This document shows, one piece after another, positions 1-64,000 of a DNA stretch of 64,000 nt. The stretch lies in IMG/VR virus record IMGVR_UViG_3300021977_000001. One strand, written 5' to 3'. Position 1 is the first letter of the stretch. Each line of letters starts with the position of its first letter. A program made the position numbers and the translations under genes. The notes below the pieces were generated by a model that saw only the letters and a list, made by a program, of their open reading frames with translations, did not search any database and was not told the DNA's origin. This DNA is from a virus.

Positions 1-374
1 AGCTCACCAACACGCATAGAAGCAGCGTTACCGCGCTCGTAAGGCGCTTCCAAGGCTTTAATAGATTCTGTCTGTCTAAGTCTATTGAGCTGACCTTCCA
101 GCTCCGTAGCACGTCTTGAGGCGTCATTGTTTTGTTCTCCATAATCTACTAACAACGTTGCTTGCTTTTCAGTTAACACAGTAAGTTGTTCTATTGTCAT
201 CTCTTGTTGTTCATTAACGGATTCAAGCGTGGCGATGTTTTGTTTTAACGTCTTTACTTCTAAGGCCTGTACTGCATAGTCGGTTTGTAAAGTTATCTTC
301 TGATACCCTAACCACCCGGCTAAGCCTAAAGACGCCAGTAAGCCCGCTGCGGCTATTTTATAACCTAATAACAT
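1..374 (-). CDS. Putative inner-membrane spanin-like protein (partial, runs off the left edge)
   Basis: Not in the ORF track; translated by hand from ATG at 374: MLLGYKIAAAGLLASLGLAGCWLGYQKITLQTDYAVQALEVKTLKQNIATLESVNEQQEMTIEQL... One N-terminal TM helix followed by a long coiled coil, directly downstream of a holin-like gene. Confidence 0.55.
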   Translation of the reverse strand, partial: MLLGYKIAAAGLLASLGLAGWLGYQKITLQTDYAVQALEVKTLKQNIATLESVNEQQEMTIEQLTVLTEKQATLLVDYGEQNNDASRRATELEGQLNRLRQTESIKALEAPYERGNAASMRVGE

Positions 375-384
375 ATCTCTATCC

Positions 385-774
385 TTACGGTGATTTAGTA
401 AGATCTACGCCAAGATATTTAGCAGCTAGTACGCTAATAAGTTTATCTAACGTAGATGGGGGGTTGGGGTCTAAGCCTAGGCCTGCAGCGGCACGTGTTT
501 TCTTATCTTGCGTGCGGTTATTAAAATAACTACGCAATACAAAAGCCGGTAGCCCAAGTAATGCGGTTATCTCTTCCCAACCAGGTAAATCTATTTGTCC
601 TGAAACCACACCCTTTACCATAGATACCATATATGTGGCATAAAAGGCAGTAAACAGAATAGCCATCAACCACGTAATACGTGGTCGTGTCTTACCACCC
701 TTAGCATCTTCCTTAGATAAGCTCTCCTGAACCGCGTTAAACTTATCAATGTCTATATTCTTTTGTTCTAACAT
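385..774 (-). CDS. Putative holin (resembles the 3TM/GTA holin family)
   Basis: Two hydrophobic helices (ITWLMAILFTAFYATYMVSMV; ITALLGLPAFVLRSYF) in an RP-I-W...LLG...R.YF..RT.DK pattern; next to a spanin-like gene. Confidence 0.5.
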   Translation of the reverse strand: MLEQKNIDIDKFNAVQESLSKEDAKGGKTRPRITWLMAILFTAFYATYMVSMVKGVVSGQIDLPGWEEITALLGLPAFVLRSYFNNRTQDKKTRAAAGLGLDPNPPSTLDKLISVLAAKYLGVDLTKSP

Positions 775-825
775 ACATCATAACCTGTTTTTAAACTTGT
801 TCATAAAATGAACACAATACATAGA

Positions 826-856
826 CGGCATAGAGAAGAGCTAAATGCTCTTCTCT
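826..856 (-). terminator. Hairpin followed by TATGCCG
   Basis: AGAGAAGAGC-taaat-GCTCTTCTCT stem with adjacent cggcata on the + strand, downstream of 862..1200. Confidence 0.75.
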
Positions 857-861
857 AAATA

Positions 862-1200
862 TTAAACCGTATCATCAAACCATAGCGACAATACCACTGC
901 GGTGGTACCCGCATCGTATTGCTGTCTAATATGATTGATCAATGTGTCATTTTCATAACAAAACACACGCTGTGTTTCTAAGTTACGTATAATGATGTCA
1001 ATTAAATCTCGCATATCACGATCAATAGCATCTTCAGAAAGTTTAGTATCTAAATGATGTCTAACCATTCCAACTGCTAAGCCTGCTGCTTTGCGCTGCC
1101 AGTTTTTATCAGTATGCATGTCGCTAACGACAGTATGATGTTTGGACGTATTAATGTGTTGACCACGTACGACAACGCTCGCTTCAAAGGTAATCTTCAC
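862..1200 (-). CDS. Hypothetical protein
   Basis: 112-aa ORF tiled within a minus-strand operon. Confidence 0.65.
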   Translation of the reverse strand: MKITFEASVVVRGQHINTSKHHTVVSDMHTDKNWQRKAAGLAVGMVRHHLDTKLSEDAIDRDMRDLIDIIIRNLETQRVFCYENDTLINHIRQQYDAGTTAVVLSLWFDDTV

Positions 1201-1530
1201 CTATTCTTCCTCATCTGGATATTCTTCATCTCTACCATGTAACTGGTATAGTTCATTTCCACTGGTGTGATCGAGTATATGTTCTAAGTTACCCTGATCG
1301 TTAGTGAAACACATGCCTTTAGGTAGGAACGTGCGATGGAAACGATTATGCCACTGGCCTGTAAACTTAGTGGGTTTACCATTTCTGTAATGGGTTGGTG
1401 CACATACACAACACAATACCATGTCGTTAGGGACGTTATCAAAATGTACTTCGTTACGACGGACGTTGTGGTATAGACCTAATGCGGTGTTCTCAGCTAC
1501 ACCGCATTTAATACATTGGAATATAGACAT
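1201..1530 (-). CDS. Cys/His-rich hypothetical phage protein, probably Zn-binding
   Basis: CxxC at the N-terminus (FQCIKC), CCxC (LCCVC) and WHNRF; abuts both neighbours. Confidence 0.7.
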   Translation of the reverse strand: MSIFQCIKCGVAENTALGLYHNVRRNEVHFDNVPNDMVLCCVCAPTHYRNGKPTKFTGQWHNRFHRTFLPKGMCFTNDQGNLEHILDHTSGNELYQLHGRDEEYPDEEE

Positions 1531-1541
1531 ACTACTTACTC

Positions 1542-2186
1542 TTAGATGGATTGATTTAATGCAAAGATCACATCATCAGCCACCATAGAGAACGTTTGAT
1601 CAGCATTGATAATTAAGGTTTTATTATCATCACCCATCACCTTATCATAAGCGCTAATAATCTCACCGTATCGACGATGCCACATCGTAAACGTACTAAG
1701 TGGCGCATCATCGTTCTTATCGGCAACATCACCACGACCAGCACCAGAGGTACAGCGCTTCTTAGCTACCTTAGGTGATACGTCTAGGTAGAACATAAAG
1801 TCAGGACGCTGATACGTGTTTGCTATCTCTTCAATAACAGGATGAAGAGGCTGACTAGAGTAATAGTCCCACTGATACGCTAATGTAGACATCCAGTAAC
1901 GATCTAATATCACCCACTTACCATCATCTAACAGGGGCTGCACCACGTCTACTAAAAGACGCCTTCTTGCTAGCCACAATAGTTCAGTTTGCGTTTCAAC
2001 ACTGATATCGCTATCGGGGTGTTTAATTAACGTCCTTACCGCTTCCCCTATCGGTGTGCTACCTGGTTCTCGAAACGTTAACGCTTCAATGCCTTGTACT
2101 TCCTTTAACCAAGTAATAATGCGTTCAACAATAGACGTTTTACCCGCACCTTCTATGCCTTCTACAACAATAAGTTTACCTGACAT
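1542..2186 (-). CDS. tmk: Thymidylate kinase
   Basis: P-loop VEGIEGAGKT, FREPG and LDRYWMSTLAYQ motifs. Start moved to MSGKL (ATG at 2186, AAGGTG RBS), which removes the overlap with dUTPase. Confidence 0.95.
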   Translation of the reverse strand: MSGKLIVVEGIEGAGKTSIVERIITWLKEVQGIEALTFREPGSTPIGEAVRTLIKHPDSDISVETQTELLWLARRRLLVDVVQPLLDDGKWVILDRYWMSTLAYQWDYYSSQPLHPVIEEIANTYQRPDFMFYLDVSPKVAKKRCTSGAGRGDVADKNDDAPLSTFTMWHRRYGEIISAYDKVMGDDNKTLIINADQTFSMVADDVIFALNQSI

Positions 2187-2187
2187 A

Positions 2188-2910
2188 TTACACCTTTGAG
2201 TAAGTGAGATGGTTATCCCATGCCGCTTGCAATGCGTCATGGATATAGTCTGCTACTTTATCGCTGGGAATATTTAAATCAATAGCAGTTAACACAGTAA
2301 CCTCTAAGATGGCATTATCAGCAGCAGATTCACCAGCGCTAGAAACGCACCAGTTGCGCTGATAAGTACCTTCTTTATCACCGTGTTGTTGTCTGAAATG
2401 ATTAAGTTGATTTTTACCAATATACCACGTATACAACGCTTCAAAACTCAGCCCTAAATCTTCCATAATACGCATGAAGTAAGTGATATCAGGTTCACGA
2501 AACTCAATGGTATCGTTAATAAAACGCTCTACATCAACGCAGAGTTCTTCCACACCCTCTGGAAAGGTTAACGGTTTCCCAAGCGGCCCTTCATTTAAAA
2601 TACTATCCGCTAGGATAATAGCCACATCTTGAAATGATTCTTCTTCATCACGACGTTGTAATAGATGTGATAGATAGAAATGCCAGATATCGACAACCTC
2701 AAGCTGAGCCTGTTTAATGCTAACTTCGCCTTTCTTCCACCATTCCCAGTCAACCCATTCGGTAACCAGCTCAGATGCCTCTGTCCACATAGCGCGATAC
2801 CAGGGACGTTCTAGACTTACCCAGTCTTCCGTTTTATTCATCACTACATTAACATCATGTTGTTTTTGAAGCATGTCAGTTAATGCGTTTATTAATTGCT
2901 CTTTATCCAT
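2188..2910 (-). CDS. dut: Dimeric (all-alpha) dUTPase
   Basis: TEASEL...WEWWKK...LEVVDIWHFYLS and KNQLNHFRQQHG.KEGTY motifs of the dUTPase_2 family. Start at MDKEQ (2910); the track extension to 3099 overlaps the next gene. Confidence 0.88.
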   Translation of the reverse strand: MDKEQLINALTDMLQKQHDVNVVMNKTEDWVSLERPWYRAMWTEASELVTEWVDWEWWKKGEVSIKQAQLEVVDIWHFYLSHLLQRRDEEESFQDVAIILADSILNEGPLGKPLTFPEGVEELCVDVERFINDTIEFREPDITYFMRIMEDLGLSFEALYTWYIGKNQLNHFRQQHGDKEGTYQRNWCVSSAGESAADNAILEVTVLTAIDLNIPSDKVADYIHDALQAAWDNHLTYSKV

Positions 2911-3181
2911 TATCTTTATCCTTACTAGGTAAAATGTAATCGTTAATCTGATCGATAGTATAGCCTTTAGGATCCGAAGACCATAATACTTGAGAGATAT
3001 CAACATTAAATGTGTAAGTCTTTTCACATACACTACATTGATGCGGTACTTTTTTACTTTCAACCCCACCCCACCAATCTGAAACACTATAGTCATCACG
3101 TAGAGGTTTTACAGGGTTACCGCATACATCGCAATCGTAGGCTATTTGAATAGGTGTTAGAATTACCTGTCTAGCGGGCAT
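2903..3181 (-). CDS. Zinc-ribbon hypothetical protein
   Basis: CDVC and CSVC pairs; overlaps the operon neighbours by a few bases. Confidence 0.65.
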   Translation of the reverse strand: MPARQVILTPIQIAYDCDVCGNPVKPLRDDYSVSDWWGGVESKKVPHQCSVCEKTYTFNVDISQVLWSSDPKGYTIDQINDYILPSKDKDNG

Positions 3182-3758
3182 AGCGGCGCTCCAATTTAAT
3201 TCTCATGTCAGTTTCTGAGTTCTCGGTGTTAACAAAGTGAAGAATCTGAAAACCAATACCGGGCGTTTTAGATTTCTCTAACTCGCTTATCTTTTCAATA
3301 GCAAATGAATCTAACAAGTCTTTATCAAAGAAAGCATCACAATCAAAATGCGATATTTTAGCATGTGATATTCGGGTAACTATATATCGGTCAACCCAGC
3401 GATGCATAGCTTTGTATATCTCACTCCCGCCACAAATAAATATCTTAGTACGTTCACCACCGGTGTCGATAGAATCTGCTAATGCTCTGGCTGTCCACAT
3501 AGCGTTTTCAGGACTAGAGGTCACTATACAGCCTTGTATATTTAGATTCATGTTTTTAGTAAGCACGATGGTGACGCGGCCTGGTAAGGGTCTACCTATG
3601 CTTTCAAAGGTCTTGCGGCCCATAATAACTATTTGTTTATAGGTGGTTGCTTTAAAGTGCTTAAAGTCCTCAGGACAATACCACGGAATGTTATTTTCCC
3701 GTCCTATACCCCAGCGGGTATCACAAGCCAATATACCGATAGCGTTGTCGTAATTCAT
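3171..3758 (-). CDS. folA: Dihydrofolate reductase
   Basis: GIGRENNIPW..PEDFKHFK, IMGRKTFESIGRPLPGR, ICGGSEIY and CDAFF motifs. Confidence 0.96.
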   Translation of the reverse strand: MNYDNAIGILACDTRWGIGRENNIPWYCPEDFKHFKATTYKQIVIMGRKTFESIGRPLPGRVTIVLTKNMNLNIQGCIVTSSPENAMWTARALADSIDTGGERTKIFICGGSEIYKAMHRWVDRYIVTRISHAKISHFDCDAFFDKDLLDSFAIEKISELEKSKTPGIGFQILHFVNTENSETDMRIKLERRYAR

Positions 3759-4069
3759 CGTGAGAATTCCTTAACCAATAATTCAGATCGTTCTGATGCT
3801 TCCAAATCCATTAGAAACATTAAATAAGCAATAGAGTCAGTGATCTCGCCCTTGGCTAGATGGTTTCTAAGTGCCGTTACACATTCTTGAGGCGTGTTAA
3901 AGAATCGCCCATCACCAACTTCACTGCCAACAGGCGGGTATCGCCAACCATGCGCTAAACCGTGTTTCTTTTGCGCTAAGGTTAGCTTTTTAAGCACCCG
4001 GTCTGTGGCCAGTGTGACGGTATTATGAGTATCGTCATGTAACTCATCAGTATCAATTAAATTACTCAT
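3755..4069 (-). CDS. Hypothetical protein (helical phage domain)
   Basis: 104-aa ORF with 4-nt overlap; KL..A..KHG...W...C...L.NH..KG...D pattern resembles small phage helical domains. Confidence 0.6.
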   Translation of the reverse strand: MSNLIDTDELHDDTHNTVTLATDRVLKKLTLAQKKHGLAHGWRYPPVGSEVGDGRFFNTPQECVTALRNHLAKGEITDSIAYLMFLMDLEASERSELLVKEFSR

Positions 4070-4430
4070 CTAACTCTCCGTTGTAGTGAAAAGGAATGTC
4101 ATAGTTGTTACAAATACGTTCAAACATTCCTATTAATAAATGACGATGACAAAACTCACCAGCCTTACAATAACAACCAAAGGCAACGTGTTCTCGCTTA
4201 GCCATTGCTTCAAAAAGGTTTCTATAACGTCTATAGCGATAACGCATGAGCTCTTGAAACTTCTGCGTGTATTCTTCTTCCGTAATCTCTTTACGTTTAT
4301 AGGCCATCAGTAACCCCCATGTAGGAGCTAGCCAACGATGACCACTCTTAACCGACGCATTAATGATAGTAATATCTTCAACGCCTTCTATGGATTCTAT
4401 CTTACCTATTTGATACGTATAACATTGCAT
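4062..4430 (-). CDS. DUF488-like protein
   Basis: LAPTW.LL...K...I..EEY...F...M and a C-terminal CYC....FCHRHLL motif. Confidence 0.6.
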   Translation of the reverse strand: MQCYTYQIGKIESIEGVEDITIINASVKSGHRWLAPTWGLLMAYKRKEITEEEYTQKFQELMRYRYRRYRNLFEAMAKREHVAFGCYCKAGEFCHRHLLIGMFERICNNYDIPFHYNGELDE

Positions 4431-4475
4431 GTTTATATACCTCTATAGGGTTTCTCAACGCTGTTAGAGTTAACA

Positions 4476-4504
4476 CGGCATAGAGGTCAGGGTTACCCCT
4501 GACC
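4476..4504 (-). terminator. Hairpin followed by TATGCCG
   Basis: GGTCAGGG-tta-CCCTGACC stem with adjacent cggcata on the + strand. Confidence 0.75.
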
Positions 4505-4897
4505 GACTCTAGGCTTACCTACAGGGCCCTCATCAGGCCGTATAGTTTCAAGTAGATTGCGTGATTCTTCATTGATCCGTTTAATCCTAAGTAATAAATC
4601 AATAATCTGGCGACTATTTAATTTAAGTGATTGAGAAGCAAGACTTCTATCTTTTTCGATATATTCCTGTTTCTCATTCATCTCAGCAATTAACTGATCA
4701 ATGATATCCTCCAAAGGTATACCATCTGGATTATTACGTGACATTAAAATAGGCGTGGTGCCCATCTTGTCTAACTTTCGAGTTACGTGAGTAAGTTGCG
4801 CCATTGGGTCAACTTTAGCCTGAATGACTTGCTCAATCTCAGCTAAAGTCTCATGACCTACATTAGTGGGTGTAACTAGAAAGAACGTTTTCATCAC
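4493..4897 (-). CDS. Hypothetical phage protein
   Basis: 134-aa ORF containing ILMSRNNPDGIPLE; 4-nt overlap with ruvC. Confidence 0.65.
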   Translation of the reverse strand: MMKTFFLVTPTNVGHETLAEIEQVIQAKVDPMAQLTHVTRKLDKMGTTPILMSRNNPDGIPLEDIIDQLIAEMNEKQEYIEKDRSLASQSLKLNSRQIIDLLLRIKRINEESRNLLETIRPDEGPVGKPRVGQG

Positions 4898-5469
4898 GAC
4901 CTCTTCAAATAAGTATTAAACTGCATCTGATATAACCAATAGGCAACTGCTACCGCATCCACGCTATGTTCATCTAAAGTCTCTACATCAAGACCATCAG
5001 CCCAAGCAATGCCGTCGTGATCAATTAGAGCACGCTGCATATCGTCTTTATCTTTAGAAGAACCTGATACCCCTAGGGCGTTCTTAACACTCTTAGGGTC
5101 TATCTCATTGAGCTTAAGGGCAAAGTCATGATAGATCAGCGCCTGGGTTACTGTACATACGCATTCTTTAAGTGCTCCATAGGCGGCAGGAAAACGTCCT
5201 AAGAAAGGTGTTTCAATAGCCACCGCATGAGGTTCCCATTGATCGAAAAGCTTAACAATAGCATTATAATGGCCATGTAATTTGGCTACACGATCACCAT
5301 GTACTTTTGCAATATGCGAATAACGCTTAACATGATCTTTCCCTTTAAAGGTAAATGACTGGACGCAGGTAACTTTATAGGTTTTAATATCAACCTCTAA
5401 AATACCCACGCCCATATTATCTACACTTGGATCAAATCCAATGATCCGATATGTATTTACGCCAAACAT
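4894..5469 (-). CDS. ruvC: RuvC-type Holliday junction resolvase
   Basis: IIGFDPS (Asp), VAIETPF (Glu), P..VK..LG..G...KDDM and DAVAVA catalytic motifs. Confidence 0.92.
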   Translation of the reverse strand: MFGVNTYRIIGFDPSVDNMGVGILEVDIKTYKVTCVQSFTFKGKDHVKRYSHIAKVHGDRVAKLHGHYNAIVKLFDQWEPHAVAIETPFLGRFPAAYGALKECVCTVTQALIYHDFALKLNEIDPKSVKNALGVSGSSKDKDDMQRALIDHDGIAWADGLDVETLDEHSVDAVAVAYWLYQMQFNTYLKRS

Positions 5470-5471
5470 AG

Positions 5472-5774
5472 TTAGTCTAACCTATTATTATTAAGCCTGA
5501 TAACCAGCATCTTACGCTGTGCGGCGGCAAGCGATAAATTAAAACGATGAACACTGCCGTTATCGTTTATCTCAAGAGGAAGTTTACAATTAGAGATATA
5601 AAGACCTCCACAACGATTACAATGACACGGCCACGCATTAGCACCGTATAACTGTTCGCGTGTATTATCGCTTATCGTACTTAGCACCACGATACCACCA
5701 CAATCCTTTGTCTCACACTTGTAGTTTAACGTGTGGGTGAAGGTGCTTGAGATTTTAATATGGTCAGCTAACAT
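5472..5774 (-). CDS. Cys-rich hypothetical protein
   Basis: C....C and CHCNRC motifs; tiled in the operon. Confidence 0.6.
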   Translation of the reverse strand: MLADHIKISSTFTHTLNYKCETKDCGGIVVLSTISDNTREQLYGANAWPCHCNRCGGLYISNCKLPLEINDNGSVHRFNLSLAAAQRKMLVIRLNNNRLD

Positions 5775-5784
5775 AAGTCACCTG

Positions 5785-6618
5785 TTAAATAGCAAGTGAC
5801 TCAGTACCACCTAAATTAAACTCAAGCGTTAAGCTGTTGTTTAACAACCAAAGTTGCTGATGTAGGGTGATGTGTGTGTTGACCTGAGCGGCGATTACCT
5901 CATTGTAGGTAAACGACCCTCCTTCATTGTTAACGGCGCTGTGTGTGAAATCTTGACCTGTCACTAGCGCAATTTCAGAAAGCGTCGCGTACTCCTCTTC
6001 ACCATAGATGATCTTAGCCGCATTAACGATTTCATTAATGATCTCAGTAGTGAAGTTAAGCGTGATGCCTGCTGACGCCGTCAGATACTCGCCGTCAGAT
6101 ACATTAATACCCGTAGGGTTAGTTTCAACTGGCGTAGGCTGCAAATCGCTTGATGACGGTGTATATGGTACCGTATTTTGCTCACCATCAGTTACGGTGA
6201 CACGACTATAGTCGATGTCTACATTAGTGTTATCTATACGTAAAAGATAATAAGCAATGTAGTTAACGCCATCAATCGTTTCTTCGCGACGCATACCGTA
6301 ACGTGCGCGCTCTGCAGAGGTAAGATCGTTATCTTCTTCTCGCAATACAAAAGGGAGATGTTTAAACAACGCAGCATCAGATGCCCTGTGGGTGTTTAGA
6401 CGGGTTAGGGAAGCACCATCAGCACCGGTTGCGTTTCTGTGACCACCACGACCTATTGCTAAATACTGCATGACCGGATACCCTTCAGTAGGATGGGTGC
6501 CGTCTAAAATACCAAACTTCTCATTAAGCGTGGTGTTATCTACGATGTCGTAGGGGATACCTAGCACTTGTGCTGATTGTAAAGCACTGGCATAGATAGT
6601 ACGTGTTACATTAGTCAT
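5785..6618 (-). CDS. Virion structural protein, phiKZ-like core (baseplate/tail region)
   Basis: 277 aa; TTLNEKFGI...YLAIGRGGH and ALFKHLPFVLR resemble conserved phiKZ-like structural proteins; located beside the portal locus. Confidence 0.65.
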   Translation of the reverse strand: MTNVTRTIYASALQSAQVLGIPYDIVDNTTLNEKFGILDGTHPTEGYPVMQYLAIGRGGHRNATGADGASLTRLNTHRASDAALFKHLPFVLREEDNDLTSAERARYGMRREETIDGVNYIAYYLLRIDNTNVDIDYSRVTVTDGEQNTVPYTPSSSDLQPTPVETNPTGINVSDGEYLTASAGITLNFTTEIINEIVNAAKIIYGEEEYATLSEIALVTGQDFTHSAVNNEGGSFTYNEVIAAQVNTHITLHQQLWLLNNSLTLEFNLGGTESLAI

Positions 6619-8695
6619 GTGTTATTTCCTTTACAGCTACTTCCACATTAGCAATACGTATTGAACCTAACGTACGTGCCTGGGTATGAAGTGATGCAGT
6701 ATCGAGTTGATTAAGGGAGAACTGTGCATACGATGGGCTAACGTCATTTAACCTTAACACGGCCGCTTGACTATCTAAACGCCCCATGTCGGTTCGCATG
6801 CTGGCGTCTTTGATTCGCATCGTCGAATGGTAGTCACCGTCGTTGTGAGAACCTGATATGTCCAGTTCAGAGATTTTAAAACGATTAGTATCAACACTGA
6901 ACGCGTTTTGACCTAATAAGGTAGGAACTACGTTAATGTCGTAACTTGTTAATTGATTAAGAATAGATACAAGTGCCGCCTGTATAGACTCAGCAGTCGT
7001 ATCGGTAGAGGCATCGCTACCTGTAGAGGTTTCAAGTATAACATCCATAAATGCTTGCGCATCGGTTAAACTGATATCCTCAACATCAATGTCATTGACG
7101 AACAGCCACTGATCATACGAGCTAATGTTGCTCAATGTTAATTCTTTAGACTGTGTGATGCGATTAAATAGAATACGCAGATCTGCTTTCTCTTCTAACT
7201 TACTCGCCATGTTAGAGGCGGTCAGTATAGACGCAATAACATTATATACCGCCTGTACATGTTCAAAGAACCCTTCTGCGTTAATAATGTTAGATGTTGT
7301 AGGTAGGCTTAAGAACATACTACGATAAGGCTCGACGTATTTTGGATTAAGACCTTCGATAAACGTATCCCAGTCCTGCAAGACCGGTTCTACCGTAAGT
7401 AGTGTAGTAAAGGTAGGGATAGTGTCTAAGGTAACGCCCAGTGTACGATTAAACAAATACAGATAGAGAATAAAGGCATCCGCCGCACTGATCTGTAGTA
7501 TGTTACCACTATGCGGGTTAACTAATGTAACGTTACCGCTATAGACGCCCGTGTTAGATAAATACGCCCAGTGTTCTAATAGTAACTGACTCAGATTCAC
7601 TGCTTCAAAACTGTCGTTAATTTCAACCACAGATTCTACAACTTTAGTCAATACTCTATCACGCCCTGACCGCTGCATTTTAAGCACCCACTCATCCGTG
7701 AGTTCTTCTGCATTTAATCCATTATCAGACGCAAAGTCTTGAACTAGCTGCGTTAGCTCATCTGGCGTGTATATTTGAATAGCATCAGCGCTAACTAAGG
7801 AATCGTTAAGGGGGTAACGTATTACGTCTATTTCCGGACGAATAGAATCAGGTAGACTATCTGTACGATGACGCAGATCGTACGCGTATAGCGGTAGACC
7901 ACGTTGAGTCAATAGGTTTTCTATTAACAACTTAAACGTTGATGTCTTACCTGAGTTCTTATAAATGTAACGAATGTTTCTATATAGAAACAACGCCTGG
8001 GCGGTACTTAATGTATCTCTAAATCCACTCAGTCCACCACGGCTAGCAAGATAAGTCCAAACATGATAGCTGTGGGCTTTATACGTCTTAGCGTTATCTA
8101 ACCGTATGTTAACAATAGCGTTAGGGAGATGGCTATACATAACACCCATAGCTGCTGCTAAATAGAGATCATCGCTGATAGTATAGTCGTTAATATGCCA
8201 ACGCAGCATGTGTCGACGTATCCATGTCTGGATACGGTTAACTAAATCAGCCTCGTTAGCCTCTACTAAGTCATCGTTGTAGTGTAGGATATCCCAATCC
8301 GCTGCAGACAATGCTACGTCTATGTCAACGGGATTAACAATACCACGTATTAGTGTTTCTTGTTCTGGGTAACGAGCAAGAAGTGAGAGGTAAGCTTCGG
8401 AGTTAAACGTATAGGCTTTCGCCGTAGAACGATGTATCTCTAAACTTTCTCGGGTGAATGCTATGACCTCTAAAGTATCAAGGGATGTTACCGTCATTGG
8501 CGTATCAAAACTATGATACTGCCCATTTAAATTAAGATAATACTTCCACGTACTCGGATCGGTTTCATCAACGTCTACTCCATAAAGAGTGAGCTCTGCA
8601 TTAATAGCAGCAGCGACTTCGCTGGATTTTAAAATGATCGAACGAGCTAGATTAATACAGCTTTGTCGATAAAGATCGTAGGTAGAGTCAGACAT
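6611..8695 (-). CDS. Virion structural protein, phiKZ-like core (baseplate wedge-like)
   Basis: 694 aa; P.TWKYYLNLNG.YH..D motif; divergent from the portal gene as in phiKZ-like genomes. Confidence 0.65.
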   Translation of the reverse strand: MSDSTYDLYRQSCINLARSIILKSSEVAAAINAELTLYGVDVDETDPSTWKYYLNLNGQYHSFDTPMTVTSLDTLEVIAFTRESLEIHRSTAKAYTFNSEAYLSLLARYPEQETLIRGIVNPVDIDVALSAADWDILHYNDDLVEANEADLVNRIQTWIRRHMLRWHINDYTISDDLYLAAAMGVMYSHLPNAIVNIRLDNAKTYKAHSYHVWTYLASRGGLSGFRDTLSTAQALFLYRNIRYIYKNSGKTSTFKLLIENLLTQRGLPLYAYDLRHRTDSLPDSIRPEIDVIRYPLNDSLVSADAIQIYTPDELTQLVQDFASDNGLNAEELTDEWVLKMQRSGRDRVLTKVVESVVEINDSFEAVNLSQLLLEHWAYLSNTGVYSGNVTLVNPHSGNILQISAADAFILYLYLFNRTLGVTLDTIPTFTTLLTVEPVLQDWDTFIEGLNPKYVEPYRSMFLSLPTTSNIINAEGFFEHVQAVYNVIASILTASNMASKLEEKADLRILFNRITQSKELTLSNISSYDQWLFVNDIDVEDISLTDAQAFMDVILETSTGSDASTDTTAESIQAALVSILNQLTSYDINVVPTLLGQNAFSVDTNRFKISELDISGSHNDGDYHSTMRIKDASMRTDMGRLDSQAAVLRLNDVSPSYAQFSLNQLDTASLHTQARTLGSIRIANVEVAVKEITHD

Positions 8696-8735
8696 ATTGC
8701 ACTTCGCTCTTTATTACAGTTATAGGTAAATACAC

Positions 8736-11393
8736 ATGGCAATAGAACATATTCGTAAACATGCCCATCCCCGCCACGATGCCGATCAAGGCATGACGCC
8801 AGAGATTAAGGCAATTGTTGATAAGATCGTCCAGCCAGGACAAGGCGACGGTCAGATACCCTCTAAGACTAAAGCACCATCGCTTAACGTCATGGAGACT
8901 ATCTCTAATAACATCGCCACCAATGTCAATGACGCTAGGGCTATTTTTGAAATACTGCCTGATACAGAAATGGCCATGCAGGTGTTGGTGTCTTCTATTC
9001 TATCGCCTAAAGACATGATCTCTACGGAAATAACATTTACCTCAGGGATTGCTGGCGAGGCAGCAGAAGTGGCATCAGGTGTCATAAGAATTATCCAAAA
9101 CTATTTCATCAAGGAATTTGGTTTACGTCGACGCCTCACTACAATATTGCAGGACGCGTTATTTAAGACAGGTAGTTACCCTATTGCTATCATTCCTGAA
9201 AATGGATTAGATGCACTGATTAATGGTAACGACACCGTGTCGTCAGAAAGCGTTAAAGAGTTCTTTGTCCCGTCTTCTAACAGCGTTAAACCTGTAGGGT
9301 TATTAGGTAACCCGGGTGCAGATAAGCAGGTAAGTTTAGAAAACCTATTCTCAGAACCCACCACGCCAGATAGCTATAAGAAGTTCAATGCGTATACGGA
9401 AGTTACTGATAACTTCAATGCTCTTAAAGTGCCTAGTTTATTATCTAAAGCACGTCAGCATGCTGTGGCGTCTGCATTTGAACGTCAGGGTGTAGCTGGG
9501 GTACATATCAGTAATGAGGCAGCAAGGGATAGTGAGGGTGGTGAGCGTGCGACGGTACTTAAAACAGCGTATCGCCGCCGCGTCTATACTCAGCGCTCTG
9601 CTGTACAACTTCAGACCAGTGAAACGCTTAACCGTGAATCGGTAGGTCATCCGCTAATAATGAAGTTACCTAGTGAGGCGGTCATTCCCGTTCACGTACC
9701 GTCAGACCCTTCTAACCACATCGGTTATTATGTTCTATTAGATAAGAATGGTAACCCTATTACGCGGGCTAAGGATGCTAAATATTTCACCAACCTTAAA
9801 CAACGGGTGAAAAAAGAGAATGAAGGAACCTCTGAGCTCATCGAGCAGGTTAGACAAGGCATGTACGGTAACCGTAATACGGTTGCTGAAGCGTCTGAAA
9901 ATGAGATCATTAACGCCTATACGTCGTTAATAGAAAACGATCTTGTAGCACGTCTAGAAGCCGGTATCTATAACGATAACGCAACGCTATCGTGTCCGGA
10001 AGAAGTAGGACGTATCATGCTTGCGCGTGCTTTATCTAAAATGCATACGCAGGTGTTGTTTGTACCCGCTGAATTAATGACGTATGTGGCGTTTGATTAC
10101 AACGATAACGGTACGGGTCGATCGCTAATTGAAGGGTCTAAGATCATTGCGTCGTTACGTGCTATGACGATGTTTGCTAATACCATGGCAGGTATTAAGA
10201 ACTCTAATAGCCGGACTAAGCTTAACATTACCCTAGATGAAGATGATCCTGATCCAGCGAATACCGTTGAAAAGATCATGCATAACTTCACTAAGAACCA
10301 TCAGTTGTCTTATCCGCTAGGCACCATTGACCCATCGGACATTACAGGTTACCTGCAACGTTCTTCGGTCGATATCAACGTAGAGGGTCACCCTGCGTAT
10401 CCAAGTACAAAGACCAACATTGAAGATGGTCAACGTAGTGTTATTAATGTCGATACTGACTTAGAAGAAACATTACGTAACCGTCACTTCATGTCGATGC
10501 ATATTGCGCCTGAGATTGTAGATTCTACATTGGATGTTGAATTTGCTACTAATGTGGTAGGGTCTAACTTACTATTAGCTAAGCGCGTGATCATCTATCA
10601 AGATACGCTATGTGATCACCTATCTGACTTTATTCGTAAGTTTACTAATAACTCATCAGTGCTGATGGCTCAGATATCAAAACTTATTGATGAATCGGGT
10701 ATCAGTAAGAAACTTAAACAAGGCAATAAAGATGTAACAGACGATGGGACGTTTGATACGAAAGAATCATTAATCACGGAGATCATTGATTCAATTACCA
10801 TTAGTCTGCCAACCCCTGATACGGCTAAATTAGCAAATCAAGGGGCGTCTTTTGAAGAGTTTAATAGTTTACTTGAAGCAGCGCTACCTGCCTATGTTGA
10901 CTCTGAGATGTTTGACGGTATGTTAGATTCAGATCTTGAAGAAGGTATAGAAGGTACTATAGCGGCATTGCGTGGCTACTTCCAGCGACAATGGTTACGT
11001 AAGAATAACATCATGCCTGAATTAGAAGGAATGGTGTCTGAAGGGTCTAATGAAAGCTTTGATATTGTCAATGTACATAAAGACCATGCCAAGGCTATCC
11101 TAGACCCCATGCAGAAACTATTACGGATGATGCGTAAGGAAGGACAAAAGGCACAAAGTAACTTGGATGCTGATCGTGATGAGATGACCAAGGCTTCTGA
11201 AGAGAAAGATCAAATGATCCAAACACTGCAAGAAGAACTTGAAGCATTAAAAGCTAAACTTGGAGGTAGTGAGGAAGCGGAGGAACCTGTAGATGACAAT
11301 ACAGACATCCCTGAAGACCTAGAAAATGAAGAAGAATCAGAAACACCACCTAGTGAGGAACCAGGTGCTGAGGACGATCTACCACCACTTTAA
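8736..11393 (+). CDS. Portal protein (phiKZ gp129-like)
   Basis: 885 aa; SSILSPKDM, LF.TGSYP.AIIPE and PSEAVIPVHVP..P..HIGYYVLLD..GNP segments; size and synteny; S-x-E motifs in the N-terminal region. Confidence 0.75.
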   Translation: MAIEHIRKHAHPRHDADQGMTPEIKAIVDKIVQPGQGDGQIPSKTKAPSLNVMETISNNIATNVNDARAIFEILPDTEMAMQVLVSSILSPKDMISTEITFTSGIAGEAAEVASGVIRIIQNYFIKEFGLRRRLTTILQDALFKTGSYPIAIIPENGLDALINGNDTVSSESVKEFFVPSSNSVKPVGLLGNPGADKQVSLENLFSEPTTPDSYKKFNAYTEVTDNFNALKVPSLLSKARQHAVASAFERQGVAGVHISNEAARDSEGGERATVLKTAYRRRVYTQRSAVQLQTSETLNRESVGHPLIMKLPSEAVIPVHVPSDPSNHIGYYVLLDKNGNPITRAKDAKYFTNLKQRVKKENEGTSELIEQVRQGMYGNRNTVAEASENEIINAYTSLIENDLVARLEAGIYNDNATLSCPEEVGRIMLARALSKMHTQVLFVPAELMTYVAFDYNDNGTGRSLIEGSKIIASLRAMTMFANTMAGIKNSNSRTKLNITLDEDDPDPANTVEKIMHNFTKNHQLSYPLGTIDPSDITGYLQRSSVDINVEGHPAYPSTKTNIEDGQRSVINVDTDLEETLRNRHFMSMHIAPEIVDSTLDVEFATNVVGSNLLLAKRVIIYQDTLCDHLSDFIRKFTNNSSVLMAQISKLIDESGISKKLKQGNKDVTDDGTFDTKESLITEIIDSITISLPTPDTAKLANQGASFEEFNSLLEAALPAYVDSEMFDGMLDSDLEEGIEGTIAALRGYFQRQWLRKNNIMPELEGMVSEGSNESFDIVNVHKDHAKAILDPMQKLLRMMRKEGQKAQSNLDADRDEMTKASEEKDQMIQTLQEELEALKAKLGGSEEAEEPVDDNTDIPEDLENEEESETPPSEEPGAEDDLPPL

Positions 11394-11436
11394 GGCATAA
11401 CTTGTAGGGTAGCTTAGACTACCCTACTTTATGCCG
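11394..11436. terminator. Bidirectional hairpin with TATGCC on both sides
   Basis: ggcataa-GTAGGGTAG-cttaga-CTACCCTAC-tttatgccg between convergent genes. Confidence 0.8.
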
Positions 11437-11457
11437 TCACAGACGCATACAGAAGCA

Positions 11458-11658
11458 CTATTGGTTCTTTTTGTTACGACGTCTTTGTTTTCTTGCTTCT
11501 TTAGCTTTCTTACGACCACGAAGACGTTTATTACGCGCTGCTTCGTCTTCACAACGAATCTTACCGCGTTTACTTGGTGAGGGTATTACCGTATCGGCAG
11601 AGAAACTAGCAGCCATAGCTGCTGTTAACAATCCATTCATACGGGGTTTAGAAAACAT
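11458..11658 (-). CDS. Small basic protein with an Arg/Lys-rich C-terminus
   Basis: 66 aa; AAGGAA RBS upstream; bounded by terminators on both sides. Confidence 0.6.
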   Translation of the reverse strand: MFSKPRMNGLLTAAMAASFSADTVIPSPSKRGKIRCEDEAARNKRLRGRKKAKEARKQRRRNKKNQ

Positions 11659-11686
11659 AATTAACGTTCCTTATTTTTATTATCGA

Positions 11687-11721
11687 AGACAAAAAAAGGA
11701 GAGGGCAATAACCCCCTCTCC
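11687..11721 (-). terminator. Classical intrinsic terminator
   Basis: GGAGAGGG-loop-CCCTCTCC followed by a T7 tract on the - strand, downstream of 11776..13848. Confidence 0.75.
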
Positions 11722-11775
11722 AAATGTCTGGCCCTAACACCAGACGCCCTTTTAAAGGGGTGAGGTCGTAGACGC

Positions 11776-13848
11776 TTATTCGCGCCACAGGCCTAATGCA
11801 TAGTAGTCTTTACTTAACCAACCCGGTAGAACCTTTAGGCGGTATCCATCAATAGTATCGATGAAGTAATGACGTACGTGTAGATCTTTAGTACGTGCAT
11901 AGAGATCTTGCAGTACTTTAAACTCTACAGGGTTAACAGATTGTTTCACCGATGCGATAGGTTGATCTTTATCGACTTTAAGTTCCATTGACTTAAGCGT
12001 CCACGGTACTTGAGTGATAGAGATTACATCAGTAAGGAAAACAACAGCGTAGTCTTCAGTGGTTAGATCTAGTGTGTCTGGATCTTCTACGTTTTCAAAG
12101 AACCCAGATAACTCAGTATCTTCAGCCACCTCTACAATGTTATCTTTAAGGCGATCTGCCTTATATGTTTCTTTCAGATAGTTACTTACTTCCGGTGCAC
12201 TTACCGCAGAGAATAACAATGGAATCAGATCATTGATTTTATCTGCAAATAGCTTACGTACACTTTCACCATGCTCATTGGCGATTTCGGTAAGTAACTC
12301 AGCATAGTCACTTAACTCATCAATAGTCCAACTTACCGACATAGAGTAGTTAAGTGCATCATTGATCATACCAATCGCACGCTTGGTGATTTGACCGCAG
12401 AAACGCTCAGGCATATCTAGGTTAGACATAACAGAGATGAATTGATCCATAGTCTCTGCCTTTGCAAGATCATCAGCACCTTTGCGGTCTATACGATAAG
12501 CGATAGGTTTAAGGTGACGGTATTGGAATTCCAAAATGGCATCTTCAGGGATCTTGATACGTTTGCTGTTTAAAGCTTGGCGTAAGTAGAATTCTGCTTG
12601 CTGATCAGAGTGCGCATCAATCAGGTTAGTAAACTGTACAGCTGGAGTCACTTCGCCCTCCTCAGTCTCATCATCTAAGATGGTGGCAGTTGCATTGATG
12701 TAGTGATAGTCTTTCCAACCATCACCTTGAACAGAGCCACTAGGTGCTCCAAGTGATTGTGTCTTAAGGGCTGCGTCTAATTCGTGTTGTTCGTAATCCA
12801 TGAATTCACCTTTCTCTTGTATGACTTCGACGAGGTAACCATCTTTGTGTGGTAAGTAAATACGCTCGTGCGTGTTAGGGTTGTAAGTTAAATTAAATGG
12901 CAATAAGGGCTTTAGTGCCATATGGTCTGGTAAGTCGTTATAGAATAACGGGGCTTCATAAGCAGGAGTAGTGTCGTTATCAAAGCTAACGGTATCAGCA
13001 GTTTTAACATCAGGGATATCCCACGCCGCACTCCGTCTATTTTCACTACCTGTACTCCATGATGTTTTGACAGCATTATCGTTAGTTGGCGCTGTCTTAC
13101 CTACATCCACTTCCTGATAATCATGCAGGCCACCTCGTCTGCCCGTATCTAGTACCGACCGGTGCTGGTTAGGCTGAGGTGTGTTAAACATGCCACGCAT
13201 ATTACCACCGTTACCATTGAAGGTATTAGGCTGATTGAAACCCATCTGAGTACCACCCTGCCATTGGGTTTGGCGAGGTTGATAGTTATTACCCCCACCG
13301 TAACCACCTTGGTTGTAACCGCCCTGATTACCGCCCCACGCAGGTTGTTGATTGCGTTGTTGGAACTGTAAGATCTGTTGCTTAATCTGCTCAAACTCAC
13401 CTAGGGTGCTGTTAACAGAGTTAACGATATTAGGATCTTGAACTAGCTGCTGTAGTGGCTGATACGTAACCGCATTAATTGAAGCATAGATGCCTGTCAT
13501 CTTTTGTGCAACCATAGCCGCAGCTGAATCAACATTATTACCATGCGTGTTAGCAGCAAGTACCATTTCTAAGAAACCGCCAGCAGAGACAAGTAACTCA
13601 TCATACTGCTGATTGTTATACATGTTGCTTGCCATCTGATTAAACAAGAACGTACGTAACGGATTACGCGGTGCTTGTTCTTGTAACTGATGACGTAGAT
13701 GTCCATCTAACATCTTAAAGGCTTCTGGCCCTAGCTGCATGGGGAAACCGTTAGGGGGGTTTCTGCCAGGAACCGAGTACGGCAATCCATGGATAAAGAA
13801 TTGCTGACTTGGAGCATTAGCGTCAAAGGGTAAATTACCGGGGTACAT
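11776..13848 (-). CDS. phiKZ-like core protein of unknown function with a Q/N/G-rich low-complexity segment
   Basis: 690 aa, directly downstream of the RNAP beta gene; contains NQQPAWGGNQGGYNQGGYGGGNNYQ. Confidence 0.7.
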   Translation of the reverse strand: MYPGNLPFDANAPSQQFFIHGLPYSVPGRNPPNGFPMQLGPEAFKMLDGHLRHQLQEQAPRNPLRTFLFNQMASNMYNNQQYDELLVSAGGFLEMVLAANTHGNNVDSAAAMVAQKMTGIYASINAVTYQPLQQLVQDPNIVNSVNSTLGEFEQIKQQILQFQQRNQQPAWGGNQGGYNQGGYGGGNNYQPRQTQWQGGTQMGFNQPNTFNGNGGNMRGMFNTPQPNQHRSVLDTGRRGGLHDYQEVDVGKTAPTNDNAVKTSWSTGSENRRSAAWDIPDVKTADTVSFDNDTTPAYEAPLFYNDLPDHMALKPLLPFNLTYNPNTHERIYLPHKDGYLVEVIQEKGEFMDYEQHELDAALKTQSLGAPSGSVQGDGWKDYHYINATATILDDETEEGEVTPAVQFTNLIDAHSDQQAEFYLRQALNSKRIKIPEDAILEFQYRHLKPIAYRIDRKGADDLAKAETMDQFISVMSNLDMPERFCGQITKRAIGMINDALNYSMSVSWTIDELSDYAELLTEIANEHGESVRKLFADKINDLIPLLFSAVSAPEVSNYLKETYKADRLKDNIVEVAEDTELSGFFENVEDPDTLDLTTEDYAVVFLTDVISITQVPWTLKSMELKVDKDQPIASVKQSVNPVEFKVLQDLYARTKDLHVRHYFIDTIDGYRLKVLPGWLSKDYYALGLWRE

Positions 13849-13895
13849 AAGAGACCTCGTTGTTATTTGTCAAATATTTAAAAGTGATGATAGTG

Positions 13896-15512
13896 CTATG
13901 TGCGTGCAATCTTCGCCTGCACACTTTCTATCAGATCTGTGAAGCGCGGATCAGGAATCATCTCACCTTCAGGTGTTACGTTTAGATATGGATTAATCTG
14001 ACCGTGACCTGTTGGACAAGAACTTGGCTGATTCCCATAACTACATACTTCAGCCAACGAAGCGTGTAGTAGTCGTGATGGTTTAGTCTTCGTCCCGCTG
14101 CGAGAGCCAGTCGCATCAGTCTGAGGTACCACCTTGTTAGTCATCTTGAACATGAGATTATCACCGGCCGTAGAGAGAGAACTTACCTCACCATGTCCTG
14201 TGTTTATCTTACGTATAGTATCAAACTTCAGATACTTGTCCATAAGCTTTTCTATGTCCTTGACAGCTAGGGTTTTGTTTTTGTTAGAGTTTAACTTAAA
14301 GGTAAAATTAAATATTGCCTTTATCACATCTAGTAATATATATCTCAAGGTTGTTAGCTTCTTACCATACAGGTTAGATACATCCGTTGTGATGATAATT
14401 TCATTCATGGTTTCGATAATATAAGCAAATAAAGCATACGTGTCTTTACACTCTATCCCCTCACGTTCTAGGTTCATTTGAACCAGGCCATCAATGTAAT
14501 AATCTAGACTTACTAAATGCGCATCGATATCTTCTAACAGCCTACCTTCATTTACTTTACTCTTAAAGATAACATGCCCCATCAATACACGCCATAGACG
14601 CGTATCATCGATATACTCTGGGCGAATACGTTGAGTAAAATGATCTGCAAGGTAGAATAACGTGGCGAGTAAGTTGTCAGATAGCCTACTGCGCTGCTCA
14701 CGCTTACAGGCAACACGCAGCTGCGTAGGTTGATAACCCTTACCTTTAACGCTGATAGGTTGTAGATGTAAACTCTCTACAATAATCCAATCTGATTTAG
14801 GATGTGACTGCTCGGTGATGGTGTTACGATCACCTACTACAACATCCATACCGCAGAAGCGTTTGAAGGTTTCTGTCACGCCATACTTACAAAACAGATA
14901 ATGACCTAAGGTACTTACCATATTGAGACGTAGACCGCCCATGTAAATAATCTTAGAACCTTTATCTTTTTGACGCAGATGATAAATGGTACTCCATGGA
15001 ATACTTAGAGTTTCTTTAACACCATCAATGACTAGGTTGTGTGTGACCCGTTCAAAGGTAAGTTTGTCACGTGTTAATGCAACGAATAGTTTCCCATCGT
15101 CTACTGAGAATAGATTATCAACCATAACTGGATTAATAACATATTTAGAACCGTTCACGCGTATAACACCACCTGGTCCTACAAAAGGCAACTGCATAGA
15201 GCGCGGATAAAGCTTTTGACCATGGTAGCTAAAATTATACTGAAGCATGTAGAAGTCACTTGGCGCAAGATTGAACTCAGCGCGCGATGATCGCTTACGT
15301 GTCATGTAAGCATACTGCTGCTCCGGTGTTGCTCTTTTGTACTCTCCATCGTACGTAAATCCCTCTGGAAAGCTTCGTGCTGCACATTTCCACACATGGT
15401 CGATGTATTGCTCGACTTCACGCATCTGCTCTACTACTAACCCTTTCGCCAGTATAGGGTTAAACTTAGGCACATGTTGCTCGTGTATGTGTTTAAATAA
15501 ATATTGATCCAT
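13896..15512 (-). CDS. Non-virion multisubunit RNA polymerase, beta N-terminal subunit (phiKZ gp123-like)
   Basis: 538 aa; LPFV..GG.I.VNGSKYVINPV matches the RpoB N-terminal motif; C-terminal EVCS...PSS.PTG.G.INPY; position near MCP and helicase. Confidence 0.8.
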   Translation of the reverse strand: MDQYLFKHIHEQHVPKFNPILAKGLVVEQMREVEQYIDHVWKCAARSFPEGFTYDGEYKRATPEQQYAYMTRKRSSRAEFNLAPSDFYMLQYNFSYHGQKLYPRSMQLPFVGPGGVIRVNGSKYVINPVMVDNLFSVDDGKLFVALTRDKLTFERVTHNLVIDGVKETLSIPWSTIYHLRQKDKGSKIIYMGGLRLNMVSTLGHYLFCKYGVTETFKRFCGMDVVVGDRNTITEQSHPKSDWIIVESLHLQPISVKGKGYQPTQLRVACKREQRSRLSDNLLATLFYLADHFTQRIRPEYIDDTRLWRVLMGHVIFKSKVNEGRLLEDIDAHLVSLDYYIDGLVQMNLEREGIECKDTYALFAYIIETMNEIIITTDVSNLYGKKLTTLRYILLDVIKAIFNFTFKLNSNKNKTLAVKDIEKLMDKYLKFDTIRKINTGHGEVSSLSTAGDNLMFKMTNKVVPQTDATGSRSGTKTKPSRLLHASLAEVCSYGNQPSSCPTGHGQINPYLNVTPEGEMIPDPRFTDLIESVQAKIART

Positions 15513-15608
15513 AGATCATCCTCCGATCAGTTATGTCGCAATTCGGACATAATGACACTTCCTTTAAAGCATCACCATAGGGTAGGTGTCCTCTGTATTT
15601 CTTGACGT

Positions 15609-16736
15609 TTAGTCACGCATCTTAGCCATTGCCGCCAGCGCAATGCCGATACCTGTTACTAACGCCCCACCTATTTTAAGTACCTCTACCCCTACACTTC
15701 TTTCATCTTTAACACGATCCAATCGTGCTTTTCTTTCCATCTCCTCCATTTTTCGTTGATGGTCACGTTCTTTACGTGCCTCTTCCTGTTGCTTAATACG
15801 TTCCTCTTGTTCTTTAGCTTTAATATCCGCACGTGCTTTATCAAGTTGGTAACGTTTCTCTAACTGCACTAACGCATCACCATGGGTAATGCACTCTTGC
15901 ATGCTGTAATACAGCATAGGTGTTTCAAAGTCAGTACCATCTAGACATGCTAGGGTATCGTATCTAACTCTAGAAGGTCCACCTATAAAGACCGCATCAG
16001 TTTCTGATACCGCTCCCCGTGTATGCGATGACCGAGATACCCATACGCCGTCTTCCATGTTTTCCGAACGCGTGGGTTTAATCTCCATTGCATCGCCATG
16101 TATATTGATATACAGGCTGTTATACCGACCCGCATTATCAACTAACATTACGGTAAAGTTGCTACGCGGTGCTTCTTTTTGATTCTTTTGATATTGACTA
16201 TAGATACTCGCCGCTGTGCGTGCAGCGTAAGGATGTATAACGTCAGTACCTTCAAATCCAATAGCAACATCTAAATTGGTGATATACAGACCGTTAGGTT
16301 GTGTTTGTATCGCCTTACCGCCAATAACGTATCGGACGGTAAACTGTAATCCTGATCGGTGTTTCTCAATATGATCTCCCCCGGTTATGGCTTCAATGAC
16401 TCGGTGTTGTTCGATGTTGTGGTTTTCAGTATCTTCTTCAACATCAAGCATTAACTGATTAATAAATTCATCCACACGATCATAAGCCACGAGGAACTGT
16501 TGTTCAATAACCAACTTACCTACGTGCTGCTGGGGCATGTTCATGTGTCTGTCCTCCATAGCAAGAGGAAATAAGATATTGTTACGATGTGCTAAGTACA
16601 GCACCTTACCTGTATAGTTGTAATAGCTTTCCGTAATACGTAACGCAGCTTGACGCGGTGGCGTGTACGAGGTTTCCTTGTATGCTTCTATATTTCTTAT
16701 ACGTGTAAAGTGCCCCTTGGTTGTTCTTTTATCCAT
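15609..16736 (-). CDS. Hypothetical protein with a C-terminal coiled coil and hydrophobic tail
   Basis: 375 aa; charged heptads (KAKEQEERIKQQEEARKERDHQRKMEE) then VLKIGGALVTGIGIALAAMAK. Confidence 0.75.
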   Translation of the reverse strand: MDKRTTKGHFTRIRNIEAYKETSYTPPRQAALRITESYYNYTGKVLYLAHRNNILFPLAMEDRHMNMPQQHVGKLVIEQQFLVAYDRVDEFINQLMLDVEEDTENHNIEQHRVIEAITGGDHIEKHRSGLQFTVRYVIGGKAIQTQPNGLYITNLDVAIGFEGTDVIHPYAARTAASIYSQYQKNQKEAPRSNFTVMLVDNAGRYNSLYINIHGDAMEIKPTRSENMEDGVWVSRSSHTRGAVSETDAVFIGGPSRVRYDTLACLDGTDFETPMLYYSMQECITHGDALVQLEKRYQLDKARADIKAKEQEERIKQQEEARKERDHQRKMEEMERKARLDRVKDERSVGVEVLKIGGALVTGIGIALAAMAKMRD

Positions 16737-16791
16737 CTGGCGTGATCTCTTTAACGGTTCCTATCGATAGTCTTAGCGCAAGACCATACTA

Positions 16792-16799
16792 GTAATGTA
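16792..16799 (-). promoter_or_regulatory. phiKZ-type early promoter variant (TACATTAC)
   Basis: One mismatch to TATATTAC; intergenic, just after a terminator and upstream of 15609..16736. Confidence 0.55.
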
Positions 16800-16819
16800 G
16801 GTGTGAAGTGTCGTCGAGA

Positions 16820-16864
16820 CGGCATAGACGGCATAACACCCAGGAACCTTAAGTCCCTGAGTGC
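16820..16864 (-). terminator. Hairpin with a duplicated TATGCCGTC tail
   Basis: gacggcata-gacggcata on the + strand next to a CAGG...CCTG stem. Confidence 0.65.
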
Positions 16865-16973
16865 TACTTAACCACGCTAAGTGATCTTTTAATCGGTAAT
16901 GAAACCGGCATTGTCTTTTTTTAAATTGTAAATACGCAAGCGCATTTTTAACCAGATTGTTAATGAATCAGGT

Positions 16974-16993
16974 CAGGGAGGCGAACCTCCCTT
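16974..16993 (-). terminator. Hairpin directly after the MCP stop codon
   Basis: AGGGAGG-ttcg-CCTCCCT on the - strand (UUCG tetraloop). Confidence 0.7.
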
Positions 16994-17001
16994 GGGTATT
17001 A

Positions 17002-19164
17002 CTAGCTACGTGTTGGTACACCACCGATGTAGTCAGTGAAGACTTTATCGATGTTAGACACGTTGATCACACCCATTACAGGTAGGTGTGGTACGTGAAG
17101 GTCACGTGGCTGTACTTGAGTTTCTTTGGTAGTAGCATTGTCACGTGATACTTGCGCTGTGCTAGTAAGCTCAGGCATGTAGAAGTGAGTACCAAAACCA
17201 AGCGCATCAGGTTTACCTGATGCACCACGGCCGAAACCAAGAACGATCTTACCAGACATACGAGCATCAGGTGAAGATACAACTTCAAAGTCCATACCGA
17301 TAGATGCAGTACGCTCATCACCAGAAACCATGATGTGCTGAGCGATAACGTGATCTGTACCGATGATCAGCTTAGGCTTAACGCTAGTGCCGCCAGTTTC
17401 CATCTCAAGCGCTGCTGCGTAGTTAGAACGATCCATCATCTTGTATGCAATTTGACGGATAGCGTCAACTAGGATAGCAGAGAAATCAGATGCTTTCTCA
17501 TGCGACTTAGTTGAGTTGATAACTGCAGCTGCATCGATAGTTTCTTCTTGGAAGTAAGGCTTCACTAGAAGACGACCGATACCTTGTACTTGAGGTGCAG
17601 TACCTGTTGCCGTTGCACGAGCTACTGTAGAACGTAGGCTATCTACGTAGTTAAGTAGAGTGGTAACCGCGTTGTTAGAGGTACGAGTACGTGCAGTAGT
17701 AACTAGCGCACGTAGATCAGACGCCTGGTCGCTTGAGCCGTGGATAGGCTGAGGCGCAGAGATAGGCGCACCTAGTGGTACAGTGTAACGCTCTTTAACT
17801 TCAGTACGATCGATCAAGATACCACGAGTACGACGGTTAGCGTTAGTTAGACGTGCGTCTAGTTTATAACCGATCACTTCCATAGAGAAGCTGTCGATAG
17901 CTGCTTTACCATCACCTTGAGTAGTAGAGATCTGTGCACCAGATGCATCTACTAGGCCGTTAACGCGAAGTGGTGAAGCATTGATTTCAAGCGCACCCGT
18001 TTCAAGGTTAAGCGTACCATTAAGCTTCATGTCTAGTGAAGCAACGTAGTCGTTAAGACCAGCAAGCGCATCTGCTTTGCTCTGATCAACAGCTTTAGTG
18101 TCAGAAGCAAGTAGAACAGCGTTGTTAGCAAACGTTAGTGCCATTTCACGGCTATCGCCTTCAGCAGTAGGCTGGAACGTAGTGCGTGGAAGGCCTTTAA
18201 CTTGAATTTCAAGAACGTCAGACTCACCAGTAGCAGGGTCAGCTTGGTTAGCTGCATCGCGAACCAACACGTAAACTGTCTTAAGCTCAACACGGCCATC
18301 GATAGAGTCAGTGCTGTCGATTTGTGAGTTGATGCGGTTAGGACCAGTTGCAAGTGATACAAGATCCATTTGTGCGTCAACACGTAGTGCTGAAGTTTTG
18401 AACTCGTCACCGTCAACTTTAACGTCAGCAGGTGCTAGTACGTCAGTGTCTACGAAGAACTCAGCACGGCTGTCATCAGCAAGATAAACAGGCACTAGGT
18501 CAGTAGTTTGGTTTTCAAGGATCGATGCATCTTGAACTGCGTCAACAAGGTTAACTTTACCAAAGTTGGTAATAGAACCTGTAGCAGAACGCGTTACTTC
18601 GTTGAATACCATTGTACGTTGTACAGATACTTCAGCGCCAGCATTATCAGGCGACATTACGTACGTTGGGAAGAATGCTTCAGCAAACGGGTCTTGTACC
18701 GCAGCTAGCGCGTTGAACACGATTGAATGAGGAGCAAACTTACGTAGCTCAGATTCGTCAAATGCTTCGCTAGACGGAGAAAGGCGGAAGTCCATTGAAC
18801 CCGCTGAACCGAAAGCTGGTAGGCTGGTGTTGCCTTCAACGCTTACAGACATTGCACGCTGTGCGTAAACTGCTGGGTTACCGTTAGCAAGTGCAGCAAT
18901 TGCAGCAGCTTCAAGGCCAACCTGAGTAACAGCAAAACCTTCACCTAGGTTCTCTTCAAGGATGTGCTTGATTTCATTTGAATTACTTTCAAAAGACATC
19001 TCTAGATCAGAACGTGCGTTATCGTCAAGTGACTCAAGCGCAATAAGGTTGTTAGTAAGAGTTGTGTTAGACAAATCAGCACCCTGACCCTGCAGAAGCG
19101 CGGAGATGCTTTGTTTAGCGGCACCTAAACCGGTTGCCTTTTTCTTGATGCTTAATAGGGACAT
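17002..19164 (-). CDS. Major capsid protein (phiKZ gp120-like)
   Basis: 720 aa; N-terminal propeptide with several S/A/G-x-E sites (ALES, GLEA, SVEG, SSEAF); strong codon bias; Q..FAEAFFPT segment; synteny with the helicase and RNAP genes. Confidence 0.88.
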   Translation of the reverse strand: MSLLSIKKKATGLGAAKQSISALLQGQGADLSNTTLTNNLIALESLDDNARSDLEMSFESNSNEIKHILEENLGEGFAVTQVGLEAAAIAALANGNPAVYAQRAMSVSVEGNTSLPAFGSAGSMDFRLSPSSEAFDESELRKFAPHSIVFNALAAVQDPFAEAFFPTYVMSPDNAGAEVSVQRTMVFNEVTRSATGSITNFGKVNLVDAVQDASILENQTTDLVPVYLADDSRAEFFVDTDVLAPADVKVDGDEFKTSALRVDAQMDLVSLATGPNRINSQIDSTDSIDGRVELKTVYVLVRDAANQADPATGESDVLEIQVKGLPRTTFQPTAEGDSREMALTFANNAVLLASDTKAVDQSKADALAGLNDYVASLDMKLNGTLNLETGALEINASPLRVNGLVDASGAQISTTQGDGKAAIDSFSMEVIGYKLDARLTNANRRTRGILIDRTEVKERYTVPLGAPISAPQPIHGSSDQASDLRALVTTARTRTSNNAVTTLLNYVDSLRSTVARATATGTAPQVQGIGRLLVKPYFQEETIDAAAVINSTKSHEKASDFSAILVDAIRQIAYKMMDRSNYAAALEMETGGTSVKPKLIIGTDHVIAQHIMVSGDERTASIGMDFEVVSSPDARMSGKIVLGFGRGASGKPDALGFGTHFYMPELTSTAQVSRDNATTKETQVQPRDLHVPHLPVMGVINVSNIDKVFTDYIGGVPTRS

Positions 19165-19263
19165 TATCGTACCTTTCCTTTCATTAACGTGGATTATTAA
19201 GAAGCGTGTGTCTCATACAGTGTGTGACACAGGTTTGCTTCTACAGGTTAAAAATGCGGATGA

Positions 19264-19797
19264 CTACGCTGCGTGGCGCAGCTGCATCGCAACGTAGCTG
19301 GTATACAGTGGCGTCTTAAGTATAGCGCCATGGTCATAGCGTATCTGAAGAATCTTAAATAGTTCCTCATATAAATCCATAACCACTACAGGTTCTTTAC
19401 TAGGCTCGATGCACAGGCCTATGGTGTCCGTGCCGATCAGGCAGGGTGTCATAGAGATAGTATCGTTTTGACTTCCTAATGTTTGACCGTACAACAGAAT
19501 CTGTTGCCGTCCTACCATACCTTGATGCTGTTGAAGTTTAATTCTTACTGCATCACTAGGAACATCTGGCAGGCCTTTTACATCAGCGTGTGGATAGCTT
19601 GCAGCTAAGGCATTTAACCATCCCAGACCACCGTTACCCAGCTCACTTAACGTACTATAAATAGATGCTTGGTAGAACTGAACATCTTCGGGAGATAGTA
19701 TAGACGACAATTTCTCAATATCCAGCACGCTGGTGAGAGGCTCACCCAAACGCGCTAAGGTTTCTTTTAGCCAATGGGGTACAATGACATAATTCAT
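19264..19797 (-). CDS. Hypothetical phiKZ-like core protein upstream of MCP
   Basis: 177 aa; VIVPHW...L segment; position between MCP and helicase. Confidence 0.7.
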   Translation of the reverse strand: MNYVIVPHWLKETLARLGEPLTSVLDIEKLSSILSPEDVQFYQASIYSTLSELGNGGLGWLNALAASYPHADVKGLPDVPSDAVRIKLQQHQGMVGRQQILLYGQTLGSQNDTISMTPCLIGTDTIGLCIEPSKEPVVVMDLYEELFKILQIRYDHGAILKTPLYTSYVAMQLRHAA

Positions 19798-19850
19798 AAC
19801 GGGCCTTTACTAGTAGTTGCGTGTGATTCATCTATACAATAGGAAACCTC

Positions 19851-21413
19851 ATGGACTCAAAACTATTGCTCGTTAAGGCGATAATGTTACTGTATCGCGA
19901 AGGGCAACTAGAAGATAACAATGGTCAGTCTGGACCTATTATCAAAGAAGTAATTGAAGCACTTAAGCCAACCTTTAACAGTGCGGTATCAGGTTCCTCG
20001 AAAGATACACTAGTAGCATTACGTGACACGCTTCTATATATGCTAGAAGAACCACCTGGCTATAAACACGATAGAGACACCATCATTCAACGCTTACGTG
20101 TTAACATCATTGACGACGAGTCATTGTTTAAAGCCGTTGAATTAGGAATGATAGAATTAGAATCAGAAGAACGCATTCAGCAGGTCTGTTACGACCACGT
20201 CAGGACGTTACGTCAGTTCCTATCAAGAAACACCATTAAAAACATTATTAAACAAGCCTCTCAAGATGTTCACTTTAATGAAGAATCGGTAAATTGGAAG
20301 ACGTTTGCTGCGGATCTAGTAGATCAACTTGAGCCTTTTGCAAGTAACCTAGTCGAAAACGCGCAAGGGTTAGTGACCGAGTTAGATATTGATAACATTG
20401 AAGCCGTTGAAAAGGTAATGAAAGACGGTAATGAGTCTAACTCAACTGAAGGGATCATGAAGTTAGGTTGGCAGGGTGTTAATAGAATGACAGGTGACCA
20501 TGGCGGTATACGACGTGGTGACTTTGTACTAATAGGTGCACTTCAGCATAACTTTAAATCAGGGATGCTACTTAACATCCCTAAACACGTAGCGTTGTAT
20601 AATCGCCCATACATGCTAGACCCTAAAAAGAAACCGTTAATTATCTATATCTCTTTAGAAAACAAGATTGAAGATAACATCTTGATCATGTACAAGAACC
20701 TTAAAGAGAATGAAACCGGTGAAGCATGCGATGTAAGTAACATCAACATACAAGAAGCAGCGGCTTATCTTCGTGAAGTCTTAGGTAAGAATGGTTACCA
20801 CTTTAAGTTCTTACGTTTTGACCCGACTGAATTTACTTATCGTGATCTGTTTGAATTACTTGACCGTTACCAAGCTGAAGGTTACGAGATCCATATGGTA
20901 TCGGTGGATTACCTTAACATGATGAGTAAGCAAGGATGTAACTCAGGTATTAACGAAGCACACCGCATACGTGAGTTGTTTAGACGTGTTCGTAACTACT
21001 GTAACCCTAAAGGCATCACGCTGTTAACCGCGCACCAGTTAAGTTCAGATGCTAAGCAACTAGTACGGATGGGAAGTTCTGACTTTGTTAAAGAGGTAGC
21101 TAACAAAGGCTATTACGACTCATCTAAAGGTATCGACCAAGAGGTGGACTTAGAGATTACCATACACATCGAAAAACCAGGTGACGGCCATAGCTATCTC
21201 ACCATGATGCGAGGCAAGCATCGTAAGTCAGGTAAAATTACCCCTGATAAAGACTTATTCTGCGTATATCGCTTTGAACCTATCGGCGATATACCTGACG
21301 ACGTACATGGAAGTGATTTGTCAAGAAGAAGCGTTGGTGGTGGTGTCAATAGTCAACCAGGCGCTGCTGAAGGTGCGTGGTGGGACATGCCAAAAGGTGA
21401 CCATGCCGCATAA
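19851..21413 (+). CDS. dnaB: DnaB-like replicative helicase (phiKZ gp118-like)
   Basis: GGIRRGDFVLIGALQHNFKS Walker A variant, IYISLEN, VSVDYLNMM and LTAHQLS motifs. Confidence 0.88.
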   Translation: MDSKLLLVKAIMLLYREGQLEDNNGQSGPIIKEVIEALKPTFNSAVSGSSKDTLVALRDTLLYMLEEPPGYKHDRDTIIQRLRVNIIDDESLFKAVELGMIELESEERIQQVCYDHVRTLRQFLSRNTIKNIIKQASQDVHFNEESVNWKTFAADLVDQLEPFASNLVENAQGLVTELDIDNIEAVEKVMKDGNESNSTEGIMKLGWQGVNRMTGDHGGIRRGDFVLIGALQHNFKSGMLLNIPKHVALYNRPYMLDPKKKPLIIYISLENKIEDNILIMYKNLKENETGEACDVSNINIQEAAAYLREVLGKNGYHFKFLRFDPTEFTYRDLFELLDRYQAEGYEIHMVSVDYLNMMSKQGCNSGINEAHRIRELFRRVRNYCNPKGITLLTAHQLSSDAKQLVRMGSSDFVKEVANKGYYDSSKGIDQEVDLEITIHIEKPGDGHSYLTMMRGKHRKSGKITPDKDLFCVYRFEPIGDIPDDVHGSDLSRRSVGGGVNSQPGAAEGAWWDMPKGDHAA

Positions 21414-21459
21414 AAGCCTAACCACCTAGCCGTGAGGCCGGGTGGTTAGCTTATGCCGT
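21407..21459. repeat. 53-bp bidirectional terminator element, copy 1
   Basis: Exact reverse complement of 48890..48942. Confidence 0.9.
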
Positions 21460-22290
21460 CTAGATAAAGCTAGCTAATACTGCTTGACTCATTTCGTTGT
21501 ATTTATCGCATGCTAATATATCAGGATGGGAGAACATGCCTTTCTTTTTACAATACGCAATCATACGCTCTTGTTTATCTTCAAAGTAACCATTTAACGC
21601 AGCACCTAGACGAAGATAATCGACATAATCGATAGCCTGTTTAGCATCATCGCTTTCTTTTCGTCGCCAGCGTTCAACAGCGTAGATGATAGGTTGTTCA
21701 AATTCCCACTGTTTAAGGATCTGACCCCCTAAGATAGGTGATAGGCGGCTAGCGGTTTCATTTAAAAAAGCAGGCTGAGCAAATTCAGCAGGGTTAGTTT
21801 CTGCTTCATTTAGTATAGCCAACATACCGATGTTGTGGACTAGGCAGGCCAGGAATAACGTTTCTTCCCTGACGTGTTTTTGCTTATCGCAGACCGCATA
21901 GGCACCAATGGCACACGAGGTCATCGTAACGGTATCCATCCATACCTCATGCATCTTTATTTGAATCTGTTTATTTTGAGAATCAAATAACTGCTCCATG
22001 GCCATACCTATTGCTAGGTTTTTAAGCTTAACAAGCCCTATACGTTTACAGGCTTCGTGGATATCAGTAATGGTAGAGACACCACGTACTAAAGCAGTAT
22101 TAGAGTAGCGTAGTATTCTAGTGGTTAATGCAGCGTCAGTAGCGATCACCTGACTAACATCTACAATAGTTGAATCTTCTTGCTCCGCTGTCTGCTTTAC
22201 ACGTAGTGCGATATCAGGCAAAGTAGGTAGCGTTAGCTTGTTATGGTTGATCTTATCGAGGATTGATAAAGTTAACGCGTTATGTTTCAT
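21460..22290 (-). CDS. HDOD domain protein
   Basis: LPTLPDIALRV...I.DVSQVI.TDAALT.RILRYSN...I.EA..RIG, LACLVHNIG.L and GGQIL.QWEF are the HDOD pattern. Confidence 0.9.
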   Translation of the reverse strand: MKHNALTLSILDKINHNKLTLPTLPDIALRVKQTAEQEDSTIVDVSQVIATDAALTTRILRYSNTALVRGVSTITDIHEACKRIGLVKLKNLAIGMAMEQLFDSQNKQIQIKMHEVWMDTVTMTSCAIGAYAVCDKQKHVREETLFLACLVHNIGMLAILNEAETNPAEFAQPAFLNETASRLSPILGGQILKQWEFEQPIIYAVERWRRKESDDAKQAIDYVDYLRLGAALNGYFEDKQERMIAYCKKKGMFSHPDILACDKYNEMSQAVLASFI

Positions 22291-22292
22291 GG

Positions 22293-23549
22293 TTAAACAA
22301 ACTCCATTGTTGAAGAACTTAGCAACAACCGGCTAAGGTCGTTAGGGATGTAGCTCCCATAGAAATACTGAGTTATAAGTGACTTACTTGCGAGCTTATT
22401 ATCCGCTAACGCCTTAAATTGAGCAAATTGATAACTGTGATTCATCACCACCCCTAGCTGAGATCGCTCGTGTAGGGGCGTATTTTCTTGATGCTCTTCT
22501 AAGGCCCGTCGTAGTGGACGTATATGTGTCCAGTTAATCTGGTGAATAAGGATATCTTGAATCTTTTCTTTAAAGCAGTTAATCCAAATACTTAACACAT
22601 TAAAATTCACATCAACGGACTGAATAGCAGTGTGTAGAGTATGTTGGCTCTGAGATCGCCACGTATCCATTAAACGCACCCTAACGTCATCCTGGCGCTC
22701 GCAGAACAAACGATAGACCACTACGCCACACAAGACGTCTAGTACGCCTAGAAGACCACCTAAACGGCGTGTAGGATGATCTTTACCTAAGGTGTTTAAA
22801 ATACCGATAGCGTAGTTAACATTATAGCTAAGTAAACGCTTAAACCTATTCTCGCTAGCACTACGTTTAACGTCATAATCCACTTCTGTAAACTGCTGTA
22901 CGAGTAAAAGAGGAAGTAGATCATCAAGGGTAGATTTACCTAACTGACCTATAATAGCCTGCATACTCTGTTTACCTACATCAATCTTGCTATATTTTCC
23001 ACTGCGCTGTTCTTTAACAATAAACTTCAATACCCCGTCTGTCAATATATCAGACTGACCGATGGCATTAACCAGTTTCTTATAGTCGACGTTAGGATGG
23101 TATAGTGTATCAATGAGATCTGGCAAGGCACGCCCAATAGCATGGAGTGGGCGTTCGGTTAATTGAATCTCTATATCTTTTTTAAGCTCGCGATGATATA
23201 GTTCGCTGGCTTTAACCTGCCACTCTACCTGTTTTGCGTTGGCCCGTATTTTATCCTCTTGCCTTACACGTTCTACATCCAGCAGCGTTCGATTAGCGTT
23301 AGCAACAATAGGTTCTTTAATACCGCGTTTTATTACAGTATCTATATCAGGCGTATAGCCTGCTGATATAGAGGAAGCGAGATTAAGATCAAACAAATGT
23401 GCACGGCATCGCTGCGTCATCAAGTGCTTGACTAATGAAAATTGACTAACCTGCTCTTCAGTAAGTCGGGTTGGGTCTAGTAGAAATTTAACAGCCTGCA
23501 TGGTTTGTGGTCCTTCATCGTCATAAGGTGAGGACCTATTGGTCCTCAC
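22293..23549 (-). CDS. Divergent HDOD-like protein with an N-terminal extension
   Basis: 418 aa; ALPDLIDTLY..NVDYKKLVNAI..S..L...VLKF resembles the start of an HDOD domain; helical; co-transcribed with the HDOD gene. Confidence 0.55.
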   Translation of the reverse strand: MRTNRSSPYDDEGPQTMQAVKFLLDPTRLTEEQVSQFSLVKHLMTQRCRAHLFDLNLASSISAGYTPDIDTVIKRGIKEPIVANANRTLLDVERVRQEDKIRANAKQVEWQVKASELYHRELKKDIEIQLTERPLHAIGRALPDLIDTLYHPNVDYKKLVNAIGQSDILTDGVLKFIVKEQRSGKYSKIDVGKQSMQAIIGQLGKSTLDDLLPLLLVQQFTEVDYDVKRSASENRFKRLLSYNVNYAIGILNTLGKDHPTRRLGGLLGVLDVLCGVVVYRLFCERQDDVRVRLMDTWRSQSQHTLHTAIQSVDVNFNVLSIWINCFKEKIQDILIHQINWTHIRPLRRALEEHQENTPLHERSQLGVVMNHSYQFAQFKALADNKLASKSLITQYFYGSYIPNDLSRLLLSSSTMEFV

Positions 23550-24243
23550 TGCTTATTAATAAATTACGCAACGTAATGATGTCATCTAGACATCGGTTAA
23601 GTGGGTCGGCGGGGAAGTGTATAGCATCTTTCTCATCGTCATGATCTAAAAGCTCTTTAGCCGAATTAGCATGATCGATAAAAAGATCCAACATGGCCTC
23701 GGCAGCATCTAGCTTATCTTCAATGCTATTAGTTTCCTCTAACAATCTTTGAAGATAGCCACCGTATTGATCCAAATTAACCACCCAGTAAACAATACCT
23801 GTACGAATATCTTGCTGTTTATTTACCTCCAGGTAATTAAACGCTGTTTCGCCCCGATATAGCTCATGTCTGTCGCGGTTTCTTTTCTTATCGATATCTA
23901 TCACTACATCAAAATGGTTGCGACGTGTAGGTTTAAGACCTACTTTGTCAAATACACCCATGATAACATCAATTAACCGCATGTAAGTGTTATAGAACAA
24001 CTTATAGCGTTTAAAGGTAACGTAGTGTAGTTCTTTATTCACATAAGACTTAACTGCCTTATCTACCTCACCATAGACACGTGTCGATTGGTTAGGATTT
24101 TCTACTGCTTCGGTGAAGCATTGATCGCGTTGATTAGTTAAAATACCTCTTATGGATATTGCGCACTGCTTCCTTTCGTTTAAACGCTCGATCAACGCAC
24201 CGATATTAGCTTTAGTGTAGCTAATGGTGAGTAATCGTCTCAT
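23536..24243 (-). CDS. Hypothetical protein
   Basis: 235-aa ORF overlapping the next gene by 14 nt. Confidence 0.65.
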   Translation of the reverse strand: MRRLLTISYTKANIGALIERLNERKQCAISIRGILTNQRDQCFTEAVENPNQSTRVYGEVDKAVKSYVNKELHYVTFKRYKLFYNTYMRLIDVIMGVFDKVGLKPTRRNHFDVVIDIDKKRNRDRHELYRGETAFNYLEVNKQQDIRTGIVYWVVNLDQYGGYLQRLLEETNSIEDKLDAAEAMLDLFIDHANSAKELLDHDDEKDAIHFPADPLNRCLDDIITLRNLLISSEDQ

Positions 24244-24270
24244 ACCAGTGTCCTATGATGTTAACGCTCC

Positions 24271-24852
24271 CTACCAGTTTAGAGATACAATCATAGCATG
24301 AGTATCTTCTAAGCTCACCTTTGCTGATTGAGCTAGTTTCCTTGCATTACGCTTTACCTGTTCATCGCTGTAGCGAGTTTGACTATCCCACGCCCACTGT
24401 AGTAGTGCTTGACGTTGTTTAGGTCGACATTCTCTATCCTTTAAATTACAATTAGCGTTGATCTGTCCTTGATGTCTTGCCACAAAGCTACGCCAGCGTT
24501 TGATTTCCAATTCGTCTTTCTCACCTAAACGTCGACCTAGGTAATAGAGACAATACCACTGAAACCATCCTAGAGGATAATCGGGGTCTGTCCATCCATT
24601 CTTTTTCCAAATAGATAAAGGCTGTCGGGATTTAACACCGTAATAGTTAATGGTAGGGTCAGGGTCATCGCTGCGTTTCAACACTTTAGGGATGTCGTAC
24701 CATGACTTAGGTAGTCCTTCAACGGCATTTATATATTTACCTTCAAAGATGCCAAGCTTTAACATCTGCTCCGGTGTATAAGACGGGCCGAATGTTGGAT
24801 CCCAGGTTATTGTCTTACTCATGATGATTCCATATTTTCTTATTAAAGACAA
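24271..24852 (-). CDS. Conserved hypothetical protein (GWFQWYC..Y.GRR family)
   Basis: F.P.YTP.QML..G.F.GKY, YYGVKSRQ.L..W..NGW, DYP.GWFQWYC.YYLGRR and RQALLQWAWD. Confidence 0.75.
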   Translation of the reverse strand: MSLIRKYGIIMSKTITWDPTFGPSYTPEQMLKLGIFEGKYINAVEGLPKSWYDIPKVLKRSDDPDPTINYYGVKSRQPLSIWKKNGWTDPDYPLGWFQWYCLYYLGRRLGEKDELEIKRWRSFVARHQGQINANCNLKDRECRPKQRQALLQWAWDSQTRYSDEQVKRNARKLAQSAKVSLEDTHAMIVSLNW

Positions 24853-24881
24853 AAAAGAACAGGATCCGAAGATCCCGTGGG

Positions 24882-25523
24882 CTATTTACTTACATTATCA
24901 GAATAGTAGGTTAGTGCGTCAGCACACTGCATGTTATAAGGTATTTGGAAACTAACTTGATGCGTCCCACCTTTCCACGTATTGACACGTGGTCCTACTT
25001 CTTCATTAAACGTTATCTCTGCACGATAGATACGCCAGGAGATAAACCGCGCCCATCGTAAACATAACGGCGCTACACGAATATAATACGTACGCACATG
25101 ACATTGTACCATGTTCAAATTAGCTTGATCGTGGTATTTCATGTTATTTACTTGCTTTAACGTCACCTCGGTATAAGGTTCTAAGCAGCGTATCTGCCAA
25201 GGCATATCATACCCGCGATACCCTTTACGTCCAAGGTAGAATGACACAGAATCCGCATGAAAGAATACCCCATACCAGATATCTTCCTCATTATTATCCA
25301 ATGCTTCAACGCACCATCTTGCACTAAGTTTAATGGTGATGTTAATCAGGTATAAGAATAACGTAACACTATTATCGCCCTCACCGTAGCTAAGGTTTTG
25401 CTTGGTGGTTCGACTTAAAAGGAAATGGATACTCCTATCTACCTTAGGAATATTCCACTTTACCGACAACATGCCTAAGCTAAACACACCGCTGGCTTTT
25501 AGTCGTTTTAATGCAGCTAACAT
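24882..25523 (-). CDS. Hypothetical protein
   Basis: 213 aa, Trp/Tyr-rich; flanked by hairpin plus T-tract terminators. Confidence 0.65.
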   Translation of the reverse strand: MLAALKRLKASGVFSLGMLSVKWNIPKVDRSIHFLLSRTTKQNLSYGEGDNSVTLFLYLINITIKLSARWCVEALDNNEEDIWYGVFFHADSVSFYLGRKGYRGYDMPWQIRCLEPYTEVTLKQVNNMKYHDQANLNMVQCHVRTYYIRVAPLCLRWARFISWRIYRAEITFNEEVGPRVNTWKGGTHQVSFQIPYNMQCADALTYYSDNVSK

Positions 25524-25591
25524 AATACACGTCCTGTTATTGAAGTTAAAAAAAGAAGGTCATAATAAACCTTCTTTATGTTAATACTGAC

Positions 25592-26005
25592 TTACTTTGT
25601 AAGATCCAAGCCCAGGTTACGCACTAGGCGTATGCCTTTAGACGTCATCCCGTAGGCCATAAAACGCCCATGGCGTTCTTTATCTAAATAACCTAGGTTA
25701 ACCAGCTTGTTTAGCATGCGTGCTATGGCGGAGTAACTCCAACGATTACCCCCGCGTCTATAATAGCTCATAAAGAAACCTTCTACCTCACCTACATACA
25801 CTAGCGGGTATTTGCCACTATGGTTACTATTGACAATGGATAACGCCAGCATAGCAGGAAGACTTAAGTTAGACAGCCTAAGTTTTACCATGATCTCTAA
25901 CGGGCTTAGTTGGACATCATGTTTGTCTTTAAATAGCTGAATAACTTCAGCACTTTGCTGTTGGACTTCTTCGCGTTGAGGTTTAGTCTTTATTGTTTTC
26001 ATCAT
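25592..26005 (-). CDS. Putative winged-helix DNA-binding protein
   Basis: C-terminal SYSAIARMLNKLVNLGYLDKERHGRFMAYGMTSKG resembles a MarR/PadR-like helix and wing. Confidence 0.55.
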   Translation of the reverse strand: MMKTIKTKPQREEVQQQSAEVIQLFKDKHDVQLSPLEIMVKLRLSNLSLPAMLALSIVNSNHSGKYPLVYVGEVEGFFMSYYRRGGNRWSYSAIARMLNKLVNLGYLDKERHGRFMAYGMTSKGIRLVRNLGLDLTK

Positions 26006-26475
26006 TACGCTTCCTTGCTGTATTTTATCATATCACATATAGCCTTACCTAGATTGTATCGCACGCTATTGTTAATACTTGCATCCGATAACTGACCACG
26101 CATTAAAGAACCGTACATGCGGGTTATCTGCACAGGCATATTGGCTACTACGACTGCGCTATCGCCATGTGGATAACGATCAAATAAGATTACGTTACCG
26201 TTAGGGGTGTTGGTAACGTGGACCAACCTTTGCTTGCTGTCTAATCCAATTATCTGGATATTATCTGATAAACTACTATCATCAACCCCGCCATCTAAAT
26301 ACCCTGATCCGTTATCCCAACTGTCTGGAATCTTATCGCAGACATACAAGTTATCATCAACTACCTCGTTATCATCAAGTCCTGTTAGCAGTTCTTTAAT
26401 AGCTTTAGCTAGACGTCCTTCATTGTCTTCTATTATTGCATTGATATTACTAGGGGTTGCTTTAGTTAAGTTCAT
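26005..26475 (-). CDS. Hypothetical protein
   Basis: 156 aa; TAATG stop/start overlap with the downstream gene. Confidence 0.7.
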   Translation of the reverse strand: MNLTKATPSNINAIIEDNEGRLAKAIKELLTGLDDNEVVDDNLYVCDKIPDSWDNGSGYLDGGVDDSSLSDNIQIIGLDSKQRLVHVTNTPNGNVILFDRYPHGDSAVVVANMPVQITRMYGSLMRGQLSDASINNSVRYNLGKAICDMIKYSKEA

Positions 26476-26530
26476 GTTAGTTTCCTTAATTTAAAAGACC
26501 AAGCCTTTATTGACCTGGTCGTATAAGTGT

Positions 26531-27349
26531 TTATTTAGTTTTGAAATTACCCATACCGTCATGACTTGCTGGGGTAAGGCTATCGAAAATGGTAGCTTCA
26601 ACGACGGTATCATCATCTACATGGTAAAACTCTTTAAACTGTCGAGATTTAACCACCTCACCATCTCTAACAGTAAGACGTACTCTGGCTGACGCGCTGA
26701 GTTGAATTAACGTCCCTGGACGAGCTAGACTGATTTCTATCATCCTTTCTTTAATATCAACCACGCCACTGTCTACGCCAATTTCTTCAATAGACCACGC
26801 ACTGCCTGCTTCACTTATAAACCAGTACGGATATTTATAGGACGTATTTTCACTTGACTCAGATTCTGTAGTGTCGTCTACTTTTATCTCATCGTTTACC
26901 TTTACCGTTACTTGATCTTTACCCATGCGCTCTTTAAGCGCCACCATGCGTCTGGTAGAAGACAAGTCTTTAGATTGTACTAGTTGTTTTAGATTCATAG
27001 CCACGTCCACTAGCGAGTTAAGTATACCCATGTAGTCTTTCAATAGATCTACACCATATGCCATAAGCTCAGAAAAGACCACATCGTCAATCGATATAGA
27101 TAGCGTAACTTCAACATCGTCTTTAACACGTAACATGTAAGCAATGTTGCTAAGGCTGTTAGCTACCTTTACGTCGACTGTGATACTCTCTTTAAGCATC
27201 TCTATAAGTAAATCGCCTTTCACTTTAGCGTGTTCTTCTGTATTGACTTTAGCTACTAAGGGTTTAAGTAACTCGATGGCCTGTGTTGCGTTTTCACGAT
27301 AAGCAGCTACTTCAACACGTGACAGGGTGAAGGTTTGTGTAATTTGCAT
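26531..27349 (-). CDS. Hypothetical protein, probably early-expressed
   Basis: 272 aa; AAGG RBS; TATATTAC promoter upstream. Confidence 0.75.
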   Translation of the reverse strand: MQITQTFTLSRVEVAAYRENATQAIELLKPLVAKVNTEEHAKVKGDLLIEMLKESITVDVKVANSLSNIAYMLRVKDDVEVTLSISIDDVVFSELMAYGVDLLKDYMGILNSLVDVAMNLKQLVQSKDLSSTRRMVALKERMGKDQVTVKVNDEIKVDDTTESESSENTSYKYPYWFISEAGSAWSIEEIGVDSGVVDIKERMIEISLARPGTLIQLSASARVRLTVRDGEVVKSRQFKEFYHVDDDTVVEATIFDSLTPASHDGMGNFKTK

Positions 27350-27405
27350 GATGTTATACCTTTTAAAGTTTAAAGAATGTTACCTTATTGTAATCATTCA
27401 CTACA

Positions 27406-27413
27406 GTAATATA
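27406..27413 (-). promoter_or_regulatory. phiKZ-type early promoter (TATATTAC)
   Basis: Exact match to the phiKZ early consensus; intergenic, just after a terminator. Confidence 0.65.
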
Positions 27414-27433
27414 GAGGTATAATGTTGTCGAAA

Positions 27434-27462
27434 CGGCATAAAGTGGGCAGGTTGCCCTGCCC
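27434..27462 (-). terminator. Hairpin followed by TTTATGCCG
   Basis: GGGCAGG-loop-CCTGCCC stem with cggcata on the + strand, downstream of dcd. Confidence 0.75.
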
Positions 27463-27479
27463 TTGCTAATAGTAGCAGC

Positions 27480-28097
27480 CTATAGCTTGCTGCCGGTAAT
27501 ACCTGTCTGACCCTGATACTTACCCCCTCTATCACCATAGGTAACGTTAGGGCGTTGTTTAGAGGCCTTAAACTCTATCTGTGCAATACCTACTCCAGCA
27601 TAGATCCGCATCGGTAGATTAGTGCAGTTAGTGATCTCTACTACTAAGTGACCTTCCCAACCCGCTTCCAGAGGCGTGATCAGGCTAAACATCCCTAACC
27701 TGGCCCAAGTGCTTTTATTAGAACACGTGGCCATTACGTTGTCTGGTATATGGAAGTATTCTACTGTACGCGATAGTAGCAATCCACCAGGCGGTAGGAT
27801 GACGCTATCGGCCTTTACCTCTTCAACAAACTCACGTTCATCAAAGTTCATGATATCAATGATACGTCCGTCGTTAGGTTTACTAAAGAGTTTAAACTCA
27901 GGCGCTAAACGGATATCGTACCCAAAACTACTAAGTCCATAGCTAGGTATGCGTTGGCCTTTATCGTTAGTATTAATGCTTTTACTAATAAAGGGTTCAA
28001 TCATGGGTTGTTGATGATTGTTAATCATTACGCCATCTAGATTAATTTGACATAAGTCGGTACATAACGCTTCTATTGCAAAGTCAGGTATTAACAT
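27480..28097 (-). CDS. dcd: dCTP deaminase
   Basis: SYGLSSFGYDIRL, KSTWARLG, TPLEAGWEGHLVVEI and Y.DR.GKYQGQTGIT motifs. Confidence 0.95.
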   Translation of the reverse strand: MLIPDFAIEALCTDLCQINLDGVMINNHQQPMIEPFISKSINTNDKGQRIPSYGLSSFGYDIRLAPEFKLFSKPNDGRIIDIMNFDEREFVEEVKADSVILPPGGLLLSRTVEYFHIPDNVMATCSNKSTWARLGMFSLITPLEAGWEGHLVVEITNCTNLPMRIYAGVGIAQIEFKASKQRPNVTYGDRGGKYQGQTGITGSKL

Positions 28098-28522
28098 GCG
28101 TTATCTCCATTTACCATCCCCACACATTCTAGCTTAAGCATGATGCTAAACGGGTCGATGCCAGTCTCAAATTTAGTATGCTTAGGTGGAGCGTGTATAT
28201 CCATGTGGTCTACCCAGTCCTGATAGTCCTTTAACGCGCTCTGTACAAGCATGTTAAGTTCTTTATCAATGACGGCTATCTCATCAGACATAGCGGTAAT
28301 GGCGCGCTCTGCATGCCAGGCAGCGCCTTCTACAGATGGTTTCTCTTCAAACCTTAAGCTAGTAAGGTACTGTGTTATACCTGAACGTAGGTTATCGGTA
28401 CCAACAAACTCACATTTCATTTCTTGCGTGATAGCGTGACCTGGAACGTCAACATCAAAATAAACATTGTGTCCCATAACTTTAATTAGTATTTGAAAAA
28501 CTGGCGTTGTCATTAATAGCAT
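28091..28522 (-). CDS. Hypothetical protein
   Basis: 143-aa ORF in the operon with dcd. Confidence 0.65.
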   Translation of the reverse strand: MLLMTTPVFQILIKVMGHNVYFDVDVPGHAITQEMKCEFVGTDNLRSGITQYLTSLRFEEKPSVEGAAWHAERAITAMSDEIAVIDKELNMLVQSALKDYQDWVDHMDIHAPPKHTKFETGIDPFSIMLKLECVGMVNGDNAC

Positions 28523-28580
28523 CCTTTAATAATAGATCTTTGGGCTTGTAGGATTAATGATCTATGTAAATAAAGAAAGA

Positions 28581-28614
28581 CGGCATAAGGGATGCAAGGT
28601 TACCCCCACATCCC
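28581..28614 (-). terminator. Hairpin followed by TTATGCCG
   Basis: GGGATG...CATCCC stem with cggcata on the + strand. Confidence 0.65.
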
Positions 28615-28619
28615 AATAG

Positions 28620-28820
28620 TTAACTTAATCCTACAGTAAGGTCAAAGAACTCGTCTTTAGCCGACACTATTACCTGGTCACCATCTACAGTATACCCGTT
28701 AAATAGCTGATTCTCTACCATCAATAATACTTTAACGCTTGAAAACTTACGTACTTGTTTTCCATCCTTGCTTTTTACTATTGCGGGTAGATCGTTGTAA
28801 TTCTCAATACCTTCAAACAT
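28620..28820 (-). CDS. Hypothetical protein
   Basis: 66 aa; AAGGA RBS; downstream of thyA. Confidence 0.6.
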   Translation of the reverse strand: MFEGIENYNDLPAIVKSKDGKQVRKFSSVKVLLMVENQLFNGYTVDGDQVIVSAKDEFFDLTVGLS

Positions 28821-28846
28821 AGAGGATTCCTTACACTATTTATAAA

Positions 28847-29725
28847 CTACGACGCCATCTCAGCTGAGATAGGCGCGTGGTGATCATAACCAAAGACTTC
28901 AAAATCTTTATCGGTCATGTGATTAACCACATAATCCCAATCCGTTATACGATCACTTAACACGATTGTGGGTGGGTCATATGGATCGCGACTTAGTTGT
29001 TCAGTTACCTGCTCGAAATGATTATCGTAGATGTGGAAGTTATTATGGTCGTGTTTAACCCAACCTGGTTTATGACCAGTTATCTTAGCCATAACGGCTA
29101 AAAATACATAACACTGCATCATGTTCCAATTCATACCCAAAAATCCATCTGTGGATCTTTGTGTGGATGTCATATGGAGCGTATCACCTAACAATGTAAA
29201 AGTATGGCTATACATGCATGGTCTTAATGCCCCTAGTTCAAATAGACCTGGGTTCCAAAAGGTAACAATCTCACCACGATCATCGATACCAGCTTTAAGG
29301 TTAGTATAGACCTTTTTAAATAGATCCATCGTGTAACCGTCATGGGTTGGCCAGTTCTTAGCAACACCACCATACACCACACCAATATCATCTGTACCTT
29401 TACGGTGCGGATTATCTAACCACGCACGTGTTTCGTTAGCGTTAATGTCCCAGCTATCTGTCCCTAGGTCTCTAAACTGCGCCGCGCTATTAAACCCACG
29501 GAAATAACCACAGAGTTCTCTTATAGCTTTACGCCAATAGCTTTTACGCGTGGTCACTAGTGGAAACTCACCACCCCCTACATTGTAATATAGCACAGCG
29601 CCTGTTACCGTACGACAAACCTTACCGGTGCGGTCATTATGTATATCATAACCATGTTTCATGGTGTGTCTTAGTAGATCTAGATACTGTACTTCTGCAG
29701 TAGGTAGATGCTTTGGTATAATCAT
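28847..29725 (-). CDS. thyA: Thymidylate synthase (ThyA type)
   Basis: RTG, FPLVTTRK, ALRPCM (catalytic Cys), QRS.D.FLG..WN and HIY..H motifs; uninterrupted. Confidence 0.97.
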   Translation of the reverse strand: MIIPKHLPTAEVQYLDLLRHTMKHGYDIHNDRTGKVCRTVTGAVLYYNVGGGEFPLVTTRKSYWRKAIRELCGYFRGFNSAAQFRDLGTDSWDINANETRAWLDNPHRKGTDDIGVVYGGVAKNWPTHDGYTMDLFKKVYTNLKAGIDDRGEIVTFWNPGLFELGALRPCMYSHTFTLLGDTLHMTSTQRSTDGFLGMNWNMMQCYVFLAVMAKITGHKPGWVKHDHNNFHIYDNHFEQVTEQLSRDPYDPPTIVLSDRITDWDYVVNHMTDKDFEVFGYDHHAPISAEMAS

Positions 29726-30213
29726 TACATGTCTCCCATATCGTTAAAATAGTCACGTAGCTCCATCAACAACTTGCCTAAATGGTTTTCTCCTTTCCCA
29801 TCTCGATTAGATACACCCCAATACTTATCTCCATGCCAGTTACCTTCAACCAATGCCGCGTTACCCGTTGCTATTAACTTACGTTTAAGGTCTAAGTTGA
29901 GGTTAAATTTAAGCAGCAATATTTCCCACATCAGCGGTAGTTTAATAGCGTCCCAATCATCTCGCAGCTTAAGCTTCCTACCATGTATTTTAGCCTGGCC
30001 TGGATAAGGTAGGGTGGTGATAAAGGCCCGTTCTTTTACATCAGTGGTTTTAGCCGCCACGTAGGCGTGCTCGGCAGTGCTAAAGCTATACGTCTGAAGC
30101 TGTTTGCCTGGAAATACCGCAGTATAAGGAATAGGGTTAGTTAGTGGATAGAAGTTACTTAAAAACGCATAGTCGTCTTTAAATCTATCTATTCTATTCT
30201 CCTGAAATAACAT
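29725..30213 (-). CDS. NADAR (YbiA-like) domain protein
   Basis: FLSNFY, TAEHAYVAAK, RDDWD..K..LM..IL..KF, L..TG...LVE....DKYWG and GEN.LGKLLMELR; TAATG-coupled to thyA. Confidence 0.92.
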   Translation of the reverse strand: MLFQENRIDRFKDDYAFLSNFYPLTNPIPYTAVFPGKQLQTYSFSTAEHAYVAAKTTDVKERAFITTLPYPGQAKIHGRKLKLRDDWDAIKLPLMWEILLLKFNLNLDLKRKLIATGNAALVEGNWHGDKYWGVSNRDGKGENHLGKLLMELRDYFNDMGDM

Positions 30214-30223
30214 AGCAATATCC

Positions 30224-30661
30224 TTATTTAAATATTACATTCGGCAGAGGTCTGGCTGCTAGGCGCGTGGTCTCATCGATAATGAATTTATCATTAGGCT
30301 TTCCGCGATTAACGCTATCGTTATAACGTATCACGTGAAGGCTACGTCGCATGCGATAGGCGCGCCTAAGCGCAGGATTGAACACGTCATTGTTCCATTC
30401 CAGATACGTAGTATTGGTTCCTTCTAATTCACGCATATCCACCACCACAGGTGTGAGTTTATAATACAGTCTCTGTAGTAGCAATGTGATAATGTAGACG
30501 ATTAATAAACTTAAAATAAACATTCCCATGTAAAAGGCAATTCTCTTTATTATAATTAGGTTATAGTATTTAAACAGGGTGTTAAATGCGACGTTGATGA
30601 CAAAAAAGAAACAATAATCAAAGAGCAGCGCTAACCGCATGCTTGATCTTGTTTCTCTCAT
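30224..30661 (-). CDS. Hypothetical membrane protein
   Basis: Two N-terminal hydrophobic stretches followed by a basic soluble part. Confidence 0.6.
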   Translation of the reverse strand: MRETRSSMRLALLFDYCFFFVINVAFNTLFKYYNLIIIKRIAFYMGMFILSLLIVYIITLLLQRLYYKLTPVVVDMRELEGTNTTYLEWNNDVFNPALRRAYRMRRSLHVIRYNDSVNRGKPNDKFIIDETTRLAARPLPNVIFK

Positions 30662-30663
30662 TA

Positions 30664-30873
30664 TTATTCACTGGCCGTTATACTCTCTGCAATGGTTGAG
30701 AACAATACCCCCGCTTTACGTTTTGCTTGAATATTGTATTTGAACGTATCGCCTTTAATAGATAGTTCAGCAGTGTAGTCATAATGACCTGCCTCTATTA
30801 AATCAGCAAGGCTGCGTAACCGAGCAACAACGTCAAGCTCATCGTCGGTTACATTAATGGTTGAATCGGTCAT
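30664..30873 (-). CDS. Hypothetical protein
   Basis: 69 aa; TAGGG RBS-like sequence; follows a terminator. Confidence 0.6.
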   Translation of the reverse strand: MTDSTINVTDDELDVVARLRSLADLIEAGHYDYTAELSIKGDTFKYNIQAKRKAGVLFSTIAESITASE

Positions 30874-30891
30874 ATTTGATCACCCTACTAA

Positions 30892-30920
30892 GGCATAAAG
30901 GGAGGACCGAAGCCCTCCCC
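30892..30920 (-). terminator. Hairpin followed by TTTATGCC
   Basis: GGGAGG-accgaagc-CCTCCC stem with ggcata on the + strand, downstream of endA. Confidence 0.7.
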
Positions 30921-30932
30921 TTACTATGTTTA

Positions 30933-31706
30933 TTATTCGCAAACGCCTACGTAATGGTTACCACTGCCCTGCTTATCACAGATACGCTGGTTACGTAAAC
31001 GTTCATCATCTCCAATAGGATCTTTTAAATCCCAGTAGTATAGATGCATAAGTTCGTCGTTGGTAATATCTATACCTAGAGGAACGGCGTATGCGTCTAG
31101 CATGTATAAATAGATACGCGCTACGTCACCGCGTTTAATATCACGTATCTCTACAGCCTCTGAGGTAACCTCTACGTCGCATCTTCCAAAGTCCCTCGCC
31201 TCACCTATGATGTTAGCAAAGGGTTTATCAGAACGTAGATTGTTAAGCTCACCTATAGCAGGTACAACGTTAACAAGATCATTCTGCGCACGCTCGTAGA
31301 CCAGATTCGTTTTCTCACAGCACGCACGTGATGACATCAGGTCACCATCCGACTCGTAGCACTCTGATATCTCTTCACGACCCTCACCCCAACACTGTAG
31401 CGCTCCACCTATCTTTGAAGCAGGCATGACGTGTTCGCCTTCTACGCGATTAGCACGTGTAGACGTTGCACTTATAGGCTGATAGTCGCAGTCGGAATAA
31501 TCTACTTGCTTATCTTCTGTAAACCCACATCCACAGTAAAACGTCTGGTTTAACGGACTAGCATGTACATCTTCAATCATCCAGCGGGTTGTAGTTGAAA
31601 ATGACTTAGGAATGTCTTTAGCATAGCCGGTACTTGCAGACATGATAATACCAATAGCAATAACTGCTAGTAGTATGGTGAATAGTCCTACTGATTTTTG
31701 TTTCAT
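30933..31706 (-). CDS. endA: Endonuclease I (EndA/Vvn/Dns family) with a signal peptide
   Basis: TFYCGC, RVEGEHVMPAS (catalytic His), DLVN.VPAIGELN..RSD, DFGRCD and RGDVARIYLYM. Start set at MKQKSVGLFTILLAVIAIGII... (ATG 31706, AAGGA RBS). Confidence 0.9.
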   Translation of the reverse strand: MKQKSVGLFTILLAVIAIGIIMSASTGYAKDIPKSFSTTTRWMIEDVHASPLNQTFYCGCGFTEDKQVDYSDCDYQPISATSTRANRVEGEHVMPASKIGGALQCWGEGREEISECYESDGDLMSSRACCEKTNLVYERAQNDLVNVVPAIGELNNLRSDKPFANIIGEARDFGRCDVEVTSEAVEIRDIKRGDVARIYLYMLDAYAVPLGIDITNDELMHLYYWDLKDPIGDDERLRNQRICDKQGSGNHYVGVCE

Positions 31707-32320
31707 TTTATTATATCCTTTAAAAGGGGTGAGCGTTTTAATAGTTCTTTGTATAATGCAGCAAACTTCGTTGCACGTTCCGCACAAGCCTTCAGTAAAG
31801 CGGACGATGGCTTACCTGTACAGACGTGTCGTTCGAGTATGAGGATGTTACCCAGTATTAATATATGGCGCAAATACCAATCTAATACCCTATCCTGCAG
31901 CATCACGTTGAAGTTAATAACTGACTTCCTATTCCTAGCAAAGATACCACGACCTATTTTAACGGTGGGGATGCTATCTGGTAGCATTACAATCTCATTA
32001 ACAAGATCTTGGTATATGGCATTTTGCATAGCCGTGTATGGCAGGTGTTTAACTACAGCCATAGTTACACGCGCGGCAGGTTCAGTTAGACCCAACGCGT
32101 TGATCTCAGCAGTATTAAAAACGTGTGTTAGTGTAACCGATGAGGTGTTGCGGAATTGGAAGTTTTCTAGTTGTCTGAGCGATGCTTCGTAAACGTTGTT
32201 GAATCCCTGGATGAAATTACTTGCTCGTCTGTCCAAAGACGGATCAAGAAACTGCTTTAAAAACATCCGGGCTTTGTTGGCTTCCTGCCTTACAGTTATT
32301 AAATTGGCATTGTTGCTCAT
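31703..32320 (-). CDS. Hypothetical protein
   Basis: 205 aa; 4-nt overlap with endA; TAGG RBS. Confidence 0.7.
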   Translation of the reverse strand: MSNNANLITVRQEANKARMFLKQFLDPSLDRRASNFIQGFNNVYEASLRQLENFQFRNTSSVTLTHVFNTAEINALGLTEPAARVTMAVVKHLPYTAMQNAIYQDLVNEIVMLPDSIPTVKIGRGIFARNRKSVINFNVMLQDRVLDWYLRHILILGNILILERHVCTGKPSSALLKACAERATKFAALYKELLKRSPLLKDIIK

Positions 32321-32329
32321 TACCTATCC

Positions 32330-32866
32330 TTATATGCAAACACTTTCTTTAATAAATGCCTTGCCGTTAATTAACCGGTAAAACGTCTTTGTAAGCGTAG
32401 GTGCGTACTGCCCCATGGCTTCTATCTCACACCACGAAACAGTTGGACGATCCCATATAGTAGTACGATGGATGTCCATTGCTTTTTCAATAGCAGTTAG
32501 GTCTATTGCGTGAGGGTCGTTATGTAATTGCTCGATCTCATCTAAATGAGCATTAGTCAGCAAGTCTTCATCATACAGACGACCTGACATGATGTTAGTT
32601 AACGCAAGAATACGCAGTTGAGCATTATCCAAGCGGTTTACACGACACACCCACTCCAGACATGCTGCAACGCAATCTGACGACACATTCATGTCAATGC
32701 TGTACTGATCAACCAAGGCGGTAGGTAGACCCTTAGCTGGATGTAGCGCGCCTACAACTTGTTTAAAATGCGACAGATTAGTTAGGGTAATCAGACGCTT
32801 GGCGTTGTCAGCAACACGGTGTTTAGGAGAATGAAATACGGTATTTAAAGGGATTGAATTGTTCAT
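32330..32866 (-). CDS. Hypothetical protein
   Basis: 178-aa ORF tiled in the operon. Confidence 0.65.
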   Translation of the reverse strand: MNNSIPLNTVFHSPKHRVADNAKRLITLTNLSHFKQVVGALHPAKGLPTALVDQYSIDMNVSSDCVAACLEWVCRVNRLDNAQLRILALTNIMSGRLYDEDLLTNAHLDEIEQLHNDPHAIDLTAIEKAMDIHRTTIWDRPTVSWCEIEAMGQYAPTLTKTFYRLINGKAFIKESVCI

Positions 32867-32989
32867 TGTAATAATCCATTAATTTATTATTTTGGTTTAA
32901 AAGGCAGTAAGCGTGTTTAACGAACACGTCTCATAGTAGTTTAAGGGACACGTGTATTTATATAACGATCCAGTGCGGTAGTGGTTTTC

Positions 32990-33454
32990 TTATTCTCCTT
33001 TAATAAAGGGCGAGTCTTTACGCTGAATGGCTTTTATTAATTCAGTTTGACACACCGGGCGAATGATACAGGGGTGACCATTAATCCAATTAACCATCCC
33101 CATGGTAAGTTTAAGGTCACGTCTGAATGGAAACCCATTTTTAGCATGCAGTGGGTGATGTTGTTTATGCATCCATACTGCATCGGTACTTTTATCGAAC
33201 GTGACAGGTAGACCATGATGCAGCATTAGTCGTTCTATTGCGGTCCATCCTTTAAAGGCGCGAGGAAACTCACCCTTTAATGCGTGTCGTCTAAAAGCAC
33301 GTTCAGTAGGTAGGTCGTTGTTAAGGTGATTTACCATCAACGCATTGAACGCTTTAACCGGCTCGGGTGAGGTCTCGGCAATGCCTAATAACAACGCTAT
33401 TCTTTCTTGATTCTTCTGGTAGGCTTTAACATCCAGAGATTTCAATCTAGCCAT
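32990..33454 (-). CDS. Hypothetical protein
   Basis: 154 aa; AAGGA RBS. Confidence 0.7.
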   Translation of the reverse strand: MARLKSLDVKAYQKNQERIALLLGIAETSPEPVKAFNALMVNHLNNDLPTERAFRRHALKGEFPRAFKGWTAIERLMLHHGLPVTFDKSTDAVWMHKQHHPLHAKNGFPFRRDLKLTMGMVNWINGHPCIIRPVCQTELIKAIQRKDSPFIKGE

Positions 33455-33468
33455 GTATTATTTGTCCT

Positions 33469-34041
33469 TTAGGTACTACTTGGTTTTTTAGTAACTGTAA
33501 AATCTATCCTATCTGACATCGCCTTCATGTCTTTAAATGGACTAGTGGGTTGAGGAAAGATATCAAAGTTATCTTCTACGGTGTGATGAAGTTTATTTAA
33601 CACAACCCCAAACGTCTTTTCATTAATTGTAACAATTAACGATATAAAGAACGCTACTGACGATAATAAATACACACCACCTGTAGAATTTATAGAAACA
33701 ACACAGTGACCATTGACGGCAGCAGTACGATAAAGCCGATTAAATAATCTAATAAGCTTTGATGTAAAAAACATCCGTCCCAACTTATAGTCTATCTCAT
33801 CATGCTGTACAAGTAGGCTTTCTATAAATACGGTTTTAGAGGTAGAGTTTTCTAACTCTTCAATTAATTCAACATATTCATCTATGTTCCTTAACGGTTC
33901 ACGTATGGTCATGTCAAATGCATTTAATTCACTTTCTAACTTTTCAGTATGTGAAGGTGTCGATATCGCCTCAACAATAACACCCTTTAGCAGGCATAGT
34001 TTTTTAATATCTTCTTTCATGTGTAAATCCTTAGAGGGCAT
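33469..34041 (-). CDS. Hypothetical protein (AT-rich gene)
   Basis: 190-aa ORF; the real start may be the second Met. Confidence 0.6.
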   Translation of the reverse strand: MPSKDLHMKEDIKKLCLLKGVIVEAISTPSHTEKLESELNAFDMTIREPLRNIDEYVELIEELENSTSKTVFIESLLVQHDEIDYKLGRMFFTSKLIRLFNRLYRTAAVNGHCVVSINSTGGVYLLSSVAFFISLIVTINEKTFGVVLNKLHHTVEDNFDIFPQPTSPFKDMKAMSDRIDFTVTKKPSST

Positions 34042-34068
34042 AAAGCGAGAACCCGAAGGTTCTCTGCT
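34036..34068 (-). terminator. Hairpin followed by TTTATGCC
   Basis: GAGAACC-cgaa-GGTTCTC on the + strand (UUCG loop on -), right after the 49-aa ORF stop. Confidence 0.75.
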
Positions 34069-34072
34069 CTAT

Positions 34073-34222
34073 TTATATCTTACAGGCCCCGCCTTCACAG
34101 TCGTCAACATCACCTTCCGTTAAAGCTTTTGCTTCTTCGTTCTGCTCTGCCATACGCTCTGCGTTAGCGCGTTCTAGGGCCTCTTCATCGATGTTTAAAT
34201 CGAAATCATCAAAATCACTCAC
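34073..34222 (-). CDS. 49-aa acidic peptide ending in a class Ia RNR-alpha-like redox tail (DDCEGGACKI)
   Basis: Hand translation: GTG-SDFDDFDLNIDEEALERANAERMAEQNEEAKALTEGDVDDCEGGACKI-TAA. AAAGGAG RBS 7 nt upstream, TATATTAC promoter before it and a terminator after it. Confidence 0.85.
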   Translation of the reverse strand: MSDFDDFDLNIDEEALERANAERMAEQNEEAKALTEGDVDDCEGGACKI

Positions 34223-34238
34223 GTGATTGCTCCTTTAT

Positions 34239-34246
34239 GTAATATA
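34239..34246 (-). promoter_or_regulatory. phiKZ-type early promoter (TATATTAC)
   Basis: Exact match directly upstream of the RBS of the 49-aa ORF. Confidence 0.7.
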
Positions 34247-34256
34247 GGTGTTAAGG

Positions 34257-44964: not shown

Positions 44965-45993
44965 ATGTCAAATCGTGAAACGATTAACCTTATCTCGAAA
45001 GGGAGTGGGCTTGGGAATTTGTCAGCCACGGCAACGAATGTCCATAAAGGCATTAATCATCGTGGTGTTGGGAACCCGGTTACCCAGAATACGGATAATC
45101 ACGGCCTGACGTTTTTCACACGGCCTAGATTAAATTTGTCATACGATAACTTAAGCGCTAGCCGTATACTTGCCCCACTCCTTACTCAATCAGAGTTAAC
45201 GCAACAACGTTTGATACGTGTTTTATTAGATCCTGATGGTGCTAAAGCACCGCGTTCAGTACAGTCACCTGGGCTAGTGGATGACCGAAGTGCGTTCATA
45301 CCCATGTTAACTAATAATCTATTATCCATCAGTGGTTGGCCTGATGTGGATGTTGACACCTATACATCGCAAGAAGGTATCGCAAAAGAAAGCTGGTCAA
45401 TGATTGACGACATACCGCGTAATTATGGTACGTTTTCATTGACGGCAAACTTTCGTAACATCATAGGTGATCCGATCTCTGCATTGTTTTACGCCTGGAC
45501 TCATTATGCAATGGCGGTAGGTCGAGGTGAGTTAGTGCCTTATCCAGAGATGATTGTTGAAAACGAAATAGACTACATGACGCGTATCTATCGCTTAGTC
45601 TTGGATCCAACAAGAACCTATGTTCAAAAAATAGCAAACTGTGGCGCTGCATTTCCAACCGCCGTCCCTATGGGAGCAGCCTTTAACTATACATCGGATA
45701 GTCCACTTGCTAACGATAATGAACAAATATCGATACCCTTCCAATGTATAGGGGTGGAGTATAATGACCCTATCAGCATTCAGGAATTTAACGATACCGT
45801 AATGTATTTTAATCCTGAAATGGGAGATAGCAGTAGAACACAGCTCTTTACTAAATTAAGTAAATCGGAGCTAGCACTATTTAACTACCAGGGCTATCCT
45901 CGTATTGCTGAAGATAATGAATTAGAGTGGTGGGTAAGTAATGATGTTTATCAACTTACCGTCAACGAACAAGTTAATTTACTAGGAGTGTAA
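44965..45993 (+). CDS. Virion structural protein (baseplate, possibly tube-like fold)
   Basis: 342 aa; GLTFFTRPRLNLSYDN, F.N..GDPI and DY.TRIYRLVLD segments; upstream of the large wedge gene. Confidence 0.65.
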   Translation: MSNRETINLISKGSGLGNLSATATNVHKGINHRGVGNPVTQNTDNHGLTFFTRPRLNLSYDNLSASRILAPLLTQSELTQQRLIRVLLDPDGAKAPRSVQSPGLVDDRSAFIPMLTNNLLSISGWPDVDVDTYTSQEGIAKESWSMIDDIPRNYGTFSLTANFRNIIGDPISALFYAWTHYAMAVGRGELVPYPEMIVENEIDYMTRIYRLVLDPTRTYVQKIANCGAAFPTAVPMGAAFNYTSDSPLANDNEQISIPFQCIGVEYNDPISIQEFNDTVMYFNPEMGDSSRTQLFTKLSKSELALFNYQGYPRIAEDNELEWWVSNDVYQLTVNEQVNLLGV

Positions 45994-45996
45994 TGC

Positions 45997-48888
45997 ATGA
46001 GCACGTTAAACGACGCCATGACGAAGTTAGGTCTGTTTCGATTCGATCCAGGCAATATACAGCGTACTGCTTTGGATGCGCTAGAAGAAGCTTACGAGGG
46101 CGCTTATGATCTTACTGATCCAACGAATCCGTTTATATTCCTACTAGAAGCCTCTGCCGTTCAAGCAGCCTCTGCAGGTATCCAAAACGACATTGCTTTG
46201 CGTAAGCTTTACCCTACGTTAGCCGAAAGTGAAGAAGACCTATACCGACACATGGCGGATGAAGATTACATTGGTCGCTTTGCGTTACCGTCTACGGCAA
46301 CCTTTAGCCTGCTGTTCTCTAAAGAAGAACTTATTGCCCAGGCGGTAGCGACAGGCAATGCTGGTGTAAGATTGATTACCATACCGCGCAATACGGTATT
46401 TGTAGTGTCTGAAACCTACTTCGGCATACACTATCCGATTAATATCCGGGTATTGGAAAATGACGCCATACAGGTACTTTACGATACGTCGTTGGAATCG
46501 CCTTTAGAGACGTTGGCGACTAACGTGGTAGATCATGAGACCGTAACCATTGAGGGGTTTGACTATCTACGTATTAATGTCGACGTTGCGCAATTTAAAC
46601 TAACGCCCAAGTACTTTGCAACGACCGTGTCGACCAGCTTAACGCAGCAGTTTACATTCACTAATCAGTTTTACTACGCGCGTGTGTGGATGGGAGATGG
46701 TCAGGGTAACTATACTGAAATACACACTACGCATTCTGATCAGGTTTTTGCTAGCGATAGCGTGACCGCATTACTACGGGTAGCTGACCAGACGCTAACT
46801 GTGACAATTCCTGAGATCTACTACACTAATGGTTTACTACAGTCTAACATACGTGTAGATATCTATACCACGTTAGGTGAGCTAGATCTTATATTAGGCA
46901 ATTATCCAACATCAGAATATGCCGTTGAATGGCGAGATATTGATAATGTTGCTAACGCGCCATGGGTAGCACCTCTAGGGTCTTTGTCTAATGTGTCTAT
47001 ATTTTCAGAAGACACTACCCGCAATGGTCGTGGTGGTTTAACAGTGGATGAACTTAAGCAACGCGTTATCTATAACGATAATCGTCAAGATGTACCCATC
47101 ACAGATACTGCCCTATCCACCACGTTAAGCGATTTAGGGTACAAGGTAGTTAAACGCTTAGATAATGTCACCGATAGAATCTATCAAGCGACCAGACTAT
47201 TGCCTTCGCCTAACTTAAGTACGCTGACGTCACCTATTGGCGCGTTAACACGTACGATACAAGTAAACATGGGTGAACTGGCTACTCTAAACACATGCTA
47301 CGATAATGGTCTACGGCTAACCATTGGTCCTAATACACTTTATCGATTAGAAGATGGGTTATTAAAATATCTACCTTCCGATGAGCAAGCGGTGTATGAG
47401 AGTTTAGCGGCGGATTCATTAATCTCTGCTATGAACAATAATACGTTCTTATACACGCCATTTCACTATGTATTAGATACAACTGAGAATGCATTTGATT
47501 GTAGACCGTACTATCTAGATAACCCTAGCATTGTTACACGTCGCTTCTATGAGGATAATAACCTTATAACGCAACAGGCTTCAACATCAGCGTTGTCGTT
47601 TGAACGTGTAGAATCAGGTTATCGATTATTGGTAACGGTAGAGACTAAAGACCTAGGAGATGATGTTGATATTAGTCAACTTATTGTACAGCTAGGCTTT
47701 AACCCGCCCGGTGATGTCAATTTAAGCGTACAGCATGGCGAGTTTATCGGTTACAGTGATGATCTTCCTGTATATAGCTTCATGATTACAACTAACTTTG
47801 ATGTTACTGTCGAAGATAGAATAGCCATGACAGGTTTTAAACAGTACCATGAAGATCTTCAAGTTTACTATATTGACCTAGAATCAGAGTTGACGTTAAC
47901 TTATATTCTTACTGATACTGATGCGACCACTCAAGAAGTCAACGCCTTTAAAGGACAGATCAACGCTAACTTGATTGACGGCGGATATGTCGGTCTTCTA
48001 CAAGAAGGTATTACCTTTAAGTTTGGTACAGCGATGTCTCTTTTACGGTCTGACTCTCGCTCCATCGTGTCGTCGCTTAAATACGCCACCTATGACGAGC
48101 CTGTTTACGTTACCTACGCTGATGACGTATATGAGACTGATGCATATGGTGCACGGACTTATGAGGTAGATGATGAAGGTAACGTGACCTTTAATAAACT
48201 CCACAGCAAAGGTGATTTGGTACTGAAAGATGACGAGCCTATCGTAAGACATCAAGCAGGTGAAACCATTTTAGATAATAATGGCAACCCGATCATTGCC
48301 AATGAGCGCACCATTAATAATGTAATAACGCTTGTGTGTTTTGACGCTAAGTACCGGTATGCAACATCCGATGATGTAGTTAATTATCGTAAGAGTATTC
48401 CTGATACTATCATTGAGTATCTAGAAGAAGACATTGCAAGTCTTGATGGTCTTTTATTAGAACGTACAGACATTAGCTTTGCACCTCGTCAGACGTTGGG
48501 TGATTTGACCATTACCGTTAGTGATAACATTAGTCAGACCATACCGGCCGCTCAGGCATTTGTGGTGACTTACTACATGACCGCTGATGGTAATGGAGAT
48601 AATGATCTGCGTAACGCCATAGAACGTCAGACACGTACGTTAATAGCGGAGGCGCTGGATAGCGATACTGTTACCACACTAGGTATAGAGCGTGCGTTGC
48701 TAACCGCTGGCGGAAGTGAGGTAGTCTCAGTGTCTATTGATGGACTAGGACCTGATAACAACATCGACGCTTATACGGTATTAGATGCTAATGGCGTTAG
48801 CACCATTGCTAATCGATTGTCATTATCTACGGATGGTACATTAACAGTAGTGGACGATATCACTATTAACTTTATCTTACACCAATAA
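45997..48888 (+). CDS. Large baseplate wedge-like virion protein
   Basis: 963 aa; DPTNPF.FLLEAS, LYP.LA...EDLYRHM.D, YTT.G.L and YTPFHYVLD segments. Confidence 0.7.
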   Translation: MSTLNDAMTKLGLFRFDPGNIQRTALDALEEAYEGAYDLTDPTNPFIFLLEASAVQAASAGIQNDIALRKLYPTLAESEEDLYRHMADEDYIGRFALPSTATFSLLFSKEELIAQAVATGNAGVRLITIPRNTVFVVSETYFGIHYPINIRVLENDAIQVLYDTSLESPLETLATNVVDHETVTIEGFDYLRINVDVAQFKLTPKYFATTVSTSLTQQFTFTNQFYYARVWMGDGQGNYTEIHTTHSDQVFASDSVTALLRVADQTLTVTIPEIYYTNGLLQSNIRVDIYTTLGELDLILGNYPTSEYAVEWRDIDNVANAPWVAPLGSLSNVSIFSEDTTRNGRGGLTVDELKQRVIYNDNRQDVPITDTALSTTLSDLGYKVVKRLDNVTDRIYQATRLLPSPNLSTLTSPIGALTRTIQVNMGELATLNTCYDNGLRLTIGPNTLYRLEDGLLKYLPSDEQAVYESLAADSLISAMNNNTFLYTPFHYVLDTTENAFDCRPYYLDNPSIVTRRFYEDNNLITQQASTSALSFERVESGYRLLVTVETKDLGDDVDISQLIVQLGFNPPGDVNLSVQHGEFIGYSDDLPVYSFMITTNFDVTVEDRIAMTGFKQYHEDLQVYYIDLESELTLTYILTDTDATTQEVNAFKGQINANLIDGGYVGLLQEGITFKFGTAMSLLRSDSRSIVSSLKYATYDEPVYVTYADDVYETDAYGARTYEVDDEGNVTFNKLHSKGDLVLKDDEPIVRHQAGETILDNNGNPIIANERTINNVITLVCFDAKYRYATSDDVVNYRKSIPDTIIEYLEEDIASLDGLLLERTDISFAPRQTLGDLTITVSDNISQTIPAAQAFVVTYYMTADGNGDNDLRNAIERQTRTLIAEALDSDTVTTLGIERALLTAGGSEVVSVSIDGLGPDNNIDAYTVLDANGVSTIANRLSLSTDGTLTVVDDITINFILHQ

Positions 48889-48889
48889 A

Positions 48890-48942
48890 ACGGCATAAGC
48901 TAACCACCCGGCCTCACGGCTAGGTGGTTAGGCTTTTATGCG
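48890..48942. repeat. 53-bp bidirectional terminator element, copy 2
   Basis: acggcataagctaaccacccggcctcacggctaggtggttaggcttttatgcg; exact reverse complement of 21407..21459. Confidence 0.9.
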
Positions 48943-50207
48943 TCAAGCTCGTAAAGTTCTTTAACGGTCAGTAGTTCACCGTAGAGTTTACTTTCAAACT
49001 GTTGCTGCGCATGGCTAAAGCGCGCAAGGGCGTTGATGACAATCGCGCATGAGGTCATGATCTGCGTATTAAAACGGCTACGGTTCTTGAAATATTCAAG
49101 GTATTCATTAACTACCGTCTGTACGCGCTCACGTACCTCAGGTTCCCATCCTTTATCTGTCAAAGTAAATGAGGTTTTCTTAAACCCATTAATACCTTTG
49201 TCCAGTTTCTTGATCTGTTTATCAAGTTCTTTAATTGCATCTAGCTGACTCATGTCGTAACGACTTCTCACTAGACGCTTAAAGATAGGATCAGTATTAG
49301 CATCCCCATCATAACGCTCTTTATCCGCTTGATTGAGTAGTGCGATCAGCGAACCTAACCCATGACCCACTAAGTTAGGTAAGTCGTCCTGAATCTGATC
49401 ACCATGGTCGACTAAGCTAGCAATAGGTTTAATGTCGTGATGGTGTTCGCGCATCTCTTCAGTACGCATCCATTTAACCAGCGGCTGAAGCGTATCGTTA
49501 GTAGGCGAGGTGTTAAACTCTTTAACTAAATCAACAAACTCTTCATAAATCGCGTTAGTCGCTCTTGCGTCTCTAAGTGCCGCCATTACGTTTTGTTGAA
49601 GCACGCCAGGAGTGATGTTACGATCAAAGACAGCGACGACTAGTGGCGATAGCGCATCCTTAATTAACCCATAATGAAGCGTAAGGGTATAGTCTCCGTC
49701 TTTAAGCTCAACACGGTCATTTAACGTATAGCTACCATCGTCAGGATTATAATCCTTAATAGCACTACCGTCTAGATCAGCAGCAACTTCATTATTTTTA
49801 GCTTCTTGCTCTTCAGCACGCTTTTGACCTTGAGCAACACGTTTAACTTTATCAAACAGATTACTAATCGCATCCATGATAGAACGATAAAGCTTTACAA
49901 TAAACTCAATTACAGCCTTAGATGCATTATGGATAGCTTTTAAAACCGCCTGTACGGCACTCTCAGCAGCTATTGTTAAATTCGTAGGCGTTGGGTCCTG
50001 TGTAAAGCTTTCTCTAGGATAACGGGCAGGTAGCGCCTCAGGATCAATAGACTCGATCATGATAGCTAGCTCTTGAGACGCGCCTTCTTTGTTTAAACGC
50101 GCTGTAATCTCTTTAAGTAAGCTAATCCCTTCTACCGCGTGTTGGGTAAGGGTGTTAGTATGGCGCTCATCGTCCATCAGAGCTTGATCGTCGAAGGGAA
50201 TTAACAT
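48936..50207 (-). CDS. Inner head / ejection protein paralog
   Basis: 423 aa; AVEG and F...P...NL.IAAES followed by an amphipathic helix. Confidence 0.7.
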   Translation of the reverse strand: MLIPFDDQALMDDERHTNTLTQHAVEGISLLKEITARLNKEGASQELAIMIESIDPEALPARYPRESFTQDPTPTNLTIAAESAVQAVLKAIHNASKAVIEFIVKLYRSIMDAISNLFDKVKRVAQGQKRAEEQEAKNNEVAADLDGSAIKDYNPDDGSYTLNDRVELKDGDYTLTLHYGLIKDALSPLVVAVFDRNITPGVLQQNVMAALRDARATNAIYEEFVDLVKEFNTSPTNDTLQPLVKWMRTEEMREHHHDIKPIASLVDHGDQIQDDLPNLVGHGLGSLIALLNQADKERYDGDANTDPIFKRLVRSRYDMSQLDAIKELDKQIKKLDKGINGFKKTSFTLTDKGWEPEVRERVQTVVNEYLEYFKNRSRFNTQIMTSCAIVINALARFSHAQQQFESKLYGELLTVKELYELDA

Positions 50208-50210
50208 AAC

Positions 50211-50651
50211 TTACTCCGGTTGTGTAAACGTGTCGAGAGTCTTGCTAAATTGCGTGGCAAAGACGTTCCACTTCTCTTTGTACTCAACGTTACTAAATGA
50301 CTTGCTATCACTCATGGATAGCAGAGACTCAATAGATAGAGCAGATGGTACGTGTACTAGTTTATAACGCGTTGACCATAGCTTAAACGCTAAATCCATA
50401 GCCGCTGTAACATCGACAACAAACTGCTCGTTAACTGATGATAGAAACGCATTCACTTCTTCTTGGTAGTTTTCTAAGAAGAAAGTACGTACGTTGTGTA
50501 CTTCGCTTGTTGGGAGCGGACACGCGTACGCGATATGACGTGCTAGAGCTAGACTTACTGCCGCTTTTCTGTCCTGAGGTAGGATAGAACAACGATTAAA
50601 TAACTGCGTAAAGGCACCTACTAGCATCGCAGTCTTTTTAAGTTGTTTCAT
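50211..50651 (-). CDS. Virion head-associated protein
   Basis: Start at MKQLKK (AAGGA RBS); C-terminal LSIES site; synteny. Confidence 0.65.
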   Translation of the reverse strand: MKQLKKTAMLVGAFTQLFNRCSILPQDRKAAVSLALARHIAYACPLPTSEVHNVRTFFLENYQEEVNAFLSSVNEQFVVDVTAAMDLAFKLWSTRYKLVHVPSALSIESLLSMSDSKSFSNVEYKEKWNVFATQFSKTLDTFTQPE

Positions 50652-50661
50652 GGTTGTTTCC

Positions 50662-51948
50662 TTAAAGTTTAAATTGTTCAAGTTCTGTGGCTTTTAAATA
50701 AAGATCGTTAGCCAACATGGTCTCAATGTCTTGTTGGAAAGACTTAGAGCGGTCAGCACGACGTCTACTTGGAATAAGGTGATTAAATACAAACGCCATC
50801 ATGCTTGTATGTTCAGACAAGTTGCTAACAATAGCATCTATCTGCTTAATGTCTGCTACTGTGGATGTACGTTGGCTATCAGAAATGCCAGGCTGTTTTA
50901 ACCCGTCAATAAGTTGATGACGAATACGTTTAAAACGTTGAGGTAACTCATCGTATTCTTCAACTTCAAAGAGAGTAAAGAATACCTTTAAAATACCAAA
51001 ACCAGTCAACACACCCACACCGATTGGTGATAGTAAGCTAGCACCTACTAGGCTACCCCATAATACCAGCTTTATACCGACCATGGTCATCGTTGATAGA
51101 TGGGCTGGGTTACCAGTAACGCGAGCAATTCTATCTAGTCCCGTCACTAGCTCTAGAGCAAGGCCGTGCCGCGCTGCAAACTGATCAGCTAGAGATTCTG
51201 CACCTACCGTGTCGTACGCGCTAAACCCTAACTCGCTACGTGTATAATCGTCTTGCTTCTTATACAAAGTAACGGCCACTGCACGTCTATCTGCAATATC
51301 AGCTAGTTCGTCAATATCGCCTAGGTCGACACCGGTTCTATCTTGCGTGTCTTTAAGGATGCGTATTTTATCTTTACGGTCCTTTGCCTCCGACAACTGC
51401 TCTACAGTACCACGTATAATGTAGTTAGCTGACGCTTGACGGGTCATCATTTCAAAATACGTAAACACGTGGCCAACTTCGTGAAGAATGATAGCAACTA
51501 TTTCTTCACTGGAAAACGTTACAGTAGGATGACGCAGTAACTGATCACCTATACCAAGGGTCTGTTTTACTTCCGTAAACACACCGTCTACCTTACCCTT
51601 TCTAAGGTCGATGGTGCCGTCTAATGGCTTGTCTGCAGCGTTGATTAGATCAACGCCTTTCTTAGACATCCATGGTCCCTTTCGCCACTGGTTGACGATA
51701 GGGTTACTCGCTGTAAGGGCAGGCAGTTCAACCACCGCACCCATGCCTTTAAATAACCTAACGGTTAGAGAGATGCCCGTGTGTTGTTTAATGGTTGCAG
51801 CCATTTCATCTAAAAGTTCGCCATTTGCAGGTTCTTTTAAAGATTTAAGCTGACTCACTTTAGAGACTAACGCCGCTTTTAACACGCCGTTGAACTGATG
51901 ATCAATCGCCTCGGTAGAGGCAGTGAAGTAATGGGGTAAGCGGTTCAT
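50662..51948 (-). CDS. Virion head protein with a Zn-metallopeptidase motif and hydrophobic hairpin
   Basis: ASTEA site near the N-terminus; IILHEVGHVF (HExxH); E.LADQFA.RHG; hydrophobic MVGIKLVLWGSLVGASLLSPIGVGVLTGFGILKVFF. Confidence 0.7.
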   Translation of the reverse strand: MNRLPHYFTASTEAIDHQFNGVLKAALVSKVSQLKSLKEPANGELLDEMAATIKQHTGISLTVRLFKGMGAVVELPALTASNPIVNQWRKGPWMSKKGVDLINAADKPLDGTIDLRKGKVDGVFTEVKQTLGIGDQLLRHPTVTFSSEEIVAIILHEVGHVFTYFEMMTRQASANYIIRGTVEQLSEAKDRKDKIRILKDTQDRTGVDLGDIDELADIADRRAVAVTLYKKQDDYTRSELGFSAYDTVGAESLADQFAARHGLALELVTGLDRIARVTGNPAHLSTMTMVGIKLVLWGSLVGASLLSPIGVGVLTGFGILKVFFTLFEVEEYDELPQRFKRIRHQLIDGLKQPGISDSQRTSTVADIKQIDAIVSNLSEHTSMMAFVFNHLIPSRRRADRSKSFQQDIETMLANDLYLKATELEQFKL

Positions 51949-52027
51949 TATATTCTACTCTATAATAGATGTGGATTTATACGTATCATAGAAATAGTAT
52001 AGCCGTGTTAATTAAGGAGCCTTACTA

Positions 52028-53941
52028 ATGGCCATTAATCCAGATGAAATTGCAGGTATTGAGTGCATTCATGCTAACTATTTTGTTAATCAGAACACTA
52101 AAAAAGATGACCTTGTATTGGTTAAAGAACGTGTGCATTTAAAAGACGGTTCTACTGTATCACGTATGGTGCCTAAGATTAATGTAAAGAAATCATTTTA
52201 CATTACACGTGAAGGCCATCAGAACCATCACGAGAAAAAAGAATGGGAAGATAGAAACAAAGTACAGCGTTATCAGTCTACTCAGGTGCTGTTAGCTGAC
52301 AACGTAGCCCGTGCCTTAGGGCAGACGCCTGGGTTTATGCGTTTAGGTATGCTAAACCGTAATCCTTACGTATACGGTACCGACATCATGCCTACGGTGT
52401 TAGTTAAACACAAATACATAAAAGACTATCCAGACTATAACGATGCGCGTTATGATGCAGATAATGCGGTACTGGATTTAGAGACTAATACCGTTTTTGA
52501 ACACCTACATCCAGACGACCAGGCGATGTGTCGTAAGTTTGACGATAAGATAGGCGATGTCCAGCGACGCATGGACTTCATGCGTCTACAACAGGAAGAG
52601 GCCAATCAGAAACCTGACGGTAAGAAAGCGGCTAAACGCATTGCAGAACAGCTAAAGCTTGCAAGGGAAGAAGTAGTACAGCTACAGGCGGAACGTAAAC
52701 CGTACGAGCAACCTATTATCTCTGGTTCGTTAACCATGAAAGATAAAGTCTTTATTGCTGTAACTAAACGTTTCGCACAGCGTATACAGGGCAAGGCGGT
52801 ACCGGTCGTTGAGGGGCTATTTGATCTTTATCTGAGCAAATATAAAGAAGAAAGAAACATTACTTTAGAGGTGGAGATAGTTGAAAACGACTTTGAAGTA
52901 ACTCGCGCTTTACTTCAACGCGCTCATGCGTGGAGACCAGATTTCATTCTAATTTGGAATATGAACTTTGATATTCCAAAGATGATAGAGTCATGCAAGC
53001 GCCATAATGAAGATCCTGCTTACGTATTTAGCGACCCTAAAATACCGCCTGAGTATAAGTATTTTAAATATAAAGAAGGGCAATTACAGAAGACTAAGGC
53101 AGATGGCAAAACGTACTCCCAACACGTTGCCGACCTATGGCATACGGTCATAGCGCCTGCTAGCTTCTACTTTATTGACTCTATGTGTTTGTATAAGAAA
53201 CTACGTGTAACGGAAGCACAGCAACCATCCTATAGCTTAGATGCTATTTTAGGTAGGCACTTAAATCTATCTAAATTAAAGTTTGAGGAAGCTGACGCTT
53301 ATAAAGGGTTAGAATGGCATCAGTTCATGCAGACTAACTACCCTGCTGAATACCTTATCTATAACGCTTTTGACTGCATAGCGGTTGAACTATTAGATGA
53401 AGATCAGACAGACATTAAGAAGATGCGTATCTTGTTAGGTCACTCAGACCTTATCAAGTTCCCCTCTACACCAAGACGTCTTGCAGATGACTTACATTTC
53501 GTCTGCGAGGAAGAAGAAGGTAAGGTGATGGGGTCGACTAGTGATCAGATGGTCGCAGATGAAGATGAATTGCTTCCTTCTCTACAGGGGTGGATTTGTA
53601 CCCTACCTAGCCATCTAATCCACAAGCGTGGTTTAAATCTATTAGAAGAAGATCCTAATGTAGAAACCGGTCTATCGGTAGCGGTGAGCGATCTAGACGT
53701 TGCGGCGGGTTATCCAAACATCGGTATTATCACTAACGCCTCTAGAGAGACAACAATTCTTGAATTCTGCCGTATACAGAATAAGAGTGATGATGTCTAC
53801 AGACGCGCTGCGTTAAACCTCACAGCAGCACAGACCAATGCGGTAGAAGTGTGTAGGGATATTCTCTCCATGCCGGATATGAACACGTTGTTAAAGGAGT
53901 TTACTAAAGAACACAACATCGATCATCCTGTAAACAGTTAA
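52028..53941 (+). CDS. Split family-B DNA polymerase, exonuclease plus motif-A part (phiKZ gp82-like)
   Basis: ExoI LDLET, ExoII IWNMNFDIP, ExoIII YNAFDC and PolB motif A DLDVAAGYPN. Motifs B and C are absent, as known for the split polymerase of these phages. Confidence 0.85.
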   Translation: MAINPDEIAGIECIHANYFVNQNTKKDDLVLVKERVHLKDGSTVSRMVPKINVKKSFYITREGHQNHHEKKEWEDRNKVQRYQSTQVLLADNVARALGQTPGFMRLGMLNRNPYVYGTDIMPTVLVKHKYIKDYPDYNDARYDADNAVLDLETNTVFEHLHPDDQAMCRKFDDKIGDVQRRMDFMRLQQEEANQKPDGKKAAKRIAEQLKLAREEVVQLQAERKPYEQPIISGSLTMKDKVFIAVTKRFAQRIQGKAVPVVEGLFDLYLSKYKEERNITLEVEIVENDFEVTRALLQRAHAWRPDFILIWNMNFDIPKMIESCKRHNEDPAYVFSDPKIPPEYKYFKYKEGQLQKTKADGKTYSQHVADLWHTVIAPASFYFIDSMCLYKKLRVTEAQQPSYSLDAILGRHLNLSKLKFEEADAYKGLEWHQFMQTNYPAEYLIYNAFDCIAVELLDEDQTDIKKMRILLGHSDLIKFPSTPRRLADDLHFVCEEEEGKVMGSTSDQMVADEDELLPSLQGWICTLPSHLIHKRGLNLLEEDPNVETGLSVAVSDLDVAAGYPNIGIITNASRETTILEFCRIQNKSDDVYRRAALNLTAAQTNAVEVCRDILSMPDMNTLLKEFTKEHNIDHPVNS

Positions 53942-53952
53942 AAAAAGAAAGA

Positions 53953-54000
53953 CAGCATAACCCTCCCTACCCATTACAGGTAGGGAGGGTGGTGTTATGC
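53953..54000. terminator. Bidirectional hairpin with TATGC tails
   Basis: cagcataa-CCCTCCCTACC-cattaca-GGTAGGGAGGG-...ttatgc between convergent genes. Confidence 0.75.
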
Positions 54001-54255
54001 GTTTAGGTTCTTTTCAATAGACCTAAAGATAGACTCTTCCATCCACGTAGGAACAACAAAGAACACGGGATTACCGAATAGTTTAGGATAACCTACACCA
54101 TCTGTACCGTTCCACCGTACGCCCATCGTTGAACGCCAAGTACCATCGTCATGACGATACTCACCTTTCACAACACTAAAGTTACCATCATCGAAAGCGA
54201 CCTCAGTATTCTTCCAACGTTTAGCTTTTGTTACTACATCAATTGCGTTTGGCAT
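53995..54255 (-). CDS. Hypothetical protein
   Basis: 86 aa; GAGGA RBS; MGVRWNG...GYP motif. Confidence 0.7.
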   Translation of the reverse strand: MPNAIDVVTKAKRWKNTEVAFDDGNFSVVKGEYRHDDGTWRSTMGVRWNGTDGVGYPKLFGNPVFFVVPTWMEESIFRSIEKNLNA

Positions 54256-54322
54256 ATTATAGATTCCTCAAATATATACACAACGTTAATTAAAGATAGA
54301 TGAATGCCCATCTATCCGTTTA

Positions 54323-54769
54323 TCATACCACCTCACCATTACCTAGTGAGATAGCTTTAACACCCTGGGTTATTTCTACAGGGGTTACATTTCTAAGCGC
54401 GTTAGATAGGTTATTAACCATTGCTAGGCAGGCCTGGCTTTGACCTATCCCCTCATCGCTGTATCTTACAATGTCAGTAATGAGTTGTTTTTCCATTACT
54501 GCCATATAAAAGGTACGTTCTTTAACAGTACCCGGCTGCTCACCTAGTTCAATAAGACCGCGACGTAAGGTGTTTAAATGCTCGTCAAAGAACACCATAG
54601 CTAGGGAACCATACGGGTGACCTATACTTTGGAATATGGATTTTAACCCATCAAGACGCGTATGGACCATAGAGTGGATATCTCCAGCGTCGATTAAAGC
54701 TTGACCTATGTTATACTTAACCCAGTAATTATTGTGGTATTGGCTAAGGAGTTTTAGTTTATTATTCAT
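54323..54769 (-). CDS. Hypothetical protein, probably early-expressed
   Basis: Start set at MNNKLK; TATATTAC upstream. Confidence 0.65.
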   Translation of the reverse strand: MNNKLKLLSQYHNNYWVKYNIGQALIDAGDIHSMVHTRLDGLKSIFQSIGHPYGSLAMVFFDEHLNTLRRGLIELGEQPGTVKERTFYMAVMEKQLITDIVRYSDEGIGQSQACLAMVNNLSNALRNVTPVEITQGVKAISLGNGEVV

Positions 54770-54829
54770 TGGCTTATTCTCTTTTATATTAATAATAGCG
54801 CAGCTCAATAAGGGCATTGAGTCACAATA

Positions 54830-54837
54830 GTAATATA
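54830..54837 (-). promoter_or_regulatory. phiKZ-type early promoter (TATATTAC)
   Basis: Exact match, about 30 nt after a terminator. Confidence 0.65.
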
Positions 54838-54865
54838 GGTCTATAAACTTTTACCTTGATCTTGA

Positions 54866-54905
54866 CGGCATAAAACCAGCCTCTACCTGGAGGGATAGAG
54901 GCTGG
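54866..54905 (-). terminator. Hairpin followed by TTTTATGCCG
   Basis: CCAGCCTCTA...TAGAGGCTGG stem. Confidence 0.78.
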
Positions 54906-54932
54906 AGTGGGGCGCTGATTGCAGAAAGCTAA

Positions 54933-55718
54933 TTAGCTTGAAAAGAAAGCAATCAACTTCTGCTCTTTTTCACTGTTACGCAAGGTTGCTGCTGTAAGCT
55001 CAACATCAATTTGCTTCAGTGCTTGTTTACGTGACGATGGATCACATACCATAATGAACATGTTCATTAAGCGCTCAAAGCATTTACGATCTTGTGTAGA
55101 TAGCTTCACCTGATCGATAAAGCGGTAAACACGCTTCTCATGGAAAGCACTAGCACGGTTATCATTGATGATGGAAAGTACAGTATTGATAGTAGTGTAC
55201 AGTTCCTTACCTTCAAGACCTAACATACGCTGGAAGGCACGATAGATCAGTACCTGTTGCTGCGTACCAATGGTGGCATTGATAGGAATACCTTTAGCCA
55301 TCTTTTCCGCGTACGTACGTACCGCGTTGATTACACCTTCAGCAGTAATGCTTAACCCTTCAGGCATGGTGAAACCAGCTTCAGAAGTTTCTTCTTGGCT
55401 TTCTTCACTCTCACCGTCTTGCTCTTTAGCGGTTTCTTGCTCAGTGGCGTCACCAGACTCAGATTCGCTATCATCGCCGCTATCTTGAACATCCGCTAGG
55501 TTAACGTCAGTGCTGCCTTCTACTGGAGCAGGGTCTGCTGGCGGAGCGTCGTTAGCTTCTGCTTCAGCCTGCTGGGTCGCCTCTACCTTTTGCTGTTCTT
55601 CTTTAGAAGGCGCAGGAGCGGCTGTTGATTTCTTGGTTGATGCGCCACGGCGCGATGAACGACGCTTGCCGCTAGTTGATTCAGTCATATTTATCACCTT
55701 AGTCGATGGGTTGGACAA
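54933..55718 (-). CDS. phiKZ-like core protein with a disordered acidic N-terminus
   Basis: 261 aa; low-complexity first half followed by the helical domain F.EKRVYRF...LS...RK.FERL...F....DP..R. Confidence 0.7.
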   Translation of the reverse strand: MSNPSTKVINMTESTSGKRRSSRRGASTKKSTAAPAPSKEEQQKVEATQQAEAEANDAPPADPAPVEGSTDVNLADVQDSGDDSESESGDATEQETAKEQDGESEESQEETSEAGFTMPEGLSITAEGVINAVRTYAEKMAKGIPINATIGTQQQVLIYRAFQRMLGLEGKELYTTINTVLSIINDNRASAFHEKRVYRFIDQVKLSTQDRKCFERLMNMFIMVCDPSSRKQALKQIDVELTAATLRNSEKEQKLIAFFSS

Positions 55719-55791
55719 CGTTTATACATAGAATTAAACCATAAAGGTTAGCTTCTACGTATAATTGCTTCTGGATTAACTTGTCATAGTA

Positions 55792-56307
55792 TCACCTGAC
55801 CGGCACTGTTCTTATGTGGCCGTTGATGATCTCTGTTTTAACACTATTATCTAAACTTGCGTAAGGATAACCAAATTTAGTGTGTGCTTTTAAAAAGTGA
55901 TCAACAATACCGACCCCTAAGTTATCATAAGGCATATAGTTGTCATGTAAGGTCCTAACCGTTACTTCTTTGATTAGATTATCAGCATAATAACCATACA
56001 TGTCTTTATGAGACGACGCACCTGTTGGTGTTAACGTATCATAATAAACACCATCGACGCTAAAGTAAGCATGGTTGACATTATCAAAGAATTTAACATC
56101 ATACCCACGGCGTTTTAGATAAAGACCGATAGCCATTGCAGCAACGCCACAGTCACCTGAGTTGATACGTTCTAACGTAGCATGGTTAGGTAGACTGGCT
56201 TGTTCTATACGGCGTGTTAAGTCTTTATGCGTCTTTACGGGGACAGGTTGAATATTCATTAGCTTTTCATAATGCAAGATGAACGTGTGGGTAGCGATAG
56301 CTATCAT
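55792..56307 (-). CDS. Hypothetical protein (possible papain-like Cys-His-Asp triad)
   Basis: NSGDCGVAA...NHAYF..DG.YYD pattern; start uncertain (MNIQP). Confidence 0.55.
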   Translation of the reverse strand: MIAIATHTFILHYEKLMNIQPVPVKTHKDLTRRIEQASLPNHATLERINSGDCGVAAMAIGLYLKRRGYDVKFFDNVNHAYFSVDGVYYDTLTPTGASSHKDMYGYYADNLIKEVTVRTLHDNYMPYDNLGVGIVDHFLKAHTKFGYPYASLDNSVKTEIINGHIRTVPVR

Positions 56308-56346
56308 TCTCTATTCCTTAGTTTAGAATTATTATATCTCATAGGT

Positions 56347-56354
56347 GTAATGTA
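56347..56354 (-). promoter_or_regulatory. Early promoter variant (TACATTAC)
   Basis: Intergenic, just after a terminator. Confidence 0.55.
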
Positions 56355-56371
56355 GGGGTGTTTTTAATTAA

Positions 56372-56400
56372 CGGCATAAAGAGAGGGCTAAGCCCTCTTC
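56372..56400 (-). terminator. Hairpin followed by TTTATGCCG
   Basis: AGAGGGC-taa-GCCCTCT stem downstream of the SLT gene. Confidence 0.75.
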
Positions 56401-56401
56401 T

Positions 56402-57130
56402 TTAATTTACAGGATCGACAACGCCAAGCTGTTTTCTAAATCCATCAATGAGTTTAACATAACTTATTGTTTCTTTAGAATGACGGCCAGTGATGTCTGG
56501 CAGGCAGGCAATGATATCATTATAACCACTAGGACCACCGCAGGCCTTTTGTGCATTGAGAATATGCCCACACCCTGCGTTATAGCACGCTTGCGCTAAC
56601 CATATTCTGTCAAGTTGAGGACGAGGGGATGTCCAGAAGTTATAGCGCGTATTCATATACCACGCCCCTGCTTCAATATTAGTCCGCGCATCCCATACAT
56701 CGCGGCCTTGTTTAACCGCTTCAGGCACACCTTCAAATGTACCGGGCATGAATTGACAGACACCCCCGGCACCTACCGGACTTACTGCTTTAGGATTAAA
56801 ACGACTCTCCTGCCAACATTGCGCCTTTAACCATTTCCAGTCTATCTGAGGCATATGCCAGCTCATCGCTGCCTTAAAAAACACATCGTATTTAATAGAC
56901 TGAAGACCGGTTAACTTAGACGCATCGACAACTTGATAGGTGTTTTCTTCTATCTCGTCTTTTTCAACAGCTATAGGATCAGGTTCTTCCATTACCTCTT
57001 CTACAACAGGTGCTGGCGGGACATCGATTACCTCTACAGTAACGGGTTCGGTCTTATCGTAATCTGGCGGCGGGATAGACTCCCCACATGCCGTTAACAA
57101 AACCAATGTCAGTAATAATGACAAACGCAT
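56402..57130 (-). CDS. Lipoprotein lytic transglycosylase (SLT domain), putative endolysin
   Basis: Lipobox LTAC at residue 15, Pro/Glu linker, then QESRFNPKAVSPVGAGGVCQFMPGT, ACYNAGCG and ETISYV. Confidence 0.88.
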   Translation of the reverse strand: MRLSLLLTLVLLTACGESIPPPDYDKTEPVTVEVIDVPPAPVVEEVMEEPDPIAVEKDEIEENTYQVVDASKLTGLQSIKYDVFFKAAMSWHMPQIDWKWLKAQCWQESRFNPKAVSPVGAGGVCQFMPGTFEGVPEAVKQGRDVWDARTNIEAGAWYMNTRYNFWTSPRPQLDRIWLAQACYNAGCGHILNAQKACGGPSGYNDIIACLPDITGRHSKETISYVKLIDGFRKQLGVVDPVN

Positions 57131-57139
57131 ACTGTCTCC

Positions 57140-57370
57140 TTATACCAAGGCAAAGCAGCCTAGTAGCATAATAGCAAATGCAATCATGCGAGTGTTCCAG
57201 TAACTGACTTTTGCCTTATCATCCTCGATCTCATCCCACTCTTCTTTAAATCGAATGTCAAGTACTTTATCGGCAACACGTAAAGCGACAAACCAAAACA
57301 CTAATACGATAGTAGCTGCAATGAGCTTTTTAGAAATAGCAAACAAGATTGGATATACAAACGCTTCCAT
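57140..57370 (-). CDS. Small two-TM protein, putative holin
   Basis: 76 aa; two hydrophobic helices flanking LRVADKVLDIRF; directly upstream of the SLT gene. Confidence 0.55.
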   Translation of the reverse strand: MEAFVYPILFAISKKLIAATIVLVFWFVALRVADKVLDIRFKEEWDEIEDDKAKVSYWNTRMIAFAIMLLGCFALV

Positions 57371-57385
57371 AATGGACTCCTTAAA

Positions 57386-58675
57386 TTAACCAAGAGACTT
57401 CTGTGCATAAGTCATTAACGCGTACATAGACCTAACACCATGCCCCATAAGTGATACATAGGGTTTGTCTAATCGCATCGCTTGAAACCTAACTACGTTA
57501 CGTACAAGCTCGGAAACGGCTTGTTTGGCCTCGTCGCCGTCATCGGTAATGATACCTACCGCTTTATTCCCTACCTTGATAAGTTTCTCTTTAACCCGCT
57601 CTATCTCATCTATCTGATCGTGGTAGATTTCAAAAGATTCAATAATACCTCGACACACATTACACACCTCTTGCACCTGCACTTCGGTTAAAGGTTCAAC
57701 GTCAACAGAGGTGTTGGTTGTATTGATGGTGCGACTATATACGTCAACATGACTACTGGCTAAATGCTTAGCACCTAACTTAGCATAATTGACAATAGTA
57801 GGAAGGTGCTTGAGTACCGCTTTATGTCCCTCGCTGTGGAATCTAGGGTAACGATATAAAGGCATTCTTCCACCTAAGATCTCACCCTGACGCGGGGCGA
57901 AGGTAAGGTGACGTTCGGTGGTTATACCTTTTACATTAACAGACTCACCCCATATGCCTGCTGGAGGGTGTCTCTCACCTATTTCAACATCTACACGAGA
58001 TAGCGTCATAAGCTGCTTGACAAGCTCTTTAGCCTCATCGTAACCAGGGGTGTTAAAATCGTCTAACTCACCTTGAAAGGTCGTAGGTACTGTCTCTACT
58101 GCTTTAATAGTAGATTCGGCATTGCTTAATACAGAGGGAAAATCTACTTCAAAACAATCACGTATAACGATGTGTGTTTGATTTAGATCCTTTAATATCT
58201 GTTCACGTGTTATTTTACTGCCAGCTAGATAGGCAAGTTCTTCACTAAGCGTCACCGTGTCGCTATAGTGGTAACTGTGTTTCATTTTGCTAACGGACTC
58301 AACTAGCGCCTTTAGTTTAGGAATAGCGGAAGATATCTTCTTAGCCCACACCTTAACTTTCTTCATCCCTTCGATGATGTGTTTGATGATGTTCTTCCAC
58401 ACTACTTTTACTTGATCACGCAGTCCCTCTAAACTCATAGAAGTGCTAGGTATCCCCACTCGCTTAAGCATTGCAACCTGGTGATCCTCTAAAGACACGT
58501 TGTTTTCTATTGAGTCAGCTATGCGTTCAATCGCGTTGAGTGTAGCGGTCTCTTTTTCTATCGTATCAAAAACACCTTCAAGGGTCATGGTTAATCCCTC
58601 TACCTGCATTAGCGTGGTGGACATTTGCAAGTGATCTATCATAGCTCTTGCTACACCTGGTCGTAAGACTGACAT
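57386..58675 (-). CDS. Inner head / ejection protein paralog
   Basis: 429 aa; TLEG, VSLED and MSLEGLRDQVKVVWKNII share the propeptide and helix pattern of the other paralogs. Confidence 0.7.
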   Translation of the reverse strand: MSVLRPGVARAMIDHLQMSTTLMQVEGLTMTLEGVFDTIEKETATLNAIERIADSIENNVSLEDHQVAMLKRVGIPSTSMSLEGLRDQVKVVWKNIIKHIIEGMKKVKVWAKKISSAIPKLKALVESVSKMKHSYHYSDTVTLSEELAYLAGSKITREQILKDLNQTHIVIRDCFEVDFPSVLSNAESTIKAVETVPTTFQGELDDFNTPGYDEAKELVKQLMTLSRVDVEIGERHPPAGIWGESVNVKGITTERHLTFAPRQGEILGGRMPLYRYPRFHSEGHKAVLKHLPTIVNYAKLGAKHLASSHVDVYSRTINTTNTSVDVEPLTEVQVQEVCNVCRGIIESFEIYHDQIDEIERVKEKLIKVGNKAVGIITDDGDEAKQAVSELVRNVVRFQAMRLDKPYVSLMGHGVRSMYALMTYAQKSLG

Positions 58676-58700
58676 GGTCTCTCCTTGTTAAATAAGTAAT

Positions 58701-59156
58701 TCATAAGCATACCGTGATATCTAGATCTAAGTCCTCGTAAAGGTCTTCATCGAATACCTCTTTAAATAAAGCTATTACGCTATCTGACGACAAACCTCCC
58801 TTACCACACCCCAATAAAGGAAAGGCTATTCGTTTAACATTGCGCTTAGGTAAGTTATCTAAGCACGAATATAAACCTTTTTGTATCCATGCTAGTTGTG
58901 AGCCATTCATCCAATGATCTTTGGTTGCAAAACACAGTACATTTATATTGCTTTGTTTATATAGCCAGCAGTCACCTGGCCTTAGTTGCCTATTAAGACA
59001 TAAATTACGATAACCTTCAAACAATGCTGAAGGAAACCGTAGTTTAAAAGCAAGCGCCAGCCCATTACCCATAGTACCCATGCAGTTAACAGGACATACT
59101 AGGGTATCTACGTCGTTTAAATAGAATAAGTCAGCATGGATAAATCGTAATCTCAT
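58701..59156 (-). CDS. Macrodomain (ADP-ribose processing) protein
   Basis: DLF...DTLVCPVNCMGTMGNGLALAFKLRFP, FATKDHW and IAFPLLGCGKGGL. Confidence 0.92.
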   Translation of the reverse strand: MRLRFIHADLFYLNDVDTLVCPVNCMGTMGNGLALAFKLRFPSALFEGYRNLCLNRQLRPGDCWLYKQSNINVLCFATKDHWMNGSQLAWIQKGLYSCLDNLPKRNVKRIAFPLLGCGKGGLSSDSVIALFKEVFDEDLYEDLDLDITVCL

Positions 59157-59210
59157 ACATCACCTATATTGTTATACATACGTTAACTAGGTACTGTAAT
59201 TGTCAACTGA

Positions 59211-59240
59211 CGGCATAGAGAGGAGGTGTTACCCTCCCTC
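59211..59240 (-). terminator. Hairpin followed by TATGCCG
   Basis: GAGAGGAGG-tgtta-CCCTCCCTC imperfect stem with cggcata on the + strand. Confidence 0.65.
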
Positions 59241-59647
59241 TATTTCTTTACCTTTTTAGACCTTTGGGCCCGCATGGCTTTACGCTTAGCATTACGCTGC
59301 TCGTTAACAGCTTCACGCATCTCCTCTTGAATTTGCTGCATCTGTTCTTCTTCTTCAGTGATTGCTTTAGCAGCATCATCGAAGATATCAGTCACTGTAT
59401 CGCGAGGCAGTGCAAGTAGCTCTGTTAACGAAAGACCGTAGCGTTTCTGAATATCGTAAATTCTAAACCGTTTAATAATAAAAGGTTTTAGCCCCACCTT
59501 TAAGGTATCTTCAATAGGATGCTGGGCAACAATACTTAAAGGATTGTAAGCTGCGCTGTCGTAGTTAAAGATACCGTAGGTGTGGTCATACGCTTCAGAT
59601 AATGCAATCTGCGCCCCTATGTTATCTAGAGGCGGTAAATGCATCAT
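59240..59647 (-). CDS. Conserved phiKZ-like hypothetical protein (may start at 59707)
   Basis: AYD.TYGIFNY and I..RYGLSLTE.L.LPR segments; the frame stays open to an ATA at 59707. Confidence 0.7.
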   Translation of the reverse strand: MMHLPPLDNIGAQIALSEAYDHTYGIFNYDSAAYNPLSIVAQHPIEDTLKVGLKPFIIKRFRIYDIQKRYGLSLTELLALPRDTVTDIFDDAAKAITEEEEQMQQIQEEMREAVNEQRNAKRKAMRAQRSKKVKK

Positions 59648-59706
59648 TGCTTGGTTTAGCGGTGAACTAGCGTCTTGTTCTTTTTCAAGCCCAAAGCGAG
59701 GCGATA

Positions 59707-61230
59707 TTAATCGACCTCGTTGCGCTCGTTTATCCTCTTGCTCCGTTTGAACGCTACGAGGATAATAAAAAGTTGCTCAATCTCAAGCGGGATGATGTAT
59801 GGACTACGTCCATGAACATCTTCTTGTTCTCCACCACAAGACGGACAAGTATAGGTTGGAATACCTACAATGCTAAAGGCTGCGTTCTCAATGAACGTTT
59901 GGACATGGTCACGAAACTCACGAATAGTATCTGAATCAGCGGATAACTGTTCACATAGTTTATCAATGGTTTCACGATCATCACCTGACACTATAGAAGC
60001 GTCGTCATCATCACCAATAACAAAACGCCCTACCCAATGCGAATAACGACGTAGCATGATTAGTTTACTCTGCTCATTCATATAGCGAGCACGCTTCTCA
60101 TACTTAATGTCTTTACCCAAACCTTCCTCGGTCATGCGTTCGATGTCTTCAGCCCACTGCACGCCTGAGGTAATAGACTCAGCCATAGTAGGAACACGAA
60201 GGTCCATAGACACCGCTGCATTTATACGAAGCGACGTAGCATGGGGATGTTCAAATTCATCTTGGTACCACTGTACGCGATCTAGCGTTACCTTGCTGGC
60301 ACGCTGTGCCATATGGGTGCGTTGTTTATCAGATAACACACTATTATCCGTCCACAGGAGTTTAGGGATATTAAGTGTTTCTTTAATAACGTGCTGGCAC
60401 TCAGTGATATTGGAAACGCAAGCACGAGTAAAGGGATAGCCCTTAGGATACACCGCACACGATAAACCCCATACAAGCAATGAGAAGTCCGTTGCTAAGA
60501 TGTGGTCTCGTAGAAACTGCTCATTCCAGTCTTTAACATTACAATCGTAGATATGATCAATGATGAAGTTAAATAGATGACCGCGTATATAAACACCTGA
60601 GTGGCTAAAGGCAGTACCGCGTGTATTTCGACCTAGCTTGCCTTTCTCTAACGAGATACGCTCATCTAGCTCAATTAATGCGCCTTCTGATGGGGCTTTA
60701 ATGCTTACCCAAAAACCAGAGTGCCATAATGGTATCTGAACCGACGTACCCATAGTCAACATAGCGTTAACCTTTAGGATAGCTGCCTCGCCGCTAATTG
60801 TACTACCTGGCGCACTCTTACCGATTCTAGGTTTAACTGCAGATAAACGACCTGAGTCTGAATCTACATATTGGCGGAAATCGCTTCCTTCTTGACCTAA
60901 ACGCTCTTCAAATAGAGGTTTAGAGAACATCTTAGAATAAGGCATGATGTCCATAGAACTGCTGTACTCTAAGGTATCCGCCCACAGCTTTGCTGATGTT
61001 GATGAAATCTGAACCTTAGCCATGCTAGATAACGTATCTAGTAGATTAGATAAGTTTGCACTAGGTAACGCCAACGGGATGTCTGAGTTCTTCTCTTCAT
61101 CCAGTGGTCCACTATAGTCCCCGGTCTGCGTAAATGTAGCAGTAGGGCGTTCGCTACTTTCCTCTAGCTCGTGTTGCTCGTAATGGTCGCTTACCTTGGT
61201 ACGGGGTTGGTTTTCGTTATCCTGGCTCAC
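59707..61230 (-). CDS. Conserved phiKZ-like protein (baseplate-hub assembly-like)
   Basis: GTG start, 507 aa; G...QIPLWHSGFWV.IKAP, YP.GYPF.R.C and a C-terminal CPSC. Confidence 0.65.
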   Translation of the reverse strand: MSQDNENQPRTKVSDHYEQHELEESSERPTATFTQTGDYSGPLDEEKNSDIPLALPSANLSNLLDTLSSMAKVQISSTSAKLWADTLEYSSSMDIMPYSKMFSKPLFEERLGQEGSDFRQYVDSDSGRLSAVKPRIGKSAPGSTISGEAAILKVNAMLTMGTSVQIPLWHSGFWVSIKAPSEGALIELDERISLEKGKLGRNTRGTAFSHSGVYIRGHLFNFIIDHIYDCNVKDWNEQFLRDHILATDFSLLVWGLSCAVYPKGYPFTRACVSNITECQHVIKETLNIPKLLWTDNSVLSDKQRTHMAQRASKVTLDRVQWYQDEFEHPHATSLRINAAVSMDLRVPTMAESITSGVQWAEDIERMTEEGLGKDIKYEKRARYMNEQSKLIMLRRYSHWVGRFVIGDDDDASIVSGDDRETIDKLCEQLSADSDTIREFRDHVQTFIENAAFSIVGIPTYTCPSCGGEQEDVHGRSPYIIPLEIEQLFIILVAFKRSKRINERNEVD

Positions 61231-61784
61231 TTTCTACCTCCTTTCGCCATCGCCATAAGGTCTAATGTCTTTTTAGGTGTGGTGGTTACCGCACCTAGTC
61301 GGCGTTGTTTGACTTTAGGTTGAGTCTTTTGTTTATCGATCTCAGCCTGTGCTTGTTTTGCGTTCTCCTCAACTTCCTCAACGGAACGCCCTTCCGTTAA
61401 CTCTAGGATTTGCGCAGTGGTAATTGGAACAACCGTATTGTAGTCTTCAATCCACTGTTGGTAGTCCTGGCCAATGTCGATGGCAATCATGCTAGCTTCA
61501 ACATCGTCCTTAGGTTTATCGCGGTTGATGTGGCGATCGCGAATAGCAACTAAGCGTGTATTAAAGTTAGTCAAGTCATTTAACAGCACACGACCTAATG
61601 CATTTAGCTTTTGCTTGTCTTGTACTTTCTTCAATGCCTCTGGACTTTTAAACAATTCAGAGACCTTAGATGCCGCTGCAAGCATGCCAGCAGCCGCGCC
61701 GCTAAGTTGTCTTAATTCAGCCCACGCATCCGTAACTGGCGCTGCCTGGGTCTTTTTCGCTTTCTTCTTTGGTGTTTTGGCCAT
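61227..61784 (-). CDS. Hypothetical protein
   Basis: Start set at MAKTPKK (61784); the track extension overlaps the divergent gene. Confidence 0.7.
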   Translation of the reverse strand: MAKTPKKKAKKTQAAPVTDAWAELRQLSGAAAGMLAAASKVSELFKSPEALKKVQDKQKLNALGRVLLNDLTNFNTRLVAIRDRHINRDKPKDDVEASMIAIDIGQDYQQWIEDYNTVVPITTAQILELTEGRSVEEVEENAKQAQAEIDKQKTQPKVKQRRLGAVTTTPKKTLDLMAMAKGGRK

Positions 61785-61884
61785 TTTATTTATATTCCTG
61801 TTTGATAAAATATGAATAACTCGTCTTGTATAATTACAAGATGCTGTATTAATTAACGTAGCAACCAGTACTAAGGTAATAACC

Positions 61885-62739
61885 ATGTATATAACTGATG
61901 CCGATGCACTCACTGCCACTTTGCCTGAAGCGCGTCAGGCTTTCTTTATAAGCTGCAATAAGCTTTTCTTTGATATGCAGATCGTAGGATTTGTCGAAAC
62001 CATTGATGCCTTTGTATTGAGCAAAAACACACAGGACAACACATACATCATTGATGAGGTAACGTTAATGTATAACGAATACCTTATTAACCTGCTTGCT
62101 AGTCATGGTGTTATGATTGATGAGGATCAGTCACCGCAGCCCTTTACCTACATAGCACTATTAGAGACCCTAAATCTTTTACCTAAGGTAGATGACGGCC
62201 AGATGATACTTGACACGGTTGAAGCAAGTGAAGACGACATTACCGCGTTAGCTATGTTTATGGAATCGCTACACAGTAGTGGTAGTGTTGTTACTTTCTC
62301 TAACGTCTTAGAAGTTGTCCGCTATGTAGAACCTGCACTTATTGAAAGAATTGTAGAAATAGCCACTGCGGATGTTGATAATCTTATACTTAACAGTGAC
62401 CTGTCTAAAGATCGTGCTAAACTGCGTTATGAGAACCATCCTATATCTAAGCAATCTATTAACCCAACCAAAGGGTTATTAGAGCGAGGCATAGATTACG
62501 GGTTACCCTTGACAACCCTATGGCTACATGCTGATGCATTGGTAGGTGAGTTTATTGAACTTAAATCTATTATCCCGTTAGCATCGCTTATCTATGGTCT
62601 TGTTTTAATTAGCGACGTGGAAGACCATATTGTAGATGAATCAGTATCGCTGCTTATTAATAGCGAGATAGGGGATGAAGTATTAGCCTTAGCGCTGCTT
62701 CGTGAAGTTAACCAGATTAAAATGGCTGAGTCAGTATAA
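61885..62739 (+). CDS. Hypothetical protein upstream of the virion RNAP subunit
   Basis: 284 aa, acidic and helical; TAATG-coupled to the next gene. Confidence 0.7.
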   Translation: MYITDADALTATLPEARQAFFISCNKLFFDMQIVGFVETIDAFVLSKNTQDNTYIIDEVTLMYNEYLINLLASHGVMIDEDQSPQPFTYIALLETLNLLPKVDDGQMILDTVEASEDDITALAMFMESLHSSGSVVTFSNVLEVVRYVEPALIERIVEIATADVDNLILNSDLSKDRAKLRYENHPISKQSINPTKGLLERGIDYGLPLTTLWLHADALVGEFIELKSIIPLASLIYGLVLISDVEDHIVDESVSLLINSEIGDEVLALALLREVNQIKMAESV

Positions 62740-64000
62740 TGAGTATTGAAAAGAACGACTATTTAAGATTTGCACTTAAGCATAATGCCTTTATTTATAA
62801 GCATTGGCATTTAAGTGTCTTTGGTATCTTCACACCTCAACCACGCGAAGACATGTACGTTGGTATGTTGGTAGAGTATGATGACGATATCTATTACATC
62901 GACGAACAGGGTAGTCGTCAGGGTCCTGTATTGGGTTTTAAAAACGACCAGCCTTTATTTACACCTAACGACATAGTAACGCTATCTAAAGGCGATCTGG
63001 CTAACGTTACCGTATCTACCGAATCTACCGTAGGACGTACTCTGGCTAACGCTATGCTGCTAGCGTATCCCTTTCAAGATACGTTTGATTTTATTAACGA
63101 AGAAGTTAAAGCAGGCAAGATAGGTGATCAAATTGCAATAGCGCTTAAAGACGATGTTATTACTGCAGAGCAGGTATCTGTCTATTTTAAACAACTTTAC
63201 TTCATGTCTAGTTTAACCAGCCTTTGGGTCCCTTCTGCTTCTGAGAAGTCAATCACCACGTCGCCTGCTATTGTAAAACGACGTGATCAGTTGCTTAAAC
63301 AACACAAAGACGAGTTAGATAATCCAGCGGTAATTGCTAAGATTGAGAAAGAGCTCATCGACATGGACCGGGAGTATATTAAAGACGACCCATCTGCGGG
63401 GTTCTATAAGTCAGCTAAGGCCTTTAACGTTACCCGTAAGCAAGCATATATCATGCATGGTGGCGAGGCGTCCTTTGAAGATCCCTCTAAAATTGAAGTT
63501 ATTCCGCGCTCGCTTCAAGATGGATGGAACGTTGACGACTTGCCTGCATTGATCAACTCGCTACGTGACGGGTCTTACGCGCGTTCTACTCAGACGGCGT
63601 TAGGTGGTGAAGCGGTGAAGACCATCACTCGCGTATTCCAAAATAGCTTTATCTCTCAAGATGATTGTAAAGATAAAGTAGGGATGCCTATGATTATTAC
63701 AGAATTGAATTATCGTTCTTTTATAGGTCGTCATTTAGTATCATCACCTGACAAATCCCTTACTGAAGCAGAGTTAAAGAACAGCATAGGTAAGACACTT
63801 GTACTCAGAAGCCCAATGAGCTGTAAAGTACCCTTTACCGACTATTGTAAAGTCTGCATGGGTGACGCGATTGCTGATAACGATAAAGCACTATCGTTAC
63901 TTGCTTCGGCCACAGGTAGTGCCTTTCTCTCTTTATTCCTTAAACGCTTCCACGCGTCTAACATTGAGACAGAGGTCTTACAGGGAATGGATTTCATCCA
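62739..64000 (+). CDS. Virion RNA polymerase beta-prime subunit (phiKZ gp80-like), partial
   Basis: Not in the ORF track; hand-translated open frame MSIEKNDYLRFALKH... to the window end. Contains a bridge-helix-like NSLRDGSYARSTQTALGGEAVK...QDDC and a Zn site LRSPMSC...YCKVCMG. Confidence 0.85.
   Translation, partial: MSIEKNDYLRFALKHNAFIYKHWHLSVFGIFTPQPREDMYVGMLVEYDDDIYYIDEQGSRQGPVLGFKNDQPLFTPNDIVTLSKGDLANVTVSTESTVGRTLANAMLLAYPFQDTFDFINEEVKAGKIGDQIAIALKDDVITAEQVSVYFKQLYFMSSLTSLWVPSASEKSITTSPAIVKRRDQLLKQHKDELDNPAVIAKIEKELIDMDREYIKDDPSAGFYKSAKAFNVTRKQAYIMHGGEASFEDPSKIEVIPRSLQDGWNVDDLPALINSLRDGSYARSTQTALGGEAVKTITRVFQNSFISQDDCKDKVGMPMIITELNYRSFIGRHLVSSPDKSLTEAELKNSIGKTLVLRSPMSCKVPFTDYCKVCMGDAIADNDKALSLLASATGSAFLSLFLKRFHASNIETEVLQGMDFI

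Follow-up and report, generated by a model that had tools for sequence, protein, structure and literature searches.

How does what looks like the redox tail of a ribonucleotide reductase (RNR) come to be encoded as a gene of its own in a phage, and on which partner could such a free-standing tail act? This question is raised by a short open reading frame in a 64-kb stretch of viral DNA, the whole of which is called the window below, and in which a first-pass annotation had recognised a stand-alone peptide with an NrdA-like C-terminus.

The peptide gene and its genomic setting

The reading frame, which had been described as small and very acidic, lies at 34073-34222 on the minus strand, begins with GTG, ends with TAA and encodes 49 residues. 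The translation of the window ORF is MSDFDDFDLNIDEEALERANAERMAEQNEEAKALTEGDVDDCEGGACKI, with the C-terminal end DVDDCEGGACKI, and its composition agrees with that description: there are 17 D/E and 4 K/R, a net charge of about -13, two cysteines and no tyrosine. Compared with its nearest relative (L001), the ORF shows 11 synonymous and 0 non-synonymous differences; this relative is found in a record (G001) that is 97% identical to the window over 1.6 kb. The pN/pS was 0.06 and 0.16 against two other relatives, L014 and L013, respectively. The ORF is under strong purifying selection and, because of these substitution patterns and the dozens of homologues that are described below, we regard it as a real gene. 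It is also covered by contigs from RNA libraries (metatranscriptomes) in four runs from three studies, which indicates presence only, carry-over of DNA being possible; the two variants that fall within the tail codons of these contigs were both synonymous. The DNA runs that hold the stretch came from marine and hydrothermal-vent metagenomes.

The Shine-Dalgarno-like AAAGGAG that had been taken for the ribosome-binding site was indeed found at 34230-34236 (minus strand), 7 nt 5' of the GTG, and the relative L014 carries AAAAGGAG at the same place. Further upstream, at 34239-34246 (minus strand), lies TATATTAC, a candidate core of a phiKZ-type early promoter, which we take to be the phiKZ early promoter consensus. 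The motif previously read as a promoter is therefore in place, but its number in the window is at chance level (6 copies observed vs 5.6 expected). All six copies are on the coding strand, and three of them are located directly 5' of gene starts (27349, 34222 and 54817) in a common C-TATATTAC context; from such sequence reading it is reasonable to treat the motif as a candidate promoter of the peptide gene. A hairpin with a UUCG loop follows the stop codon at 34040-34072 (minus strand), and its core stem, GAGAACC-UUCG-GGUUCUC, is read on the minus strand at 34064-34047. The extended fold reaches -19.3 kcal/mol (z = -4.25), and 0 of 200 shuffles were equally stable. The hairpin of the proposed terminator is thus well founded, but the U-run beyond it is weak (GCUUUAUG) and its 3' arm extends into the ATG of the next gene (34041). 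It is plausible that the peptide gene forms a one-gene unit.

Matches of the adjoining 478-aa protein to virion proteins of phiKZ-like phages, together with a gene for a head-tail joining protein nearby, place the window, whose G+C content is 42.5%, in a phiKZ-like jumbo phage. A megablast search with 6 kb around the peptide gene gave no match among the GenBank phages, and a word-indexed protein search with the peptide returned four near-identical proteins only. Downstream of the peptide gene and on the same strand, at a distance of 2-6.5 kb, are the genes for Endonuclease I (30933-31787), NADAR (29725-30213), thymidylate synthase (ThyA, 28847-29725) and a dCTP-deaminase-like protein (27480-28097). 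The last two, which are 4-6.5 kb away, bear out the earlier remark that a dTTP pathway is encoded nearby, and with them the phage devotes genes to dNTP supply at steps that follow RNR.

Likeness of the two ends to RNR tails

Residues 38-49, which are encoded at 34076-34111 (minus strand), are a copy of the redox tail of the alpha subunit of class Ia/II RNR. The NrdA of E. coli ends in ...QDDGCESGACKI (DDGCESGACKI), in which the cysteines are Cys754 and Cys759, and the peptide is 80% identical to it across the last 10 residues, while its last 8 residues are identical to the NrdA of many gammaproteobacteria. The CX4C pair of the peptide is located at the extreme C-terminus, after an acidic stretch, and the match to the E. 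coli tail that was the starting point of the first reading holds in both spacing and terminal position. The class II RNR of L. leichmannii, the sole match in a search of PDB sequences (E = 1.3), ends in DCEGGACPI. Moreover, the peptide was confirmed to have no catalytic domain attached: a Pfam search with the 49-aa product returned no family, the ten-stranded catalytic barrel (PF02867) being absent, and the members found by the profile search described below include no full-length RNR. When E. coli NrdA and a phage RNR were compared with the window using tblastn, only the last 8-10 residues of the peptide were matched and no RNR was found in the 64-kb window. The family peptides, when used as tblastn queries, also match the C-termini of genuine RNRs, those of cluster A mycobacteriophages. 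Conservation of the terminal cysteine pair among homologues, which had been set as a check on the redox-tail reading, was clear, the pair being invariant. In the case of the Koutsourovirus relatives, the spacing is shifted to CX2C (ends ...DCEGCKI and ...CDGCTI) with both cysteines kept, which speaks for the redox pair, rather than shape alone, being under selection.

The opposite end of the peptide bears a second likeness, which is new and was not part of the first reading. Residues 3-9, DFDDFDL (34196-34216, minus strand), appear by identity and by a position-specific scoring matrix (PSSM) to be a copy of the alpha-binding tail of class Ia NrdB. They are identical to C-termini of NrdB from marine gammaproteobacteria, and they contain the motif acid-hydrophobic-x-x-F-x-L that is characteristic of NrdB ends. 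For comparison, the NrdB of Litoribrevibacter (L111) ends in ...SADDFDDFDL, that of Thalassolituus in ...DTADFGDFDL, that of Pseudoalteromonas in ...DFGDFDL, other bacterial NrdB in ...DEFDDFDL and ...DDLSDFEL, and that of E. coli in ...DTDDLSNFQL. The PSSM was built on the last seven residues of 30 distinct NrdB ends, and the ends had been extracted from 86 bacterial loci. DFDDFDL was the best site in the peptide (p<=0.0005 vs composition-preserving shuffles) and scored 21.6 with a general background. Among 395,919 positions in 1,218 long ORFs from all loci and the window, 67 scored at least 18.6, all of them NrdB C-termini, and there was no non-NrdB match within 3 bits of DFDDFDL; the best score in the 78 long ORFs of the window was 8.4. 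In the peptide, however, the motif is found at residues 3-9 and not at a free C-terminus, and the segment with the radical-transfer tyrosine (SYLVGQID...) is absent.

The two ends are connected by an acidic linker of about 28 residues (residues 10-37; 34112-34195, minus strand) that is likely helical or flexible, and across the family the linker length ranges from about 18 to 35 residues. Sites resembling the beta tail occur in other members as well. The peptides of Klebsiella jumbo phages have DFDSFTL and DFGAFEL, the Moraxella peptide has DLDDLNL vs ...DLDDFEL at the end of its own NrdB, and the peptide of the Chaseviridae phage SA91KD starts with DFDALDNLDF vs the end NALGGFEL of the orphan NrdB of the same phage. 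A beta-tail match was obtained for 7 of the 52 representatives at p<0.01 and for 12 of the 52 at p<0.05. It was not significant for the Neisseria-type peptides, which, like the remaining representatives, show a looser acid/hydrophobic repeat. Compared by eye, the tails of the peptides from Klebsiella, Erwinia and E. coli phages appear to vary together with those of their hosts, which is suggestive.

Distribution of the family in phages and databases

A tblastn search against GenBank phages revealed full-length homologues, encoded by small ORFs, in unrelated lineages. Members from Chaseviridae coliphages end in ...DNDCSSGACAI and those from Klebsiella and Serratia jumbo phages in ...DDCEGGACKI; further members were found in Erwinia jumbo phages, a vibriophage of the Zobellviridae and Koutsourovirus podophages. 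Scanning IMG/VR for CEGGACKI directly followed by a stop codon yielded 31 loci, only two of which were RNRs (L027 and L034). Acidic ORFs of 40-62 aa accounted for 21 loci, and in the other eight, ORFs of 61-263 aa, the C-terminal module is placed on extra N-terminal sequence; one of these extended ORFs (L036) has an N4-gp49-family domain, and AlphaFold2 gave a mean pLDDT of 30 for the 263-aa fusion (L017). Additionally, a profile of 14 members was searched against 1.84 billion representatives (E<=0.001), which resulted in 51 clusters, all of 35-261 aa and none of them a full-length RNR. Because these small clusters were retrieved without RNRs, the family is recognised by more than its eight terminal residues. 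An N-terminal fragment of IscU is fused to the peptide in one protein (P0033). A supposed 407-aa member of the 90% cluster of the peptide (P0087) turned out to be an unrelated protein and was rejected as a clustering artefact.

Neither Pfam nor NCBIfam has a model for the family. Relatives match phrog_14561, phrog_24014, phrog_38753 and phrog_10239 through the C-terminal motif, all of which are annotated as 'unknown function', while the window peptide itself hit only phrog_25896 at an insignificant E = 0.25. A full-text literature search found no description of such a peptide. The peptide fits no known family, and the family that it represents is widespread in phages and some bacteria, well beyond phiKZ-like phages.

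Bacterial copies

One genome per bacterial species was scanned with a DNA pattern for CEGGACKI followed by a stop, and at least 120 loci matched. Among the 120 matches listed, 90 were ORFs longer than 400 aa, consistent with full-length NrdA (71 of these were confirmed as NrdA by their length and NrdA-type N-terminus), 15 were ORFs that run off the end of the locus and 15 were small ORFs. The small ORF of Psychrosphaera that is listed there is a 23-residue fragment, probably the end of a broken NrdA. Twelve small ORFs among the matches listed are of the Neisseria type (MNEQELDLDNLDNLLEDFDGVTVEGGVDSENDDGCEGGACKI). A short contig labelled Terrabacter is counted in this type and looks like Neisseria sequence.

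Of the 12 Neisseria-type genes listed, 11 are situated about 65-70 nt upstream of iscU and, where the locus reaches that far, after iscR-iscS, which places the gene between iscS and iscU. The exception (L074), a variant in a Neisseria MAG, is not at isc. The corresponding protein cluster, with 210 members, is spread over more than 1,000 contigs; its members are named 'hypothetical' with one exception, a UniRef entry automatically named 'FxLD family lantipeptide'. Moraxella caprae, Thalassolituus maritimus and one further chromosome carry the gene outside isc. In all four of the bacterial genomes checked, a class Ia NrdA was present whose tail (...DDGCAGGACKI/L) is intact, and the bacterial carriers keep an intact NrdAB.

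RNR, thioredoxin and glutaredoxin in the carrier phages

The RNR content was determined for 16 carrier phages, of which five are complete GenBank genomes, eight are IMG/VR records that are at least 99% complete and one has terminal repeats; the records of the nearest relative (G001) and of G003 are incomplete. PF02867 was found in none of the 16 records, the nearest one included. NrdB was absent from 15 of the 16 records. The exception is SA91KD (Chaseviridae), which encodes an orphan NrdB with the radical-transfer segment SYLVGQID and a host-like tail ending in ...SYLVGQIDSEVDTNALGGFEL, and no NrdA. Since it has NrdB without NrdA, this phage must use the NrdA of its host and needs the host alpha subunit to be active. 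Thioredoxin and glutaredoxin were absent from all five carrier records tested.

Proposed action on host NrdA

Because a copy of the beta tail and a copy of the alpha tail are combined in one chain, NrdA, the one protein that binds both, suggests itself as the target, and the peptide most likely plugs into the DNA-precursor enzyme of the host. On balance, and with some reserve, we consider it probable that these peptides constitute an undescribed class, occurring in phages and some bacteria, that joins copies of both RNR tails and regulates or services class Ia RNR in trans. A more specific reading, to which we are only tentatively inclined, is that the peptide, in its two parts, imitates the tails of both class Ia subunits and acts in trans on host NrdA as an auxiliary, detachable redox arm. 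Its binding to NrdA, its redox exchange there and the sign of its effect are inferred.

Under the auxiliary-arm reading, the N-terminal DFDDFDL would dock transiently on NrdA, in the groove that the beta tail usually occupies, and the acidic linker of about 28 residues would span the distance to the active site, where the C-terminal DDCEGGACKI could exchange its dithiol/disulfide with the active-site cysteines of NrdA. The peptide would subsequently be recharged by thioredoxin or glutaredoxin of the host. As a net effect, the turnover of the host RNR would be raised or secured for an RNR-less phage that makes genomes of about 200 kb. On the surface of alpha, the groove in which the beta tail sits is some tens of angstroms away from the active site, a distance that the family linkers of 18-35 residues can bridge. 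A complex prediction with a Litoribrevibacter NrdA alignment and a peptide alignment (score 0.12, mark 0.32) was run without controls and counts neither way.

Several observations favour a helper. Carriers without an RNR alpha subunit depend on that of the host, SA91KD even adds its own beta to the host alpha, and the location of the Neisseria gene in the housekeeping isc operon of bacteria with an intact NrdAB fits a non-toxic role. The cysteines that persist even at CX2C spacing count on this side too, as do the genes for ThyA and the dCTP-deaminase-like protein in this phage. Other points argue against it. It is well established that free C-terminal peptides of NrdB inhibit class I RNR competitively, so that the beta-tail copy is at least as easily read as part of an inhibitor. 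The NrdB motif needs a free C-terminus in at least some species, whereas here it is N-terminal and more residues come after it. Moreover, NrdA already has a tethered tail at a high local concentration, which makes it less evident what a free arm would add, and the beta-tail match is clear in only the seven representatives mentioned above.

Alternative explanations

The strongest competitor is a bivalent inhibitor of the host class Ia RNR, whose beta-tail copy would displace NrdB while the alpha-tail copy occupies or traps the entrance to the active site. Host dNTP synthesis and replication would then be stopped, or dNTP surges that are sensed by defence systems would be damped, in analogy to Sml1/Spd1/Hug1. 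The N-terminal motif, an NrdB tail without the radical-transfer tyrosine, is of the kind found in peptides that inhibit RNR, and the candidate early promoter, together with the early-region position of the gene in other phages, would fit a takeover of the host, as small early phage proteins often shut off host functions. A possible motive is offered by the defence systems Clover and DRT9, which are reportedly triggered by RNR-driven rises in dNTP (PMC12265719, PMC13434031). However, none of the 16 carriers has an RNR alpha subunit and blocking that of the host would starve them, unless recycling of host DNA suffices; in one carrier lineage (SA91KD), host NrdA is provided with an NrdB made by the phage; in bacteria, the gene is retained within a housekeeping operon; and the cysteines are invariant even when their spacing is changed. 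We therefore consider an inhibitor possible and rather doubtful, and lean towards the auxiliary redox arm. It is improbable that the peptide is merely a decoy or substrate of thioredoxin and glutaredoxin that diverts thiol reductants or buffers the redox state without binding NrdA. Thioredoxin and Grx1 recognise the NrdA tail sequence that the peptide matches, and the five carriers tested encode neither thioredoxin nor glutaredoxin, but a dithiol substrate is turned over and does not sequester its reductant, and such a role would leave unexplained the copy of the NrdB tail at the N-terminus as well as the exact RNR-like terminal K-I and the acidic run.

Less probable still is a dithiol- or metal-binding helper of Fe-S assembly by IscS/IscU, borrowed by phages to manipulate Fe-S biogenesis of the host. 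The place of the Neisseria gene just upstream of iscU and after iscS points in this direction, as does the IscU fragment fused to the peptide in P0033, and in the long C-termini of class II RNRs the terminal cysteine pair is reportedly preceded by an IscU-like domain (10.1101/2022.04.23.489257). This does not agree with the copies of Moraxella, Thalassolituus and the one further chromosome, which are not at isc, or with the phage contexts, in which no Fe-S genes were found; moreover, both ends of the window peptide match RNR tails specifically, and the copy of the NrdB tail would have no explanation. The automatic name in the Neisseria cluster raises the thought of a RiPP precursor, e.g. a lanthipeptide with an FxLD-type leader, whose cysteines would serve for cross-links, and the F-x-L-D pattern at the leader position and the cysteine-bearing C-terminal core are superficially similar. 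We judge this to be highly improbable: six members searched against NCBIfam at E<=1 matched no FxLD precursor, many members have no Ser/Thr near the cysteines, and the carriers are small phage genomes in which no modifying enzyme was seen among the annotated or scanned neighbours (no lanthipeptide synthetase among the annotated neighbours in six phage records), while the exact identity to both RNR tails would again be left aside. Least probable of all is an option proposed at the outset, in which the peptide would serve in trans as the tail of an RNR that lacks one and is encoded in the same genome, in the manner of NrdJa/NrdJb. A split class II RNR has been reported in the literature, but the alpha subunit is absent from the window, from the nearest record and from the 15 other carrier phages, and the NrdA of the bacterial carriers keeps its tail intact; this option was rejected.

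Significance and comparison with known systems

No enzyme other than RNR makes DNA precursors de novo, and RNR is also a drug target; the docking tail of beta and the redox arm of alpha are its best-studied handles. A natural peptide that copies both tails would, if the reading is true, represent a new way of controlling RNR from outside, be the first natural peptide effector to act in trans on a bacterial RNR and give phages without an RNR a means to control dNTP synthesis of the host. As a booster, it would account for the way in which jumbo phages that lack RNR cover their need for dNTP, and would indicate that re-reduction is limiting for RNR in vivo. As an inhibitor, it would be a regulator of the Sml1 type without precedent in bacteria or phages and could serve as a template in the design of peptide inhibitors. 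In Neisseria, the copy in the isc operon would tie Fe-S or iron status to the synthesis of DNA precursors.

With the redox tail of NrdA, the peptide has in common the acidic flexible stretch and the terminal C-x4-C-K-I; it differs in that it lacks the catalytic barrel, is a separate product of 49 aa, comes from an RNR-less genome and bears a second motif at the N-terminus. In the case of the NrdB tail and the synthetic and viral inhibitory peptides derived from it, DFDDFDL is identical to natural ends and the radical-transfer tyrosine is likewise missing, whereas the motif of the peptide is N-terminal, with 40 residues after it and no free carboxylate, is encoded by a gene and shares its chain with a copy of the alpha tail. 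Sml1, Spd1 and Hug1 are eukaryotic proteins that are inhibitors by experiment, and Sml1 competes with the C-terminal tail of R1. Like the peptide, they are small and probably disordered, and their action on RNR is attributed to interactions related to its tails; no sequence relation to them was found in the Pfam, NCBIfam and PDB sequence searches. Compared with the split NrdJa/NrdJb, the peptide is smaller: it has 49 aa with two cysteines only, there is no partner RNR in the phage genome and the NrdA of the bacterial carriers is complete, whereas NrdJb is larger and stands beside a catalytic subunit that lacks the cysteines. In NrdJb, an IscU-like and a zinc-finger domain precede the cysteine pair (10.1101/2022.04.23.489257). 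What both have in common is that the redox cysteine pair is carried on a separate polypeptide.

Genomic surroundings of the peptide gene

The candidate phiKZ-type early promoter core TATATTAC was found six times in the window, in all six cases on the minus strand. Three copies stand immediately before gene starts (27406-27413, 34239-34246, which precedes the peptide gene, and 54830-54837, all on the minus strand) and have the common context C(T/C)TATATTAC, while those at 14333, 29585 and 38167 (minus strand) are located within ORFs. Behind the peptide gene, the pairing of the 3' arm of the UUCG-loop hairpin (34040-34046) takes in the first two bases (AU) of the AUG that starts the following gene (33469-34041), and the hairpin might influence both termination and the translation of that gene. 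The window also has a nucleotide-metabolism cluster on the minus strand (27480-31787), in which a dCTP-deaminase-like protein (27480-28097), thymidylate synthase (28847-29725), a NADAR domain protein (29725-30213) and Endonuclease I (30933-31787) are encoded, all on that strand.

Family members in bacterial chromosomes

A 42-aa member of the family, which is named 'hypothetical' in databases, is conserved across Neisseria species, where its gene follows iscS and precedes iscU by about 65-70 nt. It was found in N. meningitidis (locus L070:5063-5191), in the iscS-iscU interval of L021 (3167-3292) and in the further loci L042, L080, L099 and L107; the protein cluster of this type comprises 210 members, spread over more than 1,000 contigs. 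Locus L021 (IMGVR_UViG_2541047228_000006) is filed as 'viral' in IMG/VR, but its gene order, iscR-iscS-peptide-iscU, is that of Neisseria, and at least this part is therefore bacterial chromosome and not phage. In the 89-aa database protein P0033, the first approximately 50 residues of IscU are joined to a Neisseria-type tail peptide, which may be a gene-call artefact, an assembly artefact or a real rearrangement.

The Thalassolituus and Moraxella copies adjoin genes for flavoprotein oxidoreductases (L108:100-1659 and L116:583-1716), namely a diflavin reductase resembling CysJ and a reductase of the Old-Yellow-Enzyme type; the adjacency may or may not be meaningful.

Variant and fused forms in phages

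The tail module (a hydrophobic/acidic motif with DDCEGGACKI*) also occurs as the C-terminus of larger proteins, i.e., a 130-aa protein with an N4-gp49/Sf6-gp66-family domain in the Klebsiella phage Pylas record (L036:1193-1585), in which the ADFSL motif is just two residues ahead of the first cysteine, a 263-aa protein (L017:1052-1843 and L026:2429-3220) and a 123-aa protein (L029:5787-6158 and L033). The long forms annotated in the Koutsourovirus phages KKP 3828 and phiKDA1 (L004:3845-4129 and L007:1354-1632) have an additional upstream cysteine-rich stretch, CGADCTNRCSIGACP, with another C-x-x-G-A-C motif, and their C-terminal cysteine pair is CX2C rather than CX4C.

A phage class Ia RNR alpha encoded in L034 (1811-4624) has 937 aa and ends in ...EDEGCEGGACKI; it matches an intein splicing domain weakly, below the threshold, and such an element would explain its extra length. 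In the Chaseviridae member Escherichia phage vB_EcoM_SA91KD (L175), the tail peptide P0001 is encoded alongside an orphan nrdB (record positions 52666-53538), without nrdA, and the tail of this NrdB is host-like (...DTNALGGFEL*).
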